From positions 1-50,830 of the forward strand of contig JBDRKW010000016.1 in NCBI GenBank assembly GCA_043813585.1: a DNA stretch of 50,830 bases. The letters are read 5' to 3'. Origin of the DNA: Candidatus Kerfeldbacteria bacterium. Its GTDB lineage: Bacteria; Patescibacteriota; Patescibacteriia; UBA9570; XYC2-FULL-38-9. The translations under genes and the position numbers were made by a program. The notes beneath the pieces are model-generated. The model had not been told where the DNA came from and searched no databases. It worked only from the letters and a program-made list of their open reading frames with translations. Shown here piece after piece: positions 1-50,830 of this stretch; within the stretch, counting starts at the first letter, position 1, and every line of letters starts with the position of its first letter.

Positions 1-447
1 CCAGGAGTATTCGCCACGCAGCTCCTCAATTTTACTTCGCGCTTCGTCATATTCTCCGCTCTGGGCCTTATTCAATGTAATCACGATTTTCAGGTGGAGC
101 GTCTTGTATTCGGCCGGCACGGTCAGCTCCAGCACCTTGAACGCCAGCGTGTCTGCAGTGCCTGCATCGCGGAAGTCAAAGCTTCCAAGCAATGTATTAA
201 TTTCATCGCGGTAGTCATCGGCCAGCGCGTCCTGGTCAACAGCCGTGCGTTCCAGGTCTTCTGCCGCGGTTGTTGCTGTCGCCGCCGGTTTTGCCGTGGA
301 TATTTCCAGGTCTGCCGTGGGTTCTACAAACCATTTCAGCCAGATAAACAGGAATGCAATGCCGATCAGCCCTGCAACGGCGAGCCCGGTATTGATATGC
401 GTTATCTTTTGGAGGTGTTTGTGGATTTTGTTTGTATCGATTGCCAT
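1..447 (-). CDS. hypothetical membrane-anchored protein, 3' end cut by window edge
   Basis: Absent from the ORF track because it runs off the window. ATG at 447..445, open in frame to base 1 (149 codons): MAIDTNKIHKHLQKITHINTGLAVAGLIGIAFLFIWLKWF... One N-terminal TM helix, then a soluble A/T/D/E-rich region. Lies 6 nt downstream of the SPFH gene on the same strand. Confidence 0.5.
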   Translation of the reverse strand, partial: MAIDTNKIHKHLQKITHINTGLAVAGLIGIAFLFIWLKWFVEPTADLEISTAKPAATATTAAEDLERTAVDQDALADDYRDEINTLLGSFDFRDAGTADTLAFKVLELTVPAEYKTLHLKIVITLNKAQSGEYDEARSKIEELRGEYSW

Positions 448-453
448 GGATTG

Positions 454-1215
454 TTATTTTTTGCTTGTCATATTTGCAAGGCCCTTAACCGCGTCCAGGA
501 CCTCGATCGGGATCGCAAACACGACGGTGTTCGACTGGTCTGATGACAGGTCGTTGATGGAATTCAATGTACGAAGATGGAGCGCGCCGGGCGACGTCGA
601 CATGGTCTGTGCCGCTTCTGCCAGATTATGCGCTGCCACCACTTCGCCTTCGGAGTTGATGATGTTTGCCCGCTTCTCGCGTTCCGCTTCGGCCTGTTTG
701 GCCATGGTCCGCTTGAGATTTTCCGGCAGGATGATGTCTTTTAGTTCGACAGAGGTCACGTCGATGCCCCATGGGTCAGTGGCTTCGTCCACCAGCTTGA
801 GGATGCCTGCCGATACCGTGTCGCGTTTTGACAGCAGTTCGTCGAGCGGCACCTCGCCGACCACGTTGCGCATGGAGGTCTGGCCGAGCTGCGAGATTGC
901 ATAGTAAAAATTCTCCACCTCAATGATCGCTTTCTCCGCAAACTCCACTTTATAATAGATAACCGCGTTCAGGCGGACAGAGACGTTGTCTTTCGTGATC
1001 GCTTCCTGGTCCGGCACATCGACGGTCCGGACGCGAATGTCGACCTTGCGCATGTGCTGGAACACCGGAATCACCAGGCGCCAGCCCGGCTGCTTTAGAC
1101 CCGTGTATTTACCGATGGTAAACATCACGCCGCGTTCGTACTGGTTAATCTGCCTGATGCTCGCCAGCAGAAGAATGCCCACGAAAATCACCAGGATGAC
1201 AATAAAGATTTCCAT
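454..1215 (-). CDS. SPFH/band-7 (stomatin/prohibitin-like) membrane protein
   Basis: 253 aa, ATG start. N-terminal TM helix (MEIFIVILVIFVGILLLASI) followed by an SPFH core (RTVDVPDQEAITKDNVSVRLNAVIYYKV, AEAEREKRANIINSEGE) typical of stomatin/QmcA-type proteins. Confidence 0.85.
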   Translation of the reverse strand: MEIFIVILVIFVGILLLASIRQINQYERGVMFTIGKYTGLKQPGWRLVIPVFQHMRKVDIRVRTVDVPDQEAITKDNVSVRLNAVIYYKVEFAEKAIIEVENFYYAISQLGQTSMRNVVGEVPLDELLSKRDTVSAGILKLVDEATDPWGIDVTSVELKDIILPENLKRTMAKQAEAEREKRANIINSEGEVVAAHNLAEAAQTMSTSPGALHLRTLNSINDLSSDQSNTVVFAIPIEVLDAVKGLANMTSKK

Positions 1216-1270
1216 AGTTGAATGTTACTTATTTGTTCAAAGTATAGCGCACATCGGCTTTGAACTCCAG

Positions 1271-3010
1271 TTACTCTTCCCGCTTGGCAGGACGGTTTGA
1301 GCCTGGGGCGCTTTTTACGGTTTGCGATGCGGCATGTACAAAGCTGGAACGGAGGGCGTGCGTGAAGTCGGTTGCGGAAAATGAGGAGAAATCGCCGGTT
1401 GCCACGTACCATTCCGGAGGTTCTTTGAGGACGCCTTCAAATGCGCGCGCCCATGATTTCTCAATTCCGAAGATCATGGCGTACGGCAAATATTTGCTGA
1501 ATGTTTCGGGATTTAGTTTTTGCAGAGTGTAGCGGTCTGCGTGGTGGAGGAAGAGCTTGAAGGAGATTGCGTGATCAAACGCCTGCGACCCCTTTTTTGT
1601 CCTCTGCGGCATCAGCGGTGAAAACATAAAAAACAACCCGGCGGTGATAAGCAACGGCATGCCGGACAGAACGTTATCGTAAATTACGCCTCCGACGATC
1701 CATGCAGGCAATGCAATAAGGATGAGCAGCGTTGCGATGATCATATATTTTTTCCGGACAGCGTGCGGGCTTTCACGGAAATACCTGTTCTGAACCATAT
1801 CGTGGATCACCATTTTTCTCATGGTGCTGATCTTGGATGCAAAATGGTTTTTAAGCGTGGAAAGCTTTGTGCGCACGCGCTGGCCGCCGATCTCCACTGT
1901 TGAACCGAATAATGCGTGCAGGAAATACCGCTCCACTGTTGTCAGCGATGAATCATTTTCGTATCCTTTGCGCTTTATGAAAATGTAGTCCTTTTTTGAG
2001 AACACGCTGCGGCGCGACTCTTCCACAATCCTGATATAGCCGCGCTGCGCCAGGTCGACGAGCATTGAGATTATGAATGTGATCCGCACGCGCTCATGCA
2101 CCAGCGCGCCAAGGTGGGCCGGCGACAGATGACTCGGCGGTGCGTACCGCGGAGTTTTTGAAATACGCGACTTCGGATCTCGGCCATAGCGTAAAAACCA
2201 GAAGCTAAGAATCATCAGGGTAACCGCCGGCAGCGCATAGTATGGATAACGAATAACCATCCAAAGGCGCGACGGGAATGCGGCTGGCGGCTGCGAAATA
2301 ATGCCTGATGGCCACCGCACAGTTATGTGCAATTGGGTATTCGGATGAATATCTTCTGCTGAAAAAAGCACGGATCCGTTGTCACGGATCGTCCATCTTC
2401 CGATTTCATTATTTTCGGTTGCCGAAGAAGCGGTGCCCGACCAGTTTAGCGACCCGGTCTCTATTGAATCCGGAAATGCGATGCGCACGCGCACAGCTTC
2501 CACGGACTGGCTGAAATCGTCCGGTAATACTTCAAGGGATAACTCGTCAAGATCTTGTTCTCTGTTGCCCGCCGGATTAATCGATCTGATAATTTCATAG
2601 GTCATGTGCACGACACTGTTTTCCTCCTCCTCCGGATTGACGGTGATATTTATCCGGTCAATGGATCTGACTGAAGAGTACCTGTTGTTCTGCAATTCGT
2701 TCCAGTCCTTGTCATAGATGCGGAGATTATTAATAATCGTTCGTCCTCTTGCCGGCACATACGGAGCTGCAATACTGAACTGTGCCGGCGACTTCTCTCC
2801 GCTTGTATTAAAAAGGACAGCCGTTTCAGCTGCTACAATTCCATTTTCTCTGACCGTATACGACGCATTCCACTCAATGACTTCATTGTGCGCCGCATGG
2901 CCAACCGAAGGAACCGCACACAACGCGGTTATGCCTATGGCGCAAATAATGTTACGAACGCGGCTTGAGCTTGTCGATAACCACGATCTTTTCGGCGTTG
3001 AGAAACTCAT
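1271..3010 (-). CDS. DUF2207-type multi-pass membrane protein
   Basis: 579 aa, ATG start. N-terminal signal/TM (IICAIGITALCAVPSVGHA), a large extracytoplasmic domain, then TM helices flanking PRYAPPSHLSPAHLGAL, which is characteristic of DUF2207 proteins. Its 5' end overlaps the upstream regulator gene by 59 nt. Confidence 0.7.
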   Translation of the reverse strand: MSFSTPKRSWLSTSSSRVRNIICAIGITALCAVPSVGHAAHNEVIEWNASYTVRENGIVAAETAVLFNTSGEKSPAQFSIAAPYVPARGRTIINNLRIYDKDWNELQNNRYSSVRSIDRINITVNPEEEENSVVHMTYEIIRSINPAGNREQDLDELSLEVLPDDFSQSVEAVRVRIAFPDSIETGSLNWSGTASSATENNEIGRWTIRDNGSVLFSAEDIHPNTQLHITVRWPSGIISQPPAAFPSRLWMVIRYPYYALPAVTLMILSFWFLRYGRDPKSRISKTPRYAPPSHLSPAHLGALVHERVRITFIISMLVDLAQRGYIRIVEESRRSVFSKKDYIFIKRKGYENDSSLTTVERYFLHALFGSTVEIGGQRVRTKLSTLKNHFASKISTMRKMVIHDMVQNRYFRESPHAVRKKYMIIATLLILIALPAWIVGGVIYDNVLSGMPLLITAGLFFMFSPLMPQRTKKGSQAFDHAISFKLFLHHADRYTLQKLNPETFSKYLPYAMIFGIEKSWARAFEGVLKEPPEWYVATGDFSSFSATDFTHALRSSFVHAASQTVKSAPGSNRPAKREE

Positions 3011-3518
3011 AAAGAAACTTATCAGTCACATCCTTGCGATACGAATATTCGTCTGCGCTCAGGATGGTAAAGCGCAGCTGTCTCCCGAAATCCGTATTGA
3101 ATTTTTCCAGCAATTTATCAAGGCGAGTCCGGCTTACATTGCCAACAATAAACAGGTCCACCTGCATAATCGCGTCATTCACAAAATATCCACAGAGCGC
3201 TAGGTAATGAATGGGGCCGAGCCCGCGGATCGACTGGATGAATTCCGTCTCCAGAGTCATCCGCGATTTAAAGATAAGCGCACGCAGCTCATTAAATAAT
3301 ACATACTCCTTATCGACGTGATAGAACTTTTTCTTGTTCTCCTCGTAGCTCTGCAACAAGCCGATATCCTCCAGATTCTTCAGCTCCCGGCGCACGGAAT
3401 TGATCTGTTCGCCGGTTTTTCTCGCCAGTTCCCGCACAAAATAATGCTCATCAGCATTCGTCAGGAATAAACGGAGCAGTTTTAAACGCGTTCGCGAACC
3501 GAATATTTTTTCTATCAT
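2952..3518 (-). CDS. winged-helix transcriptional regulator with C-terminal uncharacterised domain
   Basis: The track ORF starts at a TTG (3572). The first ATG (3518) gives MIEKIFGSRTRLKLLRLFL. wHTH segment: YFVRELARKTGEQINSVRRELKNLEDIGLL. A C-terminal domain of about 100 aa follows. Confidence 0.6.
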   Translation of the reverse strand: MIEKIFGSRTRLKLLRLFLTNADEHYFVRELARKTGEQINSVRRELKNLEDIGLLQSYEENKKKFYHVDKEYVLFNELRALIFKSRMTLETEFIQSIRGLGPIHYLALCGYFVNDAIMQVDLFIVGNVSRTRLDKLLEKFNTDFGRQLRFTILSADEYSYRKDVTDKFLYEFLNAEKIVVIDKLKPRS

Positions 3519-3628
3519 ACAGCCATGATTTAACGTGTGAGGAAGTATAATTGCTTTTACGGTATTGTGCAACTATTGTATACAGCGCGCTACCCAGCCG
3601 TATCTTGCATTTTTGATATAAATATTGT

Positions 3629-6022
3629 ATGAATAACTGTATGTCAGACTCACAATTTGATTTTTCAGAACTCTTTATAGCGAAGGATGACGGGCGTTCA
3701 ACCATTCGGCTGTTCAGCTCCAACCCGACACCGCTTGAAGAGAAAAACCTCGGACGGCTGTTTGCTGTCCTTGAGATCGATTCAACGGACTCTATCAATG
3801 ACGACATCCTTGATGTCATCATGGATGAAGTGAATACGCATTACTACCAGGCCGAATCGTTTGAGGTCGAGACGGCATTTGAGTATGCGCTCCAAAAAAC
3901 AAACCAGCGCTTGCAGGATTTAATCGGAGAGATCGGCGATGAGTGGCTGGGATCTCTGAACGTCCTAATCGGCGTGCAGAAGAATAAGCAGCTCGTGTTC
4001 GCAAATGTCGGACGCGTGATTGCGATCATGCTTCATAACGACAGTATCGTTGATATTCTTGATACAACGCGTGCGAAGGCCCAGGAGATCAATCCTGTGA
4101 AAATTTTCGGTAATATTGTTTCAGGCGACCTGTCTGACAGCAGCATTCTGGTGTTTGCTACGGAGACGATCCTGGACTACCTGTCGAAGGAAAAGATTAA
4201 GCGCATCCTGACCGAGAATACGATCGAACCGGCGCTTGAGCAATTTTACGGATTGCTCGAAGAAGATACCGCAAATACAAATTTTGCAGCGTTTGTGATA
4301 CAGCGTAAAAAGATGCTGGCAGAAAGCGGCGCTTCGGCGGCTTCACGCATTGAGACCGATGATATTCCGGTAGTGAACCGCCCCGGCGGAGACGATATCG
4401 GCCACCGCGATTCAATGACGACGTTAGTACAGCAGCAGAGCCAGACCGAAGAGCTATTATCTTCATCGTTGTGGCCAAATATTAAGAAAAGTATAAGCGA
4501 AGTGCGGCAATCGCTGAAGAAGAAGCGCTCCTCTGCCCCTGCCGCTGCAGGTGACGCGCCGATTAATGAAGACCAGAGCGCACCAGTACAGTCTGTACTG
4601 AAAACAAGGAAAAGTTCTACATCATCTGCAACTACAATACTGCAAAAAATTTGGCGTTCCGTGTTGAAAGGGTTTGCGCTGCTCGGCTCCGGCATCAAGT
4701 CAATCGGCGGCGGCGTGATATCACTGTTCAACAGAAAGAAGCCGGATGCGGAGCGCGGTACGAAGCGGTCATTCAGCGTGGGCAGCCGCCCGGCAGTCAG
4801 CCGAACAGCCGGGGGTCTGATCAGCCGGATGATCAATTGGTTCAAGTCATTGTCATTATTGCAGAAAGCGTTTTTCGTCATCGCGATCATTGTCCTGTTG
4901 CTGTTTGCACAGTCAGTCATCAACCGTGGTGAAGAAAATATCTCAAAGGAACAGGAACAGGAATACGCATCAGTGATCAGTGATGTTGATGTGAAGGTCA
5001 ATGAAGCAAAAGCAGCATTGATCTATGACCGCGATAATGCACGCACACTCTTTTTTGAAGCGCGCGACCTGTTAAGCGGCATTCCGCAAAGCTCTGATAT
5101 CTACAAAGAGCGCGGCGAAGAGCTGGCCCGTATTATCAATGACCAACTGAAGGAACTGAATAACATTATTACGCTTGAAGGCCTCTCTCCTGTACTGGAT
5201 TATGCCAGTATCAGCCCGGACGTAAGCCTGTCGCACATTGTCCTGCTGGGCGCCAGCATGTACGCATTCGATCGGAGCAATGCAAGCGTCTACCGCGGCA
5301 ACCTGGAAAATCAGGGAACAACCGTGACTATCAGCGATTTGGAAGGCGGAAAGCAGTTCAACGCAGTGGCAAAATCTTCACCCGGCACCGGCATTGCAGC
5401 GTATACGGATAATACCTTTACGGTCTTTAATCCTGTCGGCGAAAGCCTTACTCCGCTTGATTTGCAATATGGCGATGCCGACCATGCCTTTACCGACCTG
5501 TTCATCTTCGGGGTCCGCCTGTATGCACTCGACACGCAGAATAGCCAGATTTACCGCCACCGAAAGGAAGGAGAAGATTTCTCTGCTCCGGAAGCATGGC
5601 TGGAAGACGGAAGCATCAACTTAAGCGATGCCGTTTCCCTTGCGATCGACGGCGAGATTTACATCCTTAAGAGCAACGGCTCGGTTGAACGCCTCTCGCT
5701 GGGGGCAAGCGATCCGAGTTTCACCCTGTCGGCTGTAGATCCGGCATTAAACTCAGGAACTGAGATCTATACGGATGAAAACAGCTCGAACCTCTATATT
5801 CTTGATACCGTTAATAGCCGCGTGGTCGTGTTTGATAAGGAAGGCAACCTGGTGGCGCAGTATACCTCTCCGTCATTCAACAACCTGATCGACTTTGTCG
5901 TCGACGAACCGAACGGCGCGATCTACATCCTGAACGGCACGCAGCTCTACGAAATCCAGCTGCAGGAAGGCACCGTTTCCGGGCTGGAAAATGAACCCGC
6001 GCCGGTTGTTGCAGAGGTTTAA
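3629..6022 (+). CDS. membrane protein with degenerate PP2C/SpoIIE-like N-domain, one TM helix and C-terminal beta-propeller-like repeats
   Basis: 797 aa. The N-domain resembles the PP2C fold (NVLIGVQKNKQLVFANVGRVIAIMLHND ... GDLSDSSILVFATETILDYLS) but has GRV where PP2C has the metal-binding GDS. A Ser/Ala/Lys-rich linker follows, then a TM helix (AFFVIAIIVLLLFAQSV). C-terminal repeats are NHL/YVTN-like (IYILDTVNSRVVVFDKEGN, IYILNGTQLYEI). An alternative ATG lies at 3641. Confidence 0.5.
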   Translation: MNNCMSDSQFDFSELFIAKDDGRSTIRLFSSNPTPLEEKNLGRLFAVLEIDSTDSINDDILDVIMDEVNTHYYQAESFEVETAFEYALQKTNQRLQDLIGEIGDEWLGSLNVLIGVQKNKQLVFANVGRVIAIMLHNDSIVDILDTTRAKAQEINPVKIFGNIVSGDLSDSSILVFATETILDYLSKEKIKRILTENTIEPALEQFYGLLEEDTANTNFAAFVIQRKKMLAESGASAASRIETDDIPVVNRPGGDDIGHRDSMTTLVQQQSQTEELLSSSLWPNIKKSISEVRQSLKKKRSSAPAAAGDAPINEDQSAPVQSVLKTRKSSTSSATTILQKIWRSVLKGFALLGSGIKSIGGGVISLFNRKKPDAERGTKRSFSVGSRPAVSRTAGGLISRMINWFKSLSLLQKAFFVIAIIVLLLFAQSVINRGEENISKEQEQEYASVISDVDVKVNEAKAALIYDRDNARTLFFEARDLLSGIPQSSDIYKERGEELARIINDQLKELNNIITLEGLSPVLDYASISPDVSLSHIVLLGASMYAFDRSNASVYRGNLENQGTTVTISDLEGGKQFNAVAKSSPGTGIAAYTDNTFTVFNPVGESLTPLDLQYGDADHAFTDLFIFGVRLYALDTQNSQIYRHRKEGEDFSAPEAWLEDGSINLSDAVSLAIDGEIYILKSNGSVERLSLGASDPSFTLSAVDPALNSGTEIYTDENSSNLYILDTVNSRVVVFDKEGNLVAQYTSPSFNNLIDFVVDEPNGAIYILNGTQLYEIQLQEGTVSGLENEPAPVVAEV

Positions 6023-6033
6023 TTGAAGACAAC

Positions 6034-6061
6034 AAAAAACCCCGGACGCGCCGGGGTTTTT
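6034..6061. terminator. bidirectional rho-independent terminator between convergent genes
   Basis: A6-CCCCGG-acgcg-CCGGGG-T5 (stem 6040..6045 / 6051..6056). Flanked by an A-run and a T-run, between the stop of 3629..6022 (+) and the stop of rplL (-). Confidence 0.75.
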
Positions 6062-6076
6062 GATTTGTTGAAGTGA

Positions 6077-6502
6077 TTACTTCAGGTTAACCTGTGCGCC
6101 GGCTGCTTCAAGCTTGCCTTTCATCTCTTCCGCTTCCTCCTTCTTGACGCCTTCTGCAACGATTGCAGGAGCTCCGTCAACAAGGTCCTTGGCTTCTTTC
6201 AGTCCAAGCTGGGTGACTTCGCGGACTGCCTTAATCACGGCAATCTTGTTGTCGCCTGTCGCTGCCAGTTCAATGTCGAATGCAGACTTCTCTTCTGCCG
6301 CCTCGCCGCCTTCTGCGCCGCCGGGCATCACGCCCGCCATCATCATCGGAGCGGCTGCTGAAACGCCGAACTTGTCTTCCAGGATCGATACGAGCTCTGA
6401 AAGGTCCAGCACGCTCATCTGTTCGATCTCCTCGACAAGCTTCTTAAACTTTTCAGGAACAACAACGTCCTTTTTTTCCTCTTTTTTTTCTTCGTCTGCC
6501 AT
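6077..6502 (-). CDS. rplL: 50S ribosomal protein L7/L12
   Basis: 141 aa. Lys/Glu-rich N-terminal extension, then a dimerisation helix, an Ala/Gly/Met hinge and the conserved C-terminal domain ([27 protein letters not shown]...[16 protein letters not shown]). Confidence 0.95.
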
Positions 6503-6531
6503 AGGTATATGTTTAGTGGCTACTTAATTAT

Positions 6532-7059
6532 TTATGATTCTTTTTGTTCCTTAATCTGGTTGAGTGCCTGCACCAGGCCGCGGATATTGCCGCCCAACAC
6601 ATTCGCAAACCCGGAGATCGGCGATTTGAGCGAACCAACCATATTGGCCAGCAATTGCTGACGTGAAGGCAGTTTTGCGAGCGCTTCCACCTTGTCTACG
6701 TCGATCAGGCCGCCTTCGAGGATTCCGCCGTGAAACGTAAGCGCCTCGTGGTTTTTTGCATATTCGGCAAGGATGCGGGCCGGTGCGATTTCATCGTCAT
6801 ACCCAAACACGACAGATATGCCGCCTTCCATCTCCTTGGCCTTGCTCTTGTCCAGGCCGGCTTTTTCCAGCATGAGTGCGACAAGGTTCTTCTTTGCAAC
6901 CACCATTTCGCTGTCTTCCTTCTTTAGGTTGCTGCGAAGCTCCTGCACTTCGGGAACAGAAAGCCCCATGAAATTCGCAAACACGGCTCCTTTGCTTTTT
7001 TCCATCTTCTCGTTCAGGACTGCAAGCTCCTGTTCCTTTTGTTCTCTTGTCTTTGCCAT
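6532..7059 (-). CDS. rplJ: 50S ribosomal protein L10
   Basis: 175 aa, immediately upstream of rplL in the canonical order. L10-type sequence (GAVFANFMGLSVPEVQELRSNLKK ... LPSRQQLLANMVGSLKSPISG). Confidence 0.95.
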   Translation of the reverse strand: MAKTREQKEQELAVLNEKMEKSKGAVFANFMGLSVPEVQELRSNLKKEDSEMVVAKKNLVALMLEKAGLDKSKAKEMEGGISVVFGYDDEIAPARILAEYAKNHEALTFHGGILEGGLIDVDKVEALAKLPSRQQLLANMVGSLKSPISGFANVLGGNIRGLVQALNQIKEQKES

Positions 7060-7219
7060 ATCATCGTTATTATTTGAAAAAATCCGCGTACCAGCGCAGA
7101 TCCATGAAACGCTTGAAAAAGCGTTTAGCGTGCCTGCGCAGGACTTCTGTTTATGCCTGCGGTCTTCGACTATTCTATTGACCGGGTGTAAGGATACTGT
7201 ATGAGGCTTCGCCTGTCAA
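7060..7219 (-). promoter_or_regulatory. rplJ promoter plus structured leader (candidate L10 autoregulatory leader)
   Basis: Minus strand: TTGACA (7219..7214), 17 nt spacer, TATCCT (7196..7191). The leader of about 125 nt has hairpins CGCAGG-13 nt-CCTGCG and AAACGCTT-tttc-AAGCGTTT. The identity with the L10 leader class is inferred from position only. Confidence 0.45.
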
Positions 7220-7231
7220 ATGGGGCTAATA

Positions 7232-7909
7232 TTAGCTATGAATCAACGTTCCGGAAAACTCTTTTCCATCCAGGATTGTCCCGATATTGTCGATGTCGGT
7301 GCCATCGGCGATCACGACCTCTATTCCCTTTTCTTCGGCCAGCTTGGCTGCGATAGGGTCAAACGGCATGGAAAGCCCGGGTTTCCACTCGTTTCCGACG
7401 ATCTTTCTGAACTCCGGCCAGGCGATATCCATGATCGGTTTCGCCTCAGGATTGTCCTTTGGGTCAGCGTCATACACGTACTTGATATTCGACAGGTTCA
7501 CAACGCGGTCGATTCCGTTGGAAGCTGCCACCTGGACGGCGTCATAATCCGTGGACCAGCCCGGCTTCCATCCTGCTCCCACCGTTACAAGATTCTCAAA
7601 CGCCACCGGTTGCGTTGGATCGTTTATCACCTTTTCAGCTGCATCAGCTCCAAAGATCATTTTTAGAAGATGAGCATTCAGATGCGATGCATGGATGCCG
7701 AGCCAGTCGCGCTGTTCGTCTGTGAGCTGTGCGGCCTCGCTCGCACCCTCCATATATTTGCGTGCTGTCGAACCTCCGCCAACGAAGATCACGAACCGGT
7801 ACCCGTCTTTCCTCGAACGGATAAGTTCTGCAAACTGTTTCAGGAAGCCCGCCTGGATCTCGTCCGGGACAATGAGCGATCCTCCCAATGATAGTACGAT
7901 ATTTTTCAT
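7232..7909 (-). CDS. pyrH: UMP kinase, archaeal-type (amino-acid kinase fold)
   Basis: 225 aa. MKNIVLSLGGSLI ... FVIFVGGGSTARKY ... VTVGAGWKPGWSTDYDA match the short archaeal-style uridylate kinase family. Confidence 0.8.
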   Translation of the reverse strand: MKNIVLSLGGSLIVPDEIQAGFLKQFAELIRSRKDGYRFVIFVGGGSTARKYMEGASEAAQLTDEQRDWLGIHASHLNAHLLKMIFGADAAEKVINDPTQPVAFENLVTVGAGWKPGWSTDYDAVQVAASNGIDRVVNLSNIKYVYDADPKDNPEAKPIMDIAWPEFRKIVGNEWKPGLSMPFDPIAAKLAEEKGIEVVIADGTDIDNIGTILDGKEFSGTLIHS

Positions 7910-7910
7910 A

Positions 7911-8936
7911 TTAGTCTGAGTAGTATTTATTTTTTTGCTCCAGGTGTTCGTCGAATGTTTCGGTGAACACCGCGTCCCCTTCCGGCGTGGTCAGGAAAAA
8001 GTAATAATCCGTCTCCGTCGGGTTGAGCACGGCGTTAATCGCGTCCAGGCCCGGATTGCAGATCGGCCCCGGCGGCAATCCCGGGTGCGTATATGTATTA
8101 TAGCGCGATTGTACGGCTAAGTCATCGAGCGACGGGCGCGTGGTATTCTTGCCGGTAACATAATTGACGGTCGCGTCAGATTCCAGGGGATAGCTGTCTT
8201 CCAGCCGCTTCAGAAAGATGCCCGCCCCGATGCGGCGCTCTTCAGGAGTGCGCAGCTCTTTTTCCAAAATACTTGCAAGAGTGAGTACTTTATAAAACGT
8301 CATGCCCGAAGCAGCGACCCTGCGCTCCATGTCAGGCGTAATGCGCGACTCGAAATTATCCACCATCTTTTGGAGTATCTCTTCGGTAGGCGCATCCCTG
8401 TAGAGTTCATACGTGTCCGGGAATAAGTAGCCTTCGAGTCCTGCGCTTGCCGGCTTGCCGCCATAGATTGCCATGCTGCTGTCTCCTATGTATCCGCTTC
8501 CGGTCAGCTGTTCGAATTCATCCGGATCGATCCGGAGGCCCGCGGTAATTAGTTCATCGTAGACTTCGGTTGAATCCCAGCCTTCAATGGTGGTGACGGT
8601 GACTTCACGACCCAGAATAATCCCCTGCGCCATCACGTCCACAATATCAGCTGCTGATGAGTTTCCCGCTATCACATAATCACCTGCCTGCAGGTCGTTT
8701 GCCTGCCCTGAAACAAATGCATAGGCCTTAAACCAGAACGGTGAACGCACCATGCCAAGCTCGTCAAACGTCTGCACGACGCCGTTAAGGCCAATACCGT
8801 TTTCTATTGTCACTTCAACCGCGATCTCCTGCTGCGACGCGGGTATATAGACCGCGCTCAACCCCCAGACCCCGACAATAGTAATCGCGATAATACCGCC
8901 GGCGATAACGCCAATAACTGCGCGTGCTGCACTCAT
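7911..8936 (-). CDS. mltG: endolytic murein transglycosylase MltG (YceG-like)
   Basis: 341 aa. N-terminal TM anchor, then the YceG domain (LTLASILEKE, TVNYV, YNTYTHPGLPPGPICNPG). Its ATG overlaps the upstream NUDIX stop (ATGA). Confidence 0.9.
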   Translation of the reverse strand: MSAARAVIGVIAGGIIAITIVGVWGLSAVYIPASQQEIAVEVTIENGIGLNGVVQTFDELGMVRSPFWFKAYAFVSGQANDLQAGDYVIAGNSSAADIVDVMAQGIILGREVTVTTIEGWDSTEVYDELITAGLRIDPDEFEQLTGSGYIGDSSMAIYGGKPASAGLEGYLFPDTYELYRDAPTEEILQKMVDNFESRITPDMERRVAASGMTFYKVLTLASILEKELRTPEERRIGAGIFLKRLEDSYPLESDATVNYVTGKNTTRPSLDDLAVQSRYNTYTHPGLPPGPICNPGLDAINAVLNPTETDYYFFLTTPEGDAVFTETFDEHLEQKNKYYSD

Positions 8937-9496
8937 GTTTGTTTTGTTTTATTGATAGCTAAATATAACGCTGCAACTGTCCATAAAACGTTGATTTCGC
9001 CGGTTGCGATCATTTCTTCCACGCGGTCCAGCGGGACGAGCTCATTTTGGATCTGTTCGCGCGCGTTTGTTTCTTTTGTTCCGCCCGGCTTCACGTCTTT
9101 TGCCAGATAGACGTAATAGAGGTTATTTTGCGATGTCGGCGATGCGACCATGGCCGACAGGAGCGTCATCTCCCCCGCGATATATCCGGTTTCCTCCTCC
9201 AGCTCCCGGCGTCCAGCCGCTTCCGGCTCTTCGCCTTTATCGATCATGCCCGCGGGAATTTCCATGACGATCTCCCCGATGCCGTGCTTATACTGCCTGT
9301 TCATGACCACCGTGCCATCTTCGGTTATCGGCACAACGCCGACAACATCAGCTCGCTCAGTTACGAAATAATCATCTATTACAGAACCGTCGCTCAGCTC
9401 ACACGTATCCTGCCGCACTGTTAACCAGGGCGTCTCCAGTATCTTCTTGGACGCGCGAACCTTCCACGGTTTGATTGGTGTGGCAGTATCAGTCAT
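8933..9496 (-). CDS. NUDIX hydrolase (ADP-ribose pyrophosphatase-like)
   Basis: 187 aa. Nudix box GMIDKGEEPEAAGRRELEEETGY. Confidence 0.85.
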   Translation of the reverse strand: MTDTATPIKPWKVRASKKILETPWLTVRQDTCELSDGSVIDDYFVTERADVVGVVPITEDGTVVMNRQYKHGIGEIVMEIPAGMIDKGEEPEAAGRRELEEETGYIAGEMTLLSAMVASPTSQNNLYYVYLAKDVKPGGTKETNAREQIQNELVPLDRVEEMIATGEINVLWTVAALYLAINKTKQT

Positions 9497-9501
9497 GGTT
9501 G

Positions 9502-10584
9502 CTATAACACGTCGTCGCGTTTTCGTTTCTCCAGTTCCTCAACAATCTGTTTGACTTCATTGGAATGATATTTATCCGCTACCAGAAGCGCATCGTCCGT
9601 TTCGATAATGACAAGGTTATCCACACCAATGGTGGCAATCACCTTTTTCGGCGTTTCACTGAATACGAGCGTGTTTTCGGTTTTAACTGCAACATGTTCC
9701 GCGCCAATTGCAACATTATCCGCCTCTGTTTCTTCCAGTTCGTCCTTTAAACGCGCCCAGTCGCCGATGTCGCACCAGCCAATGTCTGCCGATACTACCG
9801 CGACTTTATCCGCTTTTTCCGTGATGGCGTAGTCAACCGCAATTTTTTCCATCTGGGGATAGACCCGCTCGATCGTCTCTTGTTCCTTCTCCGTTCCCAG
9901 GTCTTTCTCAATTTCTTCTAACTGCGCGTACATCTCCGGGAGGTATTTTTTATAGAGCCGCAGCACTGTTTCCGCTTTCCACACGAACATATTCGCGTTC
10001 CAGAGGAAGTTCGCCTTTTGAAGAAACTCTTTTGCTGTTTTTAGATCCGGTTTTTCTATGAACCGCGTCACCTTCATGAGGTTATACCCGTTGGACCGGT
10101 CCAGGACATCGCCATATTCAATATACCCAAAACCCGTATCAGGATGTGTTGGATGCACACCGATTGGAATAATCGTATCAGGATGTTTTTGGACAAACTC
10201 CTCTGTAACTTTCAGGATCTTTTGGAACTCTTCGGGCTTTTTTACGTTATGGTCAGAACCCAGGCTTGCTATCACAGCATTCTTGTCCCGATGGTAAATA
10301 ATGATTGATTCCAGCCCGATGGCAGCCGCAGTGTCGCGGCGCGCCGGTTCAGCGATGATATTCTCCGGCAGAAGCTCGTGATGCCGTTCTTTTATAGTAT
10401 CGACAAATGCAGTACTCGTAGAAACATAAATGTCCTCAATATCGGCAACCGGCCTCACCCGTTCGATTGACTCCTCCAGCATTGTTGCCCCGCCAGTGAG
10501 TGCATGGAACTGCTTTGGATTTGTTTTTCTGCTTACCGGCCACAGCCGTGAACCGACTCCCCCGGCGCGAATGACTATTTTCAT
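9502..10584 (-). CDS. sugar-1-phosphate nucleotidyltransferase (mannose-1-phosphate guanylyltransferase-like)
   Basis: 360 aa. N-terminal MKIVIRAGGVGSRLWPVSRKTNPKQF (GXGXRLWP motif) and a ManC-type core without the C-terminal isomerase domain. Confidence 0.8.
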   Translation of the reverse strand: MKIVIRAGGVGSRLWPVSRKTNPKQFHALTGGATMLEESIERVRPVADIEDIYVSTSTAFVDTIKERHHELLPENIIAEPARRDTAAAIGLESIIIYHRDKNAVIASLGSDHNVKKPEEFQKILKVTEEFVQKHPDTIIPIGVHPTHPDTGFGYIEYGDVLDRSNGYNLMKVTRFIEKPDLKTAKEFLQKANFLWNANMFVWKAETVLRLYKKYLPEMYAQLEEIEKDLGTEKEQETIERVYPQMEKIAVDYAITEKADKVAVVSADIGWCDIGDWARLKDELEETEADNVAIGAEHVAVKTENTLVFSETPKKVIATIGVDNLVIIETDDALLVADKYHSNEVKQIVEELEKRKRDDVL

Positions 10585-10587
10585 ATG

Positions 10588-11412
10588 CTATACAACGTAG
10601 AAAATTACAATTAATGCCAGCCCGAGGGCGATGCGATACCATGCAAAGCTCTGCAGCGTCTTGCGTTGCAGGAAGTTTAGCATGAATTTTATCGCCAGGA
10701 AGCCGATAATCGCCGCAGTTGCGGCCCCAAGCAGCAGCAACGGTATCTCCTGCGGACTGACGCCCACTATAGCAAGATCAATAGTTTTTTTCAATCCCGC
10801 GCCCGCAACCAGCGGGATAGAGATAAGGAAAGAAAAACGGGCTGCAGTTTCGCGGGATAATTTCGCTACCATGCCGGAGATAATGGTGATTCCGGACCGC
10901 GACGTACCCGGCACCAGCGAGAGCACCTGCATCAGCCCGATAAAGAGTGATTTCTTCCACGTGATGCCGCCCATCGAAAGTTTAAACGTATTCGGACTGC
11001 TTTTCTCGACCATGATAAAAAACAGCGCAACTGCAATAAGCATCACGATCACAACCGACACTGACCGGAAATATTCCTCGATGATGTCCTCAAAAAAGAA
11101 CCCTGCCAGTGCTGCCGGGATAATGGCGACGATGATATTCCAGGACAACCGCTGGTCATCTGTATACTGCCCTTTTTTCGCCTTAAAGCTGGAAATCCAG
11201 GCGGCAACATACTTCACGCCGTCTTTCCAAAAGAATACGACCAGCGCCAGCAGGGTACCTATATGCATTGCAACGTCGAATGCAAGGTCGTCAGAAAAGT
11301 GAAACCCCGGAAACATTTCATGCAGGATGAGCAGGTGGCCGGACGATGAAACTGGGATAAATTCTGTCAGCCCTTGGACGATTCCGAAAATGATCGCTAT
11401 AATACTATCCAT
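10588..11412 (-). CDS. uppP: undecaprenyl-diphosphate phosphatase (BacA/UppP)
   Basis: 274 aa polytopic membrane protein with the signatures EFIPVSSSGHL and PGTSRSGITI. Confidence 0.9.
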   Translation of the reverse strand: MDSIIAIIFGIVQGLTEFIPVSSSGHLLILHEMFPGFHFSDDLAFDVAMHIGTLLALVVFFWKDGVKYVAAWISSFKAKKGQYTDDQRLSWNIIVAIIPAALAGFFFEDIIEEYFRSVSVVIVMLIAVALFFIMVEKSSPNTFKLSMGGITWKKSLFIGLMQVLSLVPGTSRSGITIISGMVAKLSRETAARFSFLISIPLVAGAGLKKTIDLAIVGVSPQEIPLLLLGAATAAIIGFLAIKFMLNFLQRKTLQSFAWYRIALGLALIVIFYVV

Positions 11413-11862
11413 ATGAATACATTTATTGAAACATGGCAGGTATTGCTTATACCGCTTGCCGTTCTGATTATATCACAATTCGCCAAAGTCGCCGTCGAAA
11501 GCGTAAAAAAAGGTTTTTCCTTAAAGCATATCAACAGCTACGGCGGCATGCCGTCGTCCCATACCGCGCTGTTTGTCTCGATAACGCTGATGGTCGGACT
11601 CACCGAAGGATGGTCTTCTCCGCTTGTGTTTGTTACCGGCCTCGTGTCGCTGGTGTTTATCCGCGATGCGGTCGGCTTGCGGCGCTACCTGGGCAGGCAC
11701 GGACAGGTGCTGAATGTCCTCATGAAAAAGAATTTGAGCGAGGAAGAACGGAAACAGTTTCCAAACCATCTGGAAGAACGGCTGGGGCATACCTATCCTG
11801 AAGTGTTTGCCGGTGGCGTGCTGGCGGTTATTGCGACTTTTCTTCTGTACTGTCTTCTGTAG
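11413..11862 (+). CDS. divergent PAP2-family (DUF212, acid phosphatase/haloperoxidase-related) membrane protein
   Basis: The track start (11374) is a TTG inside uppP. The first ATG is at 11413 (MNTFIETWQVLLIPLAV). Motifs: YGGMPSSHTALF, IRDAVGLRR, LGHTYPEVFAG. Confidence 0.75.
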   Translation: MNTFIETWQVLLIPLAVLIISQFAKVAVESVKKGFSLKHINSYGGMPSSHTALFVSITLMVGLTEGWSSPLVFVTGLVSLVFIRDAVGLRRYLGRHGQVLNVLMKKNLSEEERKQFPNHLEERLGHTYPEVFAGGVLAVIATFLLYCLL

Positions 11863-13084
11863 GGGTTCCGTACAGCGGCGCCGGGTCCAGCACTTTCCCG
11901 CGCGCAACAATCGGACCTTCCAAATCTATCAAATCATCGATGTACCGTTCCTGCAAAGAACGGTTTTTATGAATATCCAGGCCGAGCGCGTTGCTGCTCA
12001 TATCAAATCCCGTAACAACGGTGACGTGGCCGCTTTCAAAATATAGGATATCACCGATCTGGTTCCAGCCTTCGTTTAGCTGCTCCCCTGTCTGCAGCCA
12101 GCCCATATGGTCGAGCCATACTTTGATATTTTCGTTGTCGCGGTCAAAATACGGATCGGACGGCGGCAACAGGTACCCGTCGGGGTGCTGCTCATAATCG
12201 TAGGCCATTTCGGTCTGCAAGTGGATCCCGGCCGCGGCATACAGCTGCATAATGAAGTTATTGTTGGCCGTAAAGCCGAGGCGCTGCGGTATCTCCATAA
12301 TTCCGCCTTCGGTCGGGTCGTATATGCCGTTGAAGAAGAATTCGGCGTGCTGGATAATCTTGAGGACATTCGCGTCGCCATCGCCGTCCGCGTCCAGGTC
12401 TTCAATGTTCAGCTGGCCGTCGCCGTCAATATCTCGGTCCGCGTAATTGACGATCCCGTCATTATCCAAGTCGCTGAAGTACCCGCCATACGGCGCATGA
12501 TACAGCCGCTTGTTTGCATAGGTTATTGTTGCTACGCCGCCGACGTAAATCAGTATAAGCAGCGCAGTCAGGATAATGCGCGCTTGCCGCTTCTTCACAA
12601 ACATCCAAAGGAGAACGTAGAAGAAAAAGAAGAAAATAGTCCCTTCAATCAGGTAATTGACGAATGAAAGGTTGTTGCTGATGAGTTCAATGCCCAAATC
12701 TGCCAGGCCGTAGAATTCTGCGGAAAACGGGTAGAATAGCTTGATTTGCGCCACGATCATATCTGCGATCAGGTGGCTGAAGATACTGGTGCCGATGACA
12801 AAAGTAACAAGGAAGGCCTTGTATTTCTTTAAGAACCAAAAAATAAGGCAAAGAGCGACGATAACGACGAGATATAAGATGGGCGCGTGGCTTGGAAAGT
12901 TCCGATGCGAACCCTCGGCATTAATGAAATAAAAATAAATCAGATCTAGGTCCGGTATAACGCCTGCAAAAAAACCGACAACAAGCAGTTTGTACTGAAA
13001 CTTTTTCGTTATGCCGAACTTCTTCCAAAACGGTTTAGATGTCCAGGCAGCGAGAAAACCGAGTGGTGCGTGTGCAAACAGCAT
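11828..13084 (-). CDS. membrane protein: YdjM-like metal-dependent hydrolase N-domain, thrombospondin type-3-like Ca-binding repeats, DUF1287/NlpC-like C-domain
   Basis: 418 aa. N-terminal polytopic region (PDLDLIYFY, SHRNFPSHAP, LIADMI). Asp-rich DxDxDG repeats (SDLDNDGIVNYADRDIDGDGQLNIEDLDADGDGD). The C-terminal soluble domain (GDILYFESGHVTVVTG) is only weakly assignable. Confidence 0.55.
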   Translation of the reverse strand: MLFAHAPLGFLAAWTSKPFWKKFGITKKFQYKLLVVGFFAGVIPDLDLIYFYFINAEGSHRNFPSHAPILYLVVIVALCLIFWFLKKYKAFLVTFVIGTSIFSHLIADMIVAQIKLFYPFSAEFYGLADLGIELISNNLSFVNYLIEGTIFFFFFYVLLWMFVKKRQARIILTALLILIYVGGVATITYANKRLYHAPYGGYFSDLDNDGIVNYADRDIDGDGQLNIEDLDADGDGDANVLKIIQHAEFFFNGIYDPTEGGIMEIPQRLGFTANNNFIMQLYAAAGIHLQTEMAYDYEQHPDGYLLPPSDPYFDRDNENIKVWLDHMGWLQTGEQLNEGWNQIGDILYFESGHVTVVTGFDMSSNALGLDIHKNRSLQERYIDDLIDLEGPIVARGKVLDPAPLYGTPTEDSTEEKSQ

Positions 13085-13093
13085 TATGGATTG

Positions 13094-13417
13094 TTATTCG
13101 AATAAATCTTTCTTGACCTCGTCCCATTCATCCGTGTCATCGTTGAACACGAAAATCTGTATGTGGCTGACAAACTCATCTTCAGAAAAGATGATCTCTT
13201 CGCGGGAATCGCCGCCAATGCGGGTGGAACCGTGGACTTTGCGGCCGATCGTTTTCGGCTTTGTCACGAATTCGACGCGCATGAACCCCATCGGGCCTTC
13301 GAACTCGAGCACTTCGGCCTGTCCGGGCGAATCTTCCATGTCTTCCGTGCCTTCGTATTCGATCTCAAACTGGTCCTTTATCGAGGCCCTAATTGTCTCC
13401 CAGCGTTCTTCGTTCAT
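13094..13417 (-). CDS. small acidic hypothetical protein
   Basis: The track ORF (to 13525) overlaps the upstream gene by 89 nt. The internal ATG at 13417 gives 107 aa, MNEERWETIRASIKDQFEIEYEG... I recognise no family. Confidence 0.5.
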   Translation of the reverse strand: MNEERWETIRASIKDQFEIEYEGTEDMEDSPGQAEVLEFEGPMGFMRVEFVTKPKTIGRKVHGSTRIGGDSREEIIFSEDEFVSHIQIFVFNDDTDEWDEVKKDLFE

Positions 13418-13436
13418 ATGCCGTATTGTACATGAA

Positions 13437-16310
13437 TTATCGCGCGAGATGAAGTCCGCCGGTGAACGCGTCGTCGTATACCTTGTAGGAATCGATTTTC
13501 GTGATTCCCGCCTTGCGCATCTCATATACCTTCACGCTGCTCGCTCCCGCTTCTTTGGCCGTCACCAAATCCGCCTTCCAGTCTCTGTCAATGTCTGCAA
13601 GGCTGATAGTGATCCCGTTTTCGAATCCGTTCTTGAACGGTTTGACGGAATCAACGGTCCGCATGGTGTTCGAGCTTCTCTTTACTTCCATGATTTTGAC
13701 AGTTCCGCCTGCTGCGTTTCCGTTGCGGGGCGCGACGACAATTTCATCCTTGATGCTTTTCTTTTTTATGTCGCCGCAGATGATATTCACACCGCCCGAG
13801 TATGATTCTTTAAACACGTGCTTCCTGCTGCGCAGCCTGAACCGTTTTCCGTCCTGGTATTCATATACCTTGATAAGGCTGTTCCCTGTGTTTGACCCGA
13901 CAACGATGTCATCTCTACCGTTAAAGTCCACGTCGCCGGATGCGAGCGTAACGCCGAGCGCCGCGTTTCTGCCGGTGTAGACTTTTTTCCCGAACCAGAG
14001 CACGGCATCCTTTTTCTTTGGACGCCACTTGAAAGCCCTTACAATGCTTTTTTCCGAACGAGTTCCCACGATGATTTCATCGTCGCCGTCAGCGTTGATG
14101 TCGGCAGAGGTGAGAACTGCTCCTCCGTAATAATCCTGTCCGAACGCCCGAAACCGGTCGATCTCCTTGAAGTTCTTGGCTGACGTATACCGGTAAACCT
14201 TCACAAGCAAGCGCTTGCCGCTTTTCGGCGCCATAATAACTTCGTCGCGGCCGTCTCCGTTCATATCAGCGCGCGCAAGGCTGATGCCGCCTGTGAAGTC
14301 CGACCCATACGGGAAAGCAGTCTCCATCCGGGCGCCGTCTGTTTCATAAAGAATGACGTGCCCCGGTTCGCCTGCGGCCGGCACAATCACCAGTTCCAAT
14401 TCATTATCACCGTCTACGTCGGCCCAGATGGAATCATATCCGTGGGACAATGCTTTATCGTATGCGAAGAATGATCCCTTGCGGTCGTGGAATTTGCCGA
14501 AGACCTGAACGTTGGAACCGCCGTATTGCCCCGGCAGCGCCGCGACTCGCGTTGGAACGACCGGCTCTTCCAAGACTTTGTACGATCTTGATTCTTGGCT
14601 GCTCTTGTGCGTAAACGCAAGCGTTCCCTCGTCATCTGATGCCTTTATCTTTTTTGCCTGTCCGTTGGCAAAAATGGTATACCGCCGGTCTGTTTTTCCT
14701 GTGTCAATATTAAAACGTGTCTTTTTGTTGTCGCCGGTTGTCTCCGACCATGACCGACTGTTCTCACTGGGAAGCCATGAGGCGATGGACACCGTGGTGC
14801 TCTGCTCTGCATAATCTATTGAAAGTTCTGTTTCCGGGTCGTCGGGCGTGGGCAGCGGATCGAATGTGACGACGCCGTTTACATCAACACTATTTTCAAC
14901 ATGTTCGTGGATTGCTTTCCGTTCCTTCACCTCTACGCCAAAACTCTCCCCTGCTGCAAGTTCAAATTCAAGGTACCCATACAATACGCCGTCCAGCTCG
15001 GTTGAAACGAAGTCCAGAAATGTCCCGTCGCTTTTTGATGCGTATAACTTGTTCGATGGCTGGATATTCACGCGCGAACGTATGTACGGTGCGTCGATAG
15101 TTCCGTTATTCTCAATGGTGAACGCCACCTCTTCTGCAGAGCCGTCATTCACCCCTTCATATTCGAGGTCGACATCAAAATCAGAATAGTCAAACAGTTC
15201 ATGTTCAATTCCGGACGCAGTCACATGCACCATAACGAAAAAATGATCCGTGTCGTTGTAGTTGTACATTGTTCCGCCGGCACCCGCAGCAATAAGCTGA
15301 TAGAAGCCGCCATGTAACCCAGGAATTTCATCGTCGGTCAGGTATCTGTAATCGTAGCCGTGCGCATCACCCGTAATCACGAGGTCTACTCCGTTCTGCG
15401 TGAGGATATTTCCGATTTCATCCCGCTGGCCTTCCTGAATGCCGGCAGAGTCTGCCCAATCCGGCGGGTAAAGCGGATGCTGCATGAAAACGATACTATG
15501 CTCCTCTGTTGCGGATGCAAGCGTCGCCTCGAGCCAATCCAGCTGGTCCTGCGTGAGTTTCCCTTCGTCATTGTAGTCCTCTGTGGTGTTAACGCCCACG
15601 AACCGGGTGTTGCGGTAGACAAAGGAATAATCCCGGTTGCCGTAGAATGCGGAATAGTAGGTGTCGAGATCCTGCCTGGCGTCATGGTCGCCGGGCACGA
15701 GGAAACTGGAACCGGCAAACGCGCGGAATACCTCGTCGTATGCCTCGTATTCGCTGAGGTGATTCGCTGCGCTCGCGGTGCTCCCTTTTATAATGTCGCC
15801 GGAGATCGTGTTGAACGATACATTAATGATATCCAGCTGGTTCATTATTTTTTTAAACACCGGATTTGGAATCGTTCCCGTCGACTGGGTGTCGGACATG
15901 GCAACAAACCAGAAGTCTTCTGCATTTCCGTCATAGTCCCATGGTGAAATTGTGTAGGTTTCAGCCTCCCAGGCATCAAGTGAACTGGTAAAAAAGATAT
16001 CATCTTCATTCCTGGTTGTTGCAATATAATTGCCGCTTCCGTCTTTTACCTGATATGCCGATGGGTCTAGGTTTTGGACGGTAACCTTTGTCTCGCCAGG
16101 GACATTGCTGTCATTATCTACAGTGATATCGCAAATCGGGCTTTGGAGCCAAACGGTCGCCTCGCCATTTTCATGCGTACGCTCAAAGCAGCCATTATAG
16201 GAGATATCAGCAGCAGCGACTGAAAAAGGCAATGCCCACAATGCACCGATAATGCCAATTTTGCCGATTTTTCGCGCAATAAACACGTTCACGTTATTTA
16301 CGGATTTCAC
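13437..16310 (-). CDS. secreted calcineurin-like metallophosphoesterase fused to FG-GAP/VCBS beta-propeller repeats
   Basis: 957 aa, GTG start per track. Signal-like N-terminus (IGIIGALWALPFSVAAA). MPE motifs: VAMSDTQ, GDIIKG, VPGDHD, MQHPLY, ITGDAHGYDY. About six C-terminal repeats of the type ADxxGDGxDEhhh (ADMNGDGRDEVIMAP, ADINADGDDEIIVGT, GDVDFNGRDDIVVGS). Confidence 0.75.
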   Translation of the reverse strand: MKSVNNVNVFIARKIGKIGIIGALWALPFSVAAADISYNGCFERTHENGEATVWLQSPICDITVDNDSNVPGETKVTVQNLDPSAYQVKDGSGNYIATTRNEDDIFFTSSLDAWEAETYTISPWDYDGNAEDFWFVAMSDTQSTGTIPNPVFKKIMNQLDIINVSFNTISGDIIKGSTASAANHLSEYEAYDEVFRAFAGSSFLVPGDHDARQDLDTYYSAFYGNRDYSFVYRNTRFVGVNTTEDYNDEGKLTQDQLDWLEATLASATEEHSIVFMQHPLYPPDWADSAGIQEGQRDEIGNILTQNGVDLVITGDAHGYDYRYLTDDEIPGLHGGFYQLIAAGAGGTMYNYNDTDHFFVMVHVTASGIEHELFDYSDFDVDLEYEGVNDGSAEEVAFTIENNGTIDAPYIRSRVNIQPSNKLYASKSDGTFLDFVSTELDGVLYGYLEFELAAGESFGVEVKERKAIHEHVENSVDVNGVVTFDPLPTPDDPETELSIDYAEQSTTVSIASWLPSENSRSWSETTGDNKKTRFNIDTGKTDRRYTIFANGQAKKIKASDDEGTLAFTHKSSQESRSYKVLEEPVVPTRVAALPGQYGGSNVQVFGKFHDRKGSFFAYDKALSHGYDSIWADVDGDNELELVIVPAAGEPGHVILYETDGARMETAFPYGSDFTGGISLARADMNGDGRDEVIMAPKSGKRLLVKVYRYTSAKNFKEIDRFRAFGQDYYGGAVLTSADINADGDDEIIVGTRSEKSIVRAFKWRPKKKDAVLWFGKKVYTGRNAALGVTLASGDVDFNGRDDIVVGSNTGNSLIKVYEYQDGKRFRLRSRKHVFKESYSGGVNIICGDIKKKSIKDEIVVAPRNGNAAGGTVKIMEVKRSSNTMRTVDSVKPFKNGFENGITISLADIDRDWKADLVTAKEAGASSVKVYEMRKAGITKIDSYKVYDDAFTGGLHLAR

Positions 16311-16334
16311 ACCTATACCCTAACAAAAATCACC

Positions 16335-16372
16335 AAAAAAAAGAAGCGGACAGATTCCTTCTCTCTGTCCGC
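16335..16372 (-). terminator. rho-independent terminator of the FAD oxidoreductase gene
   Basis: Minus strand: GCGGACAG-11 nt-CTGTCCGC (16372..16365 / 16353..16346) followed by CTTCTTTTTTTT, 13 nt after the stop at 16385. Confidence 0.7.
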
Positions 16373-16384
16373 CGTGGGAAGTGG

Positions 16385-17848
16385 TTACTCCCCGAAGTTC
16401 TTCGCGATCCACTCGGCCACGAGCATGCCGTGCACGCTCGCGCCGTTCAGACCGCGGGTGTAGCCGGCGCCGTCGCCTGCCACGTGCAGGTGGTGTGCCG
16501 CTTCGAAGCCGCGGGTCGGGTCAGCTTCCACACGAGACATGTGGAGCTTGATCTCCGGCCCGTACAACAGCGTGTCCGGGTTGTTGATCCCGGGCGCGAT
16601 GAAGTCGAACGCTTCGAAGAAGCGCATGAGCCCGGCCGTGAACCGTCCCGGCATCGCGAGTCGGATGTCGCCGGGAATGGCGCCGCCTTCCTCGGTCAGC
16701 GTGGGCGTCACCATCGACTTGGCGATCCGGTGCGGAGTCGAGCGGCGCTGGTCGCGCATGTCGCCGAGCCGCTGCACCAGGATGCCTTCGCCTCCGGCCA
16801 GGTCGTTGTGGAGGTCCGCGATCCGCTGGCCGTAGCGCAACGGGTTGCTGAAGGGCGCAGTGAACACCTGCGTGCCGAGAACCGCGAAGTTGCAGTTGTC
16901 GGACAGGTTCTCGGGGTCGGTGTGCCCGTTGGCGCACCGGATGCCGGTGTCCTGATAGTGCTCCATGGCCACGCGGCCGTTGGGGCACATGCAGAACGTC
17001 CGCCAGTTGTCGTCATTCCCCGAGCGGAAGTAGCACTTGGCCTCGTACAAGAGGTCGGTGAGCTCCTCCATGATCACCTGCGAGGTCTCCACGCGGACGC
17101 CGATGTCGACGCCGTTGTTGTGCAGCAGCATACCCTTGGCCTCCGCGAACGCCCGGAACCAGGTGGCACCCGAGCGGCCGGGACACACGATGACGTGCTT
17201 CGCCCAGCAGGTTCCTCGCTCACGGGTCTGCACCATCCAGCCCCTGTCGGTGTGCACCATGTCCTGGACCATGCACTCCTCCATGATCTCCACGCCGTGG
17301 TCGGTCAGGTAGGTGCGGATGTTCTCCACGATGGCATGCGCCGTACTCGTCCCCAGATGAAGGATGGGGAACGTGTGGAGCTCGATCCGGTGCGCGGCAC
17401 CGATCCGCTGGAGCTCGCGTACGCGTCGGACGGCATCAACGTTCTTCTCGTCACGAACGCCGAAGATGCGCTTGTTGTCGCCGCCGAACTTGATGTACAG
17501 GTCCGCCGCCTCGTGCAGGCGACGAACGTACGTCTCGCGCGAGACGTAGCCGCCGGTGACCAGTCGGCCACCGACCCTGCCCGTCTCGTCCAGGTTGAAT
17601 TTCCCGTCCGAGACCGCACCGGCACCGCCCCATCCCTCGGTGAGGGAGTCGGGGTGCTCGTCGTCGCAGCTACCGCTCGCGATCTTGTCCAGGTCCTCGC
17701 TGGACCCGTTGTGCCGACGCTTGCCCTTCTCGAACATGATGATCGAGAGGTCCGGGCGCAGCTCCACCAGCTTGATCGCTGCGAACATGGCCGCGGGGCC
17801 AGTCCCAACGATCGCGACATCAAAACCAGGTCCCACGTGCTTCTTCAT
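16385..17848 (-). CDS. FAD-dependent oxidoreductase (uncharacterised NAD(FAD)-dependent dehydrogenase type)
   Basis: The track ORF starts at a TTG (17965). The ATG at 17848 is preceded by GAGGAG 7 nt upstream and gives MKKHVGPGFDVAIVGTGPAAMFAA (a GxGxxA dinucleotide fold). C-terminal VAGDGAGYTRGLNGA. GC is very high (42/60 on line 16681) and many spurious overlapping ORFs are present. Confidence 0.8.
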   Translation of the reverse strand: MKKHVGPGFDVAIVGTGPAAMFAAIKLVELRPDLSIIMFEKGKRRHNGSSEDLDKIASGSCDDEHPDSLTEGWGGAGAVSDGKFNLDETGRVGGRLVTGGYVSRETYVRRLHEAADLYIKFGGDNKRIFGVRDEKNVDAVRRVRELQRIGAAHRIELHTFPILHLGTSTAHAIVENIRTYLTDHGVEIMEECMVQDMVHTDRGWMVQTRERGTCWAKHVIVCPGRSGATWFRAFAEAKGMLLHNNGVDIGVRVETSQVIMEELTDLLYEAKCYFRSGNDDNWRTFCMCPNGRVAMEHYQDTGIRCANGHTDPENLSDNCNFAVLGTQVFTAPFSNPLRYGQRIADLHNDLAGGEGILVQRLGDMRDQRRSTPHRIAKSMVTPTLTEEGGAIPGDIRLAMPGRFTAGLMRFFEAFDFIAPGINNPDTLLYGPEIKLHMSRVEADPTRGFEAAHHLHVAGDGAGYTRGLNGASVHGMLVAEWIAKNFGE

Positions 17849-18004
17849 GAGCTTTCTCCTCGGTCCAAATTGAATCGCGCAACCCTGCATTAAGGGTCGC
17901 AGGGTTGTTGACTGTATTGCAAATAACGCGCTTTTCAGCGCATCAAATGCGCAAAAAGACGTCAAATGACGTTACCACGATTATATCGAAAAGTCAACCC
18001 TAAA
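17849..18004 (-). promoter_or_regulatory. regulatory/leader region of the FAD oxidoreductase gene
   Basis: Perfect 9-bp hairpin CAACCCTGC-10 nt-GCAGGGTTG (17880..17907) about 30 nt upstream of the ATG. Palindrome ACGTCA-AA-TGACGT (17959..17972). TATAAT-like box and TTGACT near 17975..18000. The exact promoter is not resolved. Confidence 0.35.
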
Positions 18005-20785
18005 TTAGATTCCTGGCGCCTTTTTTACCTCCATAACACCACCCGGCTTCAGCATAACGATATCCCTGCGGCCCAATTGGCGGGAAAGCATCAGTTTTGA
18101 AAGCGCATCATCAACCGTGTCCTGCAGCACGCGGCGCAGAGGACGGGCGCCGTATTTCGGGTCATAGCCCTTGTCTGCCAGCTCAACCAGCGCATCTGCA
18201 TCCACTTCCATGATAATGCCCTTTTCTTCCAGTAACCGCTGGGCGACTTTCGTCAGCATGCGGTTGGCAATATCCACCACCTCTTCAAATGTCAACGGCT
18301 TGAACACCACCACGTTGTCGAACCGGTTCACGAATTCCGGCTTGAAGAACCGCTGCAGCGTCTCTTCCATCAGCTTGGTCTTGATCTCGTCCGCGCCAAG
18401 TCCGGCCTGCACCATATTCTGGATCTCCTGCGTCCCGGCGTTTGATGTGGCGATAATCATGGTGTTGCTCATATCAAATGTCTGCCCGGTCCCGTCGGTG
18501 ATGCGTCCGTCATCCATAACCGACAGGAAGATGTTTAGCACATCCGGATGCGCTTTCTCCAGCTCGTCCAAAAGCACCAATGCAAACGGCTGCATGCGGA
18601 TGGCGTCGGTCAGCTGGCCCTGCTGGCCCTGCGTCCCGATCAGCCGGCGCATCGACGCCACGTCCTGGTATTCAGACATGTCCAGCCGGATTATCTTATC
18701 CTCGCCGCCAAAATAGATCTCTGCAATTGTTTTTGCGGTTTCGGTTTTACCCACGCCTGTCGGACCGAGGAACAACAAATTTGCAATCGGCCTGTTCGTA
18801 TCCCGCAGCCCTTCGCGCGCGCGGCGCAATGCGGAGGACACGGCATTCACCGCCTCATCCTGGCCGACAATGCGCTCGTGCATAATCTCTTCCAGCCGCA
18901 GCAGCTTGTCGCGCTCGTCTTCTGTAACGGAAGCGACCTGTATGCCGGTCTTTTCCGCAATTAGTTCGGCGATATCATCTTTTGTCACCAGGCTGTTCTC
19001 CCCTTTCCTGGATTGGGTAAACCCGGCAGCCTCGTTCATGATGTCGAGCGCCTTGGCCGGCAGGTAGCGGTCCTGGATAAACTGCGTGGTCAGATCAACA
19101 CAGGCCTCTATTGCCGCGTATGAGAAGAATACTTTATTTTTATACTCCGCAGCCCCGGATTTGGCTTCCAGCACCTGAATAGAACTATTCTTGTCCAGCT
19201 CATCCACTTTAACCATCTGGAACCGGCGGATAAACGTCCCGCGCTGCGCAATGAACTGGTTGTACTCCTGCGTGGTCGTGGTGGCGATCACTTTAACCAA
19301 ACCACGCGATAACGCGTTCATCAGAATACCTGCCACGTCTTCCGACCCGCTTGTGGAACGCATATTCAGCAGGTGGTGCACGTCTTCAATACCCAGAATA
19401 ATATTCCCGGCACGCGCGATCTCATTGATCACCTGCGTCATGCGGCCTTCAACCGTGCCCACGCCTTTTGCGCCCGCGATCAGCTGACCCGGGTCCAGCA
19501 CCACCAGGCGCTTGTCCTGCAGCTCTTTGGGCACCTCTTCCGAAGCCATAAGCTCTGCCAGTCCTTCAAATAATGTTGTCTTGCCCACGCCCGACGGGCC
19601 GACCATCATGATATTCCCGGTGTGCTCGCGGAAAATGCGCAACACCTGGTCCATCTCCTTGTCGCGCCCGATCATCGGGAAAAACCCGCCCATGCGGGCA
19701 ACGTAGGTATAATCCGTGGACATCGATTCCAACAGCGGGGAAGGACGCGCGGTCATGGCGCGGTCCATAATCCCCTTCGGCTTCCGGCCGGCTTTTTTCT
19801 TCCACCGCCGGTACCGTTCGCGCAGCGTGCGCTGGATATGCACCCATTCAATTACGTTGCGCACGGTCTGATCCTCAACCTCCAAATCATAGAAAATTTG
19901 GTTCACCCATTTGTCCTGGTGGATAATCGCCGACATCAGCTCCATCACATCGACTTTCGATCGCTGGTTCTCGCGCGCCTCCTCAAATGCATAAAATAGC
20001 ACACGGTTTGCTTCAAGACCCAGGTCAATACCAGAACCACTCTCAATGCCCTCCATTCCCATTGCGCGACCGAGCTTTTCGTAGATCGGCTTCGGCTGTA
20101 TCCCCATGCGCGTCATAATGACTTTGATCGACGGCGACTCCAACAGAGCGCCCATCAGGTGCAGCGGCGTAATAACGTGATGGTCCAGTTTTTTCGCCAG
20201 CCCGAACGACCGGTCAATCGCTTTAATGCATTCCTGCGTGAAATATTCGGAAATGTCCGTCTTTTGCCGTTTCGGCAGGCGGTCGAACTTTTCCCAGGTC
20301 GGGTTTGCCGGCTTCTTCACCGCTTTCTTGTTGCGCTCTGCCTTTTCGCTGTAGTCGAACAGGCGCTTGGATTCGCGCTCCTGGTCCAGCCGATAGTATA
20401 AAAACAGACCAAGCATCACCGCTGCCCATGCCGCGGCCAGGTAAAGCTGTTGCGTCAAGAAAAAGTCCATAAGTGAACCGCCGTCAACAATGACAAACTG
20501 ATACGCACCCCATAACAGCGCAGCCAGCCCGCCGACCATGGCGGCCATGAGGGCAATATTAAACGAATAGTGGAAAATGGTTCGAGCCGTCCGCTGCCTG
20601 ATTCCGTCAAGCGTTGCAGCAGTGCCCCAGTAAGACACTTCGCCATCAAGCATGGCAAACATGCTCGGGTTGTCGCTGCACGCCTTGCATTTAATGTGTT
20701 TTTTTGTGCCGGTGACCTCATACCCAAAACCTTTGCAGATATCGCAATCAAAGAACTGGAGCCGTGTTTTTTGCGGATCAGGCAT
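18005..20785 (-). CDS. Clp/Hsp100-family double-AAA+ unfoldase with N-terminal zinc ribbon and membrane anchor
   Basis: 926 aa. CDICKG...CKACSD zinc-ribbon-like motif and hydrophobic helices (NIALMAAMVGGLAALLWGAYQFVIV, LYLAAAWAAVMLGLFLYY). Clp_N-like repeats. D1 Walker A GPSGVGKTT. D2 Walker A GPTGVGKTETAK and Walker B LVLLDELEKAH. Confidence 0.85.
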   Translation of the reverse strand: MPDPQKTRLQFFDCDICKGFGYEVTGTKKHIKCKACSDNPSMFAMLDGEVSYWGTAATLDGIRQRTARTIFHYSFNIALMAAMVGGLAALLWGAYQFVIVDGGSLMDFFLTQQLYLAAAWAAVMLGLFLYYRLDQERESKRLFDYSEKAERNKKAVKKPANPTWEKFDRLPKRQKTDISEYFTQECIKAIDRSFGLAKKLDHHVITPLHLMGALLESPSIKVIMTRMGIQPKPIYEKLGRAMGMEGIESGSGIDLGLEANRVLFYAFEEARENQRSKVDVMELMSAIIHQDKWVNQIFYDLEVEDQTVRNVIEWVHIQRTLRERYRRWKKKAGRKPKGIMDRAMTARPSPLLESMSTDYTYVARMGGFFPMIGRDKEMDQVLRIFREHTGNIMMVGPSGVGKTTLFEGLAELMASEEVPKELQDKRLVVLDPGQLIAGAKGVGTVEGRMTQVINEIARAGNIILGIEDVHHLLNMRSTSGSEDVAGILMNALSRGLVKVIATTTTQEYNQFIAQRGTFIRRFQMVKVDELDKNSSIQVLEAKSGAAEYKNKVFFSYAAIEACVDLTTQFIQDRYLPAKALDIMNEAAGFTQSRKGENSLVTKDDIAELIAEKTGIQVASVTEDERDKLLRLEEIMHERIVGQDEAVNAVSSALRRAREGLRDTNRPIANLLFLGPTGVGKTETAKTIAEIYFGGEDKIIRLDMSEYQDVASMRRLIGTQGQQGQLTDAIRMQPFALVLLDELEKAHPDVLNIFLSVMDDGRITDGTGQTFDMSNTMIIATSNAGTQEIQNMVQAGLGADEIKTKLMEETLQRFFKPEFVNRFDNVVVFKPLTFEEVVDIANRMLTKVAQRLLEEKGIIMEVDADALVELADKGYDPKYGARPLRRVLQDTVDDALSKLMLSRQLGRRDIVMLKPGGVMEVKKAPGI

Positions 20786-21155
20786 AATACGGAACTGGGA
20801 CGCCTAAATGATAAAGCAAGTTGTACAGAAGGAACGGCGGCAAGAGCAGCCAAACGACCAATAAAAGCAACAAGAGCAGGGTAACGACAATCGTGAATAT
20901 CAACAGGAAAAGGAAGTGAAAAATGCGAACGAAAAAGCTGATGATGCGGCCCGCAATGTCGCTCTGGCCGAACATCGGCTTAAAAAGGAATTGGGCTAAT
21001 ACTTTCAGGTTCAATGATTGTCCGAGTGATGCTACTTCGCGCCGGATCAACCGCAGCACCTTCATTACGCCGGTCGTATACCACCAGACGGGAAAATACA
21101 ACACGCTCAACGTGAAGTCGACCACCACGAATCGAATTGTCTCCCAGATAATCAC
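20778..21155 (-). CDS. small hydrophobic membrane protein, co-transcribed with the Clp-like gene
   Basis: 125 aa, GTG start. Three or four predicted TM helices (FHFLFLLIFTIVVTLLLLLLLVVWLLLPPF). Overlaps the Clp-like start by 8 nt. Confidence 0.55.
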   Translation of the reverse strand: MIIWETIRFVVVDFTLSVLYFPVWWYTTGVMKVLRLIRREVASLGQSLNLKVLAQFLFKPMFGQSDIAGRIISFFVRIFHFLFLLIFTIVVTLLLLLLLVVWLLLPPFLLYNLLYHLGVPVPYYA

Positions 21156-21184
21156 TGGTGTGTCTTTGTTTTACTTGCGCGCTG

Positions 21185-21193
21185 ATTATACCA
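21185..21193 (-). promoter_or_regulatory. extended -10 promoter (TGgTATAAT) for the small-membrane/Clp-like operon
   Basis: Minus strand TGGTATAAT about 30 nt upstream of the GTG at 21155. No good -35, as is usual for extended -10 promoters. Confidence 0.4.
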
Positions 21194-21247
21194 TTTTTCC
21201 GCAAACAAAAAAAGTGCGTCAGACACACTCATTCTACCGTAACGCCG

Positions 21248-21673
21248 TTAACCGGAATAGAGCTCCGTAATATACGTTTTTAGCGATGGATACGAGATAA
21301 GACTCATCGCTTCTTCTGGAGATTTCCACTCCCCTTTATCGACTTCGTCATCGTGCATGTCATGCCCCTCTCCGATCATCTTCATCTCGTAAAAATGAAC
21401 GGCCACGTTTTCGCCGCCGGGTGTTTGGTAGAAATACGGCGGCAACGGGCGTTCAACCGAACAGTGCATGCCGGTTTCTTCCGCAACTTCGCGCAACGCG
21501 GCCTGGAGCGGCGTTTCCCCTTCGTCAATATGGCCTTTCGGCACGGACCAGTCGTCGTACCGCGGCCGGTGGATCAAATACAATTCAACTGCACCGCTGT
21601 CATTCGTGCGCACAATAATACCGCCTGCTTTTTCGGTCACGTCTTGTTCCAGGATTTCTCCTTCTTTTGCCAT
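21248..21673 (-). CDS. NUDIX hydrolase
   Basis: 141 aa. Nudix box GHIDEGETPLQAALREVAEETGM. Confidence 0.85.
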   Translation of the reverse strand: MAKEGEILEQDVTEKAGGIIVRTNDSGAVELYLIHRPRYDDWSVPKGHIDEGETPLQAALREVAEETGMHCSVERPLPPYFYQTPGGENVAVHFYEMKMIGEGHDMHDDEVDKGEWKSPEEAMSLISYPSLKTYITELYSG

Positions 21674-21684
21674 GCTATTGCAGC

Positions 21685-22827
21685 TTATTCCTTTTTTGCT
21701 GTCTTCTGAATAATATCAAAAGTCTTGCGTGCTGTCGTCTCCCAGCTGAATCGGCGGATATTCTCGCTTCCTTTTGCGATCAGCGCTTCGCGTAGCTGTC
21801 CGTTCGTCAGCAGATGGTCAATCCCGCGCGACAATGAACGAGCATCTAAAACATCAGCGTACAATGCACTATCTTCCAATACTTCCGGCAACGATGAATG
21901 CGCGCCCACGAGCACCGGAATGTCATACGACTGCGCTTCAAGCGGCGGAAACCCAAACCCTTCATACAATGAAGGATACACAAATACAGAAGCGGACTGG
22001 ATCAGCCGAACCTTTGTTTTTTGGTCCACATACCCGTAATGGCGAATGCGCGGGTCAAGCGCAATCCGTTTAATCAGCGGCTCTGACTTCCACCCTTCTG
22101 CTCCTACGATCACCAGGTGCAGCTTCGGGTGCTTTTTCTTTAACATTGAAAATGCCTGCAGCAGCGTGTCGATATTCTTGCGCGGCTCAACAGTGGATAA
22201 TGACAAGACATACTGATCCGGCAGATCGAGTGTTGCGCCCTTTTCACCATTCGCGTCATATATCGGCAGACCCGGGTAGACCGTGGTAACGCGGCTGGGC
22301 TGCACATGATAGAGCGTTTCAATATCCTGGCGCGTATGCTCCGACACGGCGATGATCGAATCTGCCCGGTGCGCAAACCGCCTCGTCTGCAGCAGCCGGT
22401 GCCACCAGCGCCCTTTTAGGCTCAGGCATTCAGGATAGCGCTCAAATGAAAGGTCGTGAATGGTAACCACCATTGGAACAGAACGGTCGCGCAGAGGAAA
22501 AAACTGCATGCTCGGAACGAAGACGATGTCCACGTTCCCGAACATCCACTTCATGCCCGGACGCGATGAAATAATCTCCAGGCCGGTAATCAGCTTTTCA
22601 GGCACGGTTTTGATATTCCAGGTGATGTTATTGCCGGTCAGGCCTTTCTGCAGCTTGGCAAACGCATCCGCATCGTCTTTCAACGCACGTTCGTTCGCAA
22701 AAAAAACAAACTCATGCTCTTTCGCTTCTTCAAGCGCCAGCATTGCCTTGAGCAATTCGCGCGTATACACAGAAACCCCGGACGGCTGGGGCTCCTGAAG
22801 TGAGCGGCAATCGACTCCGATGCGCAT
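21685..22827 (-). CDS. glycosyltransferase family 4 (GT-B, retaining)
   Basis: 380 aa. C-terminal EX7E region YPSLYEGFGFPPLEAQSYDIPVL. Confidence 0.85.
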   Translation of the reverse strand: MRIGVDCRSLQEPQPSGVSVYTRELLKAMLALEEAKEHEFVFFANERALKDDADAFAKLQKGLTGNNITWNIKTVPEKLITGLEIISSRPGMKWMFGNVDIVFVPSMQFFPLRDRSVPMVVTIHDLSFERYPECLSLKGRWWHRLLQTRRFAHRADSIIAVSEHTRQDIETLYHVQPSRVTTVYPGLPIYDANGEKGATLDLPDQYVLSLSTVEPRKNIDTLLQAFSMLKKKHPKLHLVIVGAEGWKSEPLIKRIALDPRIRHYGYVDQKTKVRLIQSASVFVYPSLYEGFGFPPLEAQSYDIPVLVGAHSSLPEVLEDSALYADVLDARSLSRGIDHLLTNGQLREALIAKGSENIRRFSWETTARKTFDIIQKTAKKE

Positions 22828-22838
22828 GGAACGGCCTG

Positions 22839-23447
22839 TTACGGCTGGCGAAAGTATTCGCGCAAATAAACAAGAATCACGGAAAGGATCAGTCCGGAGA
22901 CGGCACCTATGACTGTCACAAGCCAGATATTGTATTCGGCGGGAGCAACCGCCGGTTCTTCCGCACGAAGGGTAAACATCGCCTCGTTATTAAGGGTTGA
23001 AGCCTGCCGTGAACGCTGTTTCACCACTGTACTCACCGCATCACCCAGCGTGTAGGCCGTATCGGCGTTTCCGTCATAGAATTCCACCACAAAGTGCTGG
23101 GCAGAATATTGCTTGGCCAGGAACCGCCCGGTGAATTTGGAAATGGTCTCGATTTCATACTCCTGCTTGGCCTGATCATAAATGTCCGCCACCATACCGG
23201 GCGTCTTAAACAAGCTGATCAGGTGCTGGGTGAAAATCTCTGCGGCTTTAAGCTCGTAATACTCGCCGTACTGGTAATCCAGGGTCACCGGCCGGTTGAC
23301 GTAATTAACTTCAAACGATACCACCGCCTTGTACCGCTCCGGCTGGGTGACGGCGTAGACAAATGCCGCAATCGTCACCAAAACGGTAAAAACAAGGATA
23401 AACCACTTTGTGTTATTGAGGATTCGTGCGTGCGTCTTTAGTTCCAT
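22839..23447 (-). CDS. Wzz-like polysaccharide chain-length determinant / co-polymerase-type protein
   Basis: 202 aa with N- and C-terminal TM helices (WFILVFTVLVTIAAFVYA; WLVTVIGAVSGLILSVILVYL) bracketing a soluble domain. N-terminal Wzz-like segment PERYKAVVSFEV. Confidence 0.6.
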   Translation of the reverse strand: MELKTHARILNNTKWFILVFTVLVTIAAFVYAVTQPERYKAVVSFEVNYVNRPVTLDYQYGEYYELKAAEIFTQHLISLFKTPGMVADIYDQAKQEYEIETISKFTGRFLAKQYSAQHFVVEFYDGNADTAYTLGDAVSTVVKQRSRQASTLNNEAMFTLRAEEPAVAPAEYNIWLVTVIGAVSGLILSVILVYLREYFRQP

Positions 23448-23449
23448 AG

Positions 23450-24562
23450 TTAAATCTTATGCTGTTGAAATTCCTGCCACTTCGTTTCCACGAAGTCGCG
23501 TATATTAGTTTTAAATTGGCCGACGTTAAAGGTCAGTGCTTTCTCGCGGATAGTTTGCGGGTCATAGGCGTTTTTGTCAAAACCGATGATCGCGTCCGCA
23601 AAATCTTCCCAGGTCTGATAGTTGATCAGAATGCCCGTGACGCCGTCATCGACAATCTCGGTTGCCCCGCCTTTCCCATATGCTACCACCGGCCGGCCGG
23701 CTGCCATCGCTTCTATCATGGTAATGCCAAAATCTTCGTGCTGCGGGTTTAAGAATGCGGCGCATTCCGCGAACAGCTGCTTCAGCCGGTCGTCCGGAAC
23801 GCGGCCGAGAAATTCGATATTTCCGCGCGCGCGCTTCTTTAAATCTGGGAGCGCCGGGCCGTCGCCAAACACTTTCAGCGGTTTCCCGAGCTGGTTGAAC
23901 GCGTCTACAAGCAGGTCAAACCGTTTGTACGGCACCAGCCGCCCGCCCGCGAGGAAATAATCCTTCACATCGCCTGCATCAGCAACATAAAAATCGTTCA
24001 GGTCCACCGGCGGATAGATAAGGTCGCTGTCGCGGTCGTAATAATTCTTGATGCGGTGCTGCACCTCGCGCGAGTTCGCGATATAGTAGTCGGTGCGTTC
24101 AGCAGCCGTGCGGTCCCATAGGCGGATCCTGGACAGCATCACCGGCAGCGCTTTCTTCAGTACCTTCGGCACGCCCAGTTCTTCAATATACGAATGCGTA
24201 TCGCTCCACAGGAACCGGGTCGGCGTATGGCAGTAGGTAATATGCAGCGTATCCGGATTTGTCAGCACGCCTTTCGCAAATGAAGACGAACTGACCAGCA
24301 CGATGTCGTACTCCGTCAGGTCAAAGCTCTCCACCGCAGACGGCATAAGCGTAAAATACCACTGGTACTTGCGCACGCCCAATGGCATCTTTTGGATAAA
24401 CGACGTCTTGATCTTTCGCGACTTAAAAAAATCGTTGGCCTGTTCCGGGTCATGAACAACAACGTGAATCGGTGCTTCCGGCCAGATTTCACTGAATGCG
24501 CGGAGAACATTCTCCGCTCCCCCGTCCTGTGCAAGATGGTCGTGGACAAGTGCGATTTTCAT
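23450..24562 (-). CDS. glycosyltransferase family 4
   Basis: 370 aa. MKIALVHDHLAQDGGAENV N-terminus and NPQHEDFGITMIEAMAAGRPVVA motif. Confidence 0.85.
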   Translation of the reverse strand: MKIALVHDHLAQDGGAENVLRAFSEIWPEAPIHVVVHDPEQANDFFKSRKIKTSFIQKMPLGVRKYQWYFTLMPSAVESFDLTEYDIVLVSSSSFAKGVLTNPDTLHITYCHTPTRFLWSDTHSYIEELGVPKVLKKALPVMLSRIRLWDRTAAERTDYYIANSREVQHRIKNYYDRDSDLIYPPVDLNDFYVADAGDVKDYFLAGGRLVPYKRFDLLVDAFNQLGKPLKVFGDGPALPDLKKRARGNIEFLGRVPDDRLKQLFAECAAFLNPQHEDFGITMIEAMAAGRPVVAYGKGGATEIVDDGVTGILINYQTWEDFADAIIGFDKNAYDPQTIREKALTFNVGQFKTNIRDFVETKWQEFQQHKI

Positions 24563-24565
24563 GCG

Positions 24566-25984
24566 TTACAGCGCTTTGCGTTTCTTAAAAAGGATTAAGG
24601 GGGTTTTCAGCAGAATGATGATGTCGAGCCACAATGACCAGTTTTCAACGTAAAATGTATCCAGGCGCACTTCATCGGCAAACTCCAGGTCGGAACGGCC
24701 GGACACCTGCGACATGCCTGTCATGCCCGGCTTGATGCGGAGCGCGCCCTTCTGGTGCTTGTTGTACTGCGCAACCTCTTCCGGAAGATGCGGACGCGGG
24801 CCGACAAGGCTCATGTCGCCTTTCAATACCAGGAACAGCTCCGGCAGTTCGTCAATGGAATATTTGCGAAGGACTTTCCCGATTCGCGTCACGCGCGGGT
24901 CATCCACAATTTTCACCAGAGGCGACCCTTTGCGGATGTTCTGATCCTGCATGGATTCTTCATAGCGCAGCGAGTCGGTCTTTGGCTTCATGGTGCGCAG
25001 CTTAAAGTAGAAAAACGGCTTGCCGTGCTGGCCGATGCGCTTCACCTTTGTTCCATCGTCTTTGCGTGAAAAGAAAATCGGGAAACCGGAATCGAGCACA
25101 ACCACAATCATTGCTGCTACGATGAGCGGCGATAAAACTATGATAAATATTGTCGAACCGATAATATCGAAAATACGCTTGAGGATGCGGCCCCAGCCGT
25201 CCAGGCGCGTCTGCTTCAGTTCAACAATCGGGATGCCGCCGATCGGGCGGATGGCGATATTCGACAGCTGCGTGTCGAGCAGCGCGGCCGCGTATTTATA
25301 GGTAATATGATGTTCGTCGCAGAATTCGAAAATAACTTTGCTCTCGGCGCGGGAGATATTCGGGTCGGTCTGGATGATTTCGTCCACCAGGTCCTTCTCA
25401 ATAAGTTCTTCTGTCTTTTTGCGCGCTTCTTCGTTGAAGTCCGCGAATTGAAGCCGGACATGGAAGCCGAGCGCTTTGTTGTTCGACAGTTCGTTGGCGA
25501 CCAGTTTGGTCACATGGTTCTCGCCGATCAATACTGTATTGATGACGCCGATGCCTTTCTTGAACAGCGACCGTTCAATATATAAAACAATAAGCCGTGC
25601 GGCCGACACATAGAAAACCGCGATGGCAAACGCCACCAGGATAATGAAGCGCGAAGAAAACAGGTCGCGGTTGAAAAAGAATAATACGATGATGAGGAGC
25701 ACGCCTGTGGAACAGGCCAGGAAGATCTTTCGCACCTCTTCAACGATGCGTCGCGTGCCGCGTATGTTGTACAGACCGCTGAGAGCAAAAATTCCCACCC
25801 ACGCGACTGCTGTAATGAGCACGACGGCAAAGTAGCTGTTGAACGGAATTTCGTATGTTACCTCGACCCAGTCAACAACCGTCGTGTTGAAACGCAAAAA
25901 ATACGCAGAAAGACCTGCGGCTGCGAGCATGATGTAGTCGATCGGCAGCAGGATTGCGCCGAAGATGAGTTCTGATCTCTTCAT
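24566..25984 (-). CDS. polyprenyl-phosphate sugar-phosphotransferase (WbaP/EpsL-type priming transferase)
   Basis: The track ORF extends to a GTG at 26134, but that extension covers the 3' part of RNase P RNA. The ATG at 25984 gives MKRSELIFGAILLPIDYIM. TM helices, then the bacterial sugar transferase domain (SIDELPELFLVLKGDMSLVGPRP). Confidence 0.85.
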   Translation of the reverse strand: MKRSELIFGAILLPIDYIMLAAAGLSAYFLRFNTTVVDWVEVTYEIPFNSYFAVVLITAVAWVGIFALSGLYNIRGTRRIVEEVRKIFLACSTGVLLIIVLFFFNRDLFSSRFIILVAFAIAVFYVSAARLIVLYIERSLFKKGIGVINTVLIGENHVTKLVANELSNNKALGFHVRLQFADFNEEARKKTEELIEKDLVDEIIQTDPNISRAESKVIFEFCDEHHITYKYAAALLDTQLSNIAIRPIGGIPIVELKQTRLDGWGRILKRIFDIIGSTIFIIVLSPLIVAAMIVVVLDSGFPIFFSRKDDGTKVKRIGQHGKPFFYFKLRTMKPKTDSLRYEESMQDQNIRKGSPLVKIVDDPRVTRIGKVLRKYSIDELPELFLVLKGDMSLVGPRPHLPEEVAQYNKHQKGALRIKPGMTGMSQVSGRSDLEFADEVRLDTFYVENWSLWLDIIILLKTPLILFKKRKAL

Positions 25985-26028
25985 TCGTAATAATTCAAAT
26001 GCTCTTTTGTGAGCTGTATTGGCGGAAA

Positions 26029-26448
26029 CACTCCGGTAAGCCGACTTCTGTCGCTGCGGTAAACCGCAACGGATAGCTATCTGTCTGGGATGTACGTTGC
26101 CGCACTTCTCAAGCCCCTTAAAACCGGGTTGCACCAGGCAGGGTTTGCCATCACTCCCCGCTCACGCGGGGTGAAGGCATGTCGCATGCAGGCCGGACGC
26201 GCCGAAGCGCACCAGGCGGCTGCACACACCACACCTCTTTTCACCTTTCACCTGCAGAATTGCAGGCTAGTATTGTCTCTGTGGCACTTTCCCTCGATTT
26301 ATAAAGCACACGCGATAGATCCGATCGTACATGCTCATTTATATCCGGGTTGCTGTTAGCAACTGCCTATGGTTGGCCGAAACCAACCGGTGGTCGGACT
26401 TTCCTCCCCGACATGCGTAAAACGCAGCCGAGGCAGCTATCTGGAGTA
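26029..26448 (-). ncRNA. rnpB: RNase P RNA, bacterial type A
   Basis: Minus-strand sequence contains the universal elements GGAGGAAAGUCCG (P4 5' strand), CCAUAGGCAG, AGUGCCACAGAGAC, GGUGAAAGGUGAAAAG, GCUUGAGAAG and CGACAGAAGUCGGCUUACCGG (P4 3' strand). P1 is ACUCC/GGAGU and P2 is GAUAGCU/AGCUAUC. The ends are uncertain by a few nt. Confidence 0.9.
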
Positions 26449-26503
26449 TTTCATTGTCAAACAGCCCACAAAACAACACCTGAAATTCAGTGGACACGCG
26501 CGA

Positions 26504-26532
26504 ATGATAGGATATTTTATGCGTTTTGTCAA
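26504..26532 (-). promoter_or_regulatory. candidate promoter upstream of RNase P RNA
   Basis: Minus strand TTGACA (26532..26527), 17 nt spacer, TATCAT (26509..26504), directly after the rnhA stop. It would give a precursor leader of about 50 nt ahead of the predicted mature 5' end. Confidence 0.45.
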
Positions 26533-26533
26533 G

Positions 26534-26935
26534 TTATTTGTGATCGTCCATCGCCTTATTGGCGAGTGCGTCTGCGACTGTATTCTTCTCGCGGCGTATA
26601 TGCGTGAAACTGACTTTGCCGATTTGTACTGTAAGGTTGTGGATCTTCAGGTACCACGGCGCAAGGTCGGGATCTTTTACTTTATACTCGCCGTTGAGCT
26701 GTTTAACGACCAGTTCACTATCCAAATAGCAGTCGCATTCGGTAGCGCCGAGACTTTCAGCCCGCGTCAGCGCCTTCACGAGCGCCTGGTACTCGGCCTG
26801 GTTGTTTGTGGTCTTGCCGATATACTCCGACAGCTCGTCCACGACCTTGTCTTTCGTGTCGTAGAGCACTGCCCCGATGCCGGCCGGACCGGGGTTGCCG
26901 CGCGCGCCGCCGTCCGTGTAAATTCGCAGTTTCAT
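26534..26935 (-). CDS. rnhA: ribonuclease HI (RNase H type 1)
   Basis: 133 aa. YTDGGARGNPGPAG, NNQAEYQAL, DSELVVKQ, REKNTVADALAN carry the DEDD catalytic pattern. ATGA overlap with the recJ stop. Confidence 0.85.
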   Translation of the reverse strand: MKLRIYTDGGARGNPGPAGIGAVLYDTKDKVVDELSEYIGKTTNNQAEYQALVKALTRAESLGATECDCYLDSELVVKQLNGEYKVKDPDLAPWYLKIHNLTVQIGKVSFTHIRREKNTVADALANKAMDDHK

Positions 26936-28635
26936 GATGGTAGTTCTATATCTTTAATTTCTAGCTGGATTTCGCGGTTGCCGTTCCATTCATTAATGCC
27001 GATGGTAAACGCAATGCCGATCTCGTCGCCGGTGGCAAGCCGTTGCGCAATCTCCCCGCAGCTGAACCCGATGCACTTGCGCGTCACACCGTTCTGCGCA
27101 ACCGTCATGCGCAGGTGGCTCTTGGTCTTGCCCACGCAGGAATATTCGCGTACCTCCGCGTTGCGCGCCGCAAACACCGGCTTGGGGTTGCCTTCACCGT
27201 GCGGTGCGAACTGTTCCAGCTCCTGCACCAGCTTCCAGTCAATATCCGAAATCTCAAGCTCTGCCTCGATAGAAAGCGTCTTGCGCAGGTCCTTGTCTGC
27301 CAGCTGTTCGTTTGCCAGCGCCCGCATGCGCTTCTTGAATTCTTCAATGTCTTCCTCCTGTTTGAGCGAAAACCCGCAGGCGCGCGGATGGCCCCCGTAT
27401 TTATGGAAGAGCTCGTCCATGCTCTGGAGCGCTGCGATAATATCAAAATGTTCGATAGAGCGGCCGGATCCCACCACCTCGTCACCCATTGTCGTAATGA
27501 CAAACGCGGGCCGGTTGAACTTTTGCGATATATTGCCGGCAACAAGCCCGGTCAGGCCGAGCGGCCATGCGTCCGACTCCATGAAAATGACATATTCATC
27601 TTTTTGCGGCTCTGCCTGCGACAGCGCTTCTTTGGTCATCTGCGCAGAGAGCTGCTGCCGCTCCTTGTTCGTGCGACCAAGATCCTCGGCATACGTCCGC
27701 GCTTTTCCTTCATCCTCTTCCACGAGCATATCGAAGGCGGCGTTGGCATGCTTCACCCTGCCGGCTGCGTTGATGCACGGCCCCACCTTAAACATGATGG
27801 TTTCCGTATCAAGAGCATTCGGATCAATTCCGGCGGTTTCGAACAGCGACTGCAGACCCGGTCGCAGGCTTTTCTTCAGAACTATCAACCCGTATTTTAC
27901 CAGGACCCGGTTCTCGCCGATCAGCCGGACATAGTCCGACACCGTGCTGATGGCGACAATGTCCAGCAGCCACTTTTCGAACGCTTCACCGAGCTTGTAT
28001 TCCTTAATAAGCGCCTGGCACAGCTTGAATGCCACTCCGGCTCCGGCCAGATGCTCAAATGGGTAGGTTTCGCCCGAAACTTTCGGGTTAATAATGGCAA
28101 ACGCGCGATCCGGCAATTCCGGCGGTTCGTTATGATGGTCGGTGATAATCACGTCCATGCCCAGTTCCGTCGCCTTCTCCACCTCCGGCTTGTTCGAAAT
28201 GCCGCAGTCAACGGTGATGATCAGGTTTGTCTTGTCGTCATGCAGCGACTGTACCGTTGCCATGTTTAATCCATACCCTTCCGTATCCCGATGTGGCAGG
28301 TACACCGTCACGTCCGCACCCGTTTTCTGCAGTGTTTTATATAAAATTGCGGAAGCGCCAACGCCATCCGCGTCATAATCGCCGTGAATGACGATTTTTT
28401 CCTTCTTCTCCACTGCCGCAGCAATCCGGTCCACCGCCTTGTGCATGTCCCGGAACAAGAACGGGTCATGCTGGTCGTCGCCGTAGTCGGGCGTGAGGAA
28501 CATATCCACATCCTTTTGCGTCTCCAGCCCGCGGTTATGCAGCAACTGAAGAACGACCGGACTGATTTCCGGAAATTTCCCGCTCACGTTGTCCGGCACC
28601 TGCGCGCGAAGCACCCATTGGTAGCGTTCAGCCAT
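26932..28635 (-). CDS. recJ: single-stranded-DNA-specific exonuclease RecJ
   Basis: 567 aa. DHH motifs (IHGDYDADGV, TVDCG, ITDHHNEP), DHHA1 (GGHPRACG) and a C-terminal OB-like region. Confidence 0.9.
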   Translation of the reverse strand: MAERYQWVLRAQVPDNVSGKFPEISPVVLQLLHNRGLETQKDVDMFLTPDYGDDQHDPFLFRDMHKAVDRIAAAVEKKEKIVIHGDYDADGVGASAILYKTLQKTGADVTVYLPHRDTEGYGLNMATVQSLHDDKTNLIITVDCGISNKPEVEKATELGMDVIITDHHNEPPELPDRAFAIINPKVSGETYPFEHLAGAGVAFKLCQALIKEYKLGEAFEKWLLDIVAISTVSDYVRLIGENRVLVKYGLIVLKKSLRPGLQSLFETAGIDPNALDTETIMFKVGPCINAAGRVKHANAAFDMLVEEDEGKARTYAEDLGRTNKERQQLSAQMTKEALSQAEPQKDEYVIFMESDAWPLGLTGLVAGNISQKFNRPAFVITTMGDEVVGSGRSIEHFDIIAALQSMDELFHKYGGHPRACGFSLKQEEDIEEFKKRMRALANEQLADKDLRKTLSIEAELEISDIDWKLVQELEQFAPHGEGNPKPVFAARNAEVREYSCVGKTKSHLRMTVAQNGVTRKCIGFSCGEIAQRLATGDEIGIAFTIGINEWNGNREIQLEIKDIELPS

Positions 28636-29074
28636 CTATCCGCTTGGTTACAGCGTCAATTAGCTTCTTCTGGTTTGTATGTTTCATGATTTTGCGCGCT
28701 TTGGCAAGGGGCAGCCATTTGTAGGTCGTATGCTCGTCAGAGATGCGCACGCGCTCCTGCGGTTTTACAATGCAATAGTACACCACCCGGCGGCGAATGC
28801 GCTTGCCGTTATGCTTAAAGTCATATTTCATGACCTTCCGGAATTTGGGCAGCAGCTGGAATTTTTTAATGCCGGTTTCCTCAAACAGTTCCCGGCGCAG
28901 CGTATCCAGCTCCCGCTCGCCCTGCTCCACTTTGCCTTTTGGGAACTCCCAGTACTTGTTCTTCTTCTGGAATATTACCAGTACCTGGCCGTGCTTATTG
29001 ATAACCACGGCTCCAACGCTCTTCGAGATCTTGAACGGGCGGTATTTTGTTTTTATGGCCGGTTTCTTGTTCAT
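28628..29074 (-). CDS. NUDIX hydrolase
   Basis: 148 aa. Nudix box GKVEQGERELDTLRRELFEETGI. Overlaps recJ by 8 nt. Confidence 0.85.
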   Translation of the reverse strand: MNKKPAIKTKYRPFKISKSVGAVVINKHGQVLVIFQKKNKYWEFPKGKVEQGERELDTLRRELFEETGIKKFQLLPKFRKVMKYDFKHNGKRIRRRVVYYCIVKPQERVRISDEHTTYKWLPLAKARKIMKHTNQKKLIDAVTKRIDG

Positions 29075-29700
29075 AGGTCGGATAGAAAGGTGTCTGCATC
29101 CTGTTTTAGTTTGCCAAAAATTTCGTTCTCAATTTCGTAGGTCCGGTTGATCAGCTGCGCATAATTCTCAAACGGCTCCAGGCCTTGTTCGTTCGCACGG
29201 TTCTCCCCTTCCTGCAGCCGCTCTTTGACGGTCACGATCACGTCATGCGCCACGCGCCGGTCAGCGTAATTCAGCACCTTCTGCTCCCAGGATGTACAAT
29301 CCATTGTCTTGGTAATGCAGTGTGTGCGCACCACTTCAGCAAGTTCGGGGTACGTATCTTTCAATGTAATGTAGTTTACCTCCGTATGGGACATGCTCGG
29401 CGGATATGCTTCGCGCTGCTTCTTCCATGCCTGTATCTCTTCCTCGCCGGGGACATACGGCATGTTTTCCACATTAAGCTCTTTCCATTCGGTCACGCGC
29501 ACTACGTCATGCAGCAGCGCCGCGCGGTCTACCAGTTCAACATCAATGTCAATCCCTTTTTGGGCCAGCCCTTCGGCAATTTTTTTCGCCACGCGCCCAA
29601 CCTGCTTCATGTGTTCACGAACATGCTTCGGGGTATGGTATTCATCCCAAAGCCGCTCGCACTCTTCCCTTGTTGGCAGTGCTATTACCTTGCTGACCAT
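29071..29700 (-). CDS. HD-domain phosphohydrolase
   Basis: 209 aa. H...HD signature (HMKQVGRVA ... AALLHDVVR) and further His/Asp residues (ADRRVAHD). ATGA-type 4-nt overlap with the downstream NUDIX gene. Confidence 0.7.
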   Translation of the reverse strand: MVSKVIALPTREECERLWDEYHTPKHVREHMKQVGRVAKKIAEGLAQKGIDIDVELVDRAALLHDVVRVTEWKELNVENMPYVPGEEEIQAWKKQREAYPPSMSHTEVNYITLKDTYPELAEVVRTHCITKTMDCTSWEQKVLNYADRRVAHDVIVTVKERLQEGENRANEQGLEPFENYAQLINRTYEIENEIFGKLKQDADTFLSDL

Positions 29701-30623
29701 TTTGCAATCGTTTCAGCAAAAAGCGGCGCGACGGAAAGCACTTTTATTTTCGCAATGCGTTTTTTCGGCGGGAGGTAGATCGTATCTGTTACCACGACTT
29801 CCGTCAGACGGGATTTTTCCAACCGTTCAATGGCCGGGCCGGACAGCACCGCATGGGTGCAGGCAAAGAAGATATTGTTCGCCTTTCGCTCCTTTAATAT
29901 ATCTGCGACGCCGATAAGCGTACCGGCGGTGTTGATTTCGTCATCAATAATCAGGACGTTCTTCCCTTTGACTTCCCCTTCGAAATTGGTAAACGAAACA
30001 GTGTCGAGTTTTTTTCGCGACCGCTGTTTGGACACTTTCACCAGCGGCACGTTCAATTCCCGCGCGTAGTGCTCTGAACCGGGAGCGCTTCCCTTGTCCG
30101 GAGCAAGCACGACCAGGTTTTCGAGCTTCTTCTTCTTGAAGTAATCCACAATCACGTCAAATGCGCGCAGCTCTTTGCAGATGATCTTGTTGTCCTTGAA
30201 AAATTTTGCGCTGCGGTGCTTGTGGAGGTCGATAACCAGCACCCGGTTCACGCCGGCCGCGTTCAGCAGCTTTGCCACCAGGTCAAACGCGAGCGATTCC
30301 CCAGGTATAGATACCTTTTCCTGGCGCCGGTATCCAAAAAACGGCATCACTGCCGTTATCCGCTTCGGCCGCATGGCTTTTACCGCATGGACCATCAACA
30401 GGAGCTCCATGATGCTGTCGTTTGCCGGCATGGAGGTTGGCTGGATGCAATAAACGTCCCTGCCCCTGCAATCCTGGTTGACTGCCACCTGGATTTCCTC
30501 GTCCGAAAATGTCTCAATGCTGACATCAGACAGCTTCAGATCCAGTTCACGGGCAACCCGGCGCGCAAACGGCTTGTTTGCCCGGCCGGCCAGTATCACA
30601 GGTTTTTGCGTTTTTTTCGCCAT
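29685..30623 (-). CDS. prs: ribose-phosphate pyrophosphokinase (PRPP synthetase)
   Basis: 312 aa. FSDEEIQV, RQEKV and the PRPP-binding loop VLIIDDEINTAGTL. Overlaps the HD gene by 16 nt. Confidence 0.9.
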   Translation of the reverse strand: MAKKTQKPVILAGRANKPFARRVARELDLKLSDVSIETFSDEEIQVAVNQDCRGRDVYCIQPTSMPANDSIMELLLMVHAVKAMRPKRITAVMPFFGYRRQEKVSIPGESLAFDLVAKLLNAAGVNRVLVIDLHKHRSAKFFKDNKIICKELRAFDVIVDYFKKKKLENLVVLAPDKGSAPGSEHYARELNVPLVKVSKQRSRKKLDTVSFTNFEGEVKGKNVLIIDDEINTAGTLIGVADILKERKANNIFFACTHAVLSGPAIERLEKSRLTEVVVTDTIYLPPKKRIAKIKVLSVAPLFAETIAKWSAR

Positions 30624-30681
30624 GGATTTCGTTAGTACCGTCAGTCACTATACCACATCAATTTGCACTTTTCCACACGGC

Positions 30682-30996
30682 TTACTCCGCAGTATAATAG
30701 GCAAGCCACCGCGTAATGCGCGCTGCTTCTTCATTGATCTGCGCACCTTCATATTCGCCGGCGTGGGCGGTCTGGCCCTCATAACAGGCCTGTTTCTGGT
30801 CCAGATGGAGGCTTATTTCAAGATGGCCCGACCTGCGCACCTTCACATACGCGTGAAAGCGCGGATAATGCCCTCTTCCCAGCCGCATGACAAAACTTGC
30901 CGCGCCCGTATTGGGGTCGGTAAACGCATGATACCCGGCCTCTTCAAATATGAGCCGGGGTTGCTGCCGGAGTTTCTGGTTCCACGCTATCTTCAT
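30682..30996 (-). CDS. small hypothetical protein
   Basis: 104 aa, ATG start, backbone-like composition, 3 nt downstream of the PfkB kinase gene on the same strand. No recognisable motif (MKIAWNQKLRQQPRLIFEEAGYHAF...). Confidence 0.5.
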   Translation of the reverse strand: MKIAWNQKLRQQPRLIFEEAGYHAFTDPNTGAASFVMRLGRGHYPRFHAYVKVRRSGHLEISLHLDQKQACYEGQTAHAGEYEGAQINEEAARITRWLAYYTAE

Positions 30997-30999
30997 CTG

Positions 31000-31992
31000 T
31001 TATTTTTTCAGGCTTTTTGGAAGGTCCTTCCACTTCAGCAGTCCATTCTGCGCGCCAATCGACTGCACCAGTGAAGATGCGTTCTTTTGCGCCAGCTTCA
31101 TGGATTTCATGATATTGCCTTTGTATTTGACGTATCCCGCCAGGAAGGATGATCCATAGCAGTCGCCGGCGCCGGTCGTGTCTTTCGGCCTGTCCTGCGG
31201 CGGCTTTAGGAATGTTACTTCAGCGCCGTCGTACGCATACGCGCCTTTCCGTGAATTCGTGATGAGCACAATGCCCGGCCCCCAGCTGTGGATTTCCTTT
31301 AACATCTGGGGGATGGTTCCCGCTTTATTCTTTTTTGGATGCGACAGGATGAGTTCGGTTGCTTCATCCTTGTTCAGGATCATGAGATCAGTCTTTTCTA
31401 TGAACGGCTTCAGGCCGCGGTATCCTTTTTCCAGCTGCCTGCTGCCCGGGTTCCAGGCGACCTTGGACTTGTCAATGCTGTTGATGGTTCGCAACAAATC
31501 GCGCCAGCTGTCGGAGTAGAGCGATGAGATGTAATACCATTTTGTCGGGCGCCGCACGAGCGACGGGCGCGCAACCTCCAGGTCATGCGCGGCTCCGTAA
31601 TAGACATACGCCGTATGTTCGCCGCTATTCTCGTCGACAACGAGGTATGAAAAACCGGTGCGGTGGCGCTGCGTAATGAGCAACAGCTCCGTATCAACCT
31701 TATTCGCTTCCATGTGCTCTTTGATGCCGCGGCCGTCCAGATCATAGCCAATGCTCGATAAGACGCCGGTCCGGAGGCCGAGGCCCGCAAAATTGATCGA
31801 CGTGTTTGCCGCCCCTCCGCCAAACGTGAACGTTACCTTTTCGCTCTGGATCTTCGCACCGAATTCAACGCACAGCAAATTCACGCGCGTCGGGTCTTTT
31901 TTGGGATTTTTTACGACGCTGCAGTCTTTTGTGTAGAACATCACGTCACGCAATGCGCTTCCGACTGAGACGACATCGAACGTTTTCGCCAT
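31000..31992 (-). CDS. PfkB-family carbohydrate/nucleoside kinase (ribokinase-like)
   Basis: 330 aa. N-terminal FDVVSVGSALRDV, GGGAANTS and C-terminal DTTGAGDCYGSSFLAGY (PfkB signature 2). Confidence 0.8.
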   Translation of the reverse strand: MAKTFDVVSVGSALRDVMFYTKDCSVVKNPKKDPTRVNLLCVEFGAKIQSEKVTFTFGGGAANTSINFAGLGLRTGVLSSIGYDLDGRGIKEHMEANKVDTELLLITQRHRTGFSYLVVDENSGEHTAYVYYGAAHDLEVARPSLVRRPTKWYYISSLYSDSWRDLLRTINSIDKSKVAWNPGSRQLEKGYRGLKPFIEKTDLMILNKDEATELILSHPKKNKAGTIPQMLKEIHSWGPGIVLITNSRKGAYAYDGAEVTFLKPPQDRPKDTTGAGDCYGSSFLAGYVKYKGNIMKSMKLAQKNASSLVQSIGAQNGLLKWKDLPKSLKK

Positions 31993-32014
31993 TGGTATGG
32001 TAATTATTGAATAG

Positions 32015-34033
32015 TTATCGTATGAGGCTTCGCGAGGTCATGTCCGGCGGACGCTGGAGGCCCATCAGCTTCAGCAGGGTCGGCGCGACATCGGAGAGAA
32101 CCCCGATCGGCTGCAGGCGGGACAGGTCGCCGCTCTGTACCGGCGGCCACATCATGCGCTGCCCGCCCAGCGTGGCATTGCATAATATGCACGGCACCGG
32201 ATTTGTGGAATGTTCTTTAATGATCTCGCCGGTCTGGAGATTCAGCATCTCCTCTGCATTGCCGTGATCGGCAGTTATCACCAGCGTTCCGTTCATGCTT
32301 AATACGGTTTCTGCAACTTTCCCAACTGCCGCATCAGCTGCCTGCACTGCCAGCACTGTCGCCTGAAGGTTGCCTGTATGGCCCACCATATCAACATTGG
32401 CAAAGTTGGAAACGACAAACTGGTATTTGCCGGATTTCAGCTCTTCCACCATGCGGTCGCTCACCTCGTTGACGGACATTGCCGGAGTTTCGTCGTACGT
32501 CTTCACCCGCGGCGACGGGATCAGCACGCGGTCCTCTCCCTCATATTGCTCTTCATTGCCGCCGTTGAAGAAAAATGTCACGTGAGCGTATTTTTCGGTT
32601 TCAGCAATATGCAGCTGCTTCCACCCCATGTCTGCAACGACTTTCGATACTGGATGCTGGACTTTATCCGGCTCGAACGCCACTCGCACCGGAAGGTTTT
32701 TTTCAAATTCTGTCATGCAGACGAACGTTAAATTCAAAACCGGTTCTCCCCGGTCGAATTTTTCAAAGCCCGGCATAACAAACGCTCTAGTAATCTGGCG
32801 GGCGCGATCGGCACGAAAATTGAAAAAGATCATGGCATCGCCGTCGTCGACCGTCGTCACCGGGGTGCCGTCTTCATTCGTAATGACGGTTGGCGCAAGC
32901 TGTTCGTCAAAAATATTTCTTGTATAGGATTGCTCAATTGCCTTCAGCGGACTGTCGGAAACGCTGTCCGATTTTCCGAATCGCATCGCATTATACGCTT
33001 TTTCAATTCGGTCCCACCGGTTATCGCGGTCCATGGTGAAATAGCGCCCGGCAATCGTTGCGATCCTGCCTACGCCCGTTTCCTGCATCTTGGTTTCAAG
33101 CCGCGCAATAAAGCCAAGCGCTTCGTTCTTGCCCGTATCGCGGCCATCCAGAATTGCGTGCACAAAGACGTTCTCGCCCAGTTCGTTGTTCCGGCAAAGC
33201 TCCAGTAGCGCATAAAGATGGTCCTGGCTTGAATGAATGCCGCCGTCGCTTACCATGCCCATCAGGTGGAGCTTCTTTCCCGACTGTTTTACCTCGTTAA
33301 TCACCTTTAAAAATGTTTCATTCTTAAAGAACGTGCCTTCAGAGATGGATTTATTAATAAGCGGCAGATACTGGTAGATGATTTTCCCGGAGCCAAGGTT
33401 CAGATGGCCGACTTCGGAGTTTCCCATCTCACCCCACGGCAAACCAACCACTTCGCCTGACGCATGAAGCGTCATGGTCGGAAACTGGTTCATGAGCTGG
33501 TTTATGTTCGGCGTCTTCGACATGGAGATGGCGTTTCCGCGCGATGCCGGTGCAACTCCCCAGCCGTCTAAAACAATTAAAACAAGCGGCAGATGCGCCT
33601 GGAGCGCGGTTTCTTCGGCTTGCTGCTGTTCTTGCGCCACAACCGGTCCTGCCACCATGCCCTGAAGCGCACCCGCTTGCCCGGGGCCGGCGCTTGGTAC
33701 AGGCGCGGTTGGAAGCGGAGCAGTCGGGTCCGGAGTTGCCGGTGTTGGAGCAGGTATTGGTGCCGGAGCGGTCGCCGGTGCCGGTACTGGCGCGGTTGGA
33801 AACGGATCTCCCGGCTGTAGCGGCGTTGGCTCCGGCGCAACAGGAGTTGGTACTGGAGCAGGCGCTGGTGCAGGAACAGGGGCGGTCGGCAAAGGCATAT
33901 CAGGCATCACTGGTACTGGTGCGGGCATTGGCGCTGGTGCTGGAACAGGTGCGGTTGGCAACGGAGGCATAGCCGGAATCGTTGTCGGCGCTGCCGGTTG
34001 CGGTGTTTGTGCTTGTGGTTGATCGTCTGCCAT
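32015..34033 (-). CDS. gpmI: 2,3-bisphosphoglycerate-independent phosphoglycerate mutase with Pro/Ala-rich N-terminal extension
   Basis: iPGM core (LIVLDGWGVAP, SEVGHLNLGSG, SDGGIHS, ITADHGNAE, HSTNPVP). The track start is a TTG at 34048. The ATG at 34033 lies 8 nt after the ACD stop. An alternative core-only start is the ATG at 33658. Confidence 0.9.
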   Translation of the reverse strand: MADDQPQAQTPQPAAPTTIPAMPPLPTAPVPAPAPMPAPVPVMPDMPLPTAPVPAPAPAPVPTPVAPEPTPLQPGDPFPTAPVPAPATAPAPIPAPTPATPDPTAPLPTAPVPSAGPGQAGALQGMVAGPVVAQEQQQAEETALQAHLPLVLIVLDGWGVAPASRGNAISMSKTPNINQLMNQFPTMTLHASGEVVGLPWGEMGNSEVGHLNLGSGKIIYQYLPLINKSISEGTFFKNETFLKVINEVKQSGKKLHLMGMVSDGGIHSSQDHLYALLELCRNNELGENVFVHAILDGRDTGKNEALGFIARLETKMQETGVGRIATIAGRYFTMDRDNRWDRIEKAYNAMRFGKSDSVSDSPLKAIEQSYTRNIFDEQLAPTVITNEDGTPVTTVDDGDAMIFFNFRADRARQITRAFVMPGFEKFDRGEPVLNLTFVCMTEFEKNLPVRVAFEPDKVQHPVSKVVADMGWKQLHIAETEKYAHVTFFFNGGNEEQYEGEDRVLIPSPRVKTYDETPAMSVNEVSDRMVEELKSGKYQFVVSNFANVDMVGHTGNLQATVLAVQAADAAVGKVAETVLSMNGTLVITADHGNAEEMLNLQTGEIIKEHSTNPVPCILCNATLGGQRMMWPPVQSGDLSRLQPIGVLSDVAPTLLKLMGLQRPPDMTSRSLIR
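33658..34033 (-). repeat. GC-rich imperfect tandem repeats encoding P(L/F)PTAPVP(A/S) units
   Basis: Four copies of P(L/F)PTAPVP(A/S), the first three continuing as xPAP(A/M/T), embedded in about 125 codons of Pro/Ala/Thr/Val. On the + strand the DNA shows reiterated GGTGCxGGxACTGGxGCGGTTGG-like units. Confidence 0.7.
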
Positions 34034-34041
34034 ACCTGCGT

Positions 34042-36093
34042 TTAACAAGATGTCATCATGCGCGTATCAACGATAAACCCGCCCTTCCCCTTCTTTTCCA
34101 GAATCATCGGGTTAATGTCCAGTTCCTGTATTTCAGGGTAGTCACAGGCAAGTTTTGATACGGCAACAATCGCGCGGGCCGCTGCTTCCGTATCGTTGTC
34201 TCTTAACAGCGCAGCGGTTTTGATTCCCTGAATCATCTGGACCGCTTCTTTCTTCGTCAACGGCGCAATTCCGTAGGTAGTATCATGAAAATATTCCACC
34301 ATTGTTCCGCCGAGGCCAAATAGTATCACGGCGCCAAATGCTTCGTCGCGCTTCATGCCAATGATAACCTCTTTGGCTTTCATGGTCCTGGGCAGCTGCT
34401 TCTGCACCAGCATCCCCTGAATTTCCGCTTTGGGGAACTTTTTCTTGATGGATTTGGCAATCTGCCGAAACGCTTTTTTTGCGGCGGCGGCATCTTTGAT
34501 GTTAAGCACCACGCCGTTGGACGCCGCCTTATGAATAATATCGCGCGACGCGATTTTCATGACAATCGGGAACTCTTTGATATGTTCACAATCCTCCGGC
34601 GTTTCTATCAGCTCCGCGTCGATAACCGGCAAGTTATACTTCTGCAGTATGGCCATTGCTTCCTGCGTGCGGATCTGCGGATGGCCGCTTGCCGACGGCA
34701 AATCGCAGATGTTCTTTTTCTTTACCGGCGGTACGAGATAGGCCTCATTGGTCCGGAATTTCACCAGCTCATCCATGGCGTGTACCGCGCTTGCCGGGGT
34801 TTCGTAGTTTGGAATCCCGTGGAATTGCAAAATCATGCGGCCCGTATTCACGTCCTGGCCTCCCATGAAAGAAGCGACAACCGGCTTCTTATACTGCTTT
34901 TGCAGGCGTGCAATGATGCGGGCGGTCTCGTCCTCGTCTGTCATGATCTGCGGGGTCAGGATAACGATAACACCGTCGATCTCTTTGGATGACAGCACGG
35001 ATTGCAGCGCATGCTCGTATCGCTCCGGCGGCGCGTCGCCGATAACATCGATTGGGTTTTTCACGCTGGCTGATGCCGGCAGCTTGCCCTGCAGCTTCTT
35101 ACGCAGCGCTCCCTTGATTTCCGGCATGTCAAACGACGCTTTTTCCGCTGCAGCAACCGCCATAATCCCCGGCCCTCCAGCGTTTGTGACAATCGCGATC
35201 CGGCCGCCTTTCGGCACGGGCATTAAGCTGAACGCAAGGCCGTAATCAAAGAAATCCTCCACTGTTTCCGCGCGGATAATCCCCGCTTTCTCAAACGCCG
35301 CCTGCACCGCCTCTTCCGAACCGACCAGCGCGCCCGTATGCGAATGGATCGCCCGCTGCACTTTTTCCGATGCGCCGGCTTTAAGCACGATCACCGGCTT
35401 CTTCAATGACACGGATGCGGCCACGCGCATAAAATCGCGCCCTTTCTCGATACTTTCGGAATACATCATGATTACTTTCGTATCTTTGTCGCGCGCAAGA
35501 TATTCCAGGCAATCCACTTCGTCAATGTCAGACTTATTTCCGATAGAAATCATCTTCGAAATGCCCAGCTTGGTCTGGTAGGACCAGTCGAGAATGGCGA
35601 CGCCCATGGCGCCGGACTGGGAAATCAACCCGATATTCCCGCGCGCAGGCATGCCCACGGCAAACGAAGCGTTCAGGCCGACAAACGGATTGATCAAACC
35701 AAGACAGTTCGGGCCCACAATCCTGATTCCGTATTTTTTTGCGATTTCCAGCAGCTCCTCTTCGCGCTTTTCGCCGACGCCGCCGACTTCTTTAAAGCCC
35801 GCGCTGATCACCAGTGCAAACGGCACCTTCTTTTTGCCGCATTCGCGCAATACTTCGGCAACATATTTGGCCGGAACCATGATAACAGCCAGGTCGATCG
35901 CGGCTTTTATGTCTGAAACCTCCGCATAGCTCTTCAGCCCCAGGATTTCTTCGGCTTTCGGGTTCACCGGGTAAATCTTTCCGGTGTAGCCGAACTTCTT
36001 CACGTTTAATAAAACGTCGTGCCCCAGTTTACCAGGTGTACGAGAAGCTCCGATTATTGCTATGGACTTCGGAGAAAATAACTTTTGAAGCAT
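34042..36093 (-). CDS. ADP-forming acetyl/acyl-CoA synthetase (NDP-forming, fused alpha-beta)
   Basis: CoA-binding N-terminus LFSPKSIAIIGASRTPGKLG, succinyl-CoA-synthetase-like ligase domains (LISQSGAMG, VTNAGGPG) and a C-terminal ATP-grasp. Three in-frame ATGs (36111, 36099, 36093); 36093 fits the conserved N-terminus. Confidence 0.85.
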   Translation of the reverse strand: MLQKLFSPKSIAIIGASRTPGKLGHDVLLNVKKFGYTGKIYPVNPKAEEILGLKSYAEVSDIKAAIDLAVIMVPAKYVAEVLRECGKKKVPFALVISAGFKEVGGVGEKREEELLEIAKKYGIRIVGPNCLGLINPFVGLNASFAVGMPARGNIGLISQSGAMGVAILDWSYQTKLGISKMISIGNKSDIDEVDCLEYLARDKDTKVIMMYSESIEKGRDFMRVAASVSLKKPVIVLKAGASEKVQRAIHSHTGALVGSEEAVQAAFEKAGIIRAETVEDFFDYGLAFSLMPVPKGGRIAIVTNAGGPGIMAVAAAEKASFDMPEIKGALRKKLQGKLPASASVKNPIDVIGDAPPERYEHALQSVLSSKEIDGVIVILTPQIMTDEDETARIIARLQKQYKKPVVASFMGGQDVNTGRMILQFHGIPNYETPASAVHAMDELVKFRTNEAYLVPPVKKKNICDLPSASGHPQIRTQEAMAILQKYNLPVIDAELIETPEDCEHIKEFPIVMKIASRDIIHKAASNGVVLNIKDAAAAKKAFRQIAKSIKKKFPKAEIQGMLVQKQLPRTMKAKEVIIGMKRDEAFGAVILFGLGGTMVEYFHDTTYGIAPLTKKEAVQMIQGIKTAALLRDNDTEAAARAIVAVSKLACDYPEIQELDINPMILEKKGKGGFIVDTRMMTSC

Positions 36094-36173
36094 GCGCATA
36101 CTATAACACATTTTTGACGGTTCTTCCAGAACCTGGGGGTATAAAAAACAGACCCGTGCCGTCCCTTCATCTC

Positions 36174-37028
36174 CTACACAGCCGACCGCTCAGGCAGCGG
36201 GGCTGAAGGAGGAAGTGCGTGCGTACGCGGCGTACAGTGTACTCTGCCTTCTTCTGTAAAATCTATTCTCTCGGCATCCAGGATCGCGTAGTTTGCAATT
36301 AGCTGCGAGAGACGGCCTTCTTCTTCGAACGCCCCCTGTTCTTTCTCCAGTTCGGCCCGAATTTCTCTTCTGACCTCCTCACTATGATGAAGCTCTCTGT
36401 CCTCTTCCGGCACCACAATTTTCATCAGGGCTGCACAGTCCGCATAGATATTCCATTTCTTCCTTTGAAGCGCCGTTTCTACGCCCTGCACCAGCTCATT
36501 GAGTAGCTCTTCCGGTAACGCAATGTCACCGATCCTTGTCGGATCCAAAAGAACCAGGCATTTTATGTTACGTAGCTTACCGTAAGAAGAAGTATTTTCT
36601 TCCAGTATGAACTGAAGTGCATTGTCCCAGTCACCTGCGGTTATGCCCAATTCTTGCCGCTGCTCTGGTGCCATAGTCAACATAAATGCGGCGACGCGTG
36701 TGTACTGCACCCATTCGTTATTGTTGCGCAGCCGATCCAGGTGGTTCTTCCATTGCTGCCATCGCTCATTTTGGACTGGCGGTAGATATCGCGACAGTTA
36801 GTCCGGTAACTTGAGTTGAAGGAGATCAAATCCCGCGTGGTTAAGAGGTGATTCCATTCCAACAGGGTCGCTTTTCCAATAGCCGCGATAAAATGAATAC
36901 GCTTGCTGTAATTGATCCAATGTCAATTCAGTGTCAATATTGTACGGCTTGGTAGATTCCCCGGCTTCGGGAATGCCGATGATGTCGGCCGTTTTCGGTT
37001 GTGGTTCTTGTTGTCGGCGGAGTTTCAT
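36174..37028 (-). pseudogene. paralog of the upstream helical-repeat gene, interrupted by one in-frame TAA (36798..36800)
   Basis: Track ORFs 36798..37028 and 36174..36710 are in the same frame. The 29 codons between them are open, so a single TAA splits a 285-codon frame. N-terminus MKLRRQQ...IIGIPE and C-terminus PLPERSAV match the intact neighbour (MKLSRQP...VLGIPE, PLPERQAV). ATGA overlap with the neighbour's stop. Confidence 0.6.
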
Positions 37029-37861
37029 ACAGCTTGGCGTTCTGGGAGGGGTTGCCGCCCTTCAAGGGGTTTTTTCCTGGTTAGCATGAGTTTCCCGGCG
37101 GGTGAAATGCTGGCGTCATCGGCCGAAAGCACGGCAAGGCACTCCGCCAGCCGCATGAACAGTTCTGGTTCCCCTTTTCTCCTGGCTTCGAGGGCCTCAA
37201 GCAGGCCGCCCCAGTCGCTGTCGGTCATCGCTATCGCCCCCCTCATCTCCGGCTGGATGAGAAGGAACGGCGTTACCACCTGCGCGAACATCAGGTATGA
37301 CCCTTTCTCCCTGGTTTCATTGATGAGGCCGAGTATCCTCTTTTTTTCTCCCGTGGAAAGGCTCCTCTGTTTCCGTTCAGGCAGCGTAAACCTGGCGAGC
37401 ATGCGTACAGCCAGGTGCTCTATTACTTCATTAGTCGTGGGCAGCTTTTCCAAATCCGCCTCAAGCAGCGGCTGCATCTTTTCCCCGCTGCACCAGTACT
37501 CAAACTCCAGGTCATCTTTCCGTGTCTGGTCAAGCAGCAGCATCTGCATCACTTTTTCCTGGGTTGCAGGCGCTTTCTCTTCCCTGAACCGCAAGAGGGG
37601 GCCTATGGTTTTCCAAAAATCATCGCTTACCCCAAAGTCATGTGCTCTCCCCGGATCGATGATATGCGCAAACTCGCCGCAGTGACCAAGGGTTTTCGGA
37701 TTGTTCCTTTTCTCAGCATATTTGCGTACCCGCTTCCAGTCCTCCTCAGTGATTTCGGTGTCCGGGTTAAACGTGAACGTTTCGGCCTTTTGCTCCGGAA
37801 TGCCAAGCACTTCGGTCGCTTTCAACCGTCGTTCCTGGCCTGGTTGTCTACTGAGCTTCAT
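37025..37861 (-). CDS. hypothetical helical-repeat protein (intact copy of tandem pair)
   Basis: 278 aa. By eye, repeats of about 45 aa start with xTxxDW-like motifs (ITEEDWKR, VSDDFWKT, MTDSDWGG). I recognise no family. Backbone-like GC and no SD. Confidence 0.6.
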   Translation of the reverse strand: MKLSRQPGQERRLKATEVLGIPEQKAETFTFNPDTEITEEDWKRVRKYAEKRNNPKTLGHCGEFAHIIDPGRAHDFGVSDDFWKTIGPLLRFREEKAPATQEKVMQMLLLDQTRKDDLEFEYWCSGEKMQPLLEADLEKLPTTNEVIEHLAVRMLARFTLPERKQRSLSTGEKKRILGLINETREKGSYLMFAQVVTPFLLIQPEMRGAIAMTDSDWGGLLEALEARRKGEPELFMRLAECLAVLSADDASISPAGKLMLTRKKPLEGRQPLPERQAV

Positions 37862-37897
37862 GTGTTCACTCTAGCGGCAAGCGCGTGATACCGCAAG

Positions 37898-39142
37898 CTA
37901 TTTGCCCAGGTGCAGCTCGATTGCCATGAGGCGGTTGTACTTTGCGATGCGTTCTGACCGCGACAAGGAGCCGGTCTTGATGAAATCCGCATTGACTGCG
38001 ACTGCGAGGTCCGCGATTGTGGTGTCTTCCGTTTCGCCGGAACGGTGGGAGACGCTGACTTTGTACCCGTGTTCGCGCGCAAGGTTGATCGTGTCGATGG
38101 TTTCGGATAAGGAGCCAATCTGGTTCACTTTGATCAGGATGGCGTTGCCGACGTGCTTGTCGATCCCCTCCTGCAGGCGCTTGACGTTGGTGACGAACAG
38201 GTCGTCGCCCACCAGGGTGATCTTGTCGCCGAGTTTTTTCGTGTGCGTGACCCAGTTATCCCAGTCGTCTTCCGACAGCCCGTCTTCGATGGAGATAATC
38301 GCATACGGCTCGATCCACGAATCGTAGATATCGGTGAGTTCGTCTGCAGTGATCATTTTCTTGTCGAACTCGTACTTGCCATCCTTGAAGAATTCCGATG
38401 CTGCCGGGTCCATGGCGATTTTTACATCTTTGCCGAACTCGTAGCCGGCGTTTCCGACCGCTTCCTTGATGAGCTTCAACGCATCTTCGTTTGACCCGAG
38501 CTCGGGCGCGAACCCGCCTTCGTCGCCCACTGCGGTGGAACGGCCCTGTTCGTTGAGGACGTTCTTCAGCGCGTGGAATACCTCCGCGCCGATGCGGACG
38601 CGTTCTTTCAGTTCATCCGCCTGCGGGACCACCATGAACTCCTGGATATTCAGGTTGTTGTTGGCGTGCTGGCCGCCGTTGACAATGTTCATGGTCGGGT
38701 ACGGCATCACATAGTCGCTCGTGTCGATCCTGAAGGTGTCGTGGATATACTCATAGAGTTCCTTGCCCTGCGCTTTTGCCGCCGCCTGCGCGACTGCAAG
38801 CGAAACGCCCAGAATGGCGTTTGCACCCAGGTTGGATTTGTTTTCCGTCCCGTCGAGCTCCAGCATTGCGCTGTCGATTGCGCGCTGGTCTTCCACCTCC
38901 ATGTCCTGGATGGCCGGAAATATCTTTGAATTGACGTTATCGCATGCCTTCAGCACGCCTTTGCCGTTGTAGCGCTTTTCGTCTTCATCGCGCAGCTCCA
39001 GCGCCTCGTGGACGCCTGTGGATGCGCCTGACGGCACCATTGCCTCTGCTGTTGTCCCGTCCTCCAGTATTGCGCGGACCGCAACAGTCGGGTTGCCGCG
39101 GGAATCCAGGACCTCGCGGGCATGTAATGATTGTAATTTCAT
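37898..39142 (-). CDS. eno: enolase
   Basis: The track start is a TTG at 39163. The ATG at 39142 gives [22 protein letters not shown]. Further motifs: [29 protein letters not shown]. Confidence 0.95.
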
Positions 39143-39170
39143 GGTCAGATCGTTATTAATCAACCGTGGT

Positions 39171-39179
39171 ATTATAGCA
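39171..39179 (-). promoter_or_regulatory. extended -10 promoter (TGcTATAAT) for eno
   Basis: Minus strand TGCTATAAT, 28 nt upstream of the ATG at 39142 and 7 nt upstream of the TTG at 39163. Confidence 0.4.
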
Positions 39180-39262
39180 AATTCCGCGCCAGTGTGTTGA
39201 CAAGAATGGTTAAATCCCCCATTTTAAGGCCTGCACCCTACAAAAACACGGAGGAATTTGTG

Positions 39263-39874
39263 ATGACGGATATCGCATGCTGGCCCGAGAGCGAGGCCGG
39301 CGTCGTCCACGCCATCCTGCTCTGCATGACCGGCGGCCTTGAGTCCCCGGCAGAACTGGCTGTTGAATTCCAGCGGGGATTCCCAAATTACTTCGACGTC
39401 TACTGCATGCGCGAAGACCTCGTACTGGTCGAGTCCACCGCCAAGTGGACGCGGTCAAACCCTGTCGCCAGCGCGTCGAACCGATGCATGGCATCGGCGC
39501 TTCCAAAGCGCTGCCAGCCGTTCCGGTTCCGCATGCATGAGCGCAGTTTGGAGTACTGCCCCCCTCACTCCAGCGGCAGGGCCATCCGATGCGACTATGA
39601 AAGCCTGCCGTCGCGCGTGGGCGCGCTCGCGGTATGCATGTTGAAACCGCAGTTCCTGGATGATTTCGCGCTCCAGATCCAGGATCAGCACACGCGTGAC
39701 CCGAGGATCGTCATCGACTGCCACCCGCGCGACAAAGTCCGGTTCCTCAACGGACTGATCTACCCGTTCCATCACCAGCAGCATTCCTGCAAAGCCGCAG
39801 TGGCCGCGCTGCTCGGCGTGGCGCCACACCTGCTCAAGGTCGAGGTCGTGACGCAAAAAAAACCCAATGCATAA
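39263..39874 (+). CDS. GC-rich, Cys-rich hypothetical protein inserted between eno and pgk
   Basis: The track ORF starts at a GTG (39194). The ATG at 39263 follows GGAGG by 7 nt. 203 aa with 10 Cys. Third codon positions are overwhelmingly G/C in this frame. The overlapping minus-strand ORFs are in two different frames and do not join. Confidence 0.6.
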   Translation: MTDIACWPESEAGVVHAILLCMTGGLESPAELAVEFQRGFPNYFDVYCMREDLVLVESTAKWTRSNPVASASNRCMASALPKRCQPFRFRMHERSLEYCPPHSSGRAIRCDYESLPSRVGALAVCMLKPQFLDDFALQIQDQHTRDPRIVIDCHPRDKVRFLNGLIYPFHHQQHSCKAAVAALLGVAPHLLKVEVVTQKKPNA

Positions 39875-39903
39875 GATGGGCGCTGCTGCGGGTTCTTTTT
39901 TTA
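39855..39903. terminator. weak candidate bidirectional terminator between the GC-rich ORF and pgk
   Basis: A8CCC ... GGGTTCT7: AACCC (39861..39865) pairs with GGGTT (39891..39895) around a 25-nt loop, with A/T runs on both sides. The stem is short and the loop long, hence low confidence. Confidence 0.3.
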
Positions 39904-41142
39904 TTCCAATGCCATCAGGCCGGGCAGCTCGTTGCCCGCCAGATAGGTCAGCGAGGCGCCGCCGCCGGTGGATGCATGTGAATACCTGCCTTTCAGGCCG
40001 AACTTTTCGGTAACAACTTCCGTGTCCCCGCCGCCAAGCACGGCATATCCTTTTGAGTTTGCAATCGCTTCCGCGACCGCTTTGGAGCCGGCCGCGTATT
40101 CATCCATTTCAAACAGCCCCAGCGGGCCGTTCCAGAAGATGGAATTCGCATGGCCCAATATCTGCGCATATAATTCGCGTGTTTTCGGTCCAATGTCCAA
40201 GAACATCCAATCCTGCGGCATTTCGTCCTTGCCGATCTCGATCACTTTGGTCTCCGCTCCTTCTTCCCTGCTGGATGCGGCAATACAGTCCAAAGGCGTC
40301 ACGATCTTCGGCAGCGGGTCGCCGTTCGGCAATGTCATGCCCATCTGCGGCTTCTCGCCCTGGAATTTTGTCCAGATTTCCAGCGCGACGCTGCTGAAGT
40401 CCACCTCTTCTCCGTCCTTCTTGTCTTCCACTTTGCTGGCGCCGATGCCCATGCCCATGGCTTTCATGAATGCGTTTGCCACGCCGCCACCGGTAAGGAT
40501 CACGTCTGCTTTGGGAGCGAGGTTGCGGATGACGTCCACTTTGTCCGATATCTTGATTCCGCCGATGACAACCGCGAGCGGTTTTTCCGGGTTCTTGGCG
40601 ATGCGGTCGAGCGCTTCGATCTCTTCCTGGATCAAAAACCCGATTCCTTTGTCAAAAACCAAAGATGGAAGCGCGAACGTGGATGCATGCTTCCGGTGCA
40701 CAACGCCGAATGCGTCTGTGATGTAGACATCGATTCCGAGCGCCAGTTTTTCCGCAAAATGTAGATCGTTCTCTTCTTCCTGCGGGTAGAAGCGCAAATT
40801 CTCCAGCAACAGCATGTCGCCCGGCTTCATCGCGGCTTTCACCTCTTCCGCTTCTTTCCCCACGCAGTCATCAACATATTTCACTTCCTGGCCGAGGTAA
40901 TCGCTCAAACGCTGCGCCACCGGCTTCATGCGGAGCTCTTCCACCACTTTGCCGTCAGGCCGGCCCAGGTGGGATGCCAGCACGACCATGCACTGCTTCT
41001 CCAGCAGGTATTCGATTGTCGGGAGCGCGGCTTTGATGCGGCCGTCTTCGGTGATGTCCTGGTTTTCGTCCATTGGTACGTTAAAATCGACGCGCAGGAA
41101 CACGGTCTGTTTACGCAGCGGGATGTCGCGGATCGTTTTCAT
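39901..41142 (-). CDS. pgk: phosphoglycerate kinase
   Basis: 413 aa. VFLRVDFNVP, ASHLGRP, GGGDT and STGGGASL motifs. Starts 6 nt after the histidine kinase stop. Confidence 0.95.
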   Translation of the reverse strand: MKTIRDIPLRKQTVFLRVDFNVPMDENQDITEDGRIKAALPTIEYLLEKQCMVVLASHLGRPDGKVVEELRMKPVAQRLSDYLGQEVKYVDDCVGKEAEEVKAAMKPGDMLLLENLRFYPQEEENDLHFAEKLALGIDVYITDAFGVVHRKHASTFALPSLVFDKGIGFLIQEEIEALDRIAKNPEKPLAVVIGGIKISDKVDVIRNLAPKADVILTGGGVANAFMKAMGMGIGASKVEDKKDGEEVDFSSVALEIWTKFQGEKPQMGMTLPNGDPLPKIVTPLDCIAASSREEGAETKVIEIGKDEMPQDWMFLDIGPKTRELYAQILGHANSIFWNGPLGLFEMDEYAAGSKAVAEAIANSKGYAVLGGGDTEVVTEKFGLKGRYSHASTGGGASLTYLAGNELPGLMALE

Positions 41143-41148
41143 AGTGTC

Positions 41149-43500
41149 TTACTTCGCTTTCTTTTCGTTCTTCTTCTTCATTGCTTCAATTCTTGCATCT
41201 TTCTTTCTTGCCCGGTCTGCGAATTCTTTTGCTTTCTTTTGTGCTTTTTTATCTGCCGAAATTGGAATGGAAAAGCTGAATATCGAACCTTTGCCTTCGC
41301 CTTCCGATTCAGCCCAGACCTTGCCGCCGTGCTCTTCCGTGATCTTTTTGGCGATGAACAAGCCAAGGCCGGAACCGCTCGGGTCAACGCGCGCAATGCC
41401 GGAACCGCGGACAAACTTGCTGAACAGGTTCTTTGCCTCTCCTTTTGCTATACCGACGCCGGTGTCCTGCACGTGGACGGAAATATGCTTCCCGTCCGGC
41501 TGATCCCCCCATACTGTTACGGTGCCATTTGGCGAGTATTTGATGGCGTTATCGATCAGGTTGAGGATAACGTCTTTGATCTTGTCGTTGTCCACTTCCA
41601 CTTCAGGGAGTTCTGACGGTTTGATGACGAGGTTGACGCCGTGCTTTTCTGCTGTCGGCTTCAGTTCTTTGTATACGGATTCGATTGTTTCGAAGAACGG
41701 CACCATCTTGTAGTTCATGACAAAGCGGCCCGCCTCGATGCGCGTGACATTGAGGAAGACGTTGACCATGCGGATCAGGCGCTGGGTGGCGTCCAGGATG
41801 TCCTTAATGACCGGGTCCTGCTGTTTGGGCACTTTGCCGTAGTCGCCCGAATCGATCATGGACAGGTAGCCGATAATGCCTGCAAGCGGGGTACGCAGCT
41901 GATGCGATGCGATGGACATGAACTCTGATTTGGCCTGGTCCAGTTCGCGCAGTTTGGCGTTTGCTTTCTGCAGGTCAGCTGTTGCCTTGTCCACTTCGCG
42001 CTGCAGGGTGATGGCGAATTCCTTCTGTTCCTGGTACAAACGCGCTTTTTCGATGCCGGATGCGACTTGTGGGCTGATGACTTCCAGGAGCTGGATATCG
42101 CGAACGGAGAACGCTTCGCCAGATTTCTTTTTTGTCAGAAGCAGTACGGCTACAAGCTTATTCTTTGTGGAGACAGGCACCGCGACATGGCCTTCGATTT
42201 CTTCGAGATGCGAGCGAATTGCCTCATACCGTTTGCGGTTTTTCGGAGTTTCAGCGTTTGAAACCTGCATGTCGAGCTCATCAAGAATGATTGGATCGTC
42301 TGTATGTAAAAGCTCTTTAATAAGGGGCGACTTGCGGGATAGAGTGCGGTGCTTTGATGCCTTTTTTTGCCTTGATGCGAGCTCTTCTGGTTCAATAAAT
42401 AATTCCTCTCCAACAGGTAAAAGGATTGTTGCGTGCTCAACACGCAATCCGTCTTCGAGATCCGCGGTAAAATGTTTTACTAAATCACCAAGCTCGATTT
42501 CCTCATTAATAATATCTGTAAGTCGTTTCGTTACTACTGGATATTCAATTGCAGCTTTGAAAAATATTTTGTCGGTTAATCGTGCCAAAAGTTTTTTTAA
42601 AGGCTCTAATAATACTACGACTAGCACCGATGCTAAAGCAATCACTAGTAGTTGTCCGAGTTGCGTTGTACTAAGTACCAGAGTTGCACTTAAGTAAATA
42701 ATCGCAACAAAGAAACCTGTTACTAGAAAAACTAACGTAGCGTATACTAATGCGCGTGTAACAACCGTTCGTATATCAAGAAATCTATAGCGGATAATAG
42801 ATATCGTCGTAAAACCTATTAAGAAAATTGTAGAAGCTGGGCCAAAGATACTGTATTGCGCAACATGCAAAATGACCAGTACGAGATTTGTTGCCACAGC
42901 AAATATTGCTGTCAGGATTACTCCTAACAACATGAATTTTATTTGTTGCCTACGTAATCCACCTGATTCTCTAAATTTGATTATTAAATTAGTAAATAGA
43001 ATAATAAGGTTAAGAATGATATAGAGAAATAAGTATGTATATAGAAAACCTGCAAAAGGCTCTGTTCCCCAATCATGAATAATTACACTTTCCAAATTAT
43101 ATTTTGTTGGAAATAATACCAAAATCGGAAGTTCGAGAATCAATAGAAATATTGCGTATTTTTTTATAGAAGCTCTACTTCTATACGGAAATAAGAAAGA
43201 AAAAATACCTAGAAAATAAAATGCGAGTGATGGCCCGAGGATCGCTGCGCGTGTCCAGAATAAAGCAATATCATAGTCTTTGCTGGTATCCGCGAAATAT
43301 AGACAAAGCACCCAAAGTGCAAGGGAAAAAATAAAAAGGCAAAAAATTCGATTAACACTATTCCGTGAAGCACGGGAAATTACAAAAATACCTATTAATA
43401 TTAAGAAAATAAAAAGGGGAATATAGTAAAATGCGACACTCATGACTACAATGATACTTGACAAGTTGCTATTTTTATGTATATTTATGATACCAAACAT
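41149..43500 (-). CDS. sensor histidine kinase with N-terminal 7TM-type sensor and GAF-like domain
   Basis: 783 aa. Multi-pass N-terminus ending in IIRYRFLDIRT. GAF-like middle region. H-box FMSIASHQLRTPL, N-box LNLIDNAIKYS, G-boxes QDTGVGI and GSGLGL. Lys-rich tail. No response regulator in the window. Confidence 0.85.
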   Translation of the reverse strand: MFGIINIHKNSNLSSIIVVMSVAFYYIPLFIFLILIGIFVISRASRNSVNRIFCLFIFSLALWVLCLYFADTSKDYDIALFWTRAAILGPSLAFYFLGIFSFLFPYRSRASIKKYAIFLLILELPILVLFPTKYNLESVIIHDWGTEPFAGFLYTYLFLYIILNLIILFTNLIIKFRESGGLRRQQIKFMLLGVILTAIFAVATNLVLVILHVAQYSIFGPASTIFLIGFTTISIIRYRFLDIRTVVTRALVYATLVFLVTGFFVAIIYLSATLVLSTTQLGQLLVIALASVLVVVLLEPLKKLLARLTDKIFFKAAIEYPVVTKRLTDIINEEIELGDLVKHFTADLEDGLRVEHATILLPVGEELFIEPEELASRQKKASKHRTLSRKSPLIKELLHTDDPIILDELDMQVSNAETPKNRKRYEAIRSHLEEIEGHVAVPVSTKNKLVAVLLLTKKKSGEAFSVRDIQLLEVISPQVASGIEKARLYQEQKEFAITLQREVDKATADLQKANAKLRELDQAKSEFMSIASHQLRTPLAGIIGYLSMIDSGDYGKVPKQQDPVIKDILDATQRLIRMVNVFLNVTRIEAGRFVMNYKMVPFFETIESVYKELKPTAEKHGVNLVIKPSELPEVEVDNDKIKDVILNLIDNAIKYSPNGTVTVWGDQPDGKHISVHVQDTGVGIAKGEAKNLFSKFVRGSGIARVDPSGSGLGLFIAKKITEEHGGKVWAESEGEGKGSIFSFSIPISADKKAQKKAKEFADRARKKDARIEAMKKKNEKKAK

Positions 43501-43507
43501 CTTGGAA

Positions 43508-43535
43508 AATCGCTAGCCCTAGCAGTGCAGCGATT
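43508..43535. promoter_or_regulatory. nested palindrome in the 50-nt divergent intergenic region
   Basis: AATCGCT (43508..43514) pairs with AGCGATT (43529..43535). The inner palindrome is GCTAG-CC-CTAGC (43512..43523). A TACAAT -10-like box for the kinase gene overlaps at 43539..43534 (minus strand). Confidence 0.35.
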
Positions 43536-43550
43536 GTAGCGGAGGAAAAA

Positions 43551-44132
43551 ATGATGTTACGGTTCATCATCAGCATCATTCGAGGCATCTTCGTAGGTGC
43601 AAAGTTTGATCGAGACTACCGTCTCTCATCCAATGAAATTCTGGATGACGAAGTGGTCAGTGAGCAAGCTTGGCGAGAATACGAAGCGGGCTTCGCTGGC
43701 CAACGAAAGCGCTACCCTCACGATCAGATCAATTATGACCATGCTGACTTCGTGGCAGCCATGACTGACAATCGCCTTCTGAAGATGGTTTTTCACTTCA
43801 GAGAACAGCCGATTGCTTTCGCGATCGTCGCTAAACCAGGTCACGCTGATCTTGCTCAATGGGTTGCTCCAACATCATTCGGTAACCCGAGTGACGTTGG
43901 GTACCTAACAGTCCTCTACGTATATCGTAGTGCCGCGTCGATTGGAAACGGACGTAGGTTCGTTCGATATATAGTACGTGAGCTGGGTACAAAATACCCG
44001 AACAAGGTGTTCGGGTTCGACATTGCCAGCGGCAAGAAGATGCTGGCCCGAATGATTCAACTGGAAGCATTCTTCCAGGGGTACATCATGCGGTATATCG
44101 GTTCTCAGGATTACTATCGCATTCAATCCTAA
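43551..44132 (+). CDS. hypothetical protein, possibly GNAT-like acyltransferase
   Basis: 193 aa. Strong SD (GGAGGAAAAA then ATG). Weak GNAT-like segment YLTVLYVYRSAASIGNGRRFVRYIVREL. Mid-range GC, unlike its AT-rich surroundings. Confidence 0.4.
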   Translation: MMLRFIISIIRGIFVGAKFDRDYRLSSNEILDDEVVSEQAWREYEAGFAGQRKRYPHDQINYDHADFVAAMTDNRLLKMVFHFREQPIAFAIVAKPGHADLAQWVAPTSFGNPSDVGYLTVLYVYRSAASIGNGRRFVRYIVRELGTKYPNKVFGFDIASGKKMLARMIQLEAFFQGYIMRYIGSQDYYRIQS

Positions 44133-44145
44133 GTTCCGATTTTTT

Positions 44146-44553
44146 TTATTTTCTTAAATTTGTATGAAGGATATAATTTTCAGTCTTAAAAAATTTCTTG
44201 GAGGTTTCGACAACTACGTTAACGTCATAAAATTTACAGCTAAATATATCCATATAAACAGCATCGCTTTCATTCGCAAAATGCCCTGATACTAGTGACG
44301 ACTCGATAAGTTGAACCATTGAATAGCCATGAACTCTAGGATCATCACCAAATTCAACGATTTTAGTGTCTTCAAATCGTTTCACACCAAGCCTATCACA
44401 CAATTCATGTGTATAATTTCTGATGTTTTCTTCATCACGTAATAATTCTGGTTCGCAGCCATAAAGGTCGATACTCGTATAAAGGCCCCATGCGCCCGTC
44501 TCATCATATTCATCCTTCGAATAAATTTTATCACACCTCGGAGTACTGTCCAT
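44146..44553 (-). CDS. S-adenosylmethionine decarboxylase-like pyruvoyl proenzyme (SpeH/SpeD class 1 related)
   Basis: 135 aa. LYGC, then the self-cleavage-type motif LIESSLVSGHF and the downstream DIFSCK, as in small AdoMetDC proenzymes. AT-rich. Confidence 0.6.
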   Translation of the reverse strand: MDSTPRCDKIYSKDEYDETGAWGLYTSIDLYGCEPELLRDEENIRNYTHELCDRLGVKRFEDTKIVEFGDDPRVHGYSMVQLIESSLVSGHFANESDAVYMDIFSCKFYDVNVVVETSKKFFKTENYILHTNLRK

Positions 44554-44793
44554 AAGAGATAAATAATATTTATAACTTACGGCATAATACCAAATATATA
44601 GATTTTACACAATACAAACTAGCGTTTAAAAAACTCAGGCACGCCGGAATCGTTTAATCTTTGCGTGTGACTCTATTATTATCTTCTACAAATTCAATGC
44701 TCTAATAAAATTAAAAAAATGAAATGTAGGCCACAAAAAATAGATATCTGTCTGAATAGCGCAAAATAATGAAACGCTCATATTATATATTTC

Positions 44794-46221
44794 TTAGCAT
44801 ATTTTTCTTACCGCTCCATAATATGTCAATACTGCAGTTAGCCACTTGTTGAACTCCACTGCCAATTCTTCAAATCGTTTAATTTTTTCAATAGTAATCA
44901 TTTCTTTATCATTCATAATACTAGCAGTAATGATTGCTCTTAAAGACTTGCTCTGATTAAATAGTGGAATTAGGACATCCAACTGATCTTTTTCCATGTG
45001 TCTTAATAATTCATCTAACCATTCATCAGAGAATATATTATTTTCATATTTATATTGATCAATCATTATTTCCTGCTTGAGAATTATTTTCTTCTGGATA
45101 TTTAGCGCTTTAGGATAAATATGATCTAACTGGAGTGAAAGTTTGTTTGAATTATTTAATGTTATCCATTCTTTTTCTGGATAAACCAGAAAATACACCG
45201 ATGTATCAATTCTGTTAAATTCCTTTTGCAGGTGGTATTGAATATCATGTGAGAGTATCTTAAAATATTCATATTTATCTATCCGTTTCTTTGGTTTTGT
45301 TGCATGAAAAAAATTATAGTCATTTTTAGGAAGTATTCTTTTTTTATCTGGACGAATGAATCGATTCTTTTTTGTAAGTAATAATAATGTTATAAGCAAT
45401 ACTCCAGTAAAGACTAATTTCAATAATATTACGGCGTCTTGATCTAACACCTGGTTCATGACAAATAGTAGCGACACTAAAAGATAAATAAAACCTCCAA
45501 GTATTAGAAATATTAGACTTTGTGTTATTAATGACACAGATCTGAAGAATCGATATCTTGTTATTGCATATGTAATAGAGGTTGAGAAAAACAAAGTGCC
45601 AACTACTCCATACAAAGGATCCATGTAAATATTCATCCATTCGAATAGAATTGCGTTGTTGACTATCCCGATAACACCGGAAATAGCAATTCCCCACATA
45701 ACATATTTCTTTTGTTGTCGCTTTATAAGCGACTTTTCGTTTCTAATCTGAAAAAATAACAGAAGCAATGCAATTCCAACATAGATTAAAAAATAAGGAA
45801 TAAAAACATTATACAAGGGGGTTCCAATAATTTGACCGTACGCTGCATTAGTGGATGTAGAGCCAACAGCACTAAATACTCCGAGAGAGAATGGTAGCAT
45901 CGCTAGTGGAGGTATAAAAAGCAAAATAGAAATCCATTTTGATATAGCTCGTCTCGATGGAAGAATGCTTACAAAAAAAAGGAGTGTCGATGGGATGAAT
46001 AATACTGAGACAAGCGACGCTTGATCTAAAACAATGATAAGTTCCGTATTAATAACCAGAGAGGCGTATAGATGTATGAAGCCCCAACATGCGATTTGTA
46101 GAGTAATAAAAGAAAAAACTAGCTTCTGTAATATGTGAGGTCTATCTATTAATAAATAAATCGTTAATACAATATTAATAATTACTACGAATAAAGCGAT
46201 TAGTTGAATAATTGATAACAT
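44794..46221 (-). CDS. 7TM sensor-domain membrane protein without kinase core (paralog of the kinase N-terminus)
   Basis: 475 aa, about 25-30% GC. The TM region aligns with the kinase sensor: KRQQKKYVMWGIAISGVIGIVNNAILF...ITYAITRYRFFRS versus RRQQIKFMLLGVILTAIFAVATNLVL...TISIIRYRFLDIR. The soluble tail of about 200 aa has no H-box or ATPase motifs. Confidence 0.6.
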   Translation of the reverse strand: MLSIIQLIALFVVIINIVLTIYLLIDRPHILQKLVFSFITLQIACWGFIHLYASLVINTELIIVLDQASLVSVLFIPSTLLFFVSILPSRRAISKWISILLFIPPLAMLPFSLGVFSAVGSTSTNAAYGQIIGTPLYNVFIPYFLIYVGIALLLLFFQIRNEKSLIKRQQKKYVMWGIAISGVIGIVNNAILFEWMNIYMDPLYGVVGTLFFSTSITYAITRYRFFRSVSLITQSLIFLILGGFIYLLVSLLFVMNQVLDQDAVILLKLVFTGVLLITLLLLTKKNRFIRPDKKRILPKNDYNFFHATKPKKRIDKYEYFKILSHDIQYHLQKEFNRIDTSVYFLVYPEKEWITLNNSNKLSLQLDHIYPKALNIQKKIILKQEIMIDQYKYENNIFSDEWLDELLRHMEKDQLDVLIPLFNQSKSLRAIITASIMNDKEMITIEKIKRFEELAVEFNKWLTAVLTYYGAVRKIC

Positions 46222-46443
46222 ATGTTAGTAGTTCAAAAAATTATCTTTGCCTTAGGCCGAGAAGCAAAATTGATAGCCCCTCGGCCTATGACGTCCCTAT
46301 TCAATTGTAAAGGTATCTAAACGTTATAGTACAATGTTGTCAAATATATTATTGGCTATTAAGAGCCGTTAAAATTTTACCAGGTAGTAATTGAATACAA
46401 TTTTCTATACTTCAAAGAAGTATCAACTTATCCACAGACGGCT

Positions 46444-46485
46444 AAAAAAAGCCCCCGAGTACCACACTAGGTGATAATCGGGGCT
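46444..46485 (-). terminator. rho-independent terminator ending the GC-rich island operon
   Basis: Minus strand AGCCCCGA-19 nt-TCGGGGGCT followed by T7. The stem encloses the TAG stop of ORF A (46467..46469). Confidence 0.65.
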
Positions 46486-46970
46486 AACGGCTCCAAAGCC
46501 AGGAAACAGGTTCCGGCCGGAAATCCGTGTTCGAACCAGCCCATGTTCAGTGTCCAGGTGCCGTCAGTACCTTGCTCGACGTAGACGGCGCGCTTGCTGG
46601 GCGCATCCGTCGTGACGTTGCCGAGGGCAATGATGCACCGGTCGGTGCTGACCAGGCGCTCGAATTCGCAGAGCGCCGTGAGCTGCGGCAGTCCCGCATG
46701 CCGTAGGCCGAAGCGCTCCAGTATGCAGGCCACCTGGTGCATGGACGCGGCAGTGTCGAGCCGCAAGACCCACAGGTCGTACCGCTCCACGCGCGGGATC
46801 CTGATGACCGGGAACCGGTGCGTGATGCACGGGTTGACCCAGGATAACCTGCACGCGTCGATCATCTCGAACGATGTGCGGTTTCGGTCCTGCAGCACCC
46901 AGTTCCGCGCGCACATGGTGAACCCGATGGCGTCGGGGTGGAGTATGAGCGCACCTTCGCTACTTGTCAT
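46467..46970 (-). CDS. GC-rich island protein A (shares domain with B and C), unknown function
   Basis: 167 aa. ATG overlaps the end of B by 11 nt. Shared module: RLSWVNPCITHRFP ... ILERFGLRHAGLPQLTALCEF ... CIIALGNV ... GWFEHGFPAGTCFLAL. Confidence 0.6.
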   Translation of the reverse strand: MTSSEGALILHPDAIGFTMCARNWVLQDRNRTSFEMIDACRLSWVNPCITHRFPVIRIPRVERYDLWVLRLDTAASMHQVACILERFGLRHAGLPQLTALCEFERLVSTDRCIIALGNVTTDAPSKRAVYVEQGTDGTWTLNMGWFEHGFPAGTCFLALEPLAPIIT

Positions 46971-47967
46971 CGGAATCGTGCTCGGCGTCCGGATCGGGCG
47001 TGAACGGCCTGTTCTCGTCGAGCGTCGAAGCGTTGGCGTCGAGCCCGGAACGGACTACGGAGACGATCGGCCTCATGTTGGTGTGGCACGCGCTCAACCG
47101 CCCGATGCGCGCCTCAACCTCGTCCACGCGCAGCTCACTCCCGGGCGGGAGCGTGCCGATGCGATCGAACTGGTCCAGGTCGGGCTCGCCGTCCGGTGCG
47201 GGCGGTCTGCTGAACCCCACCTCGCGGCCGTACTGTTCGCCGTCCAGCGCCTCGGCGATCATCCGTTGACGCGGGTGGTTGTTGTCCAGACGGGGGTGCC
47301 TGATCGGCGTATCCGCGTTGACGGACTGCTCGCTGGCAACCGCCAGGAACGTCCAGTCGGCCGCCCACCGGTGCTGCGTGAACATCGGCCGGAGCTCCAG
47401 CCCGAAGTTGGTGCGCGTCAGAGTCAGAACATGCACCTCCTTGGAATGGTCCTTGTGTGTGCTGCCGATGGCCGCGATGCGCTCGTTGAGAGCCATCGCG
47501 AACCGTTCGCGCGCGAACGCGCACAGGTGTTCGATCCGTGCGGGGCGCAGACCCTCGTTGAGGATCGCGCTGCTGATCTCGTCCCAGCCGGCTTCGTAGC
47601 CGAGCCGGAAGAGCACCATCTGCGCGCAGGCCAGGCCGCTGCCGTCCGGGTCGGCGAAGAAGTTCTCGCCGGTGACCATCCGGTCGACCTTGTCCAGCTT
47701 GCCCATGCGGACCATCGCCTCAACCGTGAGGTCGTAGTCGATCTCCACCGGGAAGGTGGTGATCCCCAGGCGGTAGTCGCGCAGGATCAGGTCGCTGACC
47801 GCGTCCAGCGTGAGCTCACCCTTCTCCGTGGTGAGGTGGTGCACGGCCTGCGCCGCGCTCGGGCTCTTCTCGTTGAGGATGCGCAGCAGCTTCTGCCACA
47901 CGTCCATCCCGATGCCGAATCCGCTCATCATGTGCCGGATCTCTGCCGGCGTTCTCTTGGTTCCCAT
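46960..47967 (-). CDS. GC-rich island protein B, unknown function
   Basis: 335 aa. SD AAGGAGG 6 nt before the ATG. Central shared module (VEIDYDLTVEAMVRMGKLDKVDRMVTGENF ... ILNEGLRPARIEHLCAFARE ... RIAAIGST ... HRWAADWTFLAV) plus a helical N-terminus and an acidic, probably disordered C-terminus. Confidence 0.65.
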   Translation of the reverse strand: MGTKRTPAEIRHMMSGFGIGMDVWQKLLRILNEKSPSAAQAVHHLTTEKGELTLDAVSDLILRDYRLGITTFPVEIDYDLTVEAMVRMGKLDKVDRMVTGENFFADPDGSGLACAQMVLFRLGYEAGWDEISSAILNEGLRPARIEHLCAFARERFAMALNERIAAIGSTHKDHSKEVHVLTLTRTNFGLELRPMFTQHRWAADWTFLAVASEQSVNADTPIRHPRLDNNHPRQRMIAEALDGEQYGREVGFSRPPAPDGEPDLDQFDRIGTLPPGSELRVDEVEARIGRLSACHTNMRPIVSVVRSGLDANASTLDENRPFTPDPDAEHDSDDK

Positions 47968-48132
47968 GCTGTTCCTCCTTTTTTGTGCGCTCCCCTCGCC
48001 CGCCCTATGCGGACTGAAAAAGCGCGTCGGTTACAGCGTCCTGCGCGTTGCTCGTACGTACCTGCGCAAAACGCTGCAACCGACCAGATGGGCATTTTAA
48101 AATAATGTTGATTATGAAGGTGCGAACAGGTG

Positions 48133-48162
48133 AACATAACGGGGAAATTGGCTGTTTGTCAA
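48133..48162 (-). promoter_or_regulatory. sigma70-like promoter for the B-A unit
   Basis: Minus strand TTGACA (48162..48157), 18 nt spacer, TATGTT (48138..48133). Leaves a leader of about 155 nt. Confidence 0.5.
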
Positions 48163-48227
48163 TGCCTGCCAGTCCCCTGTTTCAGTAAAAAAAGAAGGTC
48201 ATAGCTGGTGCCGGAAATTCTCCTGAC

Positions 48228-48743
48228 CTAGCCCCGGTCCACCTCGCGGTAGACCAGGAAGCGGTGCTGATCGGCGTACCAGACGCCGTCCAGCCAATGC
48301 CGGACCAGGCCGCGGTCGTTCGGCGAACCGGTGAGCATCAGGACGTCCTCGCCGTCCTCGTCGCTGCGGTTGATGCAGGTGGCGCCCATCGCGACCACGT
48401 CGTGCTCGCGCTGGGCGTTCGGGTAGCGACGTGCGAACCCAAGCAGGTGCTCGGCGCGCGCCAGCTTCCACCCGTTCTCCCGGATCTTGTGCAGCGCCAC
48501 CTCGGTGGTGACGCCGTACCGGAAGGTTACGACGCCCATGGTATGGCGCCGCATGCCACTCCCCCTGGTGGGGAAGTTGAGGCTATCCACTCCGTCCTCG
48601 GCCCAGTCGAGCCGGGCCTTGTTGACCATCGTCTCGGTACTCTCCACCATGATTGTCATGGCGAGCACGTTGACGAAGCAGAGCGAGAAGCCCGAGTTGA
48701 AGACCTCCGGGTCGTCCATCTGCAAAGCGGGAAATGCCACCAT
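48228..48743 (-). CDS. GC-rich island protein C, unknown function
   Basis: The track start is a TTG at 48854. The ATG at 48743 is preceded by GGAGGAGG with a 6-nt spacer, giving 171 aa (MVAFPALQMDD...). Shared module: RLDWAEDGVDSLNFP ... IRENGWKLARAEHLLGFARR ... DVVAMGAT ... WLDGVWYADQHRFLVY. Confidence 0.65.
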   Translation of the reverse strand: MVAFPALQMDDPEVFNSGFSLCFVNVLAMTIMVESTETMVNKARLDWAEDGVDSLNFPTRGSGMRRHTMGVVTFRYGVTTEVALHKIRENGWKLARAEHLLGFARRYPNAQREHDVVAMGATCINRSDEDGEDVLMLTGSPNDRGLVRHWLDGVWYADQHRFLVYREVDRG

Positions 48744-48924
48744 GAGTTTCCTCCTCCTACCATCCTTCATAGCGCCCTCCCAGACACTCATTATTATTGC
48801 ACTGAGAGTGCGCTTTGTCGGTTGCGATCCTCGCCCGTGAATGCATCGTTGCAAAACACCGGCAGGAAATTCAACCGAAAAGACGCTAAAAACGCTATTC
48901 TATCCCAAAAAAATGGGACAGCCG

Positions 48925-48952
48925 AATATAGCATATTTTCAGGATTTGTCAA
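48925..48952 (-). promoter_or_regulatory. sigma70-like promoter for gene C
   Basis: Minus strand TTGACA (48952..48947), 16 nt spacer, TATATT (48930..48925). Leaves a leader of about 175 nt. Confidence 0.5.
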
Positions 48953-48977
48953 GGGTATTTGAGAATTTGCGCTTCTG

Positions 48978-50830
48978 ATGCAAATCAGTACAATACACAT
49001 ACAAATGAATACGAGCCCGGAAGACACAGCTGAAACACCCGGCGTGGTGATGCGCGTCGGCCAAATTCCGAACTTGGCCTCATGTGCACACTACCTGGCT
49101 ACCGCCCCCCTTTTTGCCGAGCGGGCGGTGTTTGTTGTATGTGAAAACGATGTAGACCGGCATGCGCTGGTGGATGCGCTGCCCATCTTCAGTGGAAAAA
49201 GTGAAAAAAAACGCAAAATATTCGAATGGACCGGCGATATGCTGTCGCTCTCGATTATGCCCCCTGCCCCGGATTTCGTTATTGTTGACGCGCTTACGCT
49301 CGAAGAGGAGCCGCTGCCTGCGCCCCGGTCGTATGAACATGCCGCACTGAACCTGCGCGCGGGCGAAGAGCAGTCGCTGACGCAGTTAAAGCGATTTTTT
49401 GCCGCGTACGGGTATGACCGCGACACCACAGCCAACCTGCCCGGCCGCTGGGCAGTGCGCGGCGAAGTTGCGGATGTCTTTATTGACCGGCCGTACCGGA
49501 TAGCGTTTGACGGCGAAATGATCGAATCCATAGCGCCGTTTGACCCGGAAACCGGAAAAGCGGGAGTAACACGCGCTTCCCTGCTGCTTCCCCCTCTCTC
49601 CATGAACGGACGGTCGACCCTGCTGGACTATATGCCCGAAGACGCGCTCGTTGTTTTGTTCCACCAGGAACCGCTGGACACGCCGCATGACCAGCTGGTG
49701 CTGGACGCGCTCACCCTGCCCGACCAGCATAACGGCGGGTACAGGGAAACCAAGGCCTACCATATGCGGTATGACAATGTGCTGAAGGATGCCGCAGCCA
49801 TGGAACGCGCGGTTGCGCTGACGAATGCCCCCAAAAAAGTAAATGGCATTTTTAAGGATAGGCCTGCTGTGACTGTAGCGCATGTAGCCATTGGCGGACG
49901 CGGATTTGCGCATGAAGCATCGCGCACGATCGCGTTTACCGACCGTTCGCTGGGAATCGGCGAAGACGAAAAGAAAAAGCGCGCCGACCGGGTGCGGCAA
50001 GCCATGCTGCAGGAGCTCGCGCCCGGGGATTTTGTTGTGCATATGTTCCACGGCATTGCCCGGTTTGCCGGCATGCAGGTGATGCATGTGAATGAACTCG
50101 ACCGCGAATATTTCGTTCTTGAATATGCGGAACGCGATAAAATTTACGTTCCAGTGGAGCTCGCAGAGCGGATTGACAAATACATGGGCGACCCGAACCC
50201 TACCCTAAACCGGCTGAGCGACGCAAGCTGGCACGAGATGGTGGGCCGCGTGAAAGCGCATGCGCTGGAGATGGCGCGGAGCCTGCTCCATTTATATGCG
50301 CGCCGTTCCGTCAGCCGCGCGCCGCGCCTCGCTCCGCGCGAAGAAGAGCGCGAGCTTGATGAAAAATGCGCGTTTGAACTGACGGAAGACCAGAACAAAT
50401 CCCTCGGCGAGGTGTTTTCCGATACTGCGCAGGACAAGCCGATGGACCGGCTGCTGTGCGGCGATGTCGGGTTCGGCAAAACCGAGATCGCCATCCGTAC
50501 TGCGTTCCGTTCCGCGCTGAACGGCTACCAGGCGGTGGTGCTGGCGCCGACGACCGTGTTGGTGCAGCAGCATTTTGACACGTTCAACGAGCGGCTGCGG
50601 GAGTTTGGCGTGAACGTGCAGCAGCTGAGCCGGTTGAAAACGAAAAAAGAGCAGGCGCAGGTGGTGGAAGGCCTTAAACTCGGTTCCGTAGATATTGTAA
50701 TAGGAACGCACCGGCTGCTGTCGAAGGATATTGACTTCAAGCGGCTCGGACTGATCATAATCGATGAAGAGCAGCGCTTTGGCGTGCGCGCCAAGGAAAC
50801 ACTGAAGAAGCTTCGCGCGAATGCGCATAT
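48978..50830 (+). CDS. mfd: transcription-repair coupling factor Mfd, 3' end cut by window edge
   Basis: Absent from the ORF track (no stop inside the window). The frame is open from the stop at 48960..48962, with ATGs at 48978, 49005 and 49050. Contains the RNAP-interacting/CarD-like segment GDFVVHMFHGIARFAG, EYAERDKIYVPV, Walker A LCGDVGFGKTEIAIR and DEEQ box IIDEEQRFG. Confidence 0.9.
   Translation, partial: MQISTIHIQMNTSPEDTAETPGVVMRVGQIPNLASCAHYLATAPLFAERAVFVVCENDVDRHALVDALPIFSGKSEKKRKIFEWTGDMLSLSIMPPAPDFVIVDALTLEEEPLPAPRSYEHAALNLRAGEEQSLTQLKRFFAAYGYDRDTTANLPGRWAVRGEVADVFIDRPYRIAFDGEMIESIAPFDPETGKAGVTRASLLLPPLSMNGRSTLLDYMPEDALVVLFHQEPLDTPHDQLVLDALTLPDQHNGGYRETKAYHMRYDNVLKDAAAMERAVALTNAPKKVNGIFKDRPAVTVAHVAIGGRGFAHEASRTIAFTDRSLGIGEDEKKKRADRVRQAMLQELAPGDFVVHMFHGIARFAGMQVMHVNELDREYFVLEYAERDKIYVPVELAERIDKYMGDPNPTLNRLSDASWHEMVGRVKAHALEMARSLLHLYARRSVSRAPRLAPREEERELDEKCAFELTEDQNKSLGEVFSDTAQDKPMDRLLCGDVGFGKTEIAIRTAFRSALNGYQAVVLAPTTVLVQQHFDTFNERLREFGVNVQQLSRLKTKKEQAQVVEGLKLGSVDIVIGTHRLLSKDIDFKRLGLIIIDEEQRFGVRAKETLKKLRANAH

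Follow-up and report, generated by a model that had tools for sequence, protein, structure and literature searches.

Three divergent relatives of Patescibacteria DGR variable proteins in a GC-rich island

C-type lectin folds have been solved for several DGR variable proteins, namely Mtd of a Bordetella phage, TvpA of Treponema, the archaeal AvpA and TaqVP of Thermus (PMC8144416, PMC6328139). C-Lec domains of the DUF1566/FGE-sulfatase type are the commonest annotated DGR targets (PMC11661182). DGR targets of the CPR carry no recognisable domains and were predicted to represent new C-Lec variants (PMC8144416), and the VR classes of the CPR were left as 'unknown VRs' by Wu et al. (PMC5758913). 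Moreover, remote DGR targets have been documented in both of these surveys (PMC5758913, PMC8144416). In our study we analyzed three genes, termed A, B and C, which form a GC-rich island in a stretch of 50.8 kb from a Patescibacteria genome; this whole stretch is referred to as the window. The three proteins share a homologous module of ~140 aa with the variable proteins of Patescibacteria/CPR DGRs (clade 2, Roux et al. 2021, PMC8144416; Wu et al. 2018, PMC5758913). They also come from the same host phylum, are small, Pfam-less and without an evident membrane anchor, and are encoded by genes which are GC-richer than the genome and occur in tandem or multiple copies. We consider it probable that A, B and C are independently diverged members of this DGR-target family which were either retired from diversification or never diversified, and whose specificity is fixed. 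Most likely they are no longer diversified.

The assignment of the family to DGRs comes from related loci in other genomes, of which 77 were recovered, nearly all from Patescibacteria MAGs; multiple or tandem family copies in one genome also occur. In related loci a ~135-nt copy of the 3' end of the family gene lies downstream of this gene and precedes a reverse transcriptase (RT). We found 25 VR/TR-like repeat pairs of ~135 nt on the same strand, in which 416 of 487 mismatches were located at adenines of the template repeat (TR), and the TRs were rich in AAC/AAT codons. The downstream ORF contained the motifs LGNLTSQ and YADD and matched RVT_1 with E values from 1e-20 to 5e-24. The adenine-specific VR/TR mismatches together with the adjacent RVT_1 reverse transcriptase therefore identify the family as a Patescibacteria DGR variable protein. 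The VRs of canonical members contained 12% adenine compared to 27% elsewhere in the gene, and NN[C/T] codons accounted for 97% of those at template-Asn columns. Where related loci offered 2.5 kb or more of downstream sequence (55 loci), an RT was present in 24 and a TR in 21. The VRs of RT-less copies were still depleted of adenine (0.125 vs 0.275), so that diversification without a local RT seems to be common. In canonical members the last ~45 residues (GSVW...RF[AL]AVRK) make up the variable region (VR), and a TR located ~300 nt downstream is transcribed and copied by the adjacent RT with errors at adenines. The resulting cDNA then overwrites the VR and thereby rewrites the binding surface. 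In other proteins the family module forms a C-terminal fusion with DnaJ, Ser/Thr kinase or AHSA1 domains, which fits a recognition module.

The initial annotation had described A, B and C as three paralogs of one unrecognised domain. Their relatedness was confirmed, with a common module of ~140 aa. Smith-Waterman alignments against 2,000 shuffles yielded p values of ~8e-7 for B-C, ~1e-3 for A-B and ~0.04 for A-C. A profile search with A, B and C among 1.84 billion representatives retrieved 3,147 proteins at E<=1e-3, of which 790 reached E<=1e-10, and the family thus comprises at least 3,147 representative proteins. Besides, each of the three separately matched canonical members, with best single-sequence scores of 38 bits for A, 83 for B and 86 for C. 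Since the joint profile finds a large family and each protein on its own matches canonical members of it, the homology of all three is established, at an identity to these members of only 15-33%. The genes are paralogous in the sense of being homologous and very divergent, but they are not local duplicates, as canonical members are nearer to each of them than the other two are (19 bits for B-C vs 83-86 bits to canonical members). A phage origin was also rejected, as viral contigs hardly ever carry the family (2 of 2.9 million).

As stated initially, the module is unnamed in Pfam, NCBIfam, PADLOC and PHROGs, where A, B and C had no match. A Pfam scan of 117 family members at E<=1 revealed no consistent family, and the Lectin_C, DUF1566 and FGE-sulfatase models did not match these 117 members even at this threshold. 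No orthologues of the three genes were found in databases: word-indexed searches of 5.8 billion proteins with B and C retrieved nothing but the query sequences, and tblastn of B against genome contigs gave no match. Nevertheless, the module is not undescribed and the genes are not true orphans, since the exhaustive profile search uncovered their relatives and these belong to a DGR-target family. With the DUF1566/FGE-sulfatase C-Lec domains the family shares the role of a C-terminal diversifiable binding domain, whereas it differs from them in the lack of a Pfam match described above. The family motif G-[LF]-R-P-A-x-x-E-L-L resembles W-R-L-P-x-x-x-E-L, which we take to be the corresponding motif of DUF1566.

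Structure prediction points to a probable C-type-lectin-like fold of the ~140-aa module. On the family alignment the AlphaFold model of C reached a pLDDT of 89.1 and a pTM of 0.84, compared to a pLDDT of 37 from the single sequence. The model shows a predicted beta-alpha-alpha-beta-beta-beta-beta topology with the VR-equivalent segment on the last strands, which corresponds to the C-terminal variable segment of the solved DGR variable proteins. The initial annotation could not place the module in a named family, and the only neighbours that Foldseek gave for the model of C were C-type lectin-like domains, which is again in line with the fold of the solved proteins but stays below the usual significance level. 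In the PDB the top ~47 matches were all C-type lectin-like and weak (E 0.04-0.5; TM 0.36-0.41 normalised to the query and 0.45-0.52 to the target). The matches in BFVD were weak as well and included C-type lectin-like proteins of poxviruses and herpesviruses. Solved DGR variable proteins did not appear among the top 50 Foldseek matches. The 117-sequence profile of the family did not match the sequence of these proteins or of any other PDB chain, and PDB sequence searches with B and with the three-sequence profile also yielded nothing meaningful. The module probably serves as a ligand-binding domain, and A, B and C would act as small, apparently soluble lectin-like binders of fixed specificity.

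Table 1. Positions of the genes, VR-equivalent segments and putative expression signals of the island within the window.
Feature	Position	Strand	Description
Gene C	48228..48743	-	171 aa; belongs, though divergent, to the Patescibacteria DGR variable-protein family; probable C-type-lectin-like module
VR-equivalent of C	48243..48386	-	residues 120-167, GATCINRSD...HRFLVYRE; aligns to family VR/TR columns
Gene B	46960..47967	-	335 aa; family-type helical N-terminus, module and C-terminal extension
VR-equivalent of B	47329..47466	-	residues 168-213
Gene A	46467..46970	-	167 aa; most divergent family member; GC3 0.83
VR-equivalent of A	46485..46622	-	residues 117-162
Promoter-like site upstream of C	48925..48952	-	TTGACA-16 nt-TATATT, TG extension; 11/12 consensus matches
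Promoter-like site upstream of the B-A pair	48133..48162	-	TTGACA-18 nt-TATGTT; 10/12 consensus matches
Intrinsic terminator after A	46444..46483	-	hairpin then U7; -19.8 kcal/mol, z = -3.4

Differences to the CPR variable proteins are found in the VR-equivalent segments (Table 1). In C, codons of the type NN[C/T] occupied 8/9 template-Asn columns and the adenine content was 0.16 compared to 0.19 in the upstream part of the gene; the VR scaffold R-x-L-x-x-x-W-L-D-x-x-W...RFLVYR was retained. In B and A such codons were present at 4/9 (44%) and 5/9 (56%) of these columns, and the adenine content (0.19 in B and 0.20 in A) was close to that of the upstream parts (0.20 and 0.18). In contrast to the CPR variable proteins, A and B therefore display neither adenine depletion nor the NN[C/T] footprint in their VR-equivalents, while C is ambiguous in this respect. 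Moreover, the RF[AL]AVRK end of the family is lost in all three proteins: in its place A has CFLALEPL and C HRFLVYREVDRG, and in B the sequence TFLAVASE is followed by a C-terminal extension of 122 aa. This extension (46963-47328) is acidic and proline-rich, lies behind the module (~residues 75-213, 47329-47745 of the window) and does not occur in canonical members. Its composition is coding-like, as GC3 amounts to 0.94/0.90/0.87 across the three segments of B. Conserved residues of the family are degenerate, especially in A, and one or more of the three could be decaying genes.

A further difference is the absence of both TR and RT within the 50.8 kb. When the three genes were compared to the window by blastn to look for a template repeat, no match exceeded 38 nt, and the family HMM detected no further family fragments in any of the six frames. 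The best match of the window to an HMM built from 17 CPR DGR RTs had an E value of 0.42, and RVT_1 was not found among the scanned ORFs. This search covers 50.8 kb of a genome of probably ~1 Mb. As no retroelement is present in the window, the island is a degenerate but otherwise ordinary representative of a system already known, and not the undescribed functional module for which it was initially a candidate.

The gene organisation agreed with the initial annotation, including the positions of the three minus-strand ORFs, the B/A overlap of 11 nt (ATGACAAGTAG) and the high GC content. GC reached 0.63-0.68 over 46.45-47.95 and 48.25-48.70 kb compared to 0.53 in the remaining window and 0.27-0.38 in the adjoining AT-rich block. 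GC at codon positions 1/2/3 was 0.57/0.48/0.83 in A, 0.65/0.44/0.90 in B and 0.65/0.41/0.91 in C, and by this pattern the frames on the minus strand are recognised as coding. Two long ORFs on the plus strand, 46594-48105 and 48264-48962, were rejected as genes; with a GC3 of 0.69 and 0.58 they represent shadow ORFs. The backbone of the window has its relatives in Patescibacteria: the enolase is 58-65% identical to those of Paceibacter, Magasanikbacteria and Uhrbacteria, and the top matches of mfd are from Patescibacteria.

The expression signals described at first were likewise present, with the near-consensus promoters being consensus matches only (Table 1). Six such promoter-like sites were found compared to 1.4 +/- 1.6 expected. 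The two sites upstream of C and of the B-A pair imply leaders of ~175 nt to the ATG of C at 48743 and of ~160 nt to the ATG of B at 47967. The latter is preceded by AAGGAGG, and a ribosome-binding site, GGAGGAGG, lies 6 nt ahead of the ATG of C. Because of this site and the lower GC of 48744-48854 we favour the ATG as start of C over an alternative TTG upstream at 48854. For the terminator hairpin after A, 0/200 shuffles folded as well, while a hairpin after C was no better than shuffled sequence (z = -0.2). No riboswitch or leader RNA was matched by Rfam in the island at gathering thresholds. The genes appear to be expressed as self-contained units. The two putative promoters would give rise to two transcription units, C alone and the B-A pair, in which the overlap suggests translational coupling of A to B.

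If A, B and C have indeed lost diversification and are expressed, they might constitute a small fixed repertoire of ex-DGR lectin-like binders with frozen specificities in a lineage which has perhaps lost its DGR, a reading we put forward as tentative. A continuing diversification in trans, by which one or more of the genes and above all C would be a live remote target, seems unlikely to us. It could draw on the documented cases of such targets (PMC5758913, PMC8144416), on the related loci lacking RT or TR, on the adenine-depleted VRs of RT-less copies, and on the NN[C/T] codons and the VR scaffold kept by C. However, the three VR-equivalents have no nucleotide similarity to each other, so a single TR cannot serve all of them, and none of the proteins ends in RF[AL]AVRK, where the homology between canonical VRs and TRs stops. 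A and B carry none of the traces of adenine mutagenesis, and the 8/9 codons of C would arise by chance with a probability of ~0.06, a hand estimate from the third-position C frequency of C (0.53), with T-ending codons assumed to add a few per cent. It is highly improbable that the junctions at ~46.44 and ~48.96 kb result from chimeric assembly or that the ORFs are non-functional relics. The composition changes sharply at both edges of the island, A, B and C are singletons and the conserved residues are degenerate, but the steps coincide with the boundaries of the coding sequences and the same pattern is repeated in 78 family genes from independent assemblies. Besides, the ORFs are intact, with a strong codon-position GC structure, ribosome-binding sites and a strong terminator, and C folds confidently on the family alignment.

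The composition of the island had also led to the suggestion of a horizontal acquisition, which has lost its main support. On average, the GC of family genes lay 0.097 +/- 0.058 above that of their own genomes, with a maximum of 0.24 (78 genes), and the excess of the island (+0.10-0.13) is thus a family trait and no evidence of a high-GC donor. We regard it as quite unlikely that the island was recently acquired from such a donor and reflects its composition, even with a GC of 0.63-0.66 and a GC3 of 0.83-0.91 in A, B and C compared to 0.53-0.56 in backbone genes, a second compositionally odd block adjoining in the form of the AT-rich one, and the absence of close relatives among 5.8 billion proteins. 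The GC excess is limited to coding sequences, the intergenic DNA of the island having a GC of only 0.35-0.51, and the family is essentially restricted to Patescibacteria. In related loci the RT gene next to a family gene lies below the genome in GC (0.38 vs 0.42). No flanking repeats or att sites were found around the island. The scanned ORFs included neither an integrase nor a transposase, which agrees with the lack of a mobility gene noted before, and a tRNA as insertion site was absent, RNase P RNA being the sole Rfam match in the window. Moreover, A, B and C are not each other's nearest relatives, which makes a single transferred block of recent duplicates unlikely. A transfer between Patescibacteria may still have taken place. 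Adenine mutagenesis was rejected as cause of the gene-wide GC excess, as A/(A+T) on the coding strand outside the VR was 0.55 and adenine is therefore not depleted there.

Our preferred reading of A, B and C as family members with fixed specificity makes an apparent orphan island interpretable. It ties DGR hypermutation in Patescibacteria to an unannotated, Pfam-less family with 3,000 clusters or more, for which a confident model with a probable C-type-lectin-like fold is now available; such a fold had been predicted for CPR targets in the DGR literature. The three genes seem to be homologues of DGR targets outside the diversification cycle, which bears on the retention of binders in the tiny genomes of symbionts. 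For genome scans the island gives two warnings: a GC-rich 'island' can be the trait of a gene family and not a sign of transfer, and a word-indexed result of 'no homologues' can be an artefact of sensitivity. That Patescibacteria DGR targets as a class lie ~10 GC points above their genomes over the whole gene, and the RT gene does not, may be new. In the surveys PMC8144416 and PMC5758913 we found a gene-wide GC excess of DGR targets not to be mentioned, and PMC5758913 treats only the GC deviation of whole DGRs from the host. One relative on a contig of 2.5 kb (P0005) has a gene GC of 0.59 between flanks of 0.33-0.45.

The GC-rich island at 46444-48962, near mfd, had been described in the initial annotation as three minus-strand ORFs (A, B and C), and its layout was confirmed. 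All three ORFs occupy the positions assigned to them (see table), B and A overlap by 11 nt (ATGACAAGTAG), and the coding sequences have a GC content of 0.63-0.68 compared with 0.53 in the rest of the window and 0.27-0.38 in the adjacent block. A high GC3 (A 0.83, B 0.90, C 0.91) combined with a GC2 of 0.41-0.48 marks A, B and C as genuinely coding, and the long ORFs opposite them on the plus strand are shadow ORFs. The predicted expression signals were also found, namely one near-consensus sigma-70-like site per unit (11/12 and 10/12 matches), GGAGG ribosome-binding sites upstream of C and of B, and a strong hairpin followed by U7 3' of A (-19.8 kcal/mol, z = -3.4). A hairpin 3' of C was no better than shuffled sequence.

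Features located in the window
Feature	Position	Strand	GC	Remark
Gene A	46467-46970	-		ORF
Gene B	46960-47967	-		ORF
Gene C	48228-48743	-		ORF
HisKA_7TM-only protein, 475 aa	44794-46221		0.31	in AT-rich block
Small AdoMet decarboxylase	44146-44553			in AT-rich block
Bacterial class A RNase P RNA	26021-26452	-		153 bits

A, B and C had no match in curated libraries, and in a word-indexed search of 5.8 billion proteins the queries retrieved nothing but themselves. This orphan or singleton status turned out to be a prefilter artefact, as plain phmmer or profile HMMER detects relatives by the hundred, with scores of 38-86 bits. When an A+B+C profile was searched exhaustively with HMMER, 3,147 representative proteins passed E<=1e-3, of which 790 passed E<=1e-10 and 7 passed E<=1e-30. 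Thus, the proposal of one shared module that is blank in curated libraries holds, but the module is not undescribed: it belongs to a large known family of variable proteins of diversity-generating retroelements (DGRs). Typical members comprise 150-220 aa, with a variable helical N-terminus of ~50 aa followed by the ~140-aa module, whose consensus reads F.V.VDY..SL.EMI.AGKYDWVN.DIT..NFP..G.G..E..LVHF.R..SS..V..EL...G[LF]RPA.IEELLA[FL]G..YP.LQ[KR].FPIVALGSVW and continues directly after GSVW with ....G.R.VP.L......R.L.L.W....W....RF[LA]AVRK. In some proteins the module occurs two or three times in tandem. No Pfam domain was detected in any member, and data sources label them hypothetical proteins. 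In species-representative genomes we identified 77 family loci, almost all in Patescibacteria MAGs (Paceibacterota, Niyogi-, Lipton-, Nealson-, Falkow-, Campbell-, Buchanan-, Magasanikbacteria and others). The window backbone is likewise Patescibacteria, with an enolase 58-65% identical to those of Paceibacter, Magasanik-, Uhr- and Falkowbacteria and best mfd matches in Patescibacteria. Among 2.9 million viral contigs the family is present in only 2, the IMG/VR contigs L107 and L108, which encode a relative at 43% identity over the module.

The assignment to DGRs rests on the related loci. In 19/77, the family gene is followed after ~300 nt by a short ORF that matches ~46 residues of the family profile, and nucleotide alignment revealed this ORF as a duplicate, ~135 nt long, of the 3' end of that gene. 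In the alignment, all differences between gene and copy fall on adenines in the downstream copy, where AAC/AAT codons abound; in 25 gene/copy pairs this applied to 416/487 mismatches, and most of the others stem from the L105 pair and from two comparisons of tandem targets in L083. The next ORF (320-370 aa) contains LGNLTSQ and YADD motifs and matches RVT_1. A target gene with a variable region (VR), followed by a template repeat (TR) and a reverse transcriptase (RT), is the canonical DGR cassette, and this identifies the family as the variable protein of Patescibacteria DGRs. In agreement with this, DGR clade 2 has been described as confined to Patescibacteria, its targets typically lacking a recognisable transmembrane or conserved domain and being predicted as new C-Lec variants (PMC8144416), and in Wu et al. 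the VR classes of CPR remained 'unknown VRs' (PMC5758913). The neighbourhood survey showed that family genes stand alone amid housekeeping genes, with TR and RT as the only conserved neighbours. Some loci hold tandem or divergent family-gene pairs (L083 5134-8351, L046, L081, L076); in L083 a single TR and a single RT follow two targets whose VRs are nearly identical.

Between B and C the similarity is clear (p ~8e-7); it is moderate for A-B (p ~1e-3) and marginal for A-C (p 0.04). The best scores against canonical members were 38 bits for A, 83 for B and 86 for C, whereas B and C scored only 19 bits against each other, and phmmer with A matched neither neighbour. A, B and C are far closer to canonical members than to their neighbours and are therefore separately diverged members rather than recent local duplicates. 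Horizontal acquisition, raised earlier as a possibility, is weakly supported: 78 family genes exceed the GC of the rest of their own locus by 0.097 +/- 0.058 on average (maximum 0.24), so an excess of 0.10-0.13 relative to backbone genes, as in the island, is typical of the family and requires no high-GC donor. In RT-linked loci, mean GC is 0.536 for the gene, 0.515 for the gene without the VR and 0.61 for the VR, and the RT gene lies below the genome (0.38 vs 0.424 for the rest of the locus). The excess thus spans the whole target gene beyond the adenine-depleted VR; as adenine is not specifically depleted outside the VR, adenine mutagenesis does not account for it there.

The island thus comprises three diverged members of the variable-protein family of Patescibacteria DGRs. 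The window contains neither TR nor RT: nothing in it repeats a part of A, B or C, a six-frame search gave no additional family fragment, and no DGR-type RT was found. This alone does not settle whether A, B and C are live targets, because most related loci lack an RT (present in only 24/55 with enough downstream sequence) and RT-less copies still bear the diversification footprint (adenine 0.125 in the VR vs 0.275 elsewhere in the gene). In more than half of the family copies with adequate flanks (L029-L105), neither RT nor TR was present within ~6 kb. The VRs of RT-less copies are nevertheless as adenine-depleted as RT-linked ones (0.125 vs 0.117), which points to frequent targeting in trans or from a remote site among Patescibacteria, or to a recent loss of the RT. 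The footprint is missing from A and B. In the segments of A, B and C equivalent to the VR, adenine amounts to 0.20, 0.19 and 0.16 (canonical members 0.12), and in the rest of the gene to 0.18, 0.20 and 0.19 (canonical members 0.27). NN[C/T] codons occupy 56%, 44% and 89% of the nine template-Asn columns, compared with 97% in canonical members. The conserved RF[AL]AVRK end occurs in none of the three, and B continues for 122 residues past its position. Moreover, no nucleotide similarity exists among the VR-equivalents, so a single TR could not act on all three. From this we judge A and B not to be undergoing diversification; C is ambiguous as a target. Most likely, all three are binders of fixed specificity.

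Structure prediction gave a confident AlphaFold model of C (pLDDT 89.1, pTM 0.84; 49-sequence family alignment) with the topology beta-alpha ... beta-alpha-alpha-beta-beta-beta-beta and the VR-equivalent on the last strands. Foldseek returned nothing significant in the PDB; the top ~47 matches were nevertheless all C-type lectin-like domains, including NKR-P1, DCIR, langerin, dectin-1 and CD23 (E 0.04-0.5, probability up to 0.92, TM 0.45-0.52 on target), and weak viral matches included poxvirus and herpesvirus C-type lectin-like proteins. A C-Lec fold is therefore probable for the modelled module, though not proven. In other proteins the module is attached C-terminally to a DnaJ J-domain, a Ser/Thr kinase, an AHSA1/SRPBCC domain or DUF1064 (P0017, P0085, P0088 and one further member), which fits a recognition or binding module. 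P0008 has two modules, preceded by an N-terminus rich in repeats and by a probable membrane segment.

An AT-rich block (42200-46440, GC 0.27-0.40) adjoins the island. Composition shifts within the histidine kinase gene at 41149-43500, its 7TM N-terminal half being AT-rich and its catalytic half having ~0.52 GC. A 797-aa plus-strand ORF (3629-6022) had no Pfam match at E<=1e-5. Two mechanically listed ORFs, 24566-26134 and 26369-27934, overlap the RNase P RNA and are probably over-extended or shadow calls.
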